From Prasinococcaceae sp. CCMP 1430 (Eukaryota > Plantae > Prasinodermophyta): 64,000 nucleotides of DNA. The notes beneath the pieces are model-generated. The model searched no databases, was not told the origin of the DNA, and saw only the letters and a list, made by a program, of their open reading frames with translations. Shown piece by piece: positions 1 to 64,000 of this stretch. The DNA is taken from the NCBI GenBank assembly GCA_013416795.1, contig RQSC01001202.1, forward strand, positions 62,001 through 126,000. Direction: 5' to 3'. Every line of letters starts with the position of its first letter. The first letter of the stretch is position 1. A program made the translations under genes and the position numbers.

Positions 1-1989
1 CCGGCGCGCGCGCCGGGCGCGCAACCCGGCGCCGCAGCGGGTGTCGCCAGCGACCGCCCCGTGGCGCTGCACATCGTGGGTGACGACCGATGGGCGGACA
101 TCGTCGACGGGTTGAGGGACGCCCAGTCTCTGACCGACGCCGTCGACGCGCGCGTGGTCGGCTTCGTGGACGACCTGGACGCCTTCCTCTCGACGATGGA
201 CATCGCCATGCTGCCCGTCGTGGTCGGCGGCACGGGCATCAGCTCGAAGATCTTCAAGTGCATCGAGGCGCGCGGCGGCGCGGCCGCGGCCGAGGAGCTG
301 GTCGCCGACGCGCGCGCGGCCGGGGTGCAGCTGAACGCCATCACGTACACGGCGGCGGCGAACGCGCTGGCGGCGGAGCGCGCGTCGCCCGCCGCGCTGT
401 GGGAGGCCATGGTTTTGGAGGCGAGTTCGGGGGGGCTGGAGGTCGACGGGTACGCGCTGGTGGCGTTCGCCGCCGCGAGCCTCAAGGCGCGCGAGTACGA
501 CTTTTTGGTTTCGCTCCACGACGGCGAGCTCATCGTCTCAAAAAGCGGCGGGTCACCCGCGCCTTTTCTCCTGCCCGACGCGCCCGCGTCGCTGTACGCC
601 GCGCACCCGGAGCTGGGGACCATGGTGGTGCAGGCGCTCGGCCGGCGAAAGAGGGGCGCCGACGCTTTGAAGGCCTTCGAGGCGACCAGCGCGAAGGACG
701 CGCAGGCGTTCGCGACGCTCATCACCGCGCTGGGGCGCTCGGGCATGGCCGCGGAGGCGCTCGCGCAGCTCGACCGCATGCGCGCCGCCGGCGTGAGGGC
801 GCGCGGTCCGCTGGCGTACAACGCCGCCATGGACGCGTGCGCGCGCCTCGCCGAGTCGTCGCCGAGCGCCCACGTGCGCGAGGACGCCCTGGGGCTCCTG
901 GAGCGCGCGGCCACCATGATGGAGGAGGACGACACGCGCCCCGACGCCATCACGTACAACACGGCCATGCGCGCGTGCGTGGCCGCCGGCGCCGCCGCGC
1001 GCGTCTTCCCGCTGCTCGACCGCATGTACGACGCGCGCGTGCGTCGCGACATCACCACCTACCTGCAGGTGCTGGCGGCGTGCCGCGCCGAGCGCCAGAT
1101 CGACTACGCCATCCGGCTGGTGGCCGGCATGGAGGCCGACGGCGTGAAGCCCACCCACTGGGTGTACGACCTGCTCATGCGCGTGTGCTACCCCGAGAGG
1201 GCCGACGCGGTGTGCGACGCCTACGAGCGGATGCGCGAGGGGCGGCTGCTGGAGGAGCGCTTCAGGGTTTTGGACGGCGAGAGGACGCCGTTTGGGATGC
1301 CGACGGCGACGCTCGCCGTTCTGGCGTATGGGGATAGAAGCGACTGGAGGGGGGTGCTGCGGGTGATGCGCGACGTGCGCTCCTTCGGCCACGCGCCGGA
1401 CGAGTACCTGTGCAACGCCGCCGTTTTGAGCTTTGGGAAGTGCAAGCAGGTGGACCTCGCGCTCAATACGCTGCACGCCATGCGGGGCGCCAATTATCTG
1501 GGCGGCGTTGGGGGCGGCGGGGGCGGCTTTGGCGGGGATGGCAGCAGCAGCGGGGACACGGCATTTGGGGCGCGTGTCGTCCCCCCCGAGGGCAGCTGCG
1601 CGCCCGGCGGGCGCGCGGGCGTGGGCGCGGGCGGCGTGCACGCCTTCGCGCGCGTGCCGCCCTCCATGCGCGGCCAGCCGCCCGCGCGCGCGCCGGCGGC
1701 GACGGTGGTGTCGTACACGGCGGCCATCGCGTCGTGCGCCAAGAACGGCCGCATGGCGGACGCGCTGGCGCTGCTGGAGGCCATGGAGCGCGAGGGCGTG
1801 GAGCCCAACGCCAAGACGTACTCGACGCTCGTCCAGCAGGCCGCCGAGGAGGGCGACGTGGAGGCCGCGCTGGGCGCGCTGGTGCGCATGCGGCGCGCGG
1901 GCGTCGAGGTGGACGAGGTCGCGCGCGGAATGCTGCTCGACGCCTTCAACGGACCCGGGGATATGGCTAGGATGCTGCAGGCGCTCTAA
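1..1989 (+). CDS. Pentatricopeptide repeat (PPR) protein; the frame is open at the left edge and begins with a GT4-like glycosyltransferase fragment
   Basis: Repeated PPR motifs (PDAITYNTAMRAC, RDITTYLQVLAAC, PDEYLCNAAVLSFGK, TVVSYTAAIASCAKNG, PNAKTYSTLV). Stop at 1987-1989, TGTAA at 2061-2065. Confidence 0.88.
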   Translation, partial: PARAPGAQPGAAAGVASDRPVALHIVGDDRWADIVDGLRDAQSLTDAVDARVVGFVDDLDAFLSTMDIAMLPVVVGGTGISSKIFKCIEARGGAAAAEELVADARAAGVQLNAITYTAAANALAAERASPAALWEAMVLEASSGGLEVDGYALVAFAAASLKAREYDFLVSLHDGELIVSKSGGSPAPFLLPDAPASLYAAHPELGTMVVQALGRRKRGADALKAFEATSAKDAQAFATLITALGRSGMAAEALAQLDRMRAAGVRARGPLAYNAAMDACARLAESSPSAHVREDALGLLERAATMMEEDDTRPDAITYNTAMRACVAAGAAARVFPLLDRMYDARVRRDITTYLQVLAACRAERQIDYAIRLVAGMEADGVKPTHWVYDLLMRVCYPERADAVCDAYERMREGRLLEERFRVLDGERTPFGMPTATLAVLAYGDRSDWRGVLRVMRDVRSFGHAPDEYLCNAAVLSFGKCKQVDLALNTLHAMRGANYLGGVGGGGGGFGGDGSSSGDTAFGARVVPPEGSCAPGGRAGVGAGGVHAFARVPPSMRGQPPARAPAATVVSYTAAIASCAKNGRMADALALLEAMEREGVEPNAKTYSTLVQQAAEEGDVEAALGALVRMRRAGVEVDEVARGMLLDAFNGPGDMARMLQAL

Positions 1990-2060
1990 TGACCGGTGTG
2001 TTTGGGAGGGAGGAAGCTTTCTGCGTTGTTGTTGGGGAGGTGGGAGCTTGTTGTTGGCGG

Positions 2061-2065
2061 TGTAA
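2061..2065 (+). terminator. TGTAA chlorophyte-type polyadenylation signal (also at 5777-, 9618+, 12366-, 23287+ and 32717-)
   Basis: TGTAA lies 4-72 nt downstream of the stop codon, on the sense strand, for six genes. Confidence 0.7.
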
Positions 2066-2505
2066 TACTGATTGTTGGCGCGCGTCGAGATGCGCGCGTC
2101 GCAGAGCTGTCCGGAGGCGGAGCACGTTGTGCCGTTTGATGGGTTGTGTGTGGTGTGTGGTGTGTGGTGGGTGCTCGTGCCGTTGCGGTGAGTGCAATGC
2201 AACGCACAAGCGTGTGGTGGCGACCGGCAAGCCGGACATGTGCCACGCACCCCGTCCAAAAATGGTTTGATAAGTTAGGGACCCATTAGGGCCCCGAATC
2301 ACTATCAAATGATTCAGAACAGATACTGTCACGGCCAGGCAGCGGAGAGTCGTGTCAGTCGGTGCTGACTCAGACCTCTACCATGCCGGCAGCGCGATCC
2401 GGAGGCGCGCAGCGATCTCACGCCACGCACCTACACAAGATCATAGCGATTAAGCCGATCGAGTTGGCATGATTGGCGCCGCTAATGACGGATCCAGACC
2501 GGTGA

Positions 2506-2640
2506 GATCGCCTCGACGTTGTCTGGGACGATCCCTACAAGGTCCTGGCAGCGGGGGAATCGGGCAACCACGTCACCCTGCAAGGGCCCGGTGGTCGCAG
2601 GCGCAAGCTCAATGTGGACCAGCTTCGCAAGCATCGGGGG
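2506..2640 (+). mobile_element. Possible degenerate Ty3/gypsy integrase C-terminal fragment
   Basis: Translates as DRLDVVWDDPYKVLAAGESGNHVTLQGPGGRRRKLNVDQLRKH, resembling the post-integrase motif KLxPxWxGPYxV...YxL...HVxxLK. A stop lies immediately upstream; TGTCACG (LTR-like start) at 2327. Confidence 0.35.
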
Positions 2641-3587
2641 CACGCGGGCTCAGGGCGGGCAGCGATGAGGAGTGAGCGACGGCGGCGGGTGGCGGCGCGC
2701 GGCCGGGCGGCGCAGTATACAGCTCCGCCTGCAATGTGCCAGCAGCGCATTTTTTTGCGCGCGTGCGTGGACAGGCGGGCGGCAGACAACGGAGGCGCCA
2801 CACAGCGCGCGCGAGGCGGCCGGCGGTGTCCACGAGGCCCACGTCCGTCCCGAGGTGGCCGCGTCTCTGAACGAGCCCGCGCGCGTACGCCGTATGGACA
2901 CCGTTGCATATCGCGGCTTTTCGCGGGTGCGCGCGTTGCGCGCGCGCGCCGAAGGGGAACTTTTAGATCAAAATCTTTATTTTGCATTTTACGCACGCAT
3001 TTTTGAATTTTGGCCCCCCCCCACCGACGGCGCCTCGCTGCAGCGGCGGGGGTGCGGAAAGTCTCTATGAGTAGCGCGGGTAAAACTGGGCGCCCTGGCG
3101 AAGCGGCGCGCGCTGGAACGATTTTTAGGCGGGCGTAAATCCGCCTGGCGATGCAGACGATTTTAAAGCTCACCTCTGTACTACTGTACTCGCTCTTCAA
3201 TGGTTGCCCAAACCCCAACCCCCCAAAACCCATATCGAGCACCACGCGATGAGCTTTGAACTCCGAACGAAGCAGCCGCGCTGCCACGCGTCACGAGACG
3301 ACGTGGGAAACGAAAAAGAAAAACAAAAAAATGATGCATGCGCCACCTCAAAAATCCGTGGATACGCGATGCGAGCTGACGTGCGTGCACGCGTACCAGC
3401 GAGCGAATTACAGCATCTCCGCGTTTTTTTTTTCAAACACGCCCATCCACGCGCAAGAGGTGCGCTACGGGGCGGCGGCGGCGGCGCGAGGGGTGGCGGC
3501 CCCGCCGCGGCGGGGCGAGCGGCGGGGGCACACACAGCGCCCCACCCTCCCGTCCCGCGGGGGGGAAGGAAGGAAAAACCCGGGGGG

Positions 3588-5696
3588 ATGGCCGGCCCCG
3601 CATTCAACGGCCGGTCGCCAGGGGCGACCTCCCCCCGAGCAGCGCCCCCCCGCGCGCTCGCGCTCGCGCTCGCGCTCTCCCTCCTCGCTCTCTCCCGCTC
3701 TTCACCCGCGTCGGCGTACCCGTCGTGGGCGGGGTGCAAGCAGCCGACGGGGCCGTCCGGCGCGCACAACGGGCTGGTGCAGGACGACGGGATCGTCATC
3801 GAGCTGCTGGATCCCGACACCTCCATCGCCGCAACCGACTACGCGCCTGGCGCGCCGTACACCGTGCGCGTGACCTCCTCCGATGGCGAGGACTACGCCA
3901 TGCTGCTCACCGGTCCCGACGACGTCTGCGAGACGGAGAGACGACGCAAGGTGTCCCACTCCACGGCGGTCACCATGCCCGTGGCGGGCAGCAGCGCCAC
4001 GTTCGTCGTGACGCTCAGCCACAGCGAGACCGCGTTCAGGCAGCACAGCGCCGTGTTCGAGGCAGCGTCTGCGGGCGCCGCGCCGCCTCCGCCGGCGCCT
4101 CCGCCCGTCGGCGGTGGCGGCGGCGATGTGGCCAGCCCGCCGCCGCCTAGCCCGCCGCCTCGTAGCCCGCCGCCGCCCAGTCCACCGCCGCCCAGCCCGC
4201 CGCCCGAGGCAAGCGAGTGCGCGCCCGCCTCCGCCAGCGGCTTCGACTGCGTCGCGGAGATCATCCCAGGCAAGCTGGCCATAAGCTGGGCGACCCCGAC
4301 GACGCCCGCGGTCGGCCGCAAGCTCGCCGCGGGCGAGGCGTCCGTGCGCGTGCGCATCGATGCGCACGCCTCGCTCAACGCCGAGTACGTCGCCGTGGGC
4401 CTCGGCGCGGGCGCGAAGATGATTGGCGCCGACGCGGCCGTCGCGTGGTCGGAGGACGACGTGGCGCGAGCTGCGGCCTACCGCCTGGACTCATACAGCA
4501 ACCCCGAGGACGGCAGCTGCGGGGACGGCGGGCCGTGCCCGTTCTCCGACCTGGAGGGAGCCTCGGGCGCGGACGGCAGCGTCGCTCTTGAGGCGACCAT
4601 CGCCATGGCTGATGCCAGCAACGTCGTCCTCATCTGGGCGTACGGGCCCCGCTGGAAGGGATTTCACACCGCCAGGGTGCGGAGCGCCCTTTATTTCCCG
4701 AGAGAGACGCTTGCGCACACAGACGCGCTCCGGTCGCGCCCTGCATTATTTCCCTCGCGCCCGACGCAAACTGACCCCTGCAAAACCGCCCCCCCCCCCC
4801 CACACACACACACACACCAAACAAAAAGGGCAAGGTCGTCTTCGACGCGGTGGGCGGCGGCTCGTCTGCCAAGGTGGGCGCCTCCAAGAAAGACGTGCAC
4901 TTCACGCACGGCGTGCTCATGCTGGTGACGTGGGCGGTGCTCATCCCGCTGGCGGCGCTCGTCGCGCGCGCGATGCGATGGGGCGCGCTGAAGGCGCCGA
5001 GGTGGTTCAAGGTGCACATGGGCACCAACGCGGTGGCCGCCGCGCTCTTCGTGTGGGGCATTGCGCTCGCGCTTGCCAGATTCGACTCGAAGGCCATTCC
5101 CAAGGCCCACAAGGAGGTGGGCCTCGTCATGCTGCTCCTATGGGCCTTGCAGGTGCTGATGGGCATCTTCCGCCCCAACGCGAGCGCGACCGCCAGCAAG
5201 CGCCTCGGGTTCATCCCCAGCAGCCTCCGACCGCAGTACAACATCGCGCACCGCGGGCTGGGCGCCCTCACGCTCGTCGTGGGCGCAGCCAATTGTCTCA
5301 CCGGCGCGATGCGGTACGACTTCCTCTACGACGACTCCTCGGTGCGTGCGTGCTGGGGGCGAGGCATCTCGCCGCCCTTTCCCCCCTTCCCCCCTTCCCC
5401 CTCCCCCCAGACTGGGTTTCGCACGCGCGTCTGTGCGTGCGTCGCGCTGACGGCGGCGCATGTGCGCGCGCACCCATCCTCGCGGCGCGCAGCTGCTGCT
5501 GGTGACTTGGGCCTGCATCGCGCTGTGCGCGGTCGCCTGGATCGGCACAGAACTGGCCGGCTGGCCCGCGCGAGGGCGCGCGTCGGCGGGCTCTTCCGAC
5601 AGCGCCGACGTTGGGCTCACCCTGGGGACGCTGGGGTCGTCGAATGGGTCGTCGTCATTGGCGGGGTGGTCGCGCTCGGGCGCCCTCTTCAAGTAA
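3588..5696 (+). CDS. Reeler-DOMON-cytochrome b561 ferric-chelate reductase-like protein (FRRS1/SDR2-type architecture); exons 3588-4676, 4829-5341, 5493-5696
   Basis: Signal peptide, then AYPSWAGCKQP...HNG Reeler-like domain, SPPPP linker, DOMON (EYVAVGL, MIGADAAV, LIWAYG) and b561 histidines (HFTHG, WFKVHM, AHKEVG, IAHRGLG). Both GT-AG introns join in phase 0. Confidence 0.82.
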
Positions 5697-5784
5697 TAAT
5701 ACCACCACCAAATGTCACCCCGCGCCGGAGGGGCGCGCGCGCGCGCCAGGCGCGGCCCTCGGACAACGAACTTTTGTTACATGC

Positions 5785-5908
5785 CTAGATCTCGAAGCCG
5801 AGACCGTGGCCGATGCTGATGCCGATGAGCTCCAGGAAGGGCCTGCCGAAGAGCCCCTCGAGGACGAACAGCGACACCAGGCCCACGATGCACGCGCGCG
5901 TGTTGATC
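5785..5908 (-). CDS. OHP1: One-helix protein 1 (LHC-like), last exon; upstream exon(s) probably in the gap at 6060-6474
   Basis: The exon after a CAG acceptor reads (E)INTRACIVGLVSLFVLEGLFGRPFLELIGISIGHGLGFEI*, matching the OHP1 C-terminus (NSRACMIGL...ILELIGVEIGKGL). Reverse TGTAA at 5777-5781. Missed by the ORF track in this frame. Confidence 0.8.
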
Positions 5909-6059
5909 CTGTGGGAGCGGGGCCGCGGGTGTGTGCGGGGGGGAAAGGCGGGCGTCGACGGTCAACGCGTGCGCGTCAGCGTCCGCGCGCGCGCCAGCGA
6001 GCGGCGGTGGCGGCGGTGGCCGCGCGGGGGACGCCGCGTCACACGGGGCGGGGCGCTGC

Positions 6060-6474
6060 NNNNNNNNNNNNNNNNNNNNNNNNNNNNNNNNNNNNNNNNN
6101 NNNNNNNNNNNNNNNNNNNNNNNNNNNNNNNNNNNNNNNNNNNNNNNNNNNNNNNNNNNNNNNNNNNNNNNNNNNNNNNNNNNNNNNNNNNNNNNNNNNN
6201 NNNNNNNNNNNNNNNNNNNNNNNNNNNNNNNNNNNNNNNNNNNNNNNNNNNNNNNNNNNNNNNNNNNNNNNNNNNNNNNNNNNNNNNNNNNNNNNNNNNN
6301 NNNNNNNNNNNNNNNNNNNNNNNNNNNNNNNNNNNNNNNNNNNNNNNNNNNNNNNNNNNNNNNNNNNNNNNNNNNNNNNNNNNNNNNNNNNNNNNNNNNN
6401 NNNNNNNNNNNNNNNNNNNNNNNNNNNNNNNNNNNNNNNNNNNNNNNNNNNNNNNNNNNNNNNNNNNNNNNNNN
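6060..6474. other. Assembly gap (N run)
   Basis: Run of Ns. Other gaps are at 15463-15500, 45388-45663 and 61032-61322, with single Ns at 16741 and 39339. Confidence 1.
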
Positions 6475-7676
6475 TGGCGCGCCGCCGGCGCTCCGTTCTC
6501 GCGGCGCGCGCGCGCGCGCGCGCGCGCGCCGCGGGTTCGCGCTGCGAATGCAATAGAACGTGCTCATATTTGTACATCACAATGCATCGCGAGTCCCGAA
6601 GTTGGTGCGCGCTGACCACGCGATCCGCCTCAGGGGCAAACACGCGCCAGAGAGATTCTGAATGGGATGACACCACCTTTGGACGAGCGAGCATTTCGTG
6701 TGCTCGGACCGCGATTTCCGCCGCGCGGTGCGGGAAACGGCGGGGCGGATCGGAGGCCGGGGCGGCGGCGCTGCCGCGGCCGCAATTTCAAAAAAAAAAA
6801 AAAGTGAAGTCCGGCTGGCCTGTCTGGGTTCGGCGAAGGCCAAGGAGCGCGCTCGATGGATCGATCGGCGGATCGCCCGCGAGCCTCCCGCGGATCCGTT
6901 TCCTGGTGCGAGGGCGCCGGGATGCGAGGGGCGGCGCCCGCCCGTCCGGAGCGTCGCGCGCGCGTCGAAGCACCGCACGCTCCATCGAATAAAATGGCTC
7001 TGCTATACCCACGGGAGACTCCTATTTTGTTTAAAAAACGCGTCCGTTTTTTTTTTTGCAGGCGCGTGTTGATTGATTGATCATCACACGGTTCGTTGCA
7101 TTCATTATTATTTATTTACTGTGTGGTGGCCAGCCTGCAGCAGGCGGGGCCGGACCGACCGACCGACCGACCGAACCGACGCCCGAACCCGACAAACACC
7201 CACCCGCCAAAAAAAAATCGAAATAAAAATCAACGAGACGCCCGCGATTCGATGGAGATTTTTGTGGTCGCAGGCGCTGCGCCCCGCCACCGCCCCGTCG
7301 GCCCTCCCCGCCACGCCGCCACCCCGTCGGCCCAGCCGCGAACGAAATTCGCCCCGGCGCTTTGACGCCGAGGCCGGAGAGCACGCGTGCGCGCGTCAAA
7401 CGACGGAAGGCGCGCGTGTGGGGCGCGCTCTTCCGCTGCTTTCGAGCGCGCGGCGCGCGCGCGCGCGCGCGCGCGCCACACCGCGCGCACCTCTCTGCCC
7501 CACACCCACACCCACACCCACACACCCACACACACACACCCACACACGCTCCGCCGTGCTCGTCGTCGGACAAGAAGGGTTTTCCCGGCGGTGGCGGCGC
7601 GCGCGCGCGTGCCGGGTGCGCGCGCGCACTGCGCTCGCTCGCTCGCTCGCGCCCCGGCTGTCGCGGCGCGCTCGCG

Positions 7677-9580
7677 ATGGCGGCGGCGGCGGTCGCCCCC
7701 CGGCGGCACCGACACCAGCACCACCAGCGGAACCGACACCATCACCACCAGCGGCACCGACACCAGCACCACCGCCATCGCCGCCAACACCCTCCGCGCG
7801 CCGCAGCAACACCCAACAAGGACAGTATGGGCAAGGACGGCGACGGCGTGCTGGGGTGCTACGCGTACGGCAACGGCGACGACATCGGCCTGCGCGCGGC
7901 CATCGTCGACCCGGCGACGGGCGAGTTCCTGCGCGCGGGCGCGTCGTCGCCGCTCGAAAGCACCGAGCCCGAGGACATCGCCAGGGCGGTCAAGAAGATC
8001 GCCGACACCTTCGAGTGGAACGGCCTGATAGGCCTCGGCCTGCCCGGCGTCGTCACCCGCGAGGACGTCAAGGCGGACGACTCGTCCCCGCGGCTCGGGC
8101 GGCTCGCGCTCGAGGAGCAGCTCCACGCGCTGACGGGCCGCGACATCATGGTGATGACGGGCGCCGAGGCCAACGGGTACGCCGACGTGGCCTTCGGCGC
8201 TGTTTCGAACGACACGCCGGAGCTCGTGCTCGTCGTCACGCTCGGCCGCGGCATCGGCGCGGCGCTCTTCGAGCACGGCATGCTCGTGCGCAACCTCTAC
8301 AAGCACCACATCACACGCGAGTGGCAGGACGAGCGCTGGAGCTCGGCCGCGCTGCCCGACGCCGACACGCCCGAGGGCGACGCCGCGTGGGGGGCCTACG
8401 GCGAGCGCGTGGACGCCTTCGTCGCCGAGCTGGCGGCCTTCATGAAACCCGACGCCATCGTCATCAGCGGGTCGGCGGCGGCGTCGTTCGACAAGTGGAA
8501 GTCGGGGCTCACCACGAGCGTGCCCGTCGCCGCGAGCGAGATGGGCATCGTCGCGGGCGTCAAGGGCTCCGCGTACGGCGCCAACATGCAGCGCACCACC
8601 TTGCAGGAGCTCGTGGAGCTCCGCGCGGCCCTGGGCAGGCGCGTCACCGAGGAGACCAGCGGTGGCCGGGACTTCGACGAGGTGCTGCACGAGATGTTCG
8701 ACGAGGTGAGCAAAGCTGAGCGCGGAGGGGCGCCAGCGCGCGCGCCAGCGCGCGCGCCGCGCGCCGGTGCGCGCCGCCGGTCACCACGTCGAAGGGGCGC
8801 GCGTGGGGTCGCCGCGCCGCGAACAGTCCGCTGACTCGCTCATGCCGCATCACCCGCACCACCCGCATACAAACATCATCCGCACCATCACCGCATCACC
8901 CCATCATCAATCACCACACACACACAACCTCTCAAAAAAAAAAAAAAAAGATCGACGCGGACGGGAACGGCTACCTCGACGTCGCCGAGATCCAGGCGGC
9001 GGCCTCGCGCGTCGGCATCAAGCTGACCGAGACCGAAGCGGAGGCGCTCGTCCTCGAGCTGGACACAGACACGCTGCACCGCGTGGGAATCTCGTACGAG
9101 GAGTTCGTCGAGTGGTACCGCACCACCAAACTGTACGAGGCGGGCGAGGTGCAGCAGCTCATGTCCGCCGACGACTTCGAGTCGGCCCTGGCGCAGGAGA
9201 TGCAGAGCGGCAGGCTCGTGTGCCTGGAGGTCGGCTTCACGTTCTGCCGGCCGTGCAAGGCGTTCAAGCCGAAGTACGAGCGCATCGCCAAGACGATGGC
9301 CAACACGCGCATGCTCTTCGTCAACGGGAACGAGAACTCCTCCACCGTCGAGCTGTGCCGCGACACGCTCAAGGTGCGCTCCAGCCCCTCGTTCTTCTTC
9401 TTCCGGGACGGCAAGGAGGTGCACAGGCACACGGGCGCCAACGAGGAGCGCCTGAAGGACTTCTTGGACGCGTTCGAGGCCGACCCCACGCTCGTAGATC
9501 CCCCGCCGGAGGAGGAGGGGGAGGAGGCCGAGAGGACGGCGGAGGCAGGGGCAGAGCGGGCGGCGGAGGCGAAGTCCTAA
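7677..9580 (+). CDS. ROK/polyphosphate-glucokinase-like domain + EF-hand pair + thioredoxin (CRPC) fusion; intron 8706-8950; 5' structure uncertain
   Basis: PPGK-like segments (AAIVDPATGEFL, FEWNGLIGLGLPGVV, LVVTLGRGIGAALF, PDAIVISG). GAG|GTGAGC donor and AAAG| acceptor in phase 0, then IDADGNGYLDVAEI (EF-hand) and FTFCRPCK (thioredoxin). TGTAA at 9618. Confidence 0.8.
7705..7776 (+). repeat. 24-bp tandem repeat, three copies
   Basis: ggcaccgacaccagcaccaccagc units start at 7705, 7729 and 7753. They read GTDTSTTS in one frame and His-rich in the PPGK frame. Confidence 0.85.
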
Positions 9581-10176
9581 GGCCGTGTGCTGTCCGTGCT
9601 GCGAGGTTGGACGCTCTTGTAACGTGACCCACCCCCCATTTTTTTTTTGATGCGCGGAGCGACGCAGCGCGCAGCAGCGCGCGCGGATGACGTTATTGTC
9701 GCTCGCTCGCTCGTTCGAGGCGCGCGCGCCGCGCGGCCCGCACATCAAAACGCACGCGGATGCGACGAGGGGAGCGCCACGCCGCGAATCAGGATCGTTG
9801 CCCCAGTCAGCGGACCGGTGCGACCCGCGGGGTGCGTCGCGACGAGGGCGCGAGGAGGGGGGGAACGGATCCGGGGCGGGCAGGAGGCGCCCGACTCGAA
9901 CGCCGGATCCGGAGTGCAGCTGTACAGTATCACCATCAGATTCCGTGATAGCAGCGCACAGGGTGCAACCTGAACGAACAAAAATAATATTTGAGGTTTT
10001 TAGAAAAGGTTTTATTCACAATGTACCGTCCCTACGGTGACGCGTCCACACCGACACGCAGTGGCGATGGACAATGGTGGTGGCGGCGAAGCGGCGATCC
10101 CCAAACCCGACCGCGCCCCCGCTCCTTCCCCCCCCCATCCCCCCCCTTCCCCGCCCTGGCTGCGACGGCGGGGGCA

Positions 10177-12100
10177 TCACTCGCACGTCATCATGCGGAT
10201 GACCGCGCACTGCTTCTCGACGTTGTAGAGGGTGACAACCTTGTCGCCCTTCTCGAGCACCCCCTGCTGCACGCCGTAGGCGATCGACTCCTCGATGGCC
10301 TGCTTGGCCGCCGCCGCGGGCGCCACGTCGGTGTCCTTGGGCGACACCATCACGGGGATCAGCCCGCGCGAGATGAGGCACTGCCGCGCGAGCATGCGGC
10401 CTGGGGTCTTCGAGCGGAAGCCGATGGCCGCGCGGGCCTCGCGGGGCACGACGCCCACGATCACGGGCTGCGAGGGCCTGTACTTCGAGATGAGGCGCGC
10501 GGCCACGCCGCTGGCGGCGAGGCACACGATCGCCTTGGCGTTCGTCTTCAGGGCGGTCTGCACGGCCGAGCTCGCCAGGCTCTCGATGTCGGACATGGTG
10601 CCGTCCTCCATGCTGCGGTCGATGAAGTCGTTCGCCAGCTTGGTGTTGTCGATGCAGCGCTCGGCCTCGCGCGTGATGGAGGCCATGATGGTGACGGCCT
10701 CGACGGGGAAGGCGCCGGCGGCGGTCTCGCCCGACAGCATGACCGAGTCGGTGCCGTCGAGCACGGCGTTGGCCACATCGGTCGCCTCGGCTCGCGTGGG
10801 CCGCGGGTTGTTGACCATGGACTCCAGCATCTGCGTGGCCGTCACCACGGGCTTGCCCGCGATGTTGCAGCGCCTGATGATGTCCTTCTGCACCTCGAAC
10901 ATCTTCTCCAGCGGGATCTCCATGCCCAGGTCGCCGCGCGCCACCATGATGCCGTCCGACTCCCGGATGATTTCGTCGATGTTGTCCAGCGCCTCCTGGT
11001 TCTCGATCTTGGAGATGATGCGCACGCCCGAGTCGGCGCCCAGCGTCTCGCGCACCTCCTGCACGTCGCTCGCCTTGCGCACGAACGACGCGGCCAGGAA
11101 GTCGATGCCCTCGACGAGGCCCCACTCGGTGAGATCCGCCTTGTCCTTCTCAGTGAGCACCGGCAGGTTCACGATGGCGCCCGGAAGGTTGCAGTTCTTG
11201 CGCTCGCCGATGGTCGCCGTGTTGAGAGCGCGCGCCTGCACGGTGCCCGCGTCGGGGTTGCACGACAGCACCTCGAACATGAGCGAGCCGTCGGCGCACA
11301 GGATCTTCGATCCCGGGCTGACGGTGGACGCGATGTCCTTGTAGCTCACTGCCACGAGGTTGGGGTTGCCCTTGGCCTCGTAGTCCGCCGTGATGGTCAC
11401 CTCGGAACCCATCTCGTACGTGCATTTGTCGCCGCTCTCCAGGAAGCCCGTGCGGACCTCCGGCCCCTTGGTGTCCTGCAGCACCGCGCACATGATGCCG
11501 GTGTTCTCGCTCGCCTTCCGCAGGTTGGCGAGCGTCTCACTGTGGTACTCGTACGAGCCGTGCGAGAAGTTGAAGCGCGCGACAGACATCCCCGCGCGCA
11601 GCAGGTCCTCACACTGCTCGACCGTGCGCGAGCTCGGCCCGAGCGTGCACACGATGTGGGTGCCCTGTGTGTGCTGCTTGGACGCAGTCGCGAGAACATT
11701 GGGGGCGGGCAGGTCGGACGTGAGGTGGGCCTCGTACTCGGCTGCGGGGTGCGGCGCGCGCGCGGGGGGAGGGGGGAGGGACGGCGAGCGCGGGCAGGCG
11801 TTCCGGACGATCCGGCCGGCGCGGCGCGTCAGCCCATCAGCGCGCATCGACTGCCTCGCAAGCCCCACCAGCGCGCCGCGCGCGGGCATCGGAAGCGGCC
11901 TACCAGCGCCCGCGCCCGCGCCAGCAGCGCGCCTGCACACGCGAGCGCCTCGCGCTCGCGCGCGCCGCGCAACGCACTGTCGCTCTCCACGGAGTCACCT
12001 GGTCCCAGGACGACGGCGTCGCTGCTCACCGCCTTGGCCCGCGGCGCCGCGAGGAGGCGACGCCCCGCCGCGGAGAGGGACCACACGCGCTCTCCCGCGC
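10177..12100 (-). CDS. PK: Pyruvate kinase with a plant cytosolic-type core; main exon 10177-11741, intron 11742-11998, start uncertain
   Basis: IVCTLGPSSR, ARFNFSHG, DTKGPEVRTG, KIENQE, MVARGDLGMEIP, TATQMLESM and VMLSGETA motifs. The phase-1 intron joins an upstream Ala/Arg/Ser-rich exon. Confidence 0.95.
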
Positions 12101-12439
12101 GCGCGCCGTGGCCCTCGGCGCCCCCTTCACACAAACGCCGCGACCGACACACCCACCACCCACCACCACCACCCTCCCACTCACCCACCCTCCTCCCGTC
12201 CCGGCCCCGCGCCGCGCCGCGCCACGCCGCGCCCTGTGGCGAGCACCCTTCCATGGGTCCCCCCCACACCCACCCACCCACCCACCCACCCACCCACACC
12301 GTCCACAGCGCGCGCCTCGCTCTCGCGCAAGTAGTGAGACTAAAACTGTGAAGTACACTCTACTGTTACAATGTGCCGTCGAGCCCCTCAATCAAAAACA
12401 ACTGTGTGGCCTCTTCTTCTTCAAACAAGTATTCTCCTG

Positions 12440-15400
12440 TCATCCCACGACGCTCGTGTTGTACGAACCGCAGTGGCCGCACTTGTGGTACACCCAGTGG
12501 AAGGGCGCGTCGAAGGCCTCGCCGCAGTCGTGGCACGTCGCGCGCTGCGTGGTGTCGCGCACCTCCTCTGGCAGCGACTCTCTGCCCTCCGCCGCCAGCA
12601 GCCTGTCGAGCATGGTGAAGTATGCCGTCATGTCGCCCACGCTCTTGCGGCATATGGGGCACCCGTAGTTGCTCCGCGTGTACTCCTCGAAGCATTTCTG
12701 ATGCAGCATGTGGCCGCACGGCAGCTCGCGCACGGCGTCGGTGGAGTTGAAGAGGCCCTCGAGGCAGATGGAGCACGACTCGTCCGTCGCTCGCCCGCGG
12801 CACATGTGCTTCGGCCCCCCGGGGCGCTCGAACGGCACGCACGTGTTGCACTTCATGCAGTGCTGGAAGTCCACGCCGAGCCCCTCACCCACGCGGCACA
12901 CGTTGCACAGGGGGCAGTGATACACGGCCCGCCCCGAGTTGTCCAGCAGCTTGCACACGTCGCAGTAATACGAGGCCATGCGCTCCCCACAGGTCGTGCA
13001 TGCCGCGCCTACGGGGCCGCGGGTGCCGCACAGCATGCACTCCATGGTCGTCACGTGTCGGCGCTCCATGGCCTGGCCGCAGGTCGAGAGAGACTCGTCG
13101 TGGCAGATTCGGCAGGACACCACCTGCATGCAGCAGGGCGCGATCAGGCGGCAGTTACGCGCGTAGTGTTGGCAGCCGAGCGTGCCCGCGGACTCGTCGT
13201 ACCACGATTTGGTGGTCGCGGCCGCAGATGTCGCTTGTGCGGACTTTGCGGTGCCGTCGACAGCAACGTTGTTGTTGGCACGGAGGGCCGTTCCCGCCGC
13301 AATCCCCGCCGCCGCCGCGCCAGGCGCCAGGGGCGCAGCGCCGCCGGCGGGAACGGCCCCTGCAGGCGCTTTTTGCTCGGCACCCGCCGCCTCCTTTGAC
13401 GCTCCCGCCCCCCCGGCCGCTGCGACGACGCTCTCCTTGGGGGGCCCACCCTGGGCTGCGAGGATCCACCTCGAGCTCATGAGGTTGTGCAGCAGGTAGG
13501 CCTTGCGCTCCTGCGCGAGATCGGGGTCGGCACCGATGCTCCGCGCGGCCATCTCCAGCTCGCTCTGCTTCATGCGGAAGAGATCGCTCCACGAGGGTCG
13601 GAAGCACTGCGCGCTCGCGGACCGCGCGAGCGCCGCCGGCTCCGTCTTCGCGTCCTGCGCCGTCGGCGCGAGGAGCATCTGCCCTTTCTGAGTGAGGTAC
13701 TCCACGACGCTCGCCAAACCCTCGTCGCTGGGCGCCTGCTCGGGCGCCGCCCCGCCCGCGTCGTCCGCGCCGCCGCCGGGGTGGGCGCCCGCGTCGTCCG
13801 CGCCGCCGCCCGCCGCCGCGTGCGCTCCCGCGCCCGCGCCGGGCTTGCCCATGACATCCGTGAGCCAGGTCGCAAAGCCCGATCCCTCCGACGCATCCAT
13901 GAGCGTGCCGACCAACTTCTCGCCCCCCGCGCCGTCCGCGTCCGAGCGCTTGACCCACTCGATCATGGAGAGCAACACCTCCGCGCCCGTCTGCCCCATG
14001 ATTTGCCCTATGAGCTCCCGCTGCTCGTCCTCGGGCACGTGCTTCGTGAAGAGCGGCCAGAGCTCCTGCTCTTCGCACGCGAGGTGCTGCTCGAGCGACA
14101 TGCGCAGCGCGACGCACTTCTCGGCGACGTCGCACGCGCGACTGGCCAACACCGCGGTTTTCGGCGCCTCGTCGCCGCCCGCGGCGGAGCCTCCCAGCCA
14201 GGCATCCTCTTGGAGCGTCGCGTCGATCGCCTCCTTGGTGCGGTCGAAGAGCGCGCCCTCGCACTGGTGGTCGAGCGTGTAGTTGTGGCTCACGTGCGCG
14301 AGCGCCTTCCGTCGCTCCAGCGCGGGGAAGATGATGGTGTCCTCCGTGTCGCTGTGCGCGCGATACAGGCCCTCCAGCAGGTGCGCGCGCGCGCGCAGCG
14401 CGCTCAGCTTTGCTCGCAGGCCGCCGCCGGCGGCGGCGTCCGCGACGGCCGCCGAGATGGCGGCAGACTCGTGCTCCAGCGCGCGCAGGTCGCTGCGGAT
14501 GGCCTCGTGCATCTGGAAGATGCTGTCGACAGGCATGCCGTCGGTGGGCTCGCGCGCGCCGCTCGCCCCGGGCGTCTTTTCCTGGGGCGCGGGCGACGGC
14601 GGAAGGCGCTTGCGCTTGACGCCCACCCTGCGCGAGGCGACGGGGTGCCCGCCGCCCGTCGTCGCGTCCGCGCACGCCGCCTGCTTGCTGGGCGCGACCT
14701 CGTGCGCGCCCTCGCCCGCGCCTTCGAAGCCGCCCCCGTGCGCCCCGTCCCCGTCCCCGGCGGCGGCGCCGTGGGCGCCCGCGCCCGTGCCCGCGCTCAC
14801 GACCGCGTTCATGCTGAGCCTCATGCCATCGACGATGCGCTGCTGCTCGTCGTCGTTGAAGTGCGCCGCGAACAGCGGGAAGAGCTGCGACTCCTCCTTG
14901 TCGAGGTGTCGCGACAGCGTGAGGCGCACGGCCTCGCCCAGGTTGGCGGCGGCGCGCAGGTGGTGCACCCCCTCGGGGGTGTCGCACAGCGCTCCGCCGA
15001 GGCCACCGGCGTCGAGCGCGTCGAGCGCGTCTCCGCCCCCCTCTCCGCCGCCGCTGTCCGCGCACGCCAGGGCGGCGAACAGGGCCGAGCGCAGCTGCTC
15101 GAAGAGCCGCTCCTCGCTGGCGTGCTCGAGGCCGTAGCCGTGCGACACGTTGCTCACCTTCGTGTCCAGTGCCTTGAGCGCAACCTCGTCCTCCGTGTGC
15201 GAGTGCACCGTGTACATCTTGTAGAGCGACTCCATGCGGTCGATGGCGCGGCGCACCGCGCCCTCGCGCACGCCGCGCGAGCCGGCGCCCGCGCTGCCGT
15301 GCAGCGCGTGCGTCGCCTCTGCGAGCGCGGCGAGGTCCGCGCGGATCTCGCGGTGGAAGCGGTAGATGTTCTGGCACAGCGCGCTCGAGCGCAGCGCGTC

Positions 15401-15462
15401 GACGTCGATGTGCGACGTGGCGGGGGCGCCCTGGCCCTGCGCCCACGCGCCGCCCGCGCTCG
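12440..15462 (-). CDS. BTS: BRUTUS-like hemerythrin / CHY zinc finger / RING / zinc-ribbon E3 ubiquitin ligase; 5' end runs into a gap
   Basis: Hemerythrin motifs (FHREIR, VHSHTED, HLDKEE; MHEAIR, AHSDTED, HLACEE). GCQHYARNCRLIAPCC...CRICHD is the CHY finger, CSICLEGLF...LPCGHMLH...CPIC the RING, and CHDC...YHKCGHCGSYNT the zinc ribbon. Confidence 0.92.
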
Positions 15463-15590
15463 NNNNNNNNNNNNNNNNNNNNNNNNNNNNNNNNNNNNNN
15501 GGGCGTGTGCCCCACGCCCGCGCGCGCGACAAAAAAAAAAAAAAACGCCTCTAAACCTCTTTTTTTTTTTTGTTGCGATGCCCGCGTGCT

Positions 15591-15610
15591 GCACTGCACT
15601 GCACTGCACT
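15591..15610 (+). repeat. (GCACT)n microsatellite
   Basis: Four GCACT units, the reverse complement of the array at 16076-16278. Confidence 0.85.
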
Positions 15611-16075
15611 GCGCTGCCCATCGTCTTTTTCTTTTTTTCTTTTTATGTGCAAAAAATAGCGGTGACTGCGCCTCGCCGCCTCCGCACTTCTCTGGGCTAT
15701 GACTCTCCCGTGGGTACGTAGACCCTGACTGATGGTGACCCGTCCCGCCTTTTTTTGTGCGTTTGTTTTTCGGTGACTGCAGTGCGCGAGCTTCGTCCGC
15801 CTTCGAGCTTTGCTTTCGCTTTCGAAAAAAAAAAAACGGTGAGGGGCACGTGAATAGAAGGGCAGGCGGGCATAGACGCGGACAGGGAGGTTGAGCGCGC
15901 GGTGTCTGACCGGGTTCGATTTTTTTAATCCTGGTCGTGTACATTAAACCTCCACCTCTCCCCGGGGTACTCTGGTAGAGACGGCAAAGGGAAAAAGAAA
16001 GGCTGCGGGAGAAAAACGCAGCGCGCGCGCGCAGCAGCAGCGCAGCGGCAGCGCAGTGCCCTGCAACGCCGGGCC

Positions 16076-16278
16076 GTGCAGTGCAGGCCGTGCAGTGCCG
16101 TCGAGTGCCGTGCCGTGCAGAGCCCTGCAGTACAGTGCCGCGAAGGGAGCGCAGTGCAGTGCACAGTGCAGTGCAGTGCACAGTGCAGTGCAGTGCAGTG
16201 CAGTGCAGTGCAGTCCAGTGCAGTGCAGTGCTGTGCCGCCAGTGCAGTGCAGTGCATTGCAGCGCCGCCAGTGCAGTG
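16076..16278 (+). repeat. Degenerate (CAGTG)n pentanucleotide array
   Basis: Many gtgca/cagtg units, nearly perfect between about 16150 and 16255. Confidence 0.9.
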
Positions 16279-16400
16279 TAGGTGCAGGGATCACATCTTG
16301 CAGACAAGAAAAAGACAAAGGAACCCTCCGCGCCGATCAAATCTGCGTCATTGAAATTCATTTCTTCCGTGAATGCAATTCCGCGTCGGTGAAGTATTTC

Positions 16401-16685
16401 TGGGATGCACGCCGGCGTCGAGCTAAAAAAAAAATGGATGACCCGGGAAAGAGCCCTGTATGTCGTGGGGCTGATGAGGACAGAATCCCGAACCCTGGGA
16501 TGTACGCCGGCGTCGAGCCAAAAAAAAATGGATGACCCGGGAAAGAACCCGGCATGTCGTGGGGCTGATGAGGACAGAATCCCGAACCCTGGGATGTACG
16601 CCGGCGTCGAGCTAAAAAAAAATGGATGACCTGGGAAAGAACCCGGCATGTCGCGGGGCTGATGAGGACGGAACGACCCGAACCC
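16401..16685 (+). repeat. Minisatellite of about 94-95 bp, three copies
   Basis: Units start at 16401, 16496 and 16590: tgggatgYacgccggcgtcgagc-A(n)-tggatgacccgggaaagaacccggcatgtcgtggggctgatgaggacagaatcccgaaccc. Confidence 0.92.
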
Positions 16686-17704
16686 CCCCAACCGAACCAA
16701 AAAAAAAAAAAAAACGCGGTTTCGGCGCGCGCCGCGGCGCNGGCGTTCGTCAACTCGGAGCCTTTCAGGCCGTCCTCGACACTCAAGTCAGCCGCGGTGA
16801 GCTCAATCGTGCGCATGAATGTCTAGACACCGGGCACATCCTGTGCGCACGGGAGCCTCTCCCTCTCTCGCGCACGGGTGCAGCGGCTCCCGCGACGGGC
16901 GTACTTTTTGTGCTTGGGCCGCCGCGCGACTGTGCCGCGGCAGCGCAACCCATGGGCGGCCCCATCCCTGTACAGTAATCTACTTCGTCAGCACAGGCAG
17001 TGGGCGGCGCTGCGCGCCCGTCGCCTCGCGCGTGAAGATTGTACACATGATTACAGCGAGGTAACCCACGACCCTCAACGAGGCGCACTAGGCGCCGGAG
17101 CGCACGCCACGTGAATGTGTCCAGCTGTGGCGGGCACTCCGCCCACTCCCGGGCGTGCGATGCGCATGTCAAGCGCCGCTCTCGTCGCAGAGGTCGCCTC
17201 GTCCATTGCACGCTCGCCCAAGCACATGCGATCGGGGGCCACGAAGGGCAGGCCCGATAGCGTGAGCACGACAGTGTCTGCGCGCGCAGCGAGTGTCAGC
17301 TTGCTTCGGCCAGGCCAACTCGGGGGGCGGTGGGCGACACACCAAGGAGCAGGCTGCGTGGTGCATGGCCAAGGTATGCAGCTCGTTCTGCGCCCGCGGC
17401 GTTCGCCACACCTTTGGGGGGCTCGTGCTGTGATAGCAGCGTTCGCATGAGCCTATCTACGAGCGTGAGCGGGCGAACACTTGCCGGCCTCTGTGCTGGC
17501 TCGCCCGCGGGTCTGCTCGCGTCTGCGTCGATCGCCACATGGGCCTTGTTCTCGTGTTGAATGCTGTCCGGGCCAGCGCGCCCGCACGGTGAGCACGCGC
17601 GACGCGCGAGGCGTGCCGGCGTGCTCCTGCCGGCAGAGTGCTGACGCCCCGTCGCGCCCGCCGCGAACATCCGCGGCTCGCGTCGCGCGCGCCGTCTGTT
17701 GCAG

Positions 17705-18106
17705 GGCACCGACGCTGCCCCGGCCACCGACAAGGGCACGATTGTCTCGTCCGCCAGCAATGTGATACTCGCGCTGCGCCGCGAGCTGTCGGAGGCGCGC
17801 GCCGGGGCCGAGGGCGCGCGCGCGCTCATTGCGGAGCTCAAGGCGGAGAAGAACGAGCTGCGCGAGGAGAAGGCGCTGCTCCGGCAGCAGCTCGCCGAGG
17901 TGCAGCGTTCCCTGGCGGCGAAAAAGGGTGTGGAGCTGTCCTCGCGCCAAGCAGCACGCGCCGGCGACGGCACGGGCGACGGCTGCAGCGACGGCGGCGT
18001 AGGAGTGACGCCGGGCGCGTACGCGACAGGCCAGGTCCCGGCGCTTCCGCCTGTTTTCGGCAGCAGCCCCGCGGACAAGGCGCCGCTCCGGCCTCCGCTG
18101 GCGTGA
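17705..18106 (+). CDS. Last exon of a hypothetical coiled-coil protein; upstream exons probably at about 16750-17590
   Basis: CTGAC branch point and TTGCAG acceptor precede a heptad-rich segment (LRRELSEARAGAEGARALIAELKAEKNELREEKALLRQQLAEVQ). Upstream donors include GTGAGC at about 17589. Confidence 0.45.
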   Translation, partial: GTDAAPATDKGTIVSSASNVILALRRELSEARAGAEGARALIAELKAEKNELREEKALLRQQLAEVQRSLAAKKGVELSSRQAARAGDGTGDGCSDGGVGVTPGAYATGQVPALPPVFGSSPADKAPLRPPLA

Positions 18107-18602
18107 CTCGTGGGCCGCGCGTTCCCGTGCGCGCCGGCGCATCATCATACACATGTAGGTCGCCGCGACGTTCGCGACGCACACGTAGGCGTGCATGCGT
18201 GACCATCAAACCATCAATGCCTATTGATATTGTAGCACAGCAGTTGCGACACACGGCCGCGGCCACATCGCCGCGCCGCCGCCGCCGAGCGCGTTCGCCG
18301 AGCGCCCGATGGTCGAGAGTGCGCGCCTTGCGCTCCTTGGCACCCCAGTCGGCGGGCACCTCGCGTATAGCGGCGGCGCGCGCCACCCGCGGCAGCCCCT
18401 CCCCATCTCCCCCCCCCACACACACACACACACGCACACATCTTCCCGCTCAGCGCTCGCTCTCTGACGCTGCGGCGCCAGGATTGAAGCGGACGCACGG
18501 TACTGTACACTGCACTGTATATGTGGTTACTGTACTGTGGGTCTGTGTTTGGAATACATGAGCGTCCACACATAGCGCTGGTCGTGCTCGCGCGCGAGCC
18601 GC

Positions 18603-20016
18603 TCAGCGCCTGCGTTTGTTGGCCCCCCAGCCATGATGCCCGGCTCCGTCCTGGTCGTCTCTGCCTCGCTTGACACCAGCGAACCTGTTGCCCTGAGGGG
18701 CGTAGCGCTGGGGCGGGGCGTATCCCCCGTAGTTGTTGCCGTACGCGCCGCGGCCCATGTACTGCTGCACCCCACCTGGCCTCGCAGGGACGGGCGCAGC
18801 GCCCGCGGCGGCGTAGTTGCCGAAGCGGTTGGCCGCCGCACGTGCCGCGTCGGCCAGGCTGTTGCTTCCGTCACAATCCCTGGCCATGTGGCCCATCCGC
18901 CCGCTACGCACGTGGGTGGGTGTTGGAAAATGAGTGAGTGGGCGGTGTGGTGCGTGTGTGGGCGTGTGCGGGTTGGGCGGCGGGGAGCGCGTGCGTTAGC
19001 GAACGCGCCAGTGCGCCAGCGCGCAGCGACGAGATGCGCCCGCACACCCGCACGCTCACGCACCAGCGGTAGCAAACGATCCCACCCCCGCCCCCGTCCC
19101 AGCCCGCCGCTGGGGAGCCGAACGTCGCGCCCCGCGCCCCTCTGTTCGGGCGGCCGCCCCGCCTGCCCGCGAGCACCATGCACTCCATGCCCTGGTGTCC
19201 GACCATCCCGCAGCGATAGCAAGTGGCCTGCGGTAAGCGCGTCAGGCTCGTCTGACACACGAGATGGCCAGTCTCGCCGCATACGTAGCACGTCATCGCC
19301 GCGAGGTCAGACGCATCGTAGTCACGCCATCCGCACTTCTCCACGACGTGGCCCCGCCGCCCGCACCGCGCGCACGGCGCAGCACGGTGCCGCGCGGCCG
19401 CGCTGCCGCGCTCCGGGCAGTCCCTCGCGAGGTGGCCCGGCTTCATGCAGCTGAAGCACAGGCCGTTGGGACACGAGCTGCGCTCGTGGCCGTACTCGCC
19501 GCACAGGAAGCACGGCTTCTGCTTGCGTGGGTACGGGCAATCGGCGGCGCGGTGGCCCGGTCTGCCGCAGTTGAAGCACTTCTGTCGCGACTCGTCGAGG
19601 CCATCGGCGCCGTCCCAGTACCGCCAATCGCCTCCCGCACCGGGCGAGAGCACGGTCTCGAATGCTTGCTCGGGCTCGTCGGCCGGCGCGCACGCCGCGG
19701 GAGCGGGCGGGCGCTCGGCCCCGCCCGCATCACCCCCCCGACGCGCGCGGCCGAGCTCCCCGTCCGAGTCCGACGACGCAGACGGCCCGCTCCTTCTCCG
19801 TCCTGCCGCGGCAGCGACCAGCCTCTGCTCATGGTCGGTGGCGCCCGTATCGCACGACGAGTCGCCGGCGGACGAGTCGCCGGCGGACGAGTCGCCGGCG
19901 GCCTCGCCGCTCTCCCTCTCGCCGCTCGCGCTGTCGTATTCGCCGTCGCTGCTGTCACTGCCGGCGGCGGCGGCGGCCGCCGCCGCCGAGTCGTCGCTGC
20001 GATCTGGGAGCGCCAT
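18603..20016 (-). CDS. AIR1/AIR2/ZCCHC7-like multi zinc-knuckle RNA-binding protein; exons 20016-19064 and 18903-18603
   Basis: Acidic Ser-rich N-terminus followed by about seven CX2CX4HX4C knuckles (CFNCGRPGHRAADC, CFLCGEYGHERSSC and others). The phase-2 intron restores the last knuckle, CYRC|GRMGHMARDC. Confidence 0.82.
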
Positions 20017-20126
20017 GCTATTGCACCATAGACACGCGGCGCGGCCTTCGCAGCCCCTCGCACTTGCGGACGCCCGTGCCAAGGGGTGGCCGCCACGGCA
20101 GCCGCCGCCACCGCCGCCGCCGCGCG

Positions 20127-23100
20127 CGCGGCGTGTGTGACGAAGCGGCCGCCGCCGCGCGCCGCTACGGCCCGAACGCGCTGCCCGCCGACGAGAGCAC
20201 GCCGCTCTGGCGGCTCGTGCTCAAGCAGTTCGATGACCTGCTCGTCAAGATCCTGCTGGCTGCGGCGGCGGTGAGCTTCGTGATCGCCGTGTCCGACGCC
20301 TACGGGGACGCCGGCGCGAGCGCGGACAGCACGGCCTTCGTCGAGCCCTTCGTCATCCTGCTCATCCTCGTGGCGAATGCCGTCGTGGGCGTGCTCACGG
20401 AATCCGGCGCGGAGCGCGCCATCGAGGAGCTGCGGCGGTACAGCGCGGAGAGGGCGACGGTGCTGCGCGACGGCATGCTGTCGGTGCTGCCCGCCGAAGA
20501 GCTCGTGCCGGGCGACGTCATCGAGGTGGCGGTCGGCGACAAGGTGCCCGCCGACGCGCGCATGCTGCAGACGCTCTCGGGCACGGTCAGCGTCGACCAA
20601 GCGATCCTCACCGGCGAGTCGGCGACCGTGGCCAAGGACAGCGAGGCCGTGGTGGGCGCCGCATCCGCCGCGTGCGTCGCGCAGGACAAGACCTGCATGC
20701 TCTTCTCCGGCACGGTGGTCGTGGCGGGGCGCGCGCGCGCCGTGGTCGTGGGCACCGGCCAGGCGACCGCCATCGGGCAGATACGCGACAGCATCGCCAG
20801 ATCCGCGTCCGAGTCGAAGGAGGAGCTCACGCCGCTCAAGCGCAAGCTGGACGAGTTCGGCGAGTTCCTCTCCAAGGCCATCGGCGTGATCTGCCTGCTG
20901 GTGTGGGTGGTGAACGTCGGCCACTTCGCCGACCCGTCGCACGGCGGATGGATGCGCGGATGCGTGTACTACTTCAAGATCGCCGTCGCTCTGGCGGTCG
21001 CGGCCATCCCCGAGGGCCTCCCCGCCGTGGTGACCACGTGCCTCGCGCTGGGCGCGAAGAAGATGGCCAAGCTCAACGCCATCGTGCGCACGCTGCCGTC
21101 CGTCGAGACGCTCGGCTGCACGTCGGTCATCTGCTCCGACAAGACCGGCACGCTCACCTCCAATCGGATGTCGGCGTGCGCGGTGGCGCTCGTGCAGGAC
21201 GCCGCGTCGCCCGAGCCGCTCGTGCAGCTCGAGGTCGAAGGCACCACGTACGAGCCTCGCGGACGGGTCCGCGACGCGAGCGGCGCGGTCGTCGATCACC
21301 CCGGAGACCTCCCGGCGCTCGCGCGTCTGGGAGCGTGCGCGGCGCTGTGCAACGAGGCCAAGCTCGTGGCGGCGCAGGCGGGCGCCGCGCCCACCGTCAT
21401 CGGCGAGCCCACCGACGCCGCGCTCAAGGTGCTTGCCGAGAAGATCGGGCTGCCGGGCTTCGACGCCATGCCCGGCGCGCTGGACGCGCTCGGCGCCCAG
21501 GCGCGCCTCACGTACGTGTCCTCCCGCTGGGAGGAGCGATACCGCAGGCGCTCCGTGTGCGAGTTCAGCCGCACCAGGAAGATGATGTCCGTCCTGTGCG
21601 AGGACGCCGCCGCCGTCGGCGGAGCCGCCGGCGGAGCCGGACGCACCGAGCTCTTCGTCAAGGGGGCGCCGGAGAGCGTGCTCGCTCGCTGCACCCGCGT
21701 GGCGTCCAACAGGAACGGGCAGGCCGGCGTGCCGCTGACGGACTCGCTGCGGCACGGCATCATGCGCAGAGTCGAGGTCCTGGGCGAACGCCGCGCCCTG
21801 CGCACGCTGGCGCTCGCGGCGCGCACCTTCGACGCCGGCCCCTCGAACCCCGCGCACGCAACGCCCGAGCTCGAGTCTGACCTGACCTTCCTCGGGGTGG
21901 TGGGCATCCACGACGCGCCGCGGCCCGAGGCGCGCGCCGCGATCGACAGGTGCCGCGCGGCGGGCATCAAGGTGGTGGTCATCACCGGCGACAACAGGCA
22001 CACCGCGCTGGCAGTGTGTGAGCGCATAGGGGCCATCGAGCCTCCCGCCTCGTACGGAGGGTACGACGCGGAAGGCGGGGTCGCGCGCGCCGACGGGCTC
22101 GCGCCGCTGCTCGCTGCGGGAGAGTGCATGACGGGCGCGGAGTTCGACGCGCTCGGGCCTGAGCGTCAGGCCGAGGCCGCGCGCAGCTTGCGCCTGCTGT
22201 GCCGCGTCGAGCCAAGGCACAAGGCGCGCGTGGTCGCGCTGCTGCAGGCGCAGGGCGAGGTGGTCGCCATGACCGGAGATGGCGTGAACGACGCGCCCGC
22301 GCTCGCGCGCGCAAACATCGGCATTGCGATGGGATCTGGCACCGCGGTCGCGAAGGGCGCCGCCGACATGGTCCTCGCGGACGACAACTTCGCCACCATC
22401 GTGGCCGCCGTGGCCGAGGGGCGTGCCATCTACAACAACACCAAGCAATTCATTCGCTACATGGTGTCGTCGAACATTGGCGAGGTCGTCTGCATTTTCA
22501 TCGGCGCCGCGCTGGGCATGCCCGAGAGCCTCATCCCCGTGCAGCTGCTGTGGGTGAACTTGGTGACGGACGGTCTACCGGCCACCGCGCTCGGCTTCAA
22601 CAGGCCCGAGGCGGACATCATGGCGAGGCCGCCGCGCAAGGAGTCCGAGGGCATCGTCACGCGCTGGCTGGCCGTCAGGTACTTCGTGGTGGGCGCATAC
22701 GTCGGGCTGGCCACCGTGGGCGGCTTCGCGTGGTGGTTCCTGAGCTATGTGGACGGGCCGCGCATGTCGTACGCCCAGCTCGTTGGCTTCCACACGTGCG
22801 CCGCCGGCGTCACGAGCTTTGGCAACGGCTACGGCTGCGAGGTGTTCGCGCACCGCGGCGCATCGACGGTCGCCATGACGGTGCTCGTCATGGTGGAGAT
22901 GTTCAACGCGTTGAACGCCCTCAGCGAAAACCAGAGCCTCCTGACGCTCACGCCGCGGAGCAACAAGTGGCTCGTCGGGGCCATCGCGCTGTCCGTGGCG
23001 CTCCACTGCCTCGTGCTGTACGTGCCGTGGCTCGCCGCGTGCTTCTCGGTCACGCCGCTGGGCTACAGGGAGTGGCGCGCGGCGCTGTGCCTCAGCTTCG

Positions 23101-23237
23101 GAGTCGTCCCGCTGGACGAGGCGCTCAAGGCGCTCACGCGCTTCCAGACGCGCAGCGGCGGGCGGCGAGTCTCCCGCGCGCGCGGCGCGGGCCGGCGGCG
23201 CGGGCCGCGCGGCTCCAAGGCCTCGCTGGCGGTGTGA
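20127..23237 (+). CDS. ECA3: P2A-type Ca2+/Mn2+-ATPase, ECA3-like; first ~20 codons unresolved
   Basis: [63 protein letters not shown] and [25 protein letters not shown] at 23287. Confidence 0.95.
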
Positions 23238-23414
23238 GCCCTCGCGGGCGAGGCGACGCGCGCGCGTCCCCGTTGGGGCGCGTCGGTGTAACATACATAC
23301 TACACTGTGTATCGACGGCGCGGCGCGCGGGCGCCGTCGCGTTGGGCGCGCATGAGCCGGCTCCGTACAAACGCAGCGAGGACTTACGCACGAGACGAGC
23401 GCGCGCTGACGCAT

Positions 23415-24230
23415 TCACTCCTCCTGCACGGAGCCCACCACGATGGACACACCGAGGATGAGAAGGCTGAGCGCGCTGAAGACGAGCGCGACGGGCGTCT
23501 TCACGCCGTCCGGCAGCAGCAGGAAGCTCGGCGGGATGCACAGGAAGGTGAGTGCGGCAAGCGCGGAGATGTTCTCCTTGGGCGTGGTGAGCACCGACTC
23601 GGCGAGCTCCAGCAGCCCCAGGTCCTCCGCCGTGGACAGCAGGCCCATCGACTCGATCTTCGACAGCGTCAGGCCGCTCTTCTCCAGCGAGGACAGCACC
23701 TTGGCGTCCTCGAGGCCCTGCGGGAACGCGCGTTTGGTCGGGCGCGTGGGAGCGATGTGTGACGCGCTGACGCGTCAGCGCGGGCCGGCGCGCCGCAGGG
23801 CGCCGCGCCTCTCGGGCCGGCGTGCTGAGGCAAACGACCGCCCGCCGGCTCGACCGTCGGCCGGCTACGCACAGCAGCGGCGCCCGGCACTGCGGAGCGC
23901 GCGCGCAGGGCGGAGAGCGCGCGCAGGGCTACGCACCGACAGCACGCCCTTCTTCTCCAGGCCGGTGAACAGCCCGAAGGACTTGACCTCCGAGGTCTCG
24001 TTGAGGAAGGAGACGGTGCCCATCCCCTTGTTCCAGGTGTCCGTGTCGACCTTGAGCACCTTCTTCTTGGCAGCGTACACCGCCAGCGGCGCGCGAGCGG
24101 CGGGGGCGCTCGCGCGGCGGGCGAGAGCCAGTGCTGGGGGGCGGGTGGGCTTAGGTCTGCGCCGAGGGGCGGGTGGCGTGGGGCTGGGCGGGGCGTAGCG
24201 GCGACGATGGCGAACGCGCGTCCACGGCAT
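23415..24230 (-). CDS. RIQ: DUF1118 / RIQ-like thylakoid protein; intron 23936-23718
   Basis: Repeated LEKxGLLS units (GLEKKGVLS|GLEDAKVLSSLEKSGLTLSKIESMGLLSTAEDLGLL), two C-terminal TM helices and a transit-peptide-like N-terminus. Phase-0 GT-AG intron. Confidence 0.75.
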
Positions 24231-24404
24231 ACGCACATCCAGACCGCTGGGCGTCTCGGCGAGTGCGCGGCGTGCACGTAGGCGCCGTGAGCGTGCGTGC
24301 GTGCGTGTGCGTGAGGTAGGTGGTGGTGTGTCAGTGCGCGCATGCACTTGCTCGGGTGGCCGGCAGGGGTGAGTCTGCGCTTGTCCGCAGCACTGTCCTA
24401 AGCT

Positions 24405-27400
24405 ATGGGACAGGCGACCGAGCTGATTGCCGGTGCGCGCGCAGGGGCGGGCGAGGGAGATGGCGACAAGAGCGGCGGTGCCGTGGCGACGAGCTTGAGG
24501 CGCGCGCTCACGGCGCTCTTCGCGCTCGAGCGGCTGCCAGCAAACCCATGCCACTGGCTGTGCGTGCGGCTGCGTGCGCACGAGGACCAATCGGCGCTCT
24601 GGGCCTTGGGTGAGAGGGGCGCAGCGCGCGAGGTGTGCGACAGCGTGCGCGCCATGAGCGGTGCCGGCGCTGCCGAACACCTTGCGCGCACCGACGGCCC
24701 AAATCGCGACGCGATGCCGAGCAACACCGCCTATGGGCTCCCACACCTCGCACAGGCGACCCAAGCAGAAGGCTTCCGGCGCGTGACTGCCGCGCTCCAC
24801 AGCCTGCCCGATTCGCTTATGCCGCGCTCGACCAAGGAGCTCGGCGACTTTGGTGTGCACTCCCTTGTGTCGGTGTGCGCGCCCTCGGCATTTTTCCGTG
24901 CGAGTGTCTCGAGCGTCGCGCAGGCTGGTGCTGACCTACCGGGGCAGCTCGAGCTCCAGGTCGATATGGTTGTCGGCGGACCCAACATCGGCGGCGCGCT
25001 CGAAACATACGCAGCGGTGATCGGGAGCGACGTGCGCGACGTTCACCTGAGCGACGTGCACCTCGTGCGCGGCGTCAGTCTGCCCGCGGAGCTTCAGGGC
25101 ATCGAGGAGCTCCGCCCGCCGCTGGGTGAGATGAGCGGAACGTCATCATCGATGTGGAGAGCCGAGGACGTCTTGTCGCAGCCGCGAGAGTTCATTGCTG
25201 CAGTGAAGCGGTGCGCGTCGACGAAGTGTAGGGCGTCCCTGCACTGCGTCGTCGCAGTCGATGCCGAGGCCGAGGATGCCGCAGCAGCTGAGGCACACGA
25301 CGCTATAGACGGTGCTGGCGCGGGTGCACCCGGGCGCACTATGCGCTATGTGCTCCTCACCAAGCACTACGTCTTCCACTTCCGTCACTCGCCGCAGCAG
25401 CGTGCGGCGTCGCGGGAGGAGACGTCCGCGTATGTGCGCCACTTCGCCAATGAGCCCTACGAGGCCCTGTTCAACGGCGTCTTTCTGGACTCGGGCGCGG
25501 CGACGAGCTACTCGCGGCTTTTCTTCCGCGCGCACGGCATGCCATTCGACATGGAGCATACCAGTCGCGTGCTGAACGGGCTGCTGGACAGGCTGTTGCA
25601 TGAGCACAGCGTTGGTGCGCACCTTCAAGCGATGCAGACACTCCATCTTCTTACGCTGCTCATGCGACCGGTGCTCGACTTTGAGATCGACTTCGCGGAC
25701 GAGCGCGGGTACACTCCGCCGGAAATTCTCGAATTGGAGCAGCTCGCGGAGAAAGTGCTCGGCGGAATTGTCTGTGGGCTGAGTGGCGCAACGTCGGCGT
25801 TCGAGGCATTGGCGTACGAGTGCGTCGCGCTGCAAGAGGTACTAGCCGCCGAGCCCACGCAGTACGCCTCCGCTCGTCTGGGCATCGCTTCGGCGCAGCT
25901 GGCGTCCATCGCCGCGCGCGCGAGGAGAATATTTTGCAACGCACCTGTGGCGGACTTCTCAGGCGTGGCGGGACTCATCGATCGCACGATGGCGGCGCTC
26001 GAGGCACCTGAGACTCTGTCCACAGCGCCGCTGTCGCGCACCGCGCGGCAGCTCGGCGTAGTCGGAGACATCTGCGAGGCGGCTGCCCTCACGTTGGCCG
26101 AGGCGCTACCGCGGCGGTGCCCGGCCGTTGCCCGTACGGTGCAGCTTGCGCGCGAGTTGCGCCCCAAGCCACCGCCACCGCCCGTCGCTGTCGTCGAACT
26201 CCTTGGCGCGCTGGTTGCCGCCTCCGCGCACGAGCAGGCCAGCCGCCCCACCCATTCGCGTGACCTGATCGTAGATCATGCTGTGATGGAGAGCCTGCGG
26301 CTCCGTGCGAGCCCTCCAGCAGTCGCGCGACCCGCAGTGTGCCTGCAGTACTCGATCGACCATCGGCTGGACGACACACTGGCTGAGGTACACCGCGCAA
26401 TCAACACGCCGCCAGTACCGCTCAATCCGTTTCCGAGCGCGCTGCGAGTGCTGCGCGCGCGCGCCACAGAGCAGGAGGTGCCGTTGATCCAACCACCGAG
26501 CGCTGCGGTTGAAAAGTTCTCCAACGTCCTCTTTCAGACGAGCTCGGGGCCGGTGTATGGAACGCGCTGGCGGCGATGGGACCACCCAAGCGTGGCCGCA
26601 GTGGCGGCGGGTGTCGCCGAGCGGGCGGGTGTGGAGAGTCCTGCGGTCTTCGGCACGTATGCTGCCGTGCACGCGGTGCATGCCGAGGCGACTCTGCGAG
26701 CGGCGGCGCTGCTGGGCGGCGCACTCACGCAGCGGCGTGAGTGGCAGGCTGGCGCGTATTCTTTCGAGGTGGCCGTCGGGCTCAGCGGCGATCTCAGCGT
26801 AGGAAACTGCATCGAAACCGGCGCCTATCCGCCCGCGCCTGGCGTGGCTGGTACCGACAGCACAATGCCAATGCTTCAGGTGCACTTGGAGGAGTTGCAC
26901 GTGTGCTCGGGAATCAACATGACGCAGGCGGCGCGCCTCTTCGCCGAGGCCCTCATGCAGCGCGCAGAGGAGCTGCAAGCAAACACGCGCCACGTTGTCG
27001 AATGTGTGAGCACGGGTGCATTCAGCCGCGGGGAGGAGGAGCGAGAGCGCGGCGAGGGCAGCGGCAGTGGCGGGAGGCGGCGAGACTGGGCGATGTCGGA
27101 CATGTTGGCTTCGCAGCGCCTGCGCGAGCGCTGCGTTGAAGCCTTGGCCGCAGAGGGGGCTGCGGGTGCCGACGTGACTCTGCGCATAGTCGCGCGCGCG
27201 GGCGATGGCTACGCGCCCCTGCGTGTACGTTGCCGGCTACACCTGATCGGCGCCGACCCGTACTACGATCTGAGTGCGTACTCAACCGTCTTTCTGTCCC
27301 CAGAGGACGCGCTCCTGTTCCTGACGATGGGGCGCGCGAGCGGCGACCCGGGGGCTCCGGTCCACCGCAACGCAGCGGCGGTGGCGCTCTCGCGCCAGAT

Positions 27401-27884
27401 GAATGCCTGCGAGCGGCGCGGTGACATGCTGGGCGTGCACCGCGCGATGCTGCGGCACATCTGCGTGACGCAGGACTTCGCGCGTGTCGGCTACGCCAGC
27501 CGCGTGCTGCGGTCGCACGCGCTGGAGATTCGCCTGATGCGGGCGACGGGACGCGCGCTCGCACGCCTCGCTGAGGTGCGGGACGCCGTGGTTCAGGAGA
27601 AGCTCGAGCCCGGCGCGGCGGTCACAACGCTGGCAGCGTACGCCGAGGGCTGCGCTTTGCTGCTCGAGTCGCCGCAGTGCTCGGTGAGCTTCACTGGTGT
27701 GCGTCCGCGTGCGCTGTGGGCCCTGGCCTCCACGCGCAAGCAAGTGGGCGGCGCGGGCATGGGCTCGCTGCGAGGCGAGGACAGCACGGCGCTCAGGCGC
27801 GTCAACGTGTGGCTGAAGGCGGTCGAGTACTCTGTGGCGAGCGCACTGCACGACGCGGTCGAGCGCACGCCGCTTCAGCTCTGA
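24405..27884 (+). CDS. Large hypothetical protein (1159 aa) with two docking-domain-like (Dpy-30/RIIa) motifs
   Basis: Long uninterrupted ORF with globular composition. The motifs are ALTALFALERLPANPCHWL and LDDTLAEVHRAINTPPVPLNPF. Confidence 0.7.
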   Translation: MGQATELIAGARAGAGEGDGDKSGGAVATSLRRALTALFALERLPANPCHWLCVRLRAHEDQSALWALGERGAAREVCDSVRAMSGAGAAEHLARTDGPNRDAMPSNTAYGLPHLAQATQAEGFRRVTAALHSLPDSLMPRSTKELGDFGVHSLVSVCAPSAFFRASVSSVAQAGADLPGQLELQVDMVVGGPNIGGALETYAAVIGSDVRDVHLSDVHLVRGVSLPAELQGIEELRPPLGEMSGTSSSMWRAEDVLSQPREFIAAVKRCASTKCRASLHCVVAVDAEAEDAAAAEAHDAIDGAGAGAPGRTMRYVLLTKHYVFHFRHSPQQRAASREETSAYVRHFANEPYEALFNGVFLDSGAATSYSRLFFRAHGMPFDMEHTSRVLNGLLDRLLHEHSVGAHLQAMQTLHLLTLLMRPVLDFEIDFADERGYTPPEILELEQLAEKVLGGIVCGLSGATSAFEALAYECVALQEVLAAEPTQYASARLGIASAQLASIAARARRIFCNAPVADFSGVAGLIDRTMAALEAPETLSTAPLSRTARQLGVVGDICEAAALTLAEALPRRCPAVARTVQLARELRPKPPPPPVAVVELLGALVAASAHEQASRPTHSRDLIVDHAVMESLRLRASPPAVARPAVCLQYSIDHRLDDTLAEVHRAINTPPVPLNPFPSALRVLRARATEQEVPLIQPPSAAVEKFSNVLFQTSSGPVYGTRWRRWDHPSVAAVAAGVAERAGVESPAVFGTYAAVHAVHAEATLRAAALLGGALTQRREWQAGAYSFEVAVGLSGDLSVGNCIETGAYPPAPGVAGTDSTMPMLQVHLEELHVCSGINMTQAARLFAEALMQRAEELQANTRHVVECVSTGAFSRGEEERERGEGSGSGGRRRDWAMSDMLASQRLRERCVEALAAEGAAGADVTLRIVARAGDGYAPLRVRCRLHLIGADPYYDLSAYSTVFLSPEDALLFLTMGRASGDPGAPVHRNAAAVALSRQMNACERRGDMLGVHRAMLRHICVTQDFARVGYASRVLRSHALEIRLMRATGRALARLAEVRDAVVQEKLEPGAAVTTLAAYAEGCALLLESPQCSVSFTGVRPRALWALASTRKQVGGAGMGSLRGEDSTALRRVNVWLKAVEYSVASALHDAVERTPLQL

Positions 27885-27946
27885 CGGAAGGTGCCCACGA
27901 ATGTTCGACTGAATAGTACACATTAGATTGGACCTGCAACTTGTCA

Positions 27947-29400
27947 CTAGCGCACCAGCGCGGCCAGTGACTTCCCCACCCGCGCAACGACAGCCTCGTC
28001 CGCCACCGACGCCGCAATGAATGCGCCGGGGAGTGTCCGGCCTTTCCCTCCGCCCTCGTTGCCGCGGGCCGACCTGCGTCCGCAGTGCGCGCTCCGAGGG
28101 GTCAGCCCAGCGCGGTGGGCCAGCGCGCGTCAAATTCCCCCCACCTACCCACACCCCTGGAAACGCACCTCCGGCTCCCCCCTCGTGCGACCCGCAGGGC
28201 GTCCGCTCGGTGCCTGTACACCCAGTCGACTCTGAAAGCGCTCGGGGAGACGCCGAGCTGCTTGGACGCTGCGCGCATCGCCGCGCCACTGCGGCATACG
28301 CGCTGCAGGGCGCGCGCCGCCTCTCCCCTTCCGCCTTCGACCGCCCTGCACGCGCGCTCATACGGCACGCCATGAAGGCGTTCGTACTCCTCATGCAGCG
28401 CCAGGCGCGGCAGTCCGCGCGGGTGTTCGTCCAGAATCGACGCCACGCGGCGCGCCAGGGCAGCCGCCTGCGGCGGTCGATGTGGGCGTGCGCGCGCGAG
28501 CGTAGCGGGCCGTCTGTCAGCGTCGCGAGGGCCCGCGCGCACACCCTCGCTCGGCCACACGCTCGACGCACCTCATCCTCTCGCATGCTCGTCTCCCCCT
28601 CGATCTCAACTCCGTTCCCCGCGCTCGCGATAAAGGCCTCTTCCTCGCACCTCGCCTCCCACGACCATGTGAGCGCCGCATCCGCCTCCCTCGCGAGCGC
28701 CCTGCCCGCGCGGGTTGGCGCCACCGCCACCGCGAGCGCGCCCCTCGCTCGCGCCCCTCGCAGCGCCGGTGCGAAATCTTGGTCCTGGCTGACGACGACT
28801 ACGGCACCACCGGCACCGTGCGCCTCTGCGAAGGCGCCGATGTGCGCGCGCATGAGTGTGTCGGCGGCCTGGGGGCTCGTGGGGACCTCGTGCACTTCCG
28901 CGCCCGCCGACGACAGAGCCGCGCGCAAAGCGGGGCGCCGTCCCAGCGAGCGGCCGTTGGCGTACACGGCAAAAATGGCGGGCACGCCCTCGCGCTTTTG
29001 ATCGTCCTCGCCGCGCGTGGCGCTAGGGTCGCCTGTCTCGACGTCTGCGTCCCCTCCAGAAACCGCTCTGGCGACCGCCACGAGCGCGCCGGCGAGGTGG
29101 GCGGCGAGCTCAGCGTCGGCGCGGCCGCCCCGCGCGGCAACCGGCACGTTATCGAAATCCCAGAACACGCCCACAGAGAGGCGCTGCGGCCGCCGAGAGG
29201 CCGAGGGGTCCTCATCGAGCGCGGCGACCGGGTGCGCCCGTCCGACCCCCGGCGCAGCGCGCGGCTGTCCGGCAGCGGCCACGGCTGCGCGCAGCGGCCG
29301 GACAGCCGAAGCAGCTCGGGAGCGCGCGCTCGGGCGGCGCTGCGGCGGCGGAACGCGTGCACCCCAGAGCGCGCGGCCGCTGCCATACCTTCCTGCGGCC
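27947..29400 (-). CDS. NYN-domain ribonuclease with a LOTUS/OST-HTH-like domain (MARF1/limkain-like); introns 28571-28468 and about 28145-28074; start uncertain
   Basis: NYN acidic motifs (VFWDFDNVP, AADTLM, VVSQDQDFAPAL). The next exon reads VASILDEHPRGLPRLALHEEYERLHG (LOTUS-like); the last exon ends SLAALVR* at 27947. Confidence 0.75.
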
Positions 29401-29733
29401 GCTCCGCCCCGCTCCCCCTTGGGGATGGGCGGCAGCACCCTCCCCCCCCCCGCGCGCCCGCGCGCGGCTGTGCCACCGCTGGCTGGCACCCCGCGCCACA
29501 CCACGAGGCTCGGGCATGCATTGCTGCGGTTGCGCGTTTTAGGGTAGGGTTTGCATCGCATGTTCGCCGAGCTCGGGCAAACTGTGGCGCGCACTCGCGC
29601 GCAGTCAGGCACGGTGCTGGGCGTGCGCAGGTCGGCAGCCACACCTCGAGCTCCCGTCGGGCGCGGGCGGGCATTGCCCCGCGAGATAGGCCTCTTTCGC
29701 GCGACACACCGCGCGTGCACCGCCGCGAGCGCG

Positions 29734-30807
29734 ATGCTGCCGTGCAGCATTGTGGATGCGTTCGCCGCAGAGGGCGGCGAGTTCACCGGAAACCCTGCGG
29801 CGGTCGTTGTGCTTGGGGCAGCCGCGCCAGGCGCGTGGGCGCCACGCAGCCCTTGCGAGGGTGCGCACTGGCCGGAGGACGCGTATCTCCTGGCCGTGGC
29901 CAAGGAGTTCAACCTCAGCGAGACGGCCTACGTTGCGGCGCTCCCGGCGGCGGATGGCGCGGATGCCGCCGCGTTGCCGCGCTTTGGGCTGCGCTGGTTC
30001 ACGCCTGCCGCTGAGGTCGCACTTTGTGGCCACGCGACGCTTGCGGCAGCGCACGCGCTCTTCGAGCGAGGTGCCGTGCCGAGCGGGGCATGCGCAATTG
30101 CCTTCGACACGCTGCACTCGGGCGAGCTCGTCGTGGAGCGGGAGGAGGCGGCCAGCGACGGAGCAGGCGGTGCGCGCTACGCTATGGACTTTCCTGCTGA
30201 CCCGCCGGGCGGCGACATGCGCGCCGCGGCGGGGGAGGGAGCGGTGGCGGGCGAGGCGTGCCTATCGCCCGCAAATGTGGCAGCTGCGCTCGGCGTGGAA
30301 GACGCGCAGGTGCGCACTGTCGCGCGTGGACGATTCGATTACCTCGTGGAGCTAGAAACCCCTTCGGCCGTCGCGGCCGTCGAGCCAAACCTGGCAGCCG
30401 TCTGCAGAGGCATGCTCGCCAACGCCGACGCCGCCAATGCGGACCCAGCACACCCGTACCCGGCGCGCGGAGTCATCGTGGCCTCAGCAGGTGGCGGTGA
30501 CGGAGAGTATGCGGGCGTCGACTTCGTCAGCCGCGCATTCTTCCCGAATCTCAACATCGATGAGGACCCCGTCTGTGGCAGCGCGCACTGCATGCTCTCC
30601 CCCTACTTTTGGAGCGCGGCTCGGAAGCCGCTCGCGGCCGACGGCGGTGGTGGTAACGGCGGCGAGGCTCCCACGCCGCTGCGCGCGCACCAGCTGAGCG
30701 CGCGCGGCGGCGTAGTCGACTGCGTGGTCACCGCTGGCGGGCGCGTGCGGCTGTCAGGCGCGGCCGTTACGACGATGCGGGGCGAGGTCGTGGGCCCTAA
30801 AAAATAA
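29734..30807 (+). CDS. PhzF/PhzC-like isomerase (DAP-epimerase fold)
   Basis: VDAF...GNPAAVV, EFNLSETAYV, LRWFTPAAEVALCGHATLA, SRAFFP...EDPVCGSAHC and LSARGG motifs. Confidence 0.92.
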   Translation: MLPCSIVDAFAAEGGEFTGNPAAVVVLGAAAPGAWAPRSPCEGAHWPEDAYLLAVAKEFNLSETAYVAALPAADGADAAALPRFGLRWFTPAAEVALCGHATLAAAHALFERGAVPSGACAIAFDTLHSGELVVEREEAASDGAGGARYAMDFPADPPGGDMRAAAGEGAVAGEACLSPANVAAALGVEDAQVRTVARGRFDYLVELETPSAVAAVEPNLAAVCRGMLANADAANADPAHPYPARGVIVASAGGGDGEYAGVDFVSRAFFPNLNIDEDPVCGSAHCMLSPYFWSAARKPLAADGGGGNGGEAPTPLRAHQLSARGGVVDCVVTAGGRVRLSGAAVTTMRGEVVGPKK

Positions 30808-30891
30808 ACCCTAACTATTTTCGACGTCTGTCGGAGCGGCGCAGTGCAGGCGCGCGAATCACCGCGTCGGGGAACCTGCGCATTCGTTTTG

Positions 30892-32637
30892 ATGGGGTAC
30901 TCCTGTACTGTCGAATGTGCGAGAACGTTGCCTGCTCCGCCTTGCGCGAGGGTGGGGCGGGCGGCGCGGGGGGCGCCACAGCCACAGCCTCAGCCGCGTC
31001 GGCGCTCGGCGCTCGGCTGGGCAGGCACGGGGCGATGGTGGCGCGCCGGGCAATGGGCGCCGCACGCGCGTGTGCGCTCGCGGCGCTCAGGCGCGGGCGG
31101 CCTCGGAGTGCCCGGCGTCCTGGGTCCCCGGCCTGTGCGCTGCGCGGCGATCGCGGCCGAGCGTGCCGAGAGGCACCGCGCGCTCGCTGCGTGGCTGCGC
31201 GCGCGCGGCGGCAACGGCACGCGCGCGCTAGCGCCCGACGAGGCTGAGGAGGCGGCTGCGTGTGGTGAGGGCCCATTGCGCGCCACGCTGGCGCTCGGCG
31301 AGGGTACAACTGTGCTCGAGGTGCCATTCTCGGCCGTGCTGAGTGCGCGCTCGCTGGCGAGCGGCAGCTCTGCACTGCGTCGTGCCGCTCAGGGGCAGCC
31401 GGAGTGGGTTGCGCTCGTGCTCGCGCTGCTCCGTGAGGTGCACCTCGGGGAAGCGAGCGAGTTCGCTCCATATGTCGACTCGCTTCCAGAGCACGCGATC
31501 GATGCTGCACCGTTCTCTTGGGAGGCTGCGGACGCGGCGGAGCTGCAGGCATCGCCAGTGCGCGCCCGCGCCGAGGCGCAACGCAGGCACCTGCTCGAGG
31601 CACATACCGCGGTTGTGCGTTCGCTCACGGCCGAGCCGACCGGCGCCAACCCGCTCACTGGTGAAATGGGGAGCGAGCTGGGTTTCGGCGCGTTCGCGTG
31701 GGCGGCCGCGATCGTGTGGAGCCGGTCGTTCGCGTGCCCGCTCGATGCAGGTGGCGACGAGCAAGGCGCTTCCGCCGCAGATGGTGCGCCTGTGCCGTGC
31801 CTCGTCCCACTCGCGGACGCGCTCTCACTCGCACCCGAAGGTGGCGAGCGGGGATGGGAAAGCACTGCAGATGAGGGCGAGCTCGAGGCTGGCGAGGCGG
31901 GCGAGGACAGCGCGACCTTCGTTTTCCGCGTGGGTCAGCGCGTGAGCTACGCTCCAGGGGACATTGTCTATGCCGATTTCGGCACTCGTGCGACCGCCGA
32001 GCTGCTGCTGGCTACCGGCGAGGTCATTTTGAATAATCCTTCAGACACTTTTTCGCTCGCGGCAGGCGACCTCGCTGTCGCGGCGGGATCAAGCCGCGAA
32101 GCGGCCATCGAGAAGAGCCTCATAGCTGAGCAAATCGCTGGCGCCTCGCTGAGCGCGCCGCTCGTGCTGCAGGCCGACGGCATTCGCCCGGAGGTGCTCA
32201 CATTGCTGCGTATCGCAACGCTCGATGACGAACTCGCCGCGAAAGGTGGCAACGCACTTGAAGAAGTCGTCACCGACATCGAGGAGCTCGGCGCGGATGT
32301 AGACCAGAGGGGGGCGGGCAGCGTGGAGGACGCCGCCGCGTACCTCGGCACTCCGCACGAGGAGCGCGCGCTCAAGCTGCTCCGCCGGTTGTGCTTGCTT
32401 GCTCTCGGGAGGTACGGTACGAGCCTGGAAGCAGACGAGATGCAGCTCGCGCTGGCGAGCGCTGGCGGCGGTGCGCACAAACGCTCGCACTCTCGTGCGG
32501 CGCCTGGCACCACCGCTGCGCGCCGTCTGGCGGCGCTCAAGATGCGCATCGCAGAGAAGCGCATTCTTGAGGCCACGCTTGAGGAGGTCGCCAGGGCGAT
32601 GGCGCGACTCAATCCCAACAGGCGCACAGAACTGTGA
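30892..32637 (+). CDS. SET-domain protein of the Rubisco-LSMT/SETD class; start uncertain
   Basis: LEVPFSAVLS, LVLALLREVHLGEASEFAPYVDSLP, FAWAAAIVWSRSF, CLVPLAD and a C-terminal substrate-binding region. The protein ends in RTEL. Confidence 0.82.
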   Translation: MGYSCTVECARTLPAPPCARVGRAARGAPQPQPQPRRRSALGWAGTGRWWRAGQWAPHARVRSRRSGAGGLGVPGVLGPRPVRCAAIAAERAERHRALAAWLRARGGNGTRALAPDEAEEAAACGEGPLRATLALGEGTTVLEVPFSAVLSARSLASGSSALRRAAQGQPEWVALVLALLREVHLGEASEFAPYVDSLPEHAIDAAPFSWEAADAAELQASPVRARAEAQRRHLLEAHTAVVRSLTAEPTGANPLTGEMGSELGFGAFAWAAAIVWSRSFACPLDAGGDEQGASAADGAPVPCLVPLADALSLAPEGGERGWESTADEGELEAGEAGEDSATFVFRVGQRVSYAPGDIVYADFGTRATAELLLATGEVILNNPSDTFSLAAGDLAVAAGSSREAAIEKSLIAEQIAGASLSAPLVLQADGIRPEVLTLLRIATLDDELAAKGGNALEEVVTDIEELGADVDQRGAGSVEDAAAYLGTPHEERALKLLRRLCLLALGRYGTSLEADEMQLALASAGGGAHKRSHSRAAPGTTAARRLAALKMRIAEKRILEATLEEVARAMARLNPNRRTEL

Positions 32638-32729
32638 GAACGCGCCGCCTTGGGCTCCATCGCCGAGGAGACAACTTCAAGCTACTCGACGTGCTGACAG
32701 CCAATTAATAAATAATTTACATCGTGCAT

Positions 32730-34168
32730 TCATGCTGGCTCCCCGCCCGCCTCTCTCGGCGGTGGCAACACACCCACCGCGAGCAGCGCAGTGGAGCTGG
32801 CCGCCGCCGTCGTGCTGACCGCCAGCGCTCCTGCTGCGCCCACCGCGAGCGGCGCCAACCCGACGCCATTAAACACCGACGCGGAGATGCTCAGCCCGAG
32901 GCCCGCCATGGCGACGCCCAGCAGGTTGGAGGCCAGCGTGCCTCCCACGAAGCTGGTGGCCTTTTTCCAGGCCGCGCATGCGTCAGGCGACATCGTGCCA
33001 CTGCTCGCGGTCGCGTCACCAGCAGAGCGCAACAGCGCGGCCGCCATGAAGGCGAGCACGAAGGCAGGCACGGCCTTGCGCAACGCCGAGACAGACGGCT
33101 GCGGTGATGAGGGAAGCGCGCGCGCGTCGATGCCGCCCATGCAGACGAGGCGGGCGGGCGCACGGGGCCGTTGCGATGCGCACGTAGCGCGACGACAGCG
33201 CGTCAGCGGAAATCGAGTAAATACCACATCGCGTGTAAGCACGCCTACCTGCGTCGCGTATCCCGCACCTTGCCGCCGCCGACGCTGATGGCCATCGCGG
33301 GAAGCGCCGCTGCCAGGAAGCCGTTGCGCATGAGCTTCGTGATGGCAGCGGTCTTAAAAGCCTCCTCGTCGCCGTATGTTCTCTCGTACGCGAGCCCCGC
33401 GCCCATAACCTGCGCGGTATCGTGTATCGCGAGCCCCAGGAACACGCCCGCCTGCTCAGAAGTCTCGCACAGTGCGTGCGCCATGGCTGGGTATAGCAGC
33501 ATCCCCGCTGAGCCCCAGGCGACCACGTTGGCAACGGCGAGCGCGACCTCCGCCTCGGTAGCCGCGATGACCGGTGCGAGCGCGGAGACCGCGGTCACAC
33601 CACACACTGAGGTGCCGACTGCAAGCAGCGCGCCGAGCCGCGGCGCAAGCCCAGCGTAGCGCGCGATGGCCGGGATGACCGTCAGGCCGACGCCCATGGA
33701 CGCAAGGACAGCGGGCAGGCCAGCCGCACCGGCCGCAGCGGCGTCGGCGAGCGAGAGCTTCGCCCCGACACAGACAATCCCCGCAGGCAGAGCTCGTGCC
33801 TTGAGCAGCGCGAGCCCCGGCGCAACGGCCGCAGCCCTCGCTGGCGTGCGCAGCGCCGCGTGCCTCAGTGCCGCGCCCATCGCGATGGCGACGGGCACGC
33901 CAGATAGCGGCAGCGCATCTGGAGCGGCGCCGGCGAGCGCGTCGGCGGCGAGCCAGACGCCCGCAGCGGCTGCGACCCCTGCCAGCGGCGACGTGCCTCC
34001 GGGAGGAGGCGCAACGCGCGAAGCTACGGGCGCCTGCTGTTGAACAGCCGCACGCGCGTGCTGCTGCGCAAGGCGCGCCGCGGGAGGCGTTGTCGGCGCG
34101 GGCGCACGCAGCTGCCAGCCCCGCACACGCGGGCAGACGCGCGCCGCCGCCGCTGCCGCAGCAAGCAT
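32730..34168 (-). CDS. YeiH/UPF0324 (putative sulfate exporter family) membrane protein with an organellar presequence; intron 33268-33099
   Basis: LPAGIVCVGAKLS, LLAVGTSVCGVTAVSALAPVI, GLAIHDTAQVMGAG, AITKLMRN and AMAGLGL. Phase-0 intron; reverse TGTAA at 32717-32721. Confidence 0.88.
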
Positions 34169-34430
34169 GCCACAGCCGCAGTGGTGGCACGCGCGCGCCG
34201 CTCGGGAACGCCAAGCGTGGGTTGGCGAGCGCGGAGGGGCGAGCGCGGGGCGGCCGCGCGCCACACGCTACGTGTGTGGCGCCCGGATGCGTGTGCGCGC
34301 CCCACTGCGCGGGGAACTTATCCACAGCTTATGTAACCACTTCACGCAGAATCGCGCAGTCGGCCGGCCACACTGCACCGCCACCGCCGCGACCGGGGCG
34401 GCGCGGCGGCAAGGCGAGCTTGCGACGGCG

Positions 34431-35617
34431 ATGGCGCTGCTGGCGCTGTTGTCGCCATCGCCGCCGCCGGTGGCGGCAGCGGCATGGCGCGCGCCTGCGC
34501 CGACGCGCGCATGCTCTGCGCGGTCCGCGCCAGCGGCGGCCGGCCGAGTGATCGCGCACGGCAAGCCACCTGTCGTTATCCTGCCCGGCTTCCTCAAGGG
34601 CGACGAGCTCTACAGCGAGATGGCGGACACGCTCCGCGCACGAGGCCACCCGGCGGTCGTCGTTGCACGCGTCAGCCAGTGGCAGTGGTACCCCACGCTC
34701 GCTGGCGCCGACTTCGGCTGGTATCTCGATGCCGTCGACGCAGCCGTGGCAGACGCAGAAAGCAAGGCACCGGGCTGTGGAGGCGTGGCGCTGGTTGGCC
34801 ACTCCGCCGGGGGCTGGCTCGCGCGCGCCTACCTGTGCCGCGAGCGGTATTGCGGCGTGTCGTATGGCGAGCGAGCCGCTGGCCGGGTGGCTTGCGTTCT
34901 CACTCTGGGTTCTCCGCACACAAACCTCGAGGCCTATCCGCTCGGTCGCGCCACCGAGAGGCGGCGAGGCGAGCGCGCGGACATGCCCGAGGCCGCGGCA
35001 GGCTCGAGCCTCGCGTGGACAAACACGTACGCCGCGAGCACGCGCATCCCCAGCGAATCACTTGTGCAGCGCCTGTACGTTTGCGAACGGCGGCAGCCTC
35101 CGCACGGACACCGGCTGTGAAGGCCGCTCGCCTCTGCTGCTTGCGCACCCTCCGTTTGCCCGGGCCTCTGACACTCACCACCGCGCCCGCTCGGACCAAA
35201 CTGCGACTGAAGGTACGCGCCAGGCTGCGCACTGGCGTCGGAGGGTGTGAAATACTACACCGTGGTTGGGACGGGCGTCGTTGGCGCCGCCTCGCCGCTG
35301 GAGCGCGGCGCGGACGCATTTGCGGCGTTCTCGTACGAGGCGACGTGTGGCCGGTCGAAAGGGATCGACGGCGACGGTGCGTGTCTCTCTCTCTCTCGCG
35401 CGCGCTGCACGTGCCGCGACAGTGTGAGCGCCGAGTGCTGACCCAGATGCGTCCCTCAGGCGTAACTCCCGTCGAGTCTGCCGGGCTGGAGGGCGCGCCG
35501 ATGCTGCTGCTGCCGGGCGTGCGGCACCTGCCCGCTAAGGGGGTGGAGTGGTATGGCAGCGAAGGTGGGGTGTCGCAGTGGGCGCACCTGCTCGACGGCG
35601 GAGATGCGTGCAGCTAG
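34431..35617 (+). CDS. Alpha/beta hydrolase (PGAP1-like/esterase-lipase), multi-exon
   Basis: VVILPGF, VGHSAGGW (nucleophile Ser), LTLGSPH, GDG|VTPVESA (Asp) and GVRH (His). Donor GTGCGT at about 35378, acceptor at about 35459. Confidence 0.82.
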
Positions 35618-35657
35618 GGACACTATGTATTAAATGTATTAGCTCTGTCTGGAGCCG

Positions 35658-37114
35658 TCACGCGCCGTGCGAGAATAGCAGCGCGCCGAGCACGAGCGCT
35701 GTCAGCGGCACGGTGACGTTGTCGTCGAGCACCGGCAGCGCGGCCACATCCTCGCTCACAGGTAGCGCCTCCACCGCCGCGCACGCCAGCGCGATGAGCG
35801 GCACCACTGCCCAATCAGACTCAGTCATGACAAATGAGGGCGAGGCGGACGACAGCACCAGGATCTGCGAGGTGCGACGCGCGAGGCGACCGAGCATGCG
35901 TCAGCCACGGGCAAGGGGCGAAAGCGCACGCGAGGAGGTGGAGCGAAAGGCACTGCACGCGCGCGTCTGCTTGCGCAAGAGTGCGCGCGCACTCGCGCAC
36001 TCACGATGAGCGCCGACATTCCCCATCCTCCGACAAACATCGCCACGCTGCCTGCCGCGCTCTTCTGTGGGTTGAAGGGTAGCGCGTTGCCCTTTCCCAG
36101 GCGACGCCCGACGATGTCTGCGAGGCCGTCACCGCCGCACATGGTGCCCAGGGCGACCGCCCCGACAGGGCTGTCGCGCCAGCACGCGAGCGTCGCGAGC
36201 AGCAGCACGAGCACGTAGTAGAGCGGACCGCGCAGGACCTCGTCCCGCCGACCCGAGCGCGAGACCGCCTTGGCAGCATCCTCATCGCCCAGCGCGCCCG
36301 TGCCGATAGCGACCAGGCGCAGCGCATTGAGCGCAGGCACGGCGGCGGCCGCGACGCGTGCGTGCGGGCTGGCGGTGAAGAGCGGCCACGTAAGCGCGAA
36401 GAGAGGGCCCGAGCCGATGTGCACCAGCTTGCGGCTCAGCTTCTGGTCGAGCTTTTCGGTGGTCGTTAGCCAGTCGAACAGCCGAACCCATAGCAGCGCG
36501 CCCGTCCCCCCACCGATTGCGGCGAGCGTGTCCTCTGCGGCGCCTGGTGGTCCGTCAGGAGCACCGCCTGTGGTGAGGCGGAGCGCGAGGGCGCCACCCA
36601 GAAGCACTGCCGTGGCGACGGCGAGGGCGCCAAGCGTGCCGGTGCCCCCATCGCCGCTGGGGCCGGCCGCATCCGGCGCGGGCCCGCTGGCAGGTGCGTC
36701 GCCGTTCGCGCCCTCGCGCTCGTCCTCGCCCCTCCCTCCTTCCGACTTGAGCGGCCCCGATGGCTGATCGCTCGCATTCGCAGCGGACGTGCACGCCTCG
36801 GAGGTGCTCGTCTCGGCGCGCGCGATGAGGTGGGTGCCACGGGCCTGCGACGCTGGCCACAACACGCCAAACGAGCGCGACCTGCGCATTGGTTGCACAG
36901 CGATCTCTCCCGCTCGCGCCCCCAAGCCGCCGGTGGCTGCGGCCGGCGGCAGCGGGGCGCCCCGTGCGCTCGCGCTCGCCGCTCCCGTGGTCGCTGCCAT
37001 CGCCGCTTGCGCGAGCGATTGCGCGTGCATGGCCCCCGTCGACGCGCACCGGCGGTGCCCCGCCGCACTGTTTCGCACGGCGGCTGCCGCGCGCGCCGTC
37101 GTCCTCACCGCCAT
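35658..37114 (-). CDS. VTE5: Phytol kinase (VTE5/FOLK family); one or more introns near the 3' end
   Basis: SRKLVHIGSG, LRGPLYY, GDGLADIVGRRLG, KSAAGS and DDNVTVP motifs, plus a transit peptide. Confidence 0.9.
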
Positions 37115-37720
37115 CGCCCCGCACCTCACACACTCCCCCGCCCTTCACCCTCGCGGCCTCGCGGGCGCGGGCGCTCGCGCTCCCACGCGCTTGCCACGCG
37201 ACCACCCCTCTCGCCTCCGCCACGCCACCCTTCCCCGTCCGAGTCCCCGCCGCCCGCTCTCCCACCCAGGCTCGCGCCGAGGCCCGCTCCGGCGTGGCCC
37301 GCGCGGCGCGGCGGCGTACCCCTGCACCGGTGTGCCGCGCGCGCGCACCCCCTGCGCGCGCGCGCCGGCTGCGGTCGGCCGGCGGATCGCGACGAGATCA
37401 TCATTCCCGGAATCCGATCCGATCCGCTTTTTTCCGATGGCGGATTTTTGTCGCATTTGGCGGAGGAAAAAGGAGGGCGAGGAAAAAGAAAAAGGCCGTG
37501 GGGAAATTAATGGCCCCTGGGCGGATGGCCTCGGCCGGAGCGGGCGCCTCCGCACACACACAGAAACACACACACACACTCGCCCACCCACACACCCTGG
37601 GAGTGAACCATCCGGATGGTGCGCGCCGCGTACGCGCGGCTGCGGTGACAACAGTGCACATTTGACACGCCGCCCGCGCACGCCTGGGTGCGGCCGCGTC
37701 ACTACTGGCGAGAGCCTCGG

Positions 37721-39226
37721 TCAGAGCGCGTACGACAGGTAGCGCTCCGCCAATTCCTGCCTGGAGCTTTGCGCCTCGATGCCGTCCGCGCCTCCCGCGA
37801 GCGCCATCTCAGCGAGGCTCTCCAGCGACTCCTCACCGCGGCGGATACGCGCGCCCAGGGAGCCCCCGTCGGCATTCCAGCCGGCGTATCGCTCGCGCAC
37901 GAGCGAATCGAGGTGGCCCTCCTCAAGCAGCGCGTCGGCGGCGAGTAGGCCGCGAGCGAGCGCGTCGAGGCCAGAAACGTGCGCGATGACGAGGTCCAGT
38001 GGCGTGGTGCTCTCGCGGCGGAGCTTGGCGTCGAAGTTGATGCCACCCGGATACAGGCCATCATTGCGCAGAATCGATAGCCCCAGCAGCGTCGCGGTGG
38101 TGACATCAGTGAGGAACTCGTCCGTGTCCCAGCCCACCTGCGGGTCCCCTTGATTCGCGTCCACGTTTCCGAGCATCCCTTCGAGGCGAGCGAGCTCGGT
38201 CTCGTGGAAGCAAGAGTGCCCGCTGAGCGTGGCGTGGTTGCACTCGACGTTGATCTTGTAGCTGCCCTCGAGCCCGTGCTTGCGCAGGAAGCCGACCGTG
38301 GTGGCTGTGTCCCAGTCGTACTGATGCTTCGTGGGCTCCTGCGGCTTGGGCTCGATCAAGAGCTGGGCGTCTCTGAAGCGCTCCGACGCGTGCCCGTCCT
38401 TGTACGCGGCGGCCATTCGCAGCAGGGCCGCTTGGTTGTCGAGCTCGAGCGCAACGTCCGTGTTGAGCAACGTCTGATATCCCTCTCGCCCACCCCAGAA
38501 CACGTAGGCGGTCCCATTGAGGGCGGCGGTCGCGTCCATTGCCTCCTTGACCTGGGCCGCCGCGCGCGCGAAAACCTCAGGCTGAGGGCTCGTGGCCGCG
38601 CCATTCATGTAGTGCGGTTCCGCGAAGAGCTGCGCCGTACCCCACAGCACGCGCACGTGATTGAAGCGCTCGCTTCGCTGCAGGGACGCGGCGTAATCGA
38701 CGACCTCGCGGAGATTGTCCACCGTCTCGGCAAAGGTGGCGCCGACGGGGGCGATGTCGCGGTCGTGGAAGCACCACAAGTCCAAGCCGAGGAGCTCCAT
38801 GAGCTCGAAGTGTGCCAGAACGCGCCGCTTGGCCGCATCCACGCCGCGCTGGTCGTCGCCCTCCCGTGGCGCGCCCCACTCCCACGAGCGGGTGTCCTGG
38901 CCAAAGGGGTCCGCGCCGGTCCCGCGCTGCGTGTGCCAGAATGCGAGCGCGGGCCTGAGCCAGTCTCGCATTCGACGTCCGCGGACAACCCTGTCCGCGT
39001 CGTAGAAGCGATAGGCGAGCGCCGAGCGCGAGGAGGGGCCCTCGAAGCGCACCCGGTCAACACCCACGCTGGGAAAGATTTCGGCCGCGCACTCCCCGCC
39101 CGTGGCGAGCCCCGCGCCCGCGGCGCCCGCTCCGAGGGCCGGTGGCAGGGACGCGCACAGCGCAACCGCGGCGAGCGAGGAGAGCGCACTCGCGCGAGGG
39201 CGGCGCGCCCGGCGCGCCGACGCCAT
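37721..39226 (-). CDS. xylA: Xylose isomerase (family II) with an N-terminal signal peptide
   Basis: AFWHT, WCFHDRDIAP, LWGTAQLF, YVFWGGREGY, LIEPKPQEPTKHQYDWD, NVECNHATL, GWDTDEF and GGINFDAK motifs. Confidence 0.96.
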   Translation of the reverse strand: MASARRARRPRASALSSLAAVALCASLPPALGAGAAGAGLATGGECAAEIFPSVGVDRVRFEGPSSRSALAYRFYDADRVVRGRRMRDWLRPALAFWHTQRGTGADPFGQDTRSWEWGAPREGDDQRGVDAAKRRVLAHFELMELLGLDLWCFHDRDIAPVGATFAETVDNLREVVDYAASLQRSERFNHVRVLWGTAQLFAEPHYMNGAATSPQPEVFARAAAQVKEAMDATAALNGTAYVFWGGREGYQTLLNTDVALELDNQAALLRMAAAYKDGHASERFRDAQLLIEPKPQEPTKHQYDWDTATTVGFLRKHGLEGSYKINVECNHATLSGHSCFHETELARLEGMLGNVDANQGDPQVGWDTDEFLTDVTTATLLGLSILRNDGLYPGGINFDAKLRRESTTPLDLVIAHVSGLDALARGLLAADALLEEGHLDSLVRERYAGWNADGGSLGARIRRGEESLESLAEMALAGGADGIEAQSSRQELAERYLSYAL

Positions 39227-39339
39227 GCGACCCGGTCCTGGCCCGCCCATGGCAGCGGCCGGCGGCACGAGCCCCAGCACCGCGCCGCCTCAACCGCCGC
39301 TGCTGCGTCCGGAGCAGGTGTGCGAGGGCGCGCTCGCGN

Positions 39340-39689
39340 TCTTCTTCTTGTTGCCCTTCCTTTTGTGCTTCTTCATGCATTTATTCTTTGACTTGGCCTT
39401 CTTGCACAGCTTCTTGATGGCCTTTTTGGCGAGCTTCTTCTTCTTGGACTTCTTCTTCTTGCCTTTCGTTGACTTGGACGCTGTCTCTGACTTCCTCACG
39501 CCGTCTTCGTTGACCTCGAGCGCCTGCGCGCAGCATTCGTTGCGGCGTGCGCGCGCCATGATGCGTGCGCGTCAGCACAGCGCGAAGGGCTGCACGTCCG
39601 TAGGTGTGGTGGAGGTCCGAAGCGGTCGCGCTCACTTACCGTCTCGGGGCACTCGTAGTCGTCCGAGTAGCACGCAGCAATAAAGTCGC
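39340..39689 (-). CDS. Partial lysine-rich protein; exons about 39689-39640 and 39523-39340, cut by the N at 39339
   Basis: Canonical GTAAGT donor, CTGAC branch point and GCAG acceptor join DFIAACYSDDYECPET to ALEVNEDGVRKSETASKSTKGKKKKSKKKKLAKKAIKKLCKK in phase 0. Confidence 0.45.
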
Positions 39690-41351
39690 CTAACGGCCCG
39701 AAGTGGCACTCGCTCCCGCGCTCGCCCCACCGCAGCCGCAGCCGCCACCAACACGGCGGTGGGTACGGCCCCAGCGTGGCACGCGCGCTACCGCGCGGCC
39801 CCCGGCGAGGGCCAGTACGTCCTGCCCGTCTTCAGGGGCAACTACGCGCCCCAACTCAACGAGATAGACTCGCCCGGCGCGCTCGAGGTGCTCGAAGGTC
39901 AGGTGCCCGCCGACTTCCCCGCGGGCATGTACGTCCGCAACGGCCCCAACCCAGCCAAGGTGCCCGAGCCGGTGCGCGTCAACTTTGGGCCGATTAGCGT
40001 CAACTCGGCGAGCCACTGGTTCGAGGGCGACGGTATGCTGCACGGCGTCACGTTCGCGGAGGGCGACGGGGGGGGCATGGTCGCAACGTACCGCAACCGC
40101 TTCGTGCAAACGAAGGGCCTGCAGGCGGAGAAGGCGGGCGCGCCGCCGACGGCGCCGCTGATCGACGCGGACGCAGGAGGGATGCTGCTGAGCGTCGTGC
40201 GCAACACCTTCCTCGGTGGCACCGGCGAGGTGTCGAAGAACACCGCCAACACGTCGGTGGTCGCGCACGCGGGCAGGCTGCTCGCGCTCAACGAGGGCGG
40301 CCTGCCGCACGCCGTGCGCCCCGACCTGAGCACCGTAGGCGAGGACGACCTGAACGGCTCGCTCGACTTCTCCTTCACTGCTCACCCCAAGGCCGACCCG
40401 CAGACGGGGGAGCTGGTCTTCTTCGGCACCGACATCGTGGGCGGCGGCAAGCCCTACGCGCGCGTGGGCGTGATTGGCAGCGACGGCGCGCTCAAGACGC
40501 GCATGGACGTGGTGTCGGGCCTCGACCTCCCCTCTCTCATGCACGACTGCGCGGCCACGCGCTCGCACACGGTCCTGATCGACGTGCCCATCAACTCGCG
40601 GCCCGAGCGCATGGCCAACGGCGAGAGCCCAATACAATTCGAGAAGGGCCGTGCGCTGCGCTTCGGCGTCGTGCCCAGGCATGGGCCCGCCACTGACATC
40701 AGGTGGTTCGAGGATCGCCCGGGCATGATCTTTCACGTGGCGAACGCCTGGGAAGAGGACGACGGCCAGACGGTGATGATCCGGGCGATGCGCGCCGATG
40801 AAGCGACCATCACGCCGCCGTCGGACTCCGAGGAGAACTACCTCGCGTGGGTGCGCGAGCGCTTCGCGACCGGCATCTCCAATGTGTGCAAGCTCTTCGA
40901 GTACAAAATTGACCTCGCGCGCGGCACGCTGGAGTCGCGCGAGCTGCCGAGCCCCGAGGGCGTGCTGATGGAGTTTCCCACGATCAACCCACAGGCCGCC
41001 ATGTCGGACAATGGCTTCACGTACGCCGCAGTGCTCGATGCGGACACCTCTGCGACGACGGGCGCGCCCGTGTATGGTGGCTTGGCGAAGTTCGACCACC
41101 GCGCGGGCGGATTCGCAACGCACAGGCACGGGGAAGGCCGCTTCGGCGGCGAGCCGCAGTTCGTCGCACGAGAGGGCGCCACCACCGAGGACGACGGTTT
41201 CGTGGTGACCTTCGTCCACGACGAGGCCCAGGAGCGCTCTGAAGTCGTCATCATCGACGCCCAGAGGTTCGACGAGGGGCCCGTGTGCAGACTTGCCGTC
41301 CCTCAGAGAGTACCCTACGGCTTGCACGGCCAGTTCGTGCCGGCGGGGTAG
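39558..41351 (+). CDS. CCD: Carotenoid cleavage dioxygenase (CCD1/CCD4-like); probable first exon 39558-39604 and intron to 39735
   Basis: GNYAP, GMYVRNGPNP, HWFEGDGMLHG, the four Fe-ligand His residues (TAHPK, LMHDC, IFHVAN, GLHG), EFPTIN and EDDG. Confidence 0.93.
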
Positions 41352-41689
41352 CTGCGGCGCGCAAGCACCGTCGAGCGCGCCCGGCGCCGTCGCACGCATT
41401 CGAGCGCGGATTCCGCTGTGTTATTCATTTTTGATTGGAACGCCCCTGCCCACCCAACGCCATGCGCCCCCGCCCCCCGCCCTGTTTGTAGTTCGAACTG
41501 GGCTGTTGGCCGAAGAGCGTCGAGAGTCGGGCAAGCGGCCGACGCGACAGCTGCAGCTCCGCGGGGGCGCGGCAACGCAGCGCGCCACATTGGTGCCCGC
41601 GGACAGGAGGGGGGGGGGGGCGCAGGGGTCCCTGCTGTATTCGCGGTGGAGCCTTCGCAGGCGATCGCGGCGCAGGCGGGCGGGGTGAC

Positions 41690-44266
41690 ATGGCGGTCGC
41701 GGATGGCGCGCCGGGGGGAGCGGCGGGCGAGGCGAAGCGCGGGCCAAAGCGCCCGCAGAGCGGAGCCGCGCGAGCGCAGCAGGCGGGCGTGGGAAAGCAC
41801 AAGCACAAGCACAAGCACAAGCACAAGCACAAGCACACGGTGAGGGCGCGCCCGGAGCAGTCGGCGGAAGGGGCGCGCACGCAAACCAAGGGCAAGGAGA
41901 AGGCGCCGCCGCAGGGCGAGGCCGCCTCGAAGCCGCGCAGGCGGGCCCGCAGGGCGCCCCCAGTACCTGCTGGCCAGGAGGAGCTGCGTGACGCCATCCT
42001 GGCGGCGGCGCGCGCGCCTCCACCCCTGCGGCTGCGCTGCGGCTTGCCCGTCGGACCGAGCGTGCGCTCGCAGCTGGGCTTCATAGGCGTGTACTTCGAC
42101 CCGCGCTTGCGCGCCTCAGAGCACCCATACGAAGCGTGTCTGGTGTTCGACCGTGTCGACGCGCAAGGCCAAGCCATCGGAGGCTTTTCTCGATGGGGGA
42201 ATCACGCGTCCGAGTACCGAGCAGCCCTCGCAGTCGACCTCGGCTTGCTTTGCGAAGGTTACAGGACGGTGAACTTCCGGCTCAAGGGTGCGCCCCCGCG
42301 CATGCCGTTGTTGAGCGCGCTCTCGCGCGCCACTGACAACCCTTTGAGGCTGTGCGTGCCCGTGCGTGGCGGCCCGCTGACGAACGCGCCTTCCGTATCG
42401 CTGCCCGAACGTCTACCGTCCGCAGCCGGGCGGCTCGAGCTGAACACAGAGCGAGCGAGCACTCCAATCGTCCCGCTGTCTCTCCGCTGTGTTCCTGCCG
42501 AGCAGACGGCGCCGGCCGACCCACAGTACAGCGGGGCCGCACGCGCGGCGAAGGCGGCGGTTGCAACGCCTAGCGAGAGCGACGACGTCGACTCTAGCAC
42601 TCAGGGTGACTACGACGACCCTGCCGACGAAGACTACGACACAGGCGAGCAGCGCACCAGGCACGTCGCCCCTCCTGGCGACGCGAGGCTTCCCCACAAG
42701 GCCGCCGCCTGCGGCCCAACGCTGTCCGACTATCAGGCGGCCTCTGAGGGGCTGCGGTCAGAGAAAGATGGTTACAGCGTTGAAGGTGCACGCGCGCGCG
42801 CGCGCCGTCTCATCGAGCAAGGCCAAGGCAAGGTGCGGAGACGACCTCGGCAAACAGGACCCGACAAGTGGGGAGCCTACGTCGAACAGAATGGGAGGCC
42901 CATGTATCTCGGGTTGTTCGATCGCGAAGAGGACGCAGTGGTGGCACGTCTGCTCGCGGAGGATCGCTCGGCCTCGCAAGGCCAGGGGAAGGAGCAGCGG
43001 TGGCAGCAACTCGAGGACACGAGAAACTGGAAACAGTTGGACAGATTCGAATCGTTGCCGCCGCCAAAGCAGCCAAGCGGGGTGCATGCTCAAGAGCTGG
43101 AGACGCTGACGGTGGCGCAGGTGGCTACCCTCCTGTCGCGGCCGTCGACACTGGCGTTGCTCATGGGCAAGCACGTGACACAGCGCTCCGCCGCACTCTG
43201 CGCTTGGTTTTCGCTAGCCGAGCGCGTACTGCTGTGGGCACTCATCCCGCCGCACAAGCCCAAGTCTGGCGCAGATGAGAAGGAAGGCCCGGGCGACACC
43301 ACCCCAGCCGCGGCCACCGGCAGCGACCGCGGTGAGCACCACGGCATCTTTAGCGTCAACGAAATAGCAGCTCGTCTGTCGACCACGACGTCAGGCGGCT
43401 CCGCAGTCACGCGTGCGCTTGGGCAGAACGGCGGCATCGACCCGAAGTTGGCGTCCCTGAGCGCATCGGAGGTGCAGAAGGCGCATGCATCGCTCAAGGG
43501 GAGAGGGTACACCGTCGGCTCCGTGGAACAGGGCAACTTGGATGTCCCGTGCATCAGCCTGACCATGGAAGGGAGGAGGGTGACTCGCTGGTGCAGTCGT
43601 GGCGAAAACGCTGCGAGGGAGGAGCTCCTGCGACAGGAAGTTTCTAATCCGATTGGAGCCGCAGCGGTCAAGCTCGCCTCGGCCAGGGCACTCCTCGCCG
43701 CCAGCAGCTTTGGAGGCGAGAAGAATCGGAAACGGACACGTCAAGCGAATATGCCCGACGGTCGCGGCACCGAGGATCCAGATGATGACGCGGACATTGA
43801 CATCGCCTCGGCCAGGGCACTCCTCGCCGCCAGCAGCTTTGGAGGTGGAAAGAATCGGAAACGGACACGTCAAGCGAATGTGCCCGACGGTCGCGGCCCC
43901 AAGGATCCAGATGATGACGTGGACATTGACATCGGCACGTGCGCCGCTTTGCAATCTCCCGCCGCGAGGCCTGAGGAGGCAGGGGCGGAAGACAAGAGCA
44001 GCGGTGCTGCCGTCAGTGGCGGCGGCGGCGACGGTGACGGTAGTGGCGCTCCCACCACCGCCGCCGCTGCCCCTGATGTCGAGGCCGCTGCTGCTGTGTG
44101 CACCTCACACACTGACAGCGACATCAGCACGGGCGGCGCGCCGTCACCCGGCCCGAACACCGGCGTCGGGGACCACCACCACCACCAGAGCGGCGGCAGC
44201 CCAGGCGCGGACACAGCATCGCTCGCCGAAGAGGCCCTGGATAGCGGCGCGGACCTGTCCATCTAG
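41690..44266 (+). CDS. Putative transcription factor with two AP2-like domains and a possible winged helix
   Basis: AP2-like 1: FIGVYFD...YEACL...GNHASEYRAALAVD...TVNF. AP2-like 2: DKWGAYVEQNGRPMYLGLFDREEDAVVAR. Possible wHTH: SLKGRGY...ISLTMEGRR. Also a (KH)n tract. Confidence 0.65.
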   Translation: MAVADGAPGGAAGEAKRGPKRPQSGAARAQQAGVGKHKHKHKHKHKHKHTVRARPEQSAEGARTQTKGKEKAPPQGEAASKPRRRARRAPPVPAGQEELRDAILAAARAPPPLRLRCGLPVGPSVRSQLGFIGVYFDPRLRASEHPYEACLVFDRVDAQGQAIGGFSRWGNHASEYRAALAVDLGLLCEGYRTVNFRLKGAPPRMPLLSALSRATDNPLRLCVPVRGGPLTNAPSVSLPERLPSAAGRLELNTERASTPIVPLSLRCVPAEQTAPADPQYSGAARAAKAAVATPSESDDVDSSTQGDYDDPADEDYDTGEQRTRHVAPPGDARLPHKAAACGPTLSDYQAASEGLRSEKDGYSVEGARARARRLIEQGQGKVRRRPRQTGPDKWGAYVEQNGRPMYLGLFDREEDAVVARLLAEDRSASQGQGKEQRWQQLEDTRNWKQLDRFESLPPPKQPSGVHAQELETLTVAQVATLLSRPSTLALLMGKHVTQRSAALCAWFSLAERVLLWALIPPHKPKSGADEKEGPGDTTPAAATGSDRGEHHGIFSVNEIAARLSTTTSGGSAVTRALGQNGGIDPKLASLSASEVQKAHASLKGRGYTVGSVEQGNLDVPCISLTMEGRRVTRWCSRGENAAREELLRQEVSNPIGAAAVKLASARALLAASSFGGEKNRKRTRQANMPDGRGTEDPDDDADIDIASARALLAASSFGGGKNRKRTRQANVPDGRGPKDPDDDVDIDIGTCAALQSPAARPEEAGAEDKSSGAAVSGGGGDGDGSGAPTTAAAAPDVEAAAAVCTSHTDSDISTGGAPSPGPNTGVGDHHHHQSGGSPGADTASLAEEALDSGADLSI
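43674..43933 (+). repeat. 129-bp (43-codon) in-frame tandem duplication
   Basis: ASARALLAASSFGGxKNRKRTRQANxPDGRGxxDPDDDxDIDI occurs twice, with copies starting at 43674 and 43803. Confidence 0.92.
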
Positions 44267-45922
44267 AGTGTCAGTTGGCGGGGGCGGGGGGGGGGGGAGG
44301 CACGCAGAGGCACGCCGCACGCTGCAGCACCCCGAGGCGGGCGCCGTGCCCTCCCACGCGCGCGGCCACCTGCCGATACATCGGTGGCGCCGCCTTGTAA
44401 AACGGACGGGCGCTCCCGAGCGCCCCTGCTCGCCTCGCCTCGCCTCCTCTCTCTGGCCAGCTGGCGGTGCCGCGACACTCCGGCCGGCGGCGGCGGCGTT
44501 TCGCACATTGAGATTTGAATCGCAGTTTCGAGGCGGCACCCCGCCAGCGAGTTGGCAGCGCCGCGCCGGAAGCCCTGCGCCGGAGTGCGCAGCGGCGCCA
44601 CAGCGCGCGGGACGCGCGTGGGGCGGCAAGGGGGCGCGCGCTTAGTCCTCGGGGCGCAACGTGAAGCCGTCCGCCGTCCGCCGCTGCCGCGCCGCGCCGC
44701 TCGAGGACCGCCGCGCGCGCCCGCGCGGGCGCGGCCCGCCTCGCTCGCCTTCTCCTCTTCCGCCCGCTTCGAGTCACCTGTCTGTGAGCGGGACCTCCCT
44801 GCGTGGCCTTTGATGGGTGCCGGCCGGCGCTGTTGTTGGTTCGTTGTTGGTGTTGGTGTGTGTGTTGTTGGTTGGTTCCCTCGCAGCATGCAAATGGGGC
44901 GGGAGCGGCGGCGGCGCGGGCGGCGAGCCAGCGGGCGCCGCGGGCGCATCATGACAGGCACGGACGGAGAGAGGTGCTTGCGACTCGGCATGCCTTCCGA
45001 CCTTCCATCACATCGCAGGCGCGCGAGCTCGAGCCGCGAGAGGCTCGAGCGGCTCCTTGCAGCTCGCGCTCGCGGTGCTCGCGGTGCTCGCGGCCTCGTA
45101 CCGCTCGCGCGAGCGAGCCACATTACTTTCCCGTTTGTTATGATACCTATGATCTGAGTGTACTATCCTCACGAGCCGTGGCGCACGGTCGGGGCGCATC
45201 GAGTTCGGCCTTGGCGGCGGCGGCAAGCATGCGGCGGCTGATGTGCAGGTCAAATCGCATGCGGGGGAACGCGGGGGCGTTTTCGCACGTCAAATCGCAT
45301 GGGCGGCCCTCGCGGCAACGGATTTTGACGTACGGGGGGGCGAAGCCGGCGGCCGCGCGGCGCCGCGGCGCGGCTGCGGCACGGGGCNNNNNNNNNNNNN
45401 NNNNNNNNNNNNNNNNNNNNNNNNNNNNNNNNNNNNNNNNNNNNNNNNNNNNNNNNNNNNNNNNNNNNNNNNNNNNNNNNNNNNNNNNNNNNNNNNNNNN
45501 NNNNNNNNNNNNNNNNNNNNNNNNNNNNNNNNNNNNNNNNNNNNNNNNNNNNNNNNNNNNNNNNNNNNNNNNNNNNNNNNNNNNNNNNNNNNNNNNNNNN
45601 NNNNNNNNNNNNNNNNNNNNNNNNNNNNNNNNNNNNNNNNNNNNNNNNNNNNNNNNNNNNNNNGATGCCCCCGCTATCTTCCGGCGCGGGGGGCGCGGGG
45701 ACCGCGCGCGCCCCGCGCAGCGCGCCCTCCGCGCAGTGCACTCCGCGCAGGGGGCGCGGCCGCCGCCGCGCTATTTTTTTTGTTCGAAGGTCATTTTGCA
45801 TTGCGCATGCAAAGTGCAGCGAAGGCAAAAAAAAAAAAAAGTCGCCCGCGCCACGACGCCGACAGCGCCGAGCGAGTTCGCGTGCTGACGCCGCCCCTCG
45901 CTGCGCACTTGCGACCCAACAG

Positions 45923-46162
45923 GAGCCCGTGGTCGACCGCAAGAAGGTGAAGCACATCCAGCACGACGGCAACATCACCATGAACGACGTGTACGAGACC
46001 GCGCGCATTATGCGCCCCCGCAGCATGGCCCGCCACTTCTCTGGCACCGTCAAGGAGATCCTCGGCACTTGCGTGTCCGTGGGCTGCACGGTGGACGGCG
46101 AGGACCCCAAGGACCTGCAGGCGCAGATCGACGATGGGGAGCTCGTCTGCCCGGACGAGTAA
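45923..46162 (+). CDS. RPL12: 60S ribosomal protein L12 (uL11), last exon; 5' exon probably in the gap at 45388-45663
   Basis: [19 protein letters not shown]...[27 protein letters not shown]...[10 protein letters not shown], following a CTGAC branch point and CAACAG acceptor. Confidence 0.93.
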
Positions 46163-46643
46163 ATAATTACGGCTTGCGCGGCGGGAGCGCTCGGCGGCCT
46201 CAGGTGGCGAGGCCGCTTGCACGCAAGTAGTAGGCGGCACGGGGGGCCAGCGCGTGTTCGGTACACGTGCAAACAAGCGGCGATGGCTCGTTGGAGCACG
46301 CGCTTGACACACACTTCGCGAGGTGCGCAGCGGGGAGGCACAGGCCCAGCCATACCTTAGCACCGAACGGAATTAATGCCTTTTCAGGAAAACAACACTC
46401 AGAAGCACGCAGCGTCCGACCCGCGCTCGCAGGGCCACCACCCCTAGCGCGCTCAGTGGCCGGGCCTCGGGCGCCCGTCCGCCGTGCGTGCTCAACCCGC
46501 TTCGCCGTGCCGCCGCGCGTGGGCCGCGAGTGGTACCTGGGTACTGTGGCACGTATTAACAAAAAAAGCGCGCACACCGCGCGCGCGCTCTCCTCCTCGT
46601 CACTTATTGCGCCTGCCGCGCCGGTGAGGCGAAAGAGGGCCCC

Positions 46644-47213
46644 CTAGGGCGTGATCGACGTCTCGCACGGCTGGAAGTCGACCTGCCCGCTCATGATGAT
46701 GGCCACGATGACGCCGAACAGGCCGAGCGCGGAGCCGAAGATCTCAATCACCAGGATCTTGACGAAGAGCGTGGAGTTCTGCGCGTCGGAGAGCGCGCAC
46801 GAGCTGCCAATTACGCCCACGCACACGCCGCACACTAGGTTCGCCATCCCGCAGGTGAGGCCCGCGCCGAAGAGCGAATAGCCGCTGAACATGGACTTTC
46901 CTGACCACGAGCCGTCGGGGCAGTCCGCGACGTTCGTCATCTTGATTTGCAGGATGATGGCGACGATCACACCGTAGATGGCCACTGCCTCGCAGAAGAT
47001 CACACTGATCAGATTCTTGGACGTGATGCGCGGGGCGGCGATGCTTGCGCCAAGCAGCGACGCGCCGGTGATATAGATGCCCCACGCGGCGCCCAGCACG
47101 CTCAACCCCATGGAGAGGGCAATGCCAAGCGCCGAAAACATGTACGGCGACATGTGCGTGAACACATCGTTCGCGCTGACCTCGAACGTCACGTCATCGA
47201 CGGTGACGTCCAT
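46644..47213 (-). CDS. VMA16: V-type ATPase proteolipid subunit c''
   Basis: [46 protein letters not shown] and [19 protein letters not shown]. Confidence 0.96.
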
Positions 47214-47397
47214 AGTGCCCTTCCTTCCCCACTACCACTGCCTCTCCTTTGACCGTCCCGCGCGCCTTGCCCTCAACCTTTGCGCTCGCGAGCGCGCGCG
47301 CCGCGTGGGAGAGAAGTCCCAGCGGGTGTTCGCCCCGCAGCGCCGCCGCCGCGGGCGGTGGGCCAGCGAGCACCACGCGGCTCAGCCAGGGGAGACA

Positions 47398-49779
47398 ATG
47401 GCGGAGACGGTACCGCCTCCTGATGCGGACGCGGCCCAGTGCGTGGACTTGCAGATGGTCAGGGCGTCGATGGGGCACGTGCAGAGCCGGCTGGCGTCGC
47501 TGGGCAACCTTGAGCAGCCGCAGCCTGTGGGTATATCGTGGAGCGACCTTAGCTTCAGCGTGCCGCTGGCAGACAAGTCCACGAAGGTCATCATCGATCG
47601 TGCGAGCGGCTACTGTGTGCCCGGGTCGCTGCTCGCGATCATGGGATCGTCGGGGGCAGGCAAGACCACCTTATTGAACTGCCTGGCGCGGCGGGTGCCG
47701 CGCAAGGGCACCACGAGCGGCAAGGTGCTCTACAACGGCCAGGAATGGGGGGCGTGCGAGCGCGCGATGCGCACGCTGGCGGCATACATCACGCAGGACG
47801 ACCTCGTCATGCAGACGCAGACAGTGCGCGAAATACTGATGTTCAGCGCGCGCATGCGCCTTGGCAAGGGGACTTCGTCGAGTGACAAGAAGAAGGTCGT
47901 CGACGAGGTGCTGCGGCAATTGCGCCTGGAGAAAGCTTCCGATACCATAGTTGGGGACCCCGAGCGCGGCGGCATCAGCGGGGGGGAGAGGAAACGCGTC
48001 AACATAGGAGTGGAGCTCGTGACCAACCCGTCGCTCCTCTTTGTTGATGAGCCAACTTCGGGGCTGGACTCGTCGACCGCGCGCACCGTCATCGAAACGA
48101 CCAAGGAGCTCGCAGCTGACGGGCGCTCAGTGCTCGTCACGATCCACCAGCCCTCCAGTGAGGTGTTCTTTATGTTCAAGCGCCTCCTGCTGCTGCACAA
48201 GGGCCGAACGGTGTTTTTCGACGAGACAAACAACGTCGTGCCTTACTTCACGAGCCTCGACTACGTCTGCCCGCCGCACCACAACCCCGCCGAGTTCATC
48301 ATGGCGGTGCTCCTTGACTCCTCGACGGGGAACGACAGCGCGGGCACGGACTTCATTGTGAAGTGGGACGAGCATGTGACGGAGGACAATATCTCCCTTG
48401 AGATGCCGCCAGAGGAGCTGGCGGTGCTCGAACCGCCGCGCGCGAAGGCGGGCGGCAGGCTGGGCTTCCTGGGCGAGGTGTTTGTCGTATTTTTGCGCGC
48501 ATGCTCGAACTTCGTGCGGGAGAAGATGCTGTTCCAAGCCCGCATCGCGCAGACGATCTTCTTCGCGATCCTGTGCGGGCTACTGTTCTTTAACCTCACC
48601 TCGAACCAGCAAGGCGTCCAGGACCGCCTGGGCTTGCTTTTCTTTGTCTCCATCAATCAGTTGATGTTGCCCATGCTTGGCTCCGTCCTTACCTTCCCGA
48701 TGGAGAAGGACATATTCAAGCGGGAGCATCGCTCGGGCTTCTACAGCGTCTGGTCCTACTTCACTGCAAAGTCAATTGCGGAGATACCCTTCCAGATCGT
48801 GTTTCCGTTCGTCTTCACGTGCATCTTTTACTACATGGCGGGATTGCGCAGCGCGGCGCAGTACTTCTTCTTGTGTGCACTCACGCTGATGTACGTACCG
48901 TCAGTCAGGGGCTCCTTTTGGCTGGATGCGTCTTTGCTTGCGTGTCCCTCCCCTAGCTAGCGCGTGTGCTTTGACGTCGAGTCGTATTTGTCTCGCAAAA
49001 CCACATGCATGCACAGCGCTGACACGCAGCTTGGCCGTGGCGCGCGAGCTGGAATAGCATGGACGCCGTGGCCGCGCAGTCGCTGGGCCTCGCACTGGGG
49101 GCCGCCGCGCCCAATCCACAGATTGCTATACTGGTGCGTTGATGATGATGCGCTGGCACGCTCCCGTTGCACCTGCTGTGCCGGCACCACGATGCTCGTT
49201 TGCGGACCAACATCAGGCTCTCGAGTCTCATCCTGACTGACATGCGGAACTCCAACAAAACCACGCGTGCACGCGCACACATGTCGCTAGCTCGTCGGCG
49301 TGACTCTGATCCCCATGATCCTGGCCGGAGGTTTCTTTGCCAGCCGCAATGTACGTTGCGCTCGCCCGCCCGCTCTGTGATCCAGCTCGCGCCGCGTAGC
49401 GGCGGCTGTGTGCTCCACTTTCGCCATCTGACCGCCTACCCCACGCCATGCGACTGCGCAGCGGCTCGACCCGTACTGGCTGTGGCTCGAGTACATCTCG
49501 CCCCTTTCCTGGACCTTCGCGAGCCTCTCCGTTAATGAGTTCCGAGGCAACGTGTTGTGCTCCTGTGCGTCGAACGACACTCCAGCGATACAGATCGTCG
49601 CGAATTGCACAGCGGTGTGCGGGTGCTCGGCTACCTCCTGCATTGACGGCGACGACGTGTTGGCCTCGCAGTTCATGGACGACAGCTCCGTTGGCATGTC
49701 GATGCTTGCTCTCAGCGTGTTTACCATCGTGCTGCGGGCAGTACTTGCGCTCGCCCTGTTTTTGCAGACGAGGCTTTGA
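47398..49779 (+). CDS. ABCG: ABCG half-transporter; exons 47398-48890, 49058-49133, 49291-49350, 49462-49779
   Basis: Walker A GSSGAGKTT, signature ISGGERKRV, LFVDEPTSGLDS and TIHQP. All three introns splice in frame to give the TMD (AQSLGL, PMILAGGFF, WLEYISPL...NEF). Confidence 0.93.
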
Positions 49780-50126
49780 GTGCGCAAGGACTGAGTGAGT
49801 GAGTGTATACCAGAGCGATCGCGCCCGCACTGCGGCGAAGGTCGTTGTTGCACCATGTTATTTTCCTTTTCTTTTGTACACACCGCACTGTACGGCCCGG
49901 TCAGGTCAGAGCGGAAGCGGCACAATGGCGTCAATGACTGCGAGCACCGTCCTCAGAGGTGCCCACTCAAGCATATTTGGAGAGAGCCTTCCGTTAGAGA
50001 CGACGACTCCTCCCAAGCTGCGCACGACCTCTGTTGCGTCCGGCCCGCGCCGAGGTGAGCAGCCGGCGCAGCGAGCCCTCGTGTCAGCGTCCCGCATGCA
50101 CGTTTGATTGTTGCCGGAGATAGCTG

Positions 50127-51958
50127 CTATAATAGGGAGCCGTGATTGCTGCTATCTAGCGCATTGCGCTCGCCTCGCGCCGCACCTGCCAGAAGTCGAC
50201 CGTAGCCCCCGCCCGTGCTGGCGAAGTGCACCTGATAGCCGCGCGAGGACGCTTGGAGCTGCGAGCGGGCAAGCAGTAGCAAGTTCTCGTCGGGGCTCAT
50301 GCCAAGATGCATGGACACATTTTGTGCCCCGGCAGCAGTGTTTAGCCACTGGCCGGATGTGTGCCAACAACAACGAATTGTTCAGTGCACGCTTTGAGTC
50401 AGCCGCTATCCTGCCGGATCGACAAAGCGGCACCGTGTGCATGCCTGACGACGCGGCTGGGATGCACAAACAGTCGCTATCACTGGCACATTCGCACCTG
50501 CTCCCTGTTGATCACGTATCTCGCAGACCGCCTGAGGCACGCGTCGTGATGCGTTCCAGCCAGCAGGACGGCGCTCGTCAGATTGTGAGCGCGTGCATGG
50601 CGTGCCACCCCTTCGAAGAATTCACGGTTGCCAAGCTTGGCGTATGTCCTCTCTTTCCTTCGACGCTCCTCCTCGAGAGCCGCGCCAGACCGCCCAAACA
50701 CGTCTTCAGCATGGACGCGGGAAGGGCTGTCGCCCGCGTCGGTGCCCAGCTGAAAGCTGGACCCCACGGGCATCGGGGCAGCGCGCCCACTCGTTGCGGC
50801 AGCATGGCTGTGCTGTTTGGGCATGGTATTGATGGCACCACCTGCTAGAAACGCGCGTGCGCGAAGCAAGACTGCCCGCAGCCCATCGATAGTCCCATCG
50901 ATGACGTCGTTGACAACCTGCATCAAGGCGCCGACCCTGCCAGATACCTGATGATCGGCCGCATCGTCGTGTCCGACACGCTCATCGCGTGCAGCTGACC
51001 GCGAGGCTGGCAAATCCGTGCCTGCCGCTGCCACCCCCGCCGCCCTAGGCCGCTGCTGTTGCTCCACATCGAGCAGCGGCATGTCGACTCCAAGAGCAGC
51101 CGACGCGGAGGAGGAGCTCCGACCCAACCCCCACCGCTGCTGCGATTGCAGCGGTGATTTGGGCTCTTCTCGTAGCCTGATCATCGGATCCCCGGCAATG
51201 TCAGTGCAGAGCACGTCTCCCACGCGCAAATGCAACACCAGCAAGCCCCCTTGGTGGTCACCGGCGCGGAGCAGGGGCTCCAACGGGTCGTTCTGGCCGG
51301 TTCCTCGCAGCCTGCGCTCAACTATGCGGCGTAGCATTGCGTACGCGTACGGCGTATAGTAGCCATTGACGGCATGGAGGTCGAGTTGCTCCTGCGCGTA
51401 CTCAGCCCCGATGGAACCTGGGAAGCCGTCGAGTACATCGCGCAGGACGGTAGCGTCCTCAAGCTTCAGCAGGTCGCCGAGACGGTACCAGTTCCATTGC
51501 GTGCCGCTGAAGAGCTGCGCGGCGACCGCGCTGATGGAACCTGCCGCGGCAGAGTAGGCGCCTGCGCTCGGCGGTGCCCCCGTGGAGACGACACCGTGAT
51601 TTCCCGGCCCCCGAGCCGCGCCGGCGGCGGGATCAGGAGCCAACCATTGCGTATCCTCCGCAGCGCGCGAGAGCCTGTGCGGCCGCACGAAGAGGGGGTC
51701 GTGCGCCGTGCGCACGTCGACCAGTCCCCAAAGCGCGACCGCCGCCAGCGCGAGCGCGTACACCGTCGCTGCGAAACACAAGCCGCGCGGCACTCGCTCC
51801 CCTCTCGTCCGCAGAATCCGAGCCTGGTACCGCCGGCAGGGCTGCGGCGTGCCCCCCCCTCCTCCGTGCTGCGCGCGCGCGCAGCTGCCGCACCTCGCGC
51901 CCCCGCCCCCGGCCAATGCAGCCCCCCCGGCGTCCGCCGCTGGCCGGCGCCTCGGCAT
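50127..51958 (-). CDS. Type II membrane protein with fucosyltransferase-like (GT11/GT23 superfamily) motifs; intron 50497-50349
   Basis: One N-proximal TM helix (GLCFAATVYALALAAVALWGLV), then WYRLGD, FPGSIGAEY, VLHLRVGDV and LLAGTHH. After splicing it ends with SPDENLLLLARS...STGGGYGRL. Confidence 0.55.
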
Positions 51959-53286
51959 CCGCCACCGGCGCCTCCTCGGCGTGAGCAGCAGCCCTTTCGC
52001 TGCCGTTGCGGCGGTGCCGCGCCTCGCAGGGGATGCGGACGCCCCCCCCCCCCCACGCCCGCACGCGCACTCGCGCGCGGGTGCGCGGCGCCGCACACCG
52101 CCGCGGCCCCGCCGGTGCACTTCGTCACGAGCATTCGCGACGTACCGTCCGCCGCCCGCGGTGGTGGGGTCATCGCAACCATACAGCACATCTTCCGAGC
52201 GAGTGGCTCCCGCGCCATTGCCTCCGACCCCCTTTGCTTTGACCTGGCTCGGAGGGAGTGGTGCACCGGTGCGAGACGCAATGCAGCGAGCGCGCGTCAG
52301 TCTCACGACGCACGCACGCCGTCTGGCTGGCGGCAGTCACCACTCTGACGAGTCTCAGACGCGTCAAATGCTCCTTGCGCTCCATTCCCGCCTGCGCGTC
52401 GGGTGACCGCAGCGAGCCCCTTCGCAACGTAAGACCAACCCCGCCGAGGCCGTACCATCTGATGGTACTGTTCAGGTTGCAACCGCGAGCGGTCTCCCCT
52501 CCGAGGGCGGGTCCACGCCGGCGATGCTGGCGGTACCGTACCAGGTTGGTACCTGGGCTCGCGGCCCGGCACAGCTTTCCTCCCTTCTGCGCATGGACGT
52601 TCGACGCGCGCATTGGGAAATAAGACCCGCTGATCCTTCGCGCCAACGAGTCCTCGAAGGCCAGGACTCAAAAATGGGAGAAAAAATTGCTCAGGTTGTC
52701 ATTCGGTTGACGGCAGTCGCACGATGCGATGGGGGCCTGCGAGGTGCCGCGGCCACGCCGCGCATGCGCGTCCGATGGTCCCACCGACGGCACGAAAGAG
52801 GCCCAACCCCCCAAAATCATCCATCCCATTCGATCCATCCGGCAGCCCTCCCCCAACCACCACCACACACGCACACGCACACCTCCGCCCTCGGTCGGCG
52901 CGCGCGCGCGCGCGCCCGTGGCGGTTATTTTTGGCGGGTCAGGGAGCACACCCGACCCACTCGGAAGGGTTGAAAGTCTGCGTCACAAAAACCAACGCGA
53001 CAGATTGATAAAGGGGAGTCGGCGGCGAGGGTCCGCGCGCGGCGCGTTCGCACCCGGGTGCACCCGCAGCCCGGCCGCAACGGAACGGGGATGGGAGTGT
53101 GCGCCGCGGGCCTGCCAGCGGGGGGCGCGGCGACGGCGCAGCGACCGCGCCGCCGCTGCCGCCGCGCCCGGCCGGTTGACTGCACCTTGACTCGCTGGCC
53201 TCGGCTCGGCGCAACAGGACGGCGCTTGCGTCACACGCGCGACTGGCCAGGCGGCGCGGGCGCAGTGGCACACGCGCGCGGCGACG

Positions 53287-56229
53287 ATGGCCGCGTCCAG
53301 TCGTTGGCCGCGCATCATGCCCCGCCGCCGCCGCCGCGCGTGGTTCTCGTTGACGAGCGTCGCCATTGCCAGCGCCGCTGCCAGCGCGTCGCTCGTGCTC
53401 GCGGCCCCCGACGACGTAGGCAATAGACACGCCCCCGCGTCGTCGGCCTACAACACCGAGTGGTCGTCGCTGGAGCTTGGCCCCGACGCTGCGCTGGCGA
53501 AGGCGCTCCTCGACGCGCGCGCGGCGCTCGAGCATTGCATGCGAGCGCGGGAGACTCCGCATTGCCGGCGGGGCTCGGGGCCGGACGTCGGTGCGTCGCT
53601 CGAGCGTGCAACGCTCGCGACTGCCACGTTCGGCCTGCGGGCAGCGCACGCAGATGCACGGCATGTCGACGCCGTCGCACAGTCGCACGCGGCCTTCCGT
53701 GGCCTCTCGAACGCCGACGCGCTCGCTCGCCAGTACGCGCGCGACCTGCCCGAGCAGGAGAGGCGGGACGTGCTGGAGGCTTTGCGGAACGCCGTCGAGG
53801 AGTGCACGCTGGCCATCGCGACCTCTGCCGAAGGCGCAGGCGATGCAGCAGCGACAGAGCACGGCTGCGAAGGTGCCGCGCGACGCCACGAGCGCAACGT
53901 TGACGATGCTGCACCCCCGATGCTGTCACTTCCCAAAGGCTCGTCGCACTGGGTAGATGCGAGGGGGGTGCCCACGCTGGTGTACGGATGGAGCACAGCG
54001 CCAGTGAATTACGCAGACACGACGATCACCACGGGCGCTGGCAGCAGCGCGTCGAGCAGCGGTGTCGTCGATGGAGATGGCGACCAAGGCGTCGGCTCCG
54101 CCAACGCTTCTGCCAGCGTGCTCGCGAGCTTCGGCGCTCAGACCGAGTACAACGGGCGCATGGTGGACGTGGTCGTCCTGCCGGCAGCCCTGTACAGCCA
54201 CACGCGCAAGAAGAACGGCAAATACCCAGTGCGTTGTGCCTTTGCGAGCGCGCACCATCCCCTCGCAGCTGGACGTTTTCACGCACGCGCCTGAGCTGAC
54301 GCGGGCGCGCTCGCACGCTCGCAGGAGTGGCTCCTGCGCGGCAAAGTTTCCCTGCTCGTTGACGTCGTCGAGCGCGTGGTCCGCTCCGGCAAGGTGGCGC
54401 AGGTGTACCTCTCCCACGGACGGCCCTCAAGTGGGAGCTCTGCGGCAGGTCACGACTCCCAAGCCATGCCACGGTGGGCCACGGAGGTGGCTCCCGAGCT
54501 CGTCGAACGCACGGGCCACTTTTGCTCGTACGATATCACGCACCCCATCGCCCATCGAGTGTGGTCCGAGGTGCTCGCCGAGCTCGTCCCCCAGCTGGGA
54601 TCGCGGGGCCTGCTCGAGTCGCGCGGGGCGGTGGTCTTCCAGCTGATGAACGAACCTGCGCTCTTCAACGCGCAGGACTTGCTTGCCTTCATGCGCGATC
54701 TGCGGTCCAGCGTTCACACACTGGCGGGCGAGATGGGCGCGCCACCGCCTCCGTGCTGGGCGAAGGCCATGAACAATGGATGGACGTCCCCTCTATCGCT
54801 CGGCGGCGCGATGGCCGGCTCGGCACCATCGCAGGACGGCCTGCCGCGCGTGGAACTTGCACGCGCACTGGACGGTCACTCGCAGGACAGCAGGCTCACG
54901 CCCAAGCGCGCGGGCTTCGGCTCGAGCCAGCTTCCCGAGGTGTCGCGGCTGCTGCCCTCGAACGTGTACTCCCTCGACTGGGTCGACACGCTGTTGACTT
55001 ATGACCTCACGCGCGCTGTGAACCCTGCCCAGCCCGTGGTCGAATCCGAGCTGCATTCGCTGTCAACCGCGAGCTGGCGGCAGGCCGCGCTGCCGCCAAC
55101 GCTCGTTCACGCCACTGCGCAGCTGCTGGCAGTCTCGGGCGTGGCATCGGTCCAACTCTGGTACTGGGGCAGAAAGACGGCGGCGCTCCCGACGCAGACC
55201 TCCACAAATACCTCTACGACTGACGCCGTGATCACGCACTACGCCCCCGACGTCGATGCCACACAGGAGTTCGGTGGCGGCAATTTTGCGATGTCCGCCA
55301 CCACCCAGCCGCTGCTGGTGGACGCGTACGTGCGCGCAGGCGTGCTGCTAAACGCACTCGTGGACGACGTCGTCGCCCTGTCGCGTGCCGAACCCGCGCT
55401 CTACATGCTCTACCCTTACGAAGCAGGTGCGCAACCCCCCGCGGAAGGCGACGACGCGCCAGACGATCCGCACGACGGCGCAGAATCGCCTGGCTCGTCC
55501 CAGGCCGCTGCCCGCACGCCAAACAGCAGCAGCGTCCACTTCAGCGACGACGAAGGCCTCGCCAGCGATGGCACACCCCTCGCGCGCGAGCTCGGCGAGC
55601 TTGGTGCCGTCTACAGCATCGCAGCTCAGCTCGGCGGCCGTGTTGGCTTCGTTGTCAGCGCCGACGCCGTTGACGCGCTGCAAGCGGGTAGCGTGCTGTT
55701 GCTCGCGCCGCTGCAGGCGCGGCGATACTGTGGAGGCGCCAAAGTCGAGTTTGAGTCAGGCAGCTCTGAGGAAGACCGCATTCAGCACGCGCTCGCGGGT
55801 GCGCACGCTCGCGGCGTGCACGTGGTGTGTGACTACGACTTCCCCTACGACGTTGCCGACACCCGTGCGCTGCAGACGCTGCACAGGCGTGTAGGCGCGC
55901 TCCTGCACGATCCCCGGCGGCCCCTGCTATGCGTCGACGCGCTACACGAGGGCGCACTGGCGTTTGGAGTTCACTGCCGCGCGGTCGAGGTGCCATGCGC
56001 CGCCTCCGACACAGCTCGCGGCACGCCCACGTGCTACGCGCTTTCCGTAGTGAGCATGGCGACGCGCGCGATTCGCGTGCGCGTGGAGCACGCCGCAGAT
56101 GCCGGCGCGCGCGTGCGCGTGGCGGACAGCTTCACCGGCGCCGGGTCCGGCCCGGACTCGCACAACTCCACCACCCTGCATCTGGAGCCCATGGGCAGCA
56201 GGATGCTGAATGTAAGGATTGACCTGTGA
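53287..56229 (+). CDS. Clan GH-A glycoside hydrolase, GH42 (beta-galactosidase)-like, with an N-terminal signal/anchor; intron 54229-54324
   Basis: Splicing creates KYP|EWL, the PxWL motif. It also has HFCSYDITHP, FQLMNEP (acid/base), PVVESELH (candidate nucleophile) and a C-terminal GSVLLLAP region. Confidence 0.62.
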
Positions 56230-56678
56230 TTCCATTATCTCCTTCTTTCAAACAAAGCAAAAAAAAAGCCCTTCGCGGCGGCGGCGCCTGTCGTCGCGAT
56301 GCGGGCAATTTTTCGCGCGGTGTCACATTTTGCGCACACGTCCGTGCGTGCGTGCGCCCCCCCCCCCCCTTTCTCCCCCTCGCGGGCAGAGTGTGTGTGC
56401 CGGCACTGACCATCGACGCGGGCGTGCTGTGTGCTCTGCGCGCCTGGAGCGTGGCGCCGCCGCCACGCCTGCTGCTTCCGCGCCTGCCGCCCGCGGACGT
56501 CCCGGCGGCCGCGGTGCACAGGCGCGTGCGCGCGCACGCGGAGCGCGTGCGCTGCGGCGTGAAGCGCGCCTGCGGTGGCCGCGGTGCCACTCTTCGCCTC
56601 CGTACCGCACGAGGGAGGAAGGCAGGGGCATAGGGCGCGCTGTGCACCTGCAGTCTGCGCCACACACAGAGTGAGACG

Positions 56679-57413
56679 ATGGTCGCCCCATTGCCCGAAG
56701 GCTGGAAGGCGTACCGCGACCCAGCAACGAACGCCATTTATTACGCAGCGCCGGACGGAAGGACGCAATGGCAGGCGCCGCCGCCTCCCGCGCCCACTCA
56801 GGAAATGCCCTCTCTGGGGCAGCTTGCGCAGCAATTAGACGCACTAGGCAGGCAGGTACAAGCACTCTGCAGCCAGGTAGAAGGACTGCTGCAAAGGGTG
56901 CGATTACAGTACGAGAAGACGCAAGCGACTACGCAAGAAGGACTAAGCAAGCAGGTCGCAAGGATTCGCGCACCAGACCACGCTGAAGGGGGGCGCAGCG
57001 ATGCTGGACCCTCTAAGCCCGTCAAGCGTGAGCGCTCGGAGGATGAGCCTCGCTCACCGGACCACGCCGAAGGGGGGCGCAGCGATGCTGGACCCTCCGA
57101 GCCCGTCAAGCGTGAGCGCCGTGAGGATGAGCCTCGCTCACCGGACAACGCCGAAGGGGGGCGCAGCGATGCTGGACCCTCCAAGCCCGTCAAGCGTGAG
57201 CGCTCTCAGGATGAGCCTCGCGCACCAGAACACCAGCATCGCGCACAAGGGGGTGCCCAGTGTGAGCGCCGCGATGGAGAGCCCTCTGAGCCCATCGGCG
57301 AGTCAGTCGAGGCCAGCGACATGAGGCTGGCGCGCGTGATGCATGATAAGGATATCCACGCGGATCTCCGTCAAGAGAGGAAGCGCCCGCGTCGATACGG
57401 TTACGACGAGTAA
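56679..57413 (+). CDS. WW-domain protein with a coiled coil and 28-aa repeats
   Basis: PLPEGWKAYRD...IYY...GRTQWQAP is a WW domain, followed by a coiled coil. Confidence 0.75.
   Translation: MVAPLPEGWKAYRDPATNAIYYAAPDGRTQWQAPPPPAPTQEMPSLGQLAQQLDALGRQVQALCSQVEGLLQRVRLQYEKTQATTQEGLSKQVARIRAPDHAEGGRSDAGPSKPVKRERSEDEPRSPDHAEGGRSDAGPSEPVKRERREDEPRSPDNAEGGRSDAGPSKPVKRERSQDEPRAPEHQHRAQGGAQCERRDGEPSEPIGESVEASDMRLARVMHDKDIHADLRQERKRPRRYGYDE
56973..57230 (+). repeat. 84-bp coding tandem repeat, three copies
   Basis: PDHAEGGRSDAGPSKPVKRERSEDEPRS units start at 56973, 57057 and 57141. Confidence 0.95.
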
Positions 57414-57663
57414 AAGAGTCAAGTTTTGGTACGCTTAATCTCACAGGCTTGGAACACCACTCTATTTGTGGCAGCGCACTAGGTCTATGTGCGCAGCTTG
57501 CGTGGCGTGACCGGCGCTTACATACTACGCGCGCGCGGACTCTCACAACTCAAACGTGCCAAGGCTGGCGCCGATGGGCATCTTGTCGCTCATAACGAAG
57601 AGGTAGACGATATGACTTGTGTAGACGATGACTTGCGCTTATAGCTCGCGCTTTGAAAGTCGT

Positions 57664-60600
57664 TCACCAGTACATGGTGTTGATGATGCGTTCGTTGGGG
57701 CTCGGAAGCTGTCCGGTAGTCCCGACGCCACCCTCTCGATAGCTCGAGGTCCGCTCTGCGACCTGTGCGCAGTAGTACAGCGGTACCGGCGAGCCGACCA
57801 CCTTCCCACAGAACGCGTAGCCCGTGTGGAGCGCGAGCATGAGGCGCTGCAATGCTTCATCCTCCGCTCGATCGATGTCGGAGTGCAGCGGGATGACCTG
57901 CTCCAGGCGAGGCACGCCGAGGACCCCCTTGTGTGCGGCGAGGTAGAACGCGGACATGCGATCGCAGAGGTCATTGATCTCGCCGCTTGAGATGTCGGTG
58001 ATGACCGTGCCGGGGAGCGGGTTCCCGGTCCTTGAGTCCTTCGCGTCGTGGCTCTCCGGCCACGCGTGCATGCCCGTTTTCTGCACGACGTTGTACGAAA
58101 GCTTCGGCTTGCCTCCAAGCATCTGCTTGACATGTCCTTTCTCGAGCACGCGCTGGAGGCCTTCTTCGAGCTCGCGCGTCTTTGCTGCCTCGAGGGATCC
58201 TGCAGCGACGCCGTTCCTTAGGACGACGATCAGGTCAAGCTTCGCGCCATTGTTGCGGACGCTCCACGCCTCGAGACTGTCCTCGAAGAGCCGGCACGCG
58301 AGCTCAGGCTCAAGAAGCATCCCATTACTCGCGGCGTCTTCGTCGCCGCTCCTAAACTCGGCGCAACGGGCGACGTACTGCTGCGCGCCCTCGACGAGCG
58401 TGCACACCGTCGCAATGGCGGGCGAAGCGACCTCCGCGATGGGACGGTACACGTCAACTCCCATGACAGCGACCGTGTTCATGCCATGTGGAAGCGGCAT
58501 GCTGGCGGCGTAGTTGAGCCCGCCCATCTTGGCGTTGATCTTCTGGGCCATGTTTGCCTGCTCCGAGTTGCGAAACTTCTGGAGCGTGGCCTGGCGGATC
58601 TTGACCAGCCTGAGCCCGCGCTGATCAGCGCAGAAGTTCATGTTGAACGTCCAGCCATCGTGCGAAGACATGCCTGCCATGTTGCCGGTCCCAGACGTTG
58701 GCTTTTCGCCGGGAATCACGCAGATCGCCAGGTCCAGCGGCCTGCCGAGAGCTCTCTCTGCTTGGTCGCAGAAGGCATCGACCCAGCTCCCTCCGTCCAG
58801 CGGGCTCTGCACCACGTGGACGTGGAGGGCCCTCGCGCCACACCTGTACTGCAGGCGCGAGTCCATGCGGATCCCTTTGGATACGCAGGTGCTCACGAGC
58901 TGGGTCAGGCAGCTCTCTGCCTGCCCTTCCAAATCACGACGCGGCTGGTCCGTGACCATGCACAACGCGAACGTGAAGTCGTCCGCGCCGCGCACAAAGC
59001 CCTGGCGAAGGTTGCTCATGAAGTCAAAGCCGCCCTGGGCGACCAGTCCGCGTGGCCCGTCGCGCTGGATCTCTGCACGTGCTCCGCCCTGGTTGAGCTC
59101 CAGCCTAGGGAGCTCCAGGCGCTTCGCCGTCGCCCCGTGCATGGCTGACGAGCACTCAATGCCGAAAGCTTTCATGAGCGGGTTGTTGTTGACGATCTCG
59201 CTCACGAGCCTTTCCAGGGTGCTCTTCCGGCCGGTGGGGTTGCTGTAGGTGCCGCGCCTATCGAGCATCTTGCTGAGTGCCGTCTGTGGGGGCTGGCCCT
59301 TGGCCCGCTGCCCGGCGACGATCCTGACGTGCTCGAGCGGAAAGGCCGTTGTCGACCCCGGCCTTGCGCGGATGAGCGGAAGACCAGGATACTCCAGCGA
59401 CGCCCCCTTCGATTCGAAGTGGCTCGCCACGGAGATGCTGGTGTCGCCCTTCTTGAACATGTACTCACGCGCCGACTCCTCCGTCAGGACGGAGCCGGGG
59501 CCTGCGGTTGGCCGCTCCGTACCCCCATCGCGCTCGTCAGGCCGTGTGGAGGCCTCGTCGCGCTCGATGCGGGCCTTGATGAGCATTGGCTTTCCAGGAC
59601 CGCCGAGACCAGGGATGCCTTCAACCCACATCCCGTCGAGGCCGCCCCACGATGAACCTCGACCTGACTTGTCCCCGAAGAGGAAGATCTCGCGGGTCCT
59701 CGCGTCGAAGGTCGCATGACCATCCGAGCGAAAGCCACGCGTTGCGTACCCTCCGAGGAGGGACGCACCGAAGACGATTTCCGGCAGCTCTTTGTCCTTT
59801 GCGACCTGTGTCACGCCGATTGCGGCGGACACGAACAGATCCTTGCCGCAACTGCGTGTTGCCGCCTTGACGCCGACGAGCACGACACGATTGTCGTCCT
59901 GGTCGAATGGCTCGCCCTTAAGCTTGCTCATTGGGCAGAGGACGCCCTTCTTCTCGTCAGCCAGCTGGCCGGACTTGAACGCCAGGTCCACCACCGCCTC
60001 GACGGCGCGATCGTCGCGCGCAGAGGTCTTGGTAGGGATGACAGTGGGCTTCCAAACCGTGATCTGGAAGCGCCACGCCCTGTCGCGCGGGTGTTCCAGC
60101 AGCCTGGGTTTCCAGGGGCGCTTCGGGTCCGTGACGGCCAGTGGGCCATCCTGGAAGAAGCTGCTCGGCAGCTCCGTGGGCCTTTCCAAAATGGAGCGCA
60201 GCGTGGGGTTGTGGTGTGGCGACGGGTGCGCGCGCCGTCGAGTGTCAGCCTTCGGCGCCTGCGCGGGAGCTACGACGGGGGTGCTACGCAACGCGCACGC
60301 ACGTGTAGAGCGTCCCAGAAGGAGCTCCATCGTAGATGAAGGGCGTGTCCAGCATGCCCTTCTGCTCGAACATGCGAGCGATGAGCTTGCGGGTCAGCTC
60401 GCCCCCCTTCATCAGAGGGACGGCTTCGCCGCCGCTAAGCTTCGCCAATCGCACGTGGCATGCGTGCCACTCTTCCTTGGTGATGGTCACCCCAAACACG
60501 TTCACCTTGGCGGTGAACGGAGTGCCTGGGGTGACCATCGTGCCCGCCCCTGACGACGGCCTCCCCGGTCCTGGGCCGCCACCGCCCCCCGCTCCAACAG

Positions 60601-61031
60601 GGCGCGGCGTGCCGCACCTGAAGCAGAACTGCTTGGAGGCGAACACGTTGGCCCCGCACCCTGGGCAGGTCCAGTCGCCAGGCCGGCCTGTGCGCGCGAG
60701 CACGCGCCGCAGGGGCGCGCGGGCGCAGGCGAGGGCGGCCGCGCACGCGCGCGGGCGCGCGCGCAAGCGACGCATTTGTTGAAAGTTAGTGCCATGTTCT
60801 AAACCCTATGTAACATCTATTGAGACCTAAAAACTGGACTCCATCGCTCTCACCTCCACCTGCCGTGGGACGCGCGTAGCCGCCGTAGCCGTACCCCTCG
60901 CCGCGACCGTCGCGGTCGCGGCGGGGGGCATACCCGTCGCGGTCGCCGTAGCTGCCGCCGCGGTCGCTGTAGCCGCTGCCGCTGCGGTCGCCGTAGCCGC
61001 TGCCGCCGCGGTCGCCGTAGCCGCCGCCGCG
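57664..61031 (-). CDS. AGO: Divergent Argonaute (N, PAZ, MID, PIWI) with an N-terminal RanBP2-type zinc finger and probably GYGDR/RGG repeats; exons 60181-57664, 60687-60303 and probably 61031 to about 60854
   Basis: N domain (TAKVNVFGV, FIYDG...LYT), PAZ (ISVASHF...LEYPGLPLI...FPLEHVRIVAGQR), MID (QANMAQKINAKMGG) and PIWI (VMGVDV, GNPLPGTV, FYLAAH, PVPLYY). Intron 60302-60182 joins in phase 2. Confidence 0.88.
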
Positions 61032-61322
61032 NNNNNNNNNNNNNNNNNNNNNNNNNNNNNNNNNNNNNNNNNNNNNNNNNNNNNNNNNNNNNNNNNNNNN
61101 NNNNNNNNNNNNNNNNNNNNNNNNNNNNNNNNNNNNNNNNNNNNNNNNNNNNNNNNNNNNNNNNNNNNNNNNNNNNNNNNNNNNNNNNNNNNNNNNNNNN
61201 NNNNNNNNNNNNNNNNNNNNNNNNNNNNNNNNNNNNNNNNNNNNNNNNNNNNNNNNNNNNNNNNNNNNNNNNNNNNNNNNNNNNNNNNNNNNNNNNNNNN
61301 NNNNNNNNNNNNNNNNNNNNNN

Positions 61323-63039
61323 CCGCGCGGCGAGCGCGCGTGCGAGCACGCGCACTTCGCCTCGGCGGCGGCCGTCGCAGGGGCCGGGGCGGACGGGGAA
61401 CGCGGCGGATGGGAGGCCCAGCTGTCCGAGGAGATTGCAGCCGCAGCGAGCGACGCGGAGGACGCCGTCGCCGATCGAGCGGAGGCGCTCGACCCCTGGG
61501 TGGCCACCGCGCTGCGCGTCGCCGCGTCGGCGTGGGACGAGTGCCGCGCGGAGCGCTCGCTCGGGCAGCAGAGGGTGCGTCGGCGCGGCGAGCGGGCGCG
61601 GGAGCGGCTGCGCGTGCGCGGGGTGGCCAGGCCCAGCGGGTGCAATGCGACGCGCACGCGCGCCCGCGCCTCAGTGCTCGCGCTGACATCCCCGGGACGG
61701 CCGCAAAACACAACACACCGCCAGTTCGGCGGCATCGCCTCGGCGGCGCCCGCGCGCGACGAGGCGGAGCGGGCCATTCGCACGGCGGTGGAGAGGATGG
61801 CGGAGTGCGGCGGCACGCTTCCCGAGGGCGGCGTGTGGGCGCGCCTCTTCGTCGCCGCGCGTGGCGTTGTGGCCGGCGCGGCGCTCGCGAGCGGCGCGGA
61901 CGACAGCGCGCTGCGCGCTGCAGCTCGTCGACGCGGCCCTCTCGCTGGGCGGCGCACGAGCGCGCGCGCACCCGGGTCAGGCGCGCACGCACGCGCTGGC
62001 GTGGGTGGGGGCGCTCGCGCGCGAGGCAGCCGAGGCGCAGCCGTTAGACTCTGGAGCCGCCGCGCTGCCACCCGTCAGCCCCGCGAACGCGCGCATCCCG
62101 GCCTCGCCTCCGTCCTCCGACGTCCCGCACATCCCGCCCGAGCGAGCAGTGCCACGCAAGAGCTGCGTGGGGCTGAGCGCCGCGCGCTTCGCGGACGCCC
62201 ACGTGCGTGCGCGCGAGCCCGTCGTGCTCACCGACATGCTCTCCCCGTGGCTGGACGACGACCTCGCACGCGAGATGTCCGACCTTCGCTGGTGGTCTGA
62301 CCCCGCCACGTGCGGCAATTGCCTGGTGCCGGTGGAGATGGGCGTCTCCCTGCGCTACGGTGCCGCCGGTGGCGGCGCCAACGGCGCCGAGAGGATAATG
62401 CGCGTGGCGGAGCTTGCGCGATTCATGGCGCAGAGCAACGCCAGCAGCGCCAGCGACGCAGACGATGCGCCCGGGGGCGGCGCCGATGGCAACGGGGGCG
62501 CGCGCCCGCAGGACCAGAGGGATCAAGGGTCCAGCGGCGGCGAAGACGACGTGGAGGGAGGCCATGCGCGCGCCAAGGACGACCCTCCTGCAGGTCTGCA
62601 GGTTGCGTACATGAGCCAGCACCGCCTGCTGCACCACGCACCCGCGCTGCGCGAGCGCTTCGAAGTGCCCCCGTATGCCCTTGGCCGAGTGGGCAGCATG
62701 AACGTGTGGCTGGGCACGCGTGGAACGGTGACACCGCTGCACACAGATGAGGCGCAGAACTTGCTGTCGCAGCTCGCTGGGGCCAAGTACGTGCGCCTCT
62801 ACTCGCCGCGCGCGCGCGCGGCTATGTACCCCTTCCGCTCGGCAGGCAACGAGGCAGCAAACGAGTACTCGGAGGTGCGTTGCGAGTCACCCGACGCGAA
62901 TCGTCACCCCCTCTTCCTGGCTGAGGAAGGCTTCAAAGAGGTCGTGCTGCTGCCGGGCGAGACGCTCTTCATACCGAAGGGGTGGTGGCACTATGTCCGC
63001 GCCCTCACCACCGCGGCCAGCATGAATACCTGGTGGTGA
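61323..63039 (+). CDS. JMJD5: JmjC protein of the JMJD5/KDM8 (JMJ30) class; 5' end in the gap, apparent frameshift near 61915
   Basis: EPVVLTDM, VPVEMG, AYMSQHRLL, NVWLGTRGTVTPLHTD (HxD), QLAGAKYVRLY (K) and LFIPKGWWHYVRAL (His). Confidence 0.88.
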
Positions 63040-63523
63040 ATCCCGCCTTTGTACCGCCCGCGTCGACGCCGCGCGTGCTGCGAAGCCTACAGGCGCGCTG
63101 CGCCGGTGCGCAACGCGCTCGTGCGCGTGTTGCCTGCGGTGGCCGCCGGCTGCGCGGCACGCAGCACTCCTGAAACCCCGTGACGCCCGTGGTTACAATA
63201 TATATATTTTTATTTGTACTATATGAAGCACACGTGGCACATTTTGTGGGGTCGGAGTCGCGTCAGACGCCTCAATTCTTTTTGATGCACTGCAGCGGCG
63301 AAGGGGTCGGGGAACGGCGCGCGCCAGCTCGCCGCCGTGCGCGCGCAGGGGCGCGCCGCTGCCGCCGTCACCACACCGCGCGAACAGCGCGGGCGGGCGC
63401 CCGCAACGCCCTGCTCGCGACACCGACTGAGAGCGCTCGCAGACCCAGCCTAGCGTCCGAGGCCGCCGCGAACGAGAGGGCTGAGAAGGCGAAGGCGGCA
63501 TTGTGCGCATCCGCGCGGCGGCC

Positions 63524-64000
63524 ATGCGTACGCTCGCGTTGCTCGCGGCACTTGCCGCGTTCGCGGGGCCGCGCGGAGCCTGCGCCTACCCGTGGTACTG
63601 GAAGTCGTGTGCACACCCGCGTGCGGCTCAAGGGAGGCACGGATACCCAACCGCCATGGGTGGCGCAATCGTGCCGCCGCAGCGTGACGATGGCATCGCT
63701 GTGACGGTGTTGGGCGCGACAGCAATTGGCGCGCCGCTCGCCGCGGGCGGCCGCAACTACACGCTCTCCGTCGAGTACACACGCGCCGCGCACGGCATGC
63801 TCACAGCTTCGACGGGTGCGCTGAGCGATGCAACAGGTGCTGTAAGCTGTGGCAGCAAGCGCGCCGACCTGGCGACACGAGGCAGGATGCACGAGGTGGT
63901 GTGGACCTCGCCGCCTTTCGCACCCGTCAGTAGAGAGCTCAAGGTCGAGGTCACGCTCGGTGAGCAGCGCCTGGCTGCGAGCTCGAGCGCCAATGTGCGC
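63524..64000 (+). CDS. Secreted Reeler-like domain protein, running off the window end
   Basis: Hand-translated, not in the ORF track: MRTLALLAALAAFAGPRGACAYPWYWKSCAHP...GRHG...DDGIAVTVLG...NYTLSV...SCGSKR...HEVVWTSP. It shares the AYPxW..C..P..H..DDGI pattern with the gene at 3588. Confidence 0.7.
   Translation, partial: MRTLALLAALAAFAGPRGACAYPWYWKSCAHPRAAQGRHGYPTAMGGAIVPPQRDDGIAVTVLGATAIGAPLAAGGRNYTLSVEYTRAAHGMLTASTGALSDATGAVSCGSKRADLATRGRMHEVVWTSPPFAPVSRELKVEVTLGEQRLAASSSANVR

Follow-up and report, generated by a model that had tools for sequence, protein, structure and literature searches.

The literature regards calredoxin as a unique thioredoxin, found in green algae and dependent on Ca2+ (PMC4911631, PMC13351737). 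In this protein the G-N267-A-N269 loop connects the active-site Cys with Ca2+ site 4, and Lys242 is part of the inter-domain path (PMC4911631). For polyphosphate glucokinase (PPGK), the role of the catalytic Asp and the roles of the motifs have been described, and Lys25 and both the phosphate-1 and the phosphate-2 region bind phosphate or polyphosphate (PMC4252912). The locus analyzed here unites relatives of both in one protein. The preferred explanation, a PPGK-derived pseudokinase joined to an EF-hand pair and a calredoxin-type thioredoxin that would work in the manner of calredoxin, was assigned a probability of about 0.7.

The gene was located at 7827-9580 (+) of the window, that is, of the whole 64,000-nucleotide stretch that was analyzed. 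A transcript contig and a database protein showed it to be a nuclear gene of Prasinoderma coloniale that has two exons and is transcribed. The product was 100% identical to P0001 (EukProt PRCOL_00006532, Prasinoderma coloniale, 502 aa), an existing annotation of this gene without assigned function. Exons 1 and 2 were searched one by one, and P0001 served as the full-length sequence in the later analyses. Exon 1 (7827-8705, +; coding residues 1-293 of 502; delimited by translation, identity to P0001 and the transcript) encodes the PPGK-like domain, a connecting helix and the first helix of EF-hand 1. Exon 2 (8951-9580, +; residues 294-502 plus stop; translation and Pfam) begins with IDADGNGYLDVAE, encodes the EF-hand pair, the thioredoxin and an acidic tail, and ends with a TAA stop at 9578-9580. 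The intron between them (8706-8950, +) is a phase-0 GT..AG intron of 245 nt whose 3' end is an A-run; exon 1 closes with GAG before gtgagc at 8705/8706, the intron terminus is ...aaaag at 8950, reading through it meets an in-frame stop, and its GC3-equivalent is 0.54. The transcript evidence comprised two assembled contigs, L001 and L002. L002 joined 7688-8705 directly to 8951-9648 at 100% identity and was without exactly 8706-8950, which confirmed the phase-0 splice from 8705 to 8951 given in the preliminary description. Separate transcripts for the ROK and EF-hand-thioredoxin parts, named there as evidence against a fusion, were contradicted by this single spliced transcript over both. L001, an orthologue transcript, was collinear across the exon junction. 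The two ends of the L002 alignment, 7688 and 9648, also gave the minimum extents of the 5' UTR (7688-7826, +), which includes a His/Arg-codon-like repeat, and of the 3' UTR (9581-9648, +).

An ATG is present at 7677, where translation was at first taken to start; both the codon usage and the beginning of L002 at 7688 spoke against it as the likely start. GC3 was 0.78 in 7677-7826, compared with 0.96-0.98 for the coding sequence, in which 8 of this segment's 50 codons do not occur at all. The first residue of the annotated model P0001 is M51 of the earlier translation, at ATG 7827. Judging by codon usage and by a single transcript contig that may be truncated at its 5' end, ATG 7827 is the most likely start, and the 50 codons of 7677-7826, previously read as a His-rich N-terminus, are probably untranslated and part of the 5' UTR. 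With this start a presequence is absent, and a basic 50-residue extension would arise only if ATG 7677 were used; the Prasinoderma protein is therefore probably cytosolic, a location assigned only from the absence of a presequence.

A search of algae for fusions of ROK, EF-hand and thioredoxin domains, as proposed at the outset, retrieved relatives from green algae and dinoflagellates. The fusion clade included Mesostigma (Mv09621/Mv09767), Cymbomonas (KAK3245275), Tetraselmis (T. chui CAMPEP_0177761604), Symbiodinium (S. natans 'trx1' CAE7415884) and Polarella (CAE8581346), and these orthologues showed the domain order and the kinase-motif loss of the Prasinoderma protein and fell into a single clade. 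Several green orthologues carried an extra N-terminal DCC1-like thiol-disulfide oxidoreductase domain, and many orthologues had long N-terminal extensions. The dinoflagellate members had a CR[TSA]C active site and no GN-x-N, and their kinase-like domain was more diverged, below Pfam ROK detection. The claim that PPGK-like, EF-hand and thioredoxin parts lie in one product with the kinase motifs lost held (L002 and alignment). These sequences form one family, in which the complete architecture arose once and has been conserved across green algae and dinoflagellates; the fusion is not peculiar to the Prasinoderma genome. No description of the family was found in the literature on calredoxin, on ROK + EF-hand + thioredoxin, on algal PPGK or in the P. 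coloniale genome paper, and the fusion family is conserved but undescribed.

The N-terminal domain (7848-8600, +; residues about 8-258) was assigned by Pfam, NCBIfam, 1WOQ and the AF2 model as a PPGK-derived ROK/ASKHA-fold domain that is catalytically degenerate. It passed Pfam ROK (PF00480), whose gathering threshold is 22.9, with 33.1 bits for residues 99-201 of translated exon 1. The NCBIfam PPGK profile (NF045942) matched at E 5e-31 and was collinear over 11-240 of its 242 positions; the score of 108.3 bits lay under the curated cutoff of 250, and ten stand-alone PPGK matches scored 250-362 bits. The PDB entry 1WOQ was matched by sequence (5e-13) and was also the top Foldseek match (TMt 0.74); the AF2 model had a pLDDT of 88.9 and a pTM of 0.78, with the PPGK-like domain mostly above 90 pLDDT. 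The ROK/PPGK-like identity suggested by the first reading was borne out by these profiles and by 1WOQ in both sequence and fold. In the ROK-domain phylogeny, a further check named there, the 25 fusions formed one clade (SH-aLRT 99) within the PPGK radiation relative to the ROK outgroup, on a long stem branch of 1.61. The tree left the donor of the PPGK domain in a polytomy; a plastid (cyanobacterial) source is one candidate, and no cyanobacterial sequences were among the 80 genome loci sampled. These results indicated that the N-terminal domain descends from bacterial polyphosphate glucokinase, with the ROK/ASKHA fold and the structural Gly/Pro framework kept.

The kinase motifs were compared in a 35-sequence alignment of 25 full-length fusions and 10 bona fide stand-alone PPGKs. 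At the former phosphate-1 motif (7851-7901, +; alignment and invariant-column table), LGCYAYGNGDDIGLRAA replaced LGIDIGGSGIKGA, with Asp changed to Tyr and Lys to Arg; LGIDIGGSGIK corresponded to LGCYAYGNGDDIGLR, and G-I-D-I-G-G-S/T-G-I-K was absent, the residues here being G-C-Y-A-Y-G-N-G-D-D-I-G-L-R. At the former connect-1/catalytic motif (8157-8177, +), TGAEANG replaced NDADAAG and the catalytic D105, retained in 0/25 fusions, was Gly; the green-algal clade keeps GAEA-G at this motif. The alignment upheld the replacements of GIDVGGS by GCYAYGNG and of NDADAA by TGAEAN that had been read from the DNA, and no retained catalytic Asp, which had been named as contrary evidence, was found in it. 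The proposed change of EFGH to LYKH was correct as a loss of the motif but one residue off in register: NTEFGHL aligned with NLYKHHI, with E changed to Y, G to H, and H kept. The glucose motif E-x-G-H and the downstream Glu were absent (Y-K-H-H here, E162 to Ser), and these positions varied across the fusion family. Among the 25 fusions, N104, D105, T133 and R170 were each kept in none, D7, K14, D107, G152, H153 and N230 in at most two, and E150 and E162 were mostly lost; all these residues were invariant in the 10 bona fide PPGKs. The phosphate-2 loop (8238-8258, +) was largely kept (TLGRGIG vs TxGTGIG, Thr to Arg) and the adenosine motif partly retained. With the phosphate-1 Mg Asp and the catalytic Asp lost along with the residues for sugar binding, the PPGK-like domain is classed from its residues as a pseudokinase, the loss of canonical residues not being strict proof against every catalytic activity; since the sugar-binding residues were lost too, glucose is an unlikely ligand. 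The dN/dS ratios were 0.37 for the ROK-like part, 0.25 for the EF-hand part and 0.33 for the thioredoxin, and conserved replacements specific to the clade (Y12, R23, GAEA-G, R141) were found. These values indicated that the fusion family is under purifying selection and that the pseudo-PPGK part is still functional.

A long helix joins the pseudo-PPGK domain to the EF-hand pair and the thioredoxin. In the proposed mechanism, the C-terminal half would reduce disulfides as calredoxin does, and Ca2+ at the adjacent EF-hands would be required for its activity or for its binding of targets. The dead kinase domain might serve as a scaffold for dimerisation or target docking, comparable to the ROK domain of Mlc, or as a non-catalytic binder of a phosphate-bearing ligand. 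The strongest alternative extends the second option to the three-input sensor proposed at the outset, in which polyphosphate or some other phosphate ligand would still bind to the dead domain, which in turn would gate the Ca2+-dependent thioredoxin by allostery. Phosphate-contacting elements were indeed better kept than sugar-binding and catalytic ones, the phosphate-2 loop persisting with an added Arg, the phosphate-1 Lys being a conserved Arg in 9/11 green members, the W..W..R stretch being partly conserved in the green clade, and the former active site being conserved, not decayed. However, in the Prasinoderma protein acidic residues have taken the place of the phosphate-1 glycines (NGDD) and Tyr that of the second Trp, and few of these positions were kept in the dinoflagellate clade. 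Binding of phosphate or polyphosphate by the dead kinase domain may be considered possible, and the complete three-input sensor would be a tentative proposal with the odds against it. A broader version, in which the dead PPGK domain is a polyphosphate or phosphate-ligand sensor gating the Ca2+-dependent thioredoxin and the family is the evolutionary source or sister of calredoxin, seems slightly less probable still; if it were true, one algal protein would tie Ca2+ signals and thiol redox to polyphosphate/acidocalcisome status.

The thioredoxin domain (9143-9481, +; PF00085, 5E37 and Foldseek 5e37_C) was of the calredoxin type. Pfam Thioredoxin (PF00085) matched at 1.7e-13 with 50.9 bits against a threshold of 23.5, and the CxxC was present as CRPC at 9245-9256, within an active site F-C-R-P-C-K at 9242-9259 (+); the FCRPC at 9242-9256 recognized earlier was therefore confirmed. 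A G-N-E-N loop was placed at 9326-9337 (+) by alignment to calredoxin and family conservation. Among the PDB sequences matched by exon 2, calredoxin (5E37) ranked second (E 3.9e-12), and the Foldseek match to 5e37_C covered 217 columns; together with the shared CRPC-K and GN-x-N, the sequence match sustained the calredoxin-like claim for the thioredoxin. Upstream of it, Pfam EF-hand_7 (PF13499) matched at 4e-9 with 37.1 bits against a threshold of 30, which along with the family comparison agreed with the initial assignment of one EF-hand and a degenerate second hand. EF-hand 1 has its entering helix FDEVLHEMFDE encoded at the 3' end of exon 1 and a canonical 12-residue putative Ca2+-binding loop, DADGNGYLDVAE, at 8954-8989 (+; translation and family comparison). 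The loop of EF-hand 2, DTDTLHRVGISYEE (9062-9103, +; family comparison), is degenerate, with an insertion of about 3 residues and Leu at a ligand position. It is doubtful that the EF-hand pair is a structural linker only, with a Ca2+-independent thioredoxin. The degenerate second hand of Prasinoderma and the poor loops of several dinoflagellate members fit such a role, but this protein and most fusion members have a canonical EF-hand 1 loop, several green orthologues have a canonical EF-hand 2, and conservation extends to the CRPC-K and GN-x-N that belong to the communication path of calredoxin.

It is very improbable that the ROK-like domain is an active kinase with non-canonical residues. 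Its fold is intact and confidently modelled, and it retains the phosphate-2 loop as well as some of the adenosine motif; against this, the catalytic Asp is kept in none of the 25 fusions, the Mg-binding Asp in at most two, the ExGH/Glu sugar ligands are mostly lost, the PPGK profile score is 108 against the cutoff of 250, and the stem branch reaches 1.61. That two neighbouring genes were joined by an error of gene modelling or assembly can practically be dismissed: on a related genomic contig, a gene call of prokaryotic style (P0002) does stop within the intron and yield a ROK-only product, but one spliced transcript covers both parts, intronless orthologues with uninterrupted ORFs on genomic contigs of 30-35 kb (P0010 and P0007) share the domain order, at least 25 cluster representatives share the architecture, and the entering helix of EF-hand 1 straddles the exon 1/exon 2 junction.

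The locus represents a second, widespread architecture built on the calredoxin thioredoxin type and joined to a pseudoenzyme derived from a bacterial polyphosphate glucokinase. This architecture spans the deepest green lineage (Prasinodermophyta), Mesostigma, prasinophytes and Tetraselmis, as well as dinoflagellates including coral symbionts. The family offers a tractable case of an ASKHA-fold enzyme that became a pseudokinase with a new function, further candidates for cross-talk between Ca2+ and redox in marine phytoplankton, and a testable connection to polyphosphate biology. The finding is of specialist interest and not a new principle.

Compared with calredoxin (CRX) of Chlamydomonas reinhardtii (5E37), both proteins have EF-hands directly upstream of the thioredoxin, and FCRPCK and GNEN here align with WCRPCK and GNAN there, with Phe in place of the Trp before the first Cys. 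The G-N-x-N loop that contacts the neighbouring EF-hand in calredoxin is also present here. Differently, calredoxin has four Ca2+-binding EF-hands in a calmodulin-like domain, a chloroplast transit peptide and no pseudo-PPGK, whereas the Prasinoderma protein has one pair with a single canonical hand, no presequence if ATG 7827 is the start, and a 250-residue pseudo-PPGK domain in front. Since its degenerate EF-hand 2 corresponds in position to EF-hand 4, the reported gate of calredoxin activity, Ca2+ may control the Prasinoderma protein weakly or in a different way. With PPGK (NF045942; Arthrobacter PPGMK, 1WOQ) the domain shares the fold, the Gly/Pro framework and the phosphate-2 loop, while the catalytic Asp, the phosphate-1 Asp, Lys, ExGH and the second Glu of PPGK are all replaced; PPGK is mainly bacterial, and the Prasinoderma domain is eukaryotic and fused to EF-hand and thioredoxin domains. 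The ROK repressors Mlc (1Z6R/3BP8) and Lmo0178 (5F7P), which were among the Foldseek matches, use the sugar-kinase fold as a ligand- or partner-binding module with no phosphoryl transfer. They are members of the zinc-binding ROK branch and have a DNA-binding domain at the N-terminus, whereas the Prasinoderma protein carries EF-hands and a thioredoxin on a domain of the PPGK branch.

The exon 1 and exon 2 translations of the studied gene (window 7827-9580, + strand) were searched separately. Exon 1 matched Pfam ROK at 33.1 bits (cutoff 22.9) and, much more strongly, the NCBIfam equivalog for polyphosphate--glucose phosphotransferase (PPGK; E 5e-31, profile positions 11-240 of 242), with a score of 108 bits that was far under the 250-bit cutoff. 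In the PDB sequence search, its sole strong solved relative was 1WOQ, the Arthrobacter polyphosphate/ATP glucomannokinase. Exon 2 matched Pfam EF-hand_7 and Thioredoxin, and Chlamydomonas calredoxin (5E37) ranked second among its solved relatives, the alignment spanning the entire thioredoxin domain with C-R-P-C-K and G-N-x-N included. A word-index search retrieved a database protein 100% identical to the exon 1 query (P0001; EukProt PRCOL_00006532-RA, 502 aa, ROK + EF-hand + Thioredoxin). This match assigns the genome to Prasinoderma coloniale. The gene is thus already annotated as a fusion, with no name assigned, and no description of the fusion family was found in the literature search. The protein is a calredoxin-type EF-hand thioredoxin carrying a PPGK-derived pseudokinase domain.

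The open frame including exon 1 ran on the + strand from ATG 7677 to GAG 8705, followed by gtgagc, and the 245-nt intron ended in an A-run and AG at 8950. Exon 2 (8951-9580, + strand) read IDADGNGYLDVAE and terminated at TAA 9578-9580, and the thioredoxin active site FCRPC lay at 9242-9256 (+ strand), as first placed. Unspliced reading across the intron led to a stop codon. The JGI transcript contig L002 (1,724 nt), which encodes P0001, aligned to the genome with 100% identity over 7688-8705 joined directly to 8951-9648; since 8706-8950 was skipped exactly, L002 is a spliced transcript with the predicted intron removed. The intron splits EF-hand 1: exon 1 ends with the codons for its entering helix, FDEVLHEMFDE, and exon 2 opens with those for its Ca2+ loop. 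The orthologue P0003 (68% identical, transcript contig L001) was collinear across the same junction, and in more distant orthologues the ORF ran without interruption on genomic contigs of 30-35 kb. Given the spliced transcript, these orthologues and the EF-hand helix across the junction, an artefactual fusion was dismissed, and both the 8705/8951 junction and the three-domain product proposed in the preliminary description were borne out. Two further ENA contigs were noted. P0002, a genomic variant with 99% identity and four amino-acid differences, was a prokaryote-style call running into the intron, and points to public metagenomes containing a second strain of Prasinoderma; P0004, with 68 residues of the kinase-like domain and an unrelated hydrophobic tail, is probably a mis-call or mis-assembly.

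Translation from ATG 7677, as originally proposed, was not upheld. The annotated P0001 started at M51 of that translation (ATG 7827), GC3 was 0.96-0.98 across the coding sequence from 7827 and 0.78 in 7677-7826, 8 of the 50 upstream codons were absent from the remaining 502, and the 5' end of L002 lay at 7688, slightly 3' of ATG 7677. For these reasons the His/Arg/Gln-rich stretch is most likely 5' UTR. M51 lay only about 9 residues ahead of the strand that opens the kinase-like domain; as this start would provide no targeting presequence, we infer a cytosolic location for the Prasinoderma protein. The G+C content of the window was about 70%, in agreement with the value of 69.8% published for Prasinoderma coloniale (PMC7455551). 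In 7440-7640 and 7700-7790 there were upstream low-complexity (GC)n and (CA/CCCA)n tracts and, within the 5' UTR, a CAC/CAG/CGA repeat that would translate as poly-His/Arg/Gln, and an N run marking an assembly gap (6060-6474) lay about 1.2 kb 5' of the gene. The first 8 bases of L002 mismatched the genome and resembled a short piece of the sequence downstream, copied in inverted orientation. Downstream, the convergent neighbour encoded a pyruvate kinase (587 aa) in a single ORF (10177-11940, - strand; Pfam PK 2e-135 and PK_C), with a stop-to-stop distance of about 600 nt.

A profile built from P0001 and P0003 was searched against 1.84 billion representatives, giving 3,294 matches (48 at E <= 1e-30). 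At least 25 representatives aligned full length, from the kinase-like domain through thioredoxin, so that the fusion sought from the outset proved to recur in green algae and dinoflagellates. Members included Mesostigma viride (two paralogues), Cymbomonas tetramitiformis, Tetraselmis chui, Symbiodinium natans (annotated 'trx1') and Polarella glacialis, the remainder being marine transcripts or picoeukaryote-like contigs, and an ESM Atlas look-up returned chlorophyte clusters of 50-166 proteins (525-574 aa) with generic names. The ROK domain was undetected by Pfam in the dinoflagellate members. Four green members (P0007, P0008, P0009 and P0022) bore a further DCC1-like thiol-disulfide oxidoreductase domain (PF04134) at the N-terminus, two redox domains thus flanking the pseudokinase and EF-hands. 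In the orthologue P0025 (589 aa) the thioredoxin region was without CxxC and became low-complexity; this member is a degenerate paralogue, or else its gene model is frameshifted.

The 25 fusions were aligned with ten stand-alone matches, all above the NCBIfam PPGK cutoff. LGIDIGGSGIK, NDADAAG, TxGTGIG, ExGH and GGG, whose functional roles have been described (PMC4252912), were retained in all ten PPGKs. Green-clade fusions read LGvY...G.G.RAA, mTGAEANG and TLGRGIG with ExGH absent, and dinoflagellate-clade fusions read LGIELR, HTxAAGY and PTGR. N104, D105 (the connect-1 catalytic Asp), T133 and R170, invariant in the ten PPGKs, were missing from all 25 fusions, in agreement with the motif replacement initially described; among other PPGK-invariant residues, D7 (phosphate-1), K14, D107, G152, H153 and N230 were kept in at most two, and E150 and E162 were mostly lost. 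Most fusions retained the structural residues of the Gly, Pro, Thr and Phe type. The kinase-like domain is not in decay: when the two Prasinoderma-type sequences were compared, its dN/dS was 0.37, similar to the 0.25 of EF and the 0.33 of Trx, values that are, if anything, too high because GC3 is near saturation, and the former active site (GAEA-G, R23, R141) ranked with the most strongly conserved segments in the green clade. The AlphaFold2 model (71-sequence alignment) was confident (pLDDT 88.9, pTM 0.78); its top structural match was 1WOQ (TMt 0.74), followed by ROK kinases and ROK repressors, and calredoxin matched the C-terminal half.

A quick tree search with long branches, comprising the fusion kinase-like domains, 37 stand-alone matches, 70 labelled bacterial PPGKs and a ROK outgroup, placed the 25 fusions in one clade (SH-aLRT 99, stem 1.61 substitutions per site), nested in a PPGK radiation that was itself a polytomy. 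The clade divided into a green and a dinoflagellate-containing clade (SH-aLRT 100). With the caution that such a search demands, the topology agrees with one acquisition or fusion event, with catalysis lost afterwards. A PPGK-like protein of the streptophyte alga Closterium sp. (P0073, CAI5529943, 353 aa, 4.1 Mb contig), with phosphate-1 and catalytic motifs intact, grouped with a betaproteobacterial PPGK (SH-aLRT 80) and may stem from contamination or from a separate transfer out of bacteria.

The pseudokinase domain may serve as a scaffold, dimerisation or target-docking module, a use of the ROK domain for which the ROK repressor Mlc is a precedent. Alternatively, the domain may bind phosphate or polyphosphate, which would be in keeping with its preserved phosphate-2 loop, the replacement of Lys by Arg, the gain of a further Arg and the partial survival of the Trp motif. 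It is unlikely to sense sugar, having lost the sugar ligands.

EF-hand 1 was canonical in the studied protein. In both Prasinoderma-type sequences EF-hand 2, canonical in several orthologues, had about three inserted residues and one ligand position occupied by Leu; Ca2+ dependence is possibly altered in the Prasinoderma protein. In calredoxin, Lys242, the residue following CRPC, and the Asn267-Ala268-Asn269 loop couple the Ca2+ of EF-hand 4 to the cysteines of the active site (PMC4911631). Like calredoxin, the studied protein contained CRPCK and GNEN, both elements being present across the green clade, and from these together with the canonical EF-hand 1 we infer that the C-terminal half would act as a calredoxin-like, Ca2+-modulated disulfide reductase.
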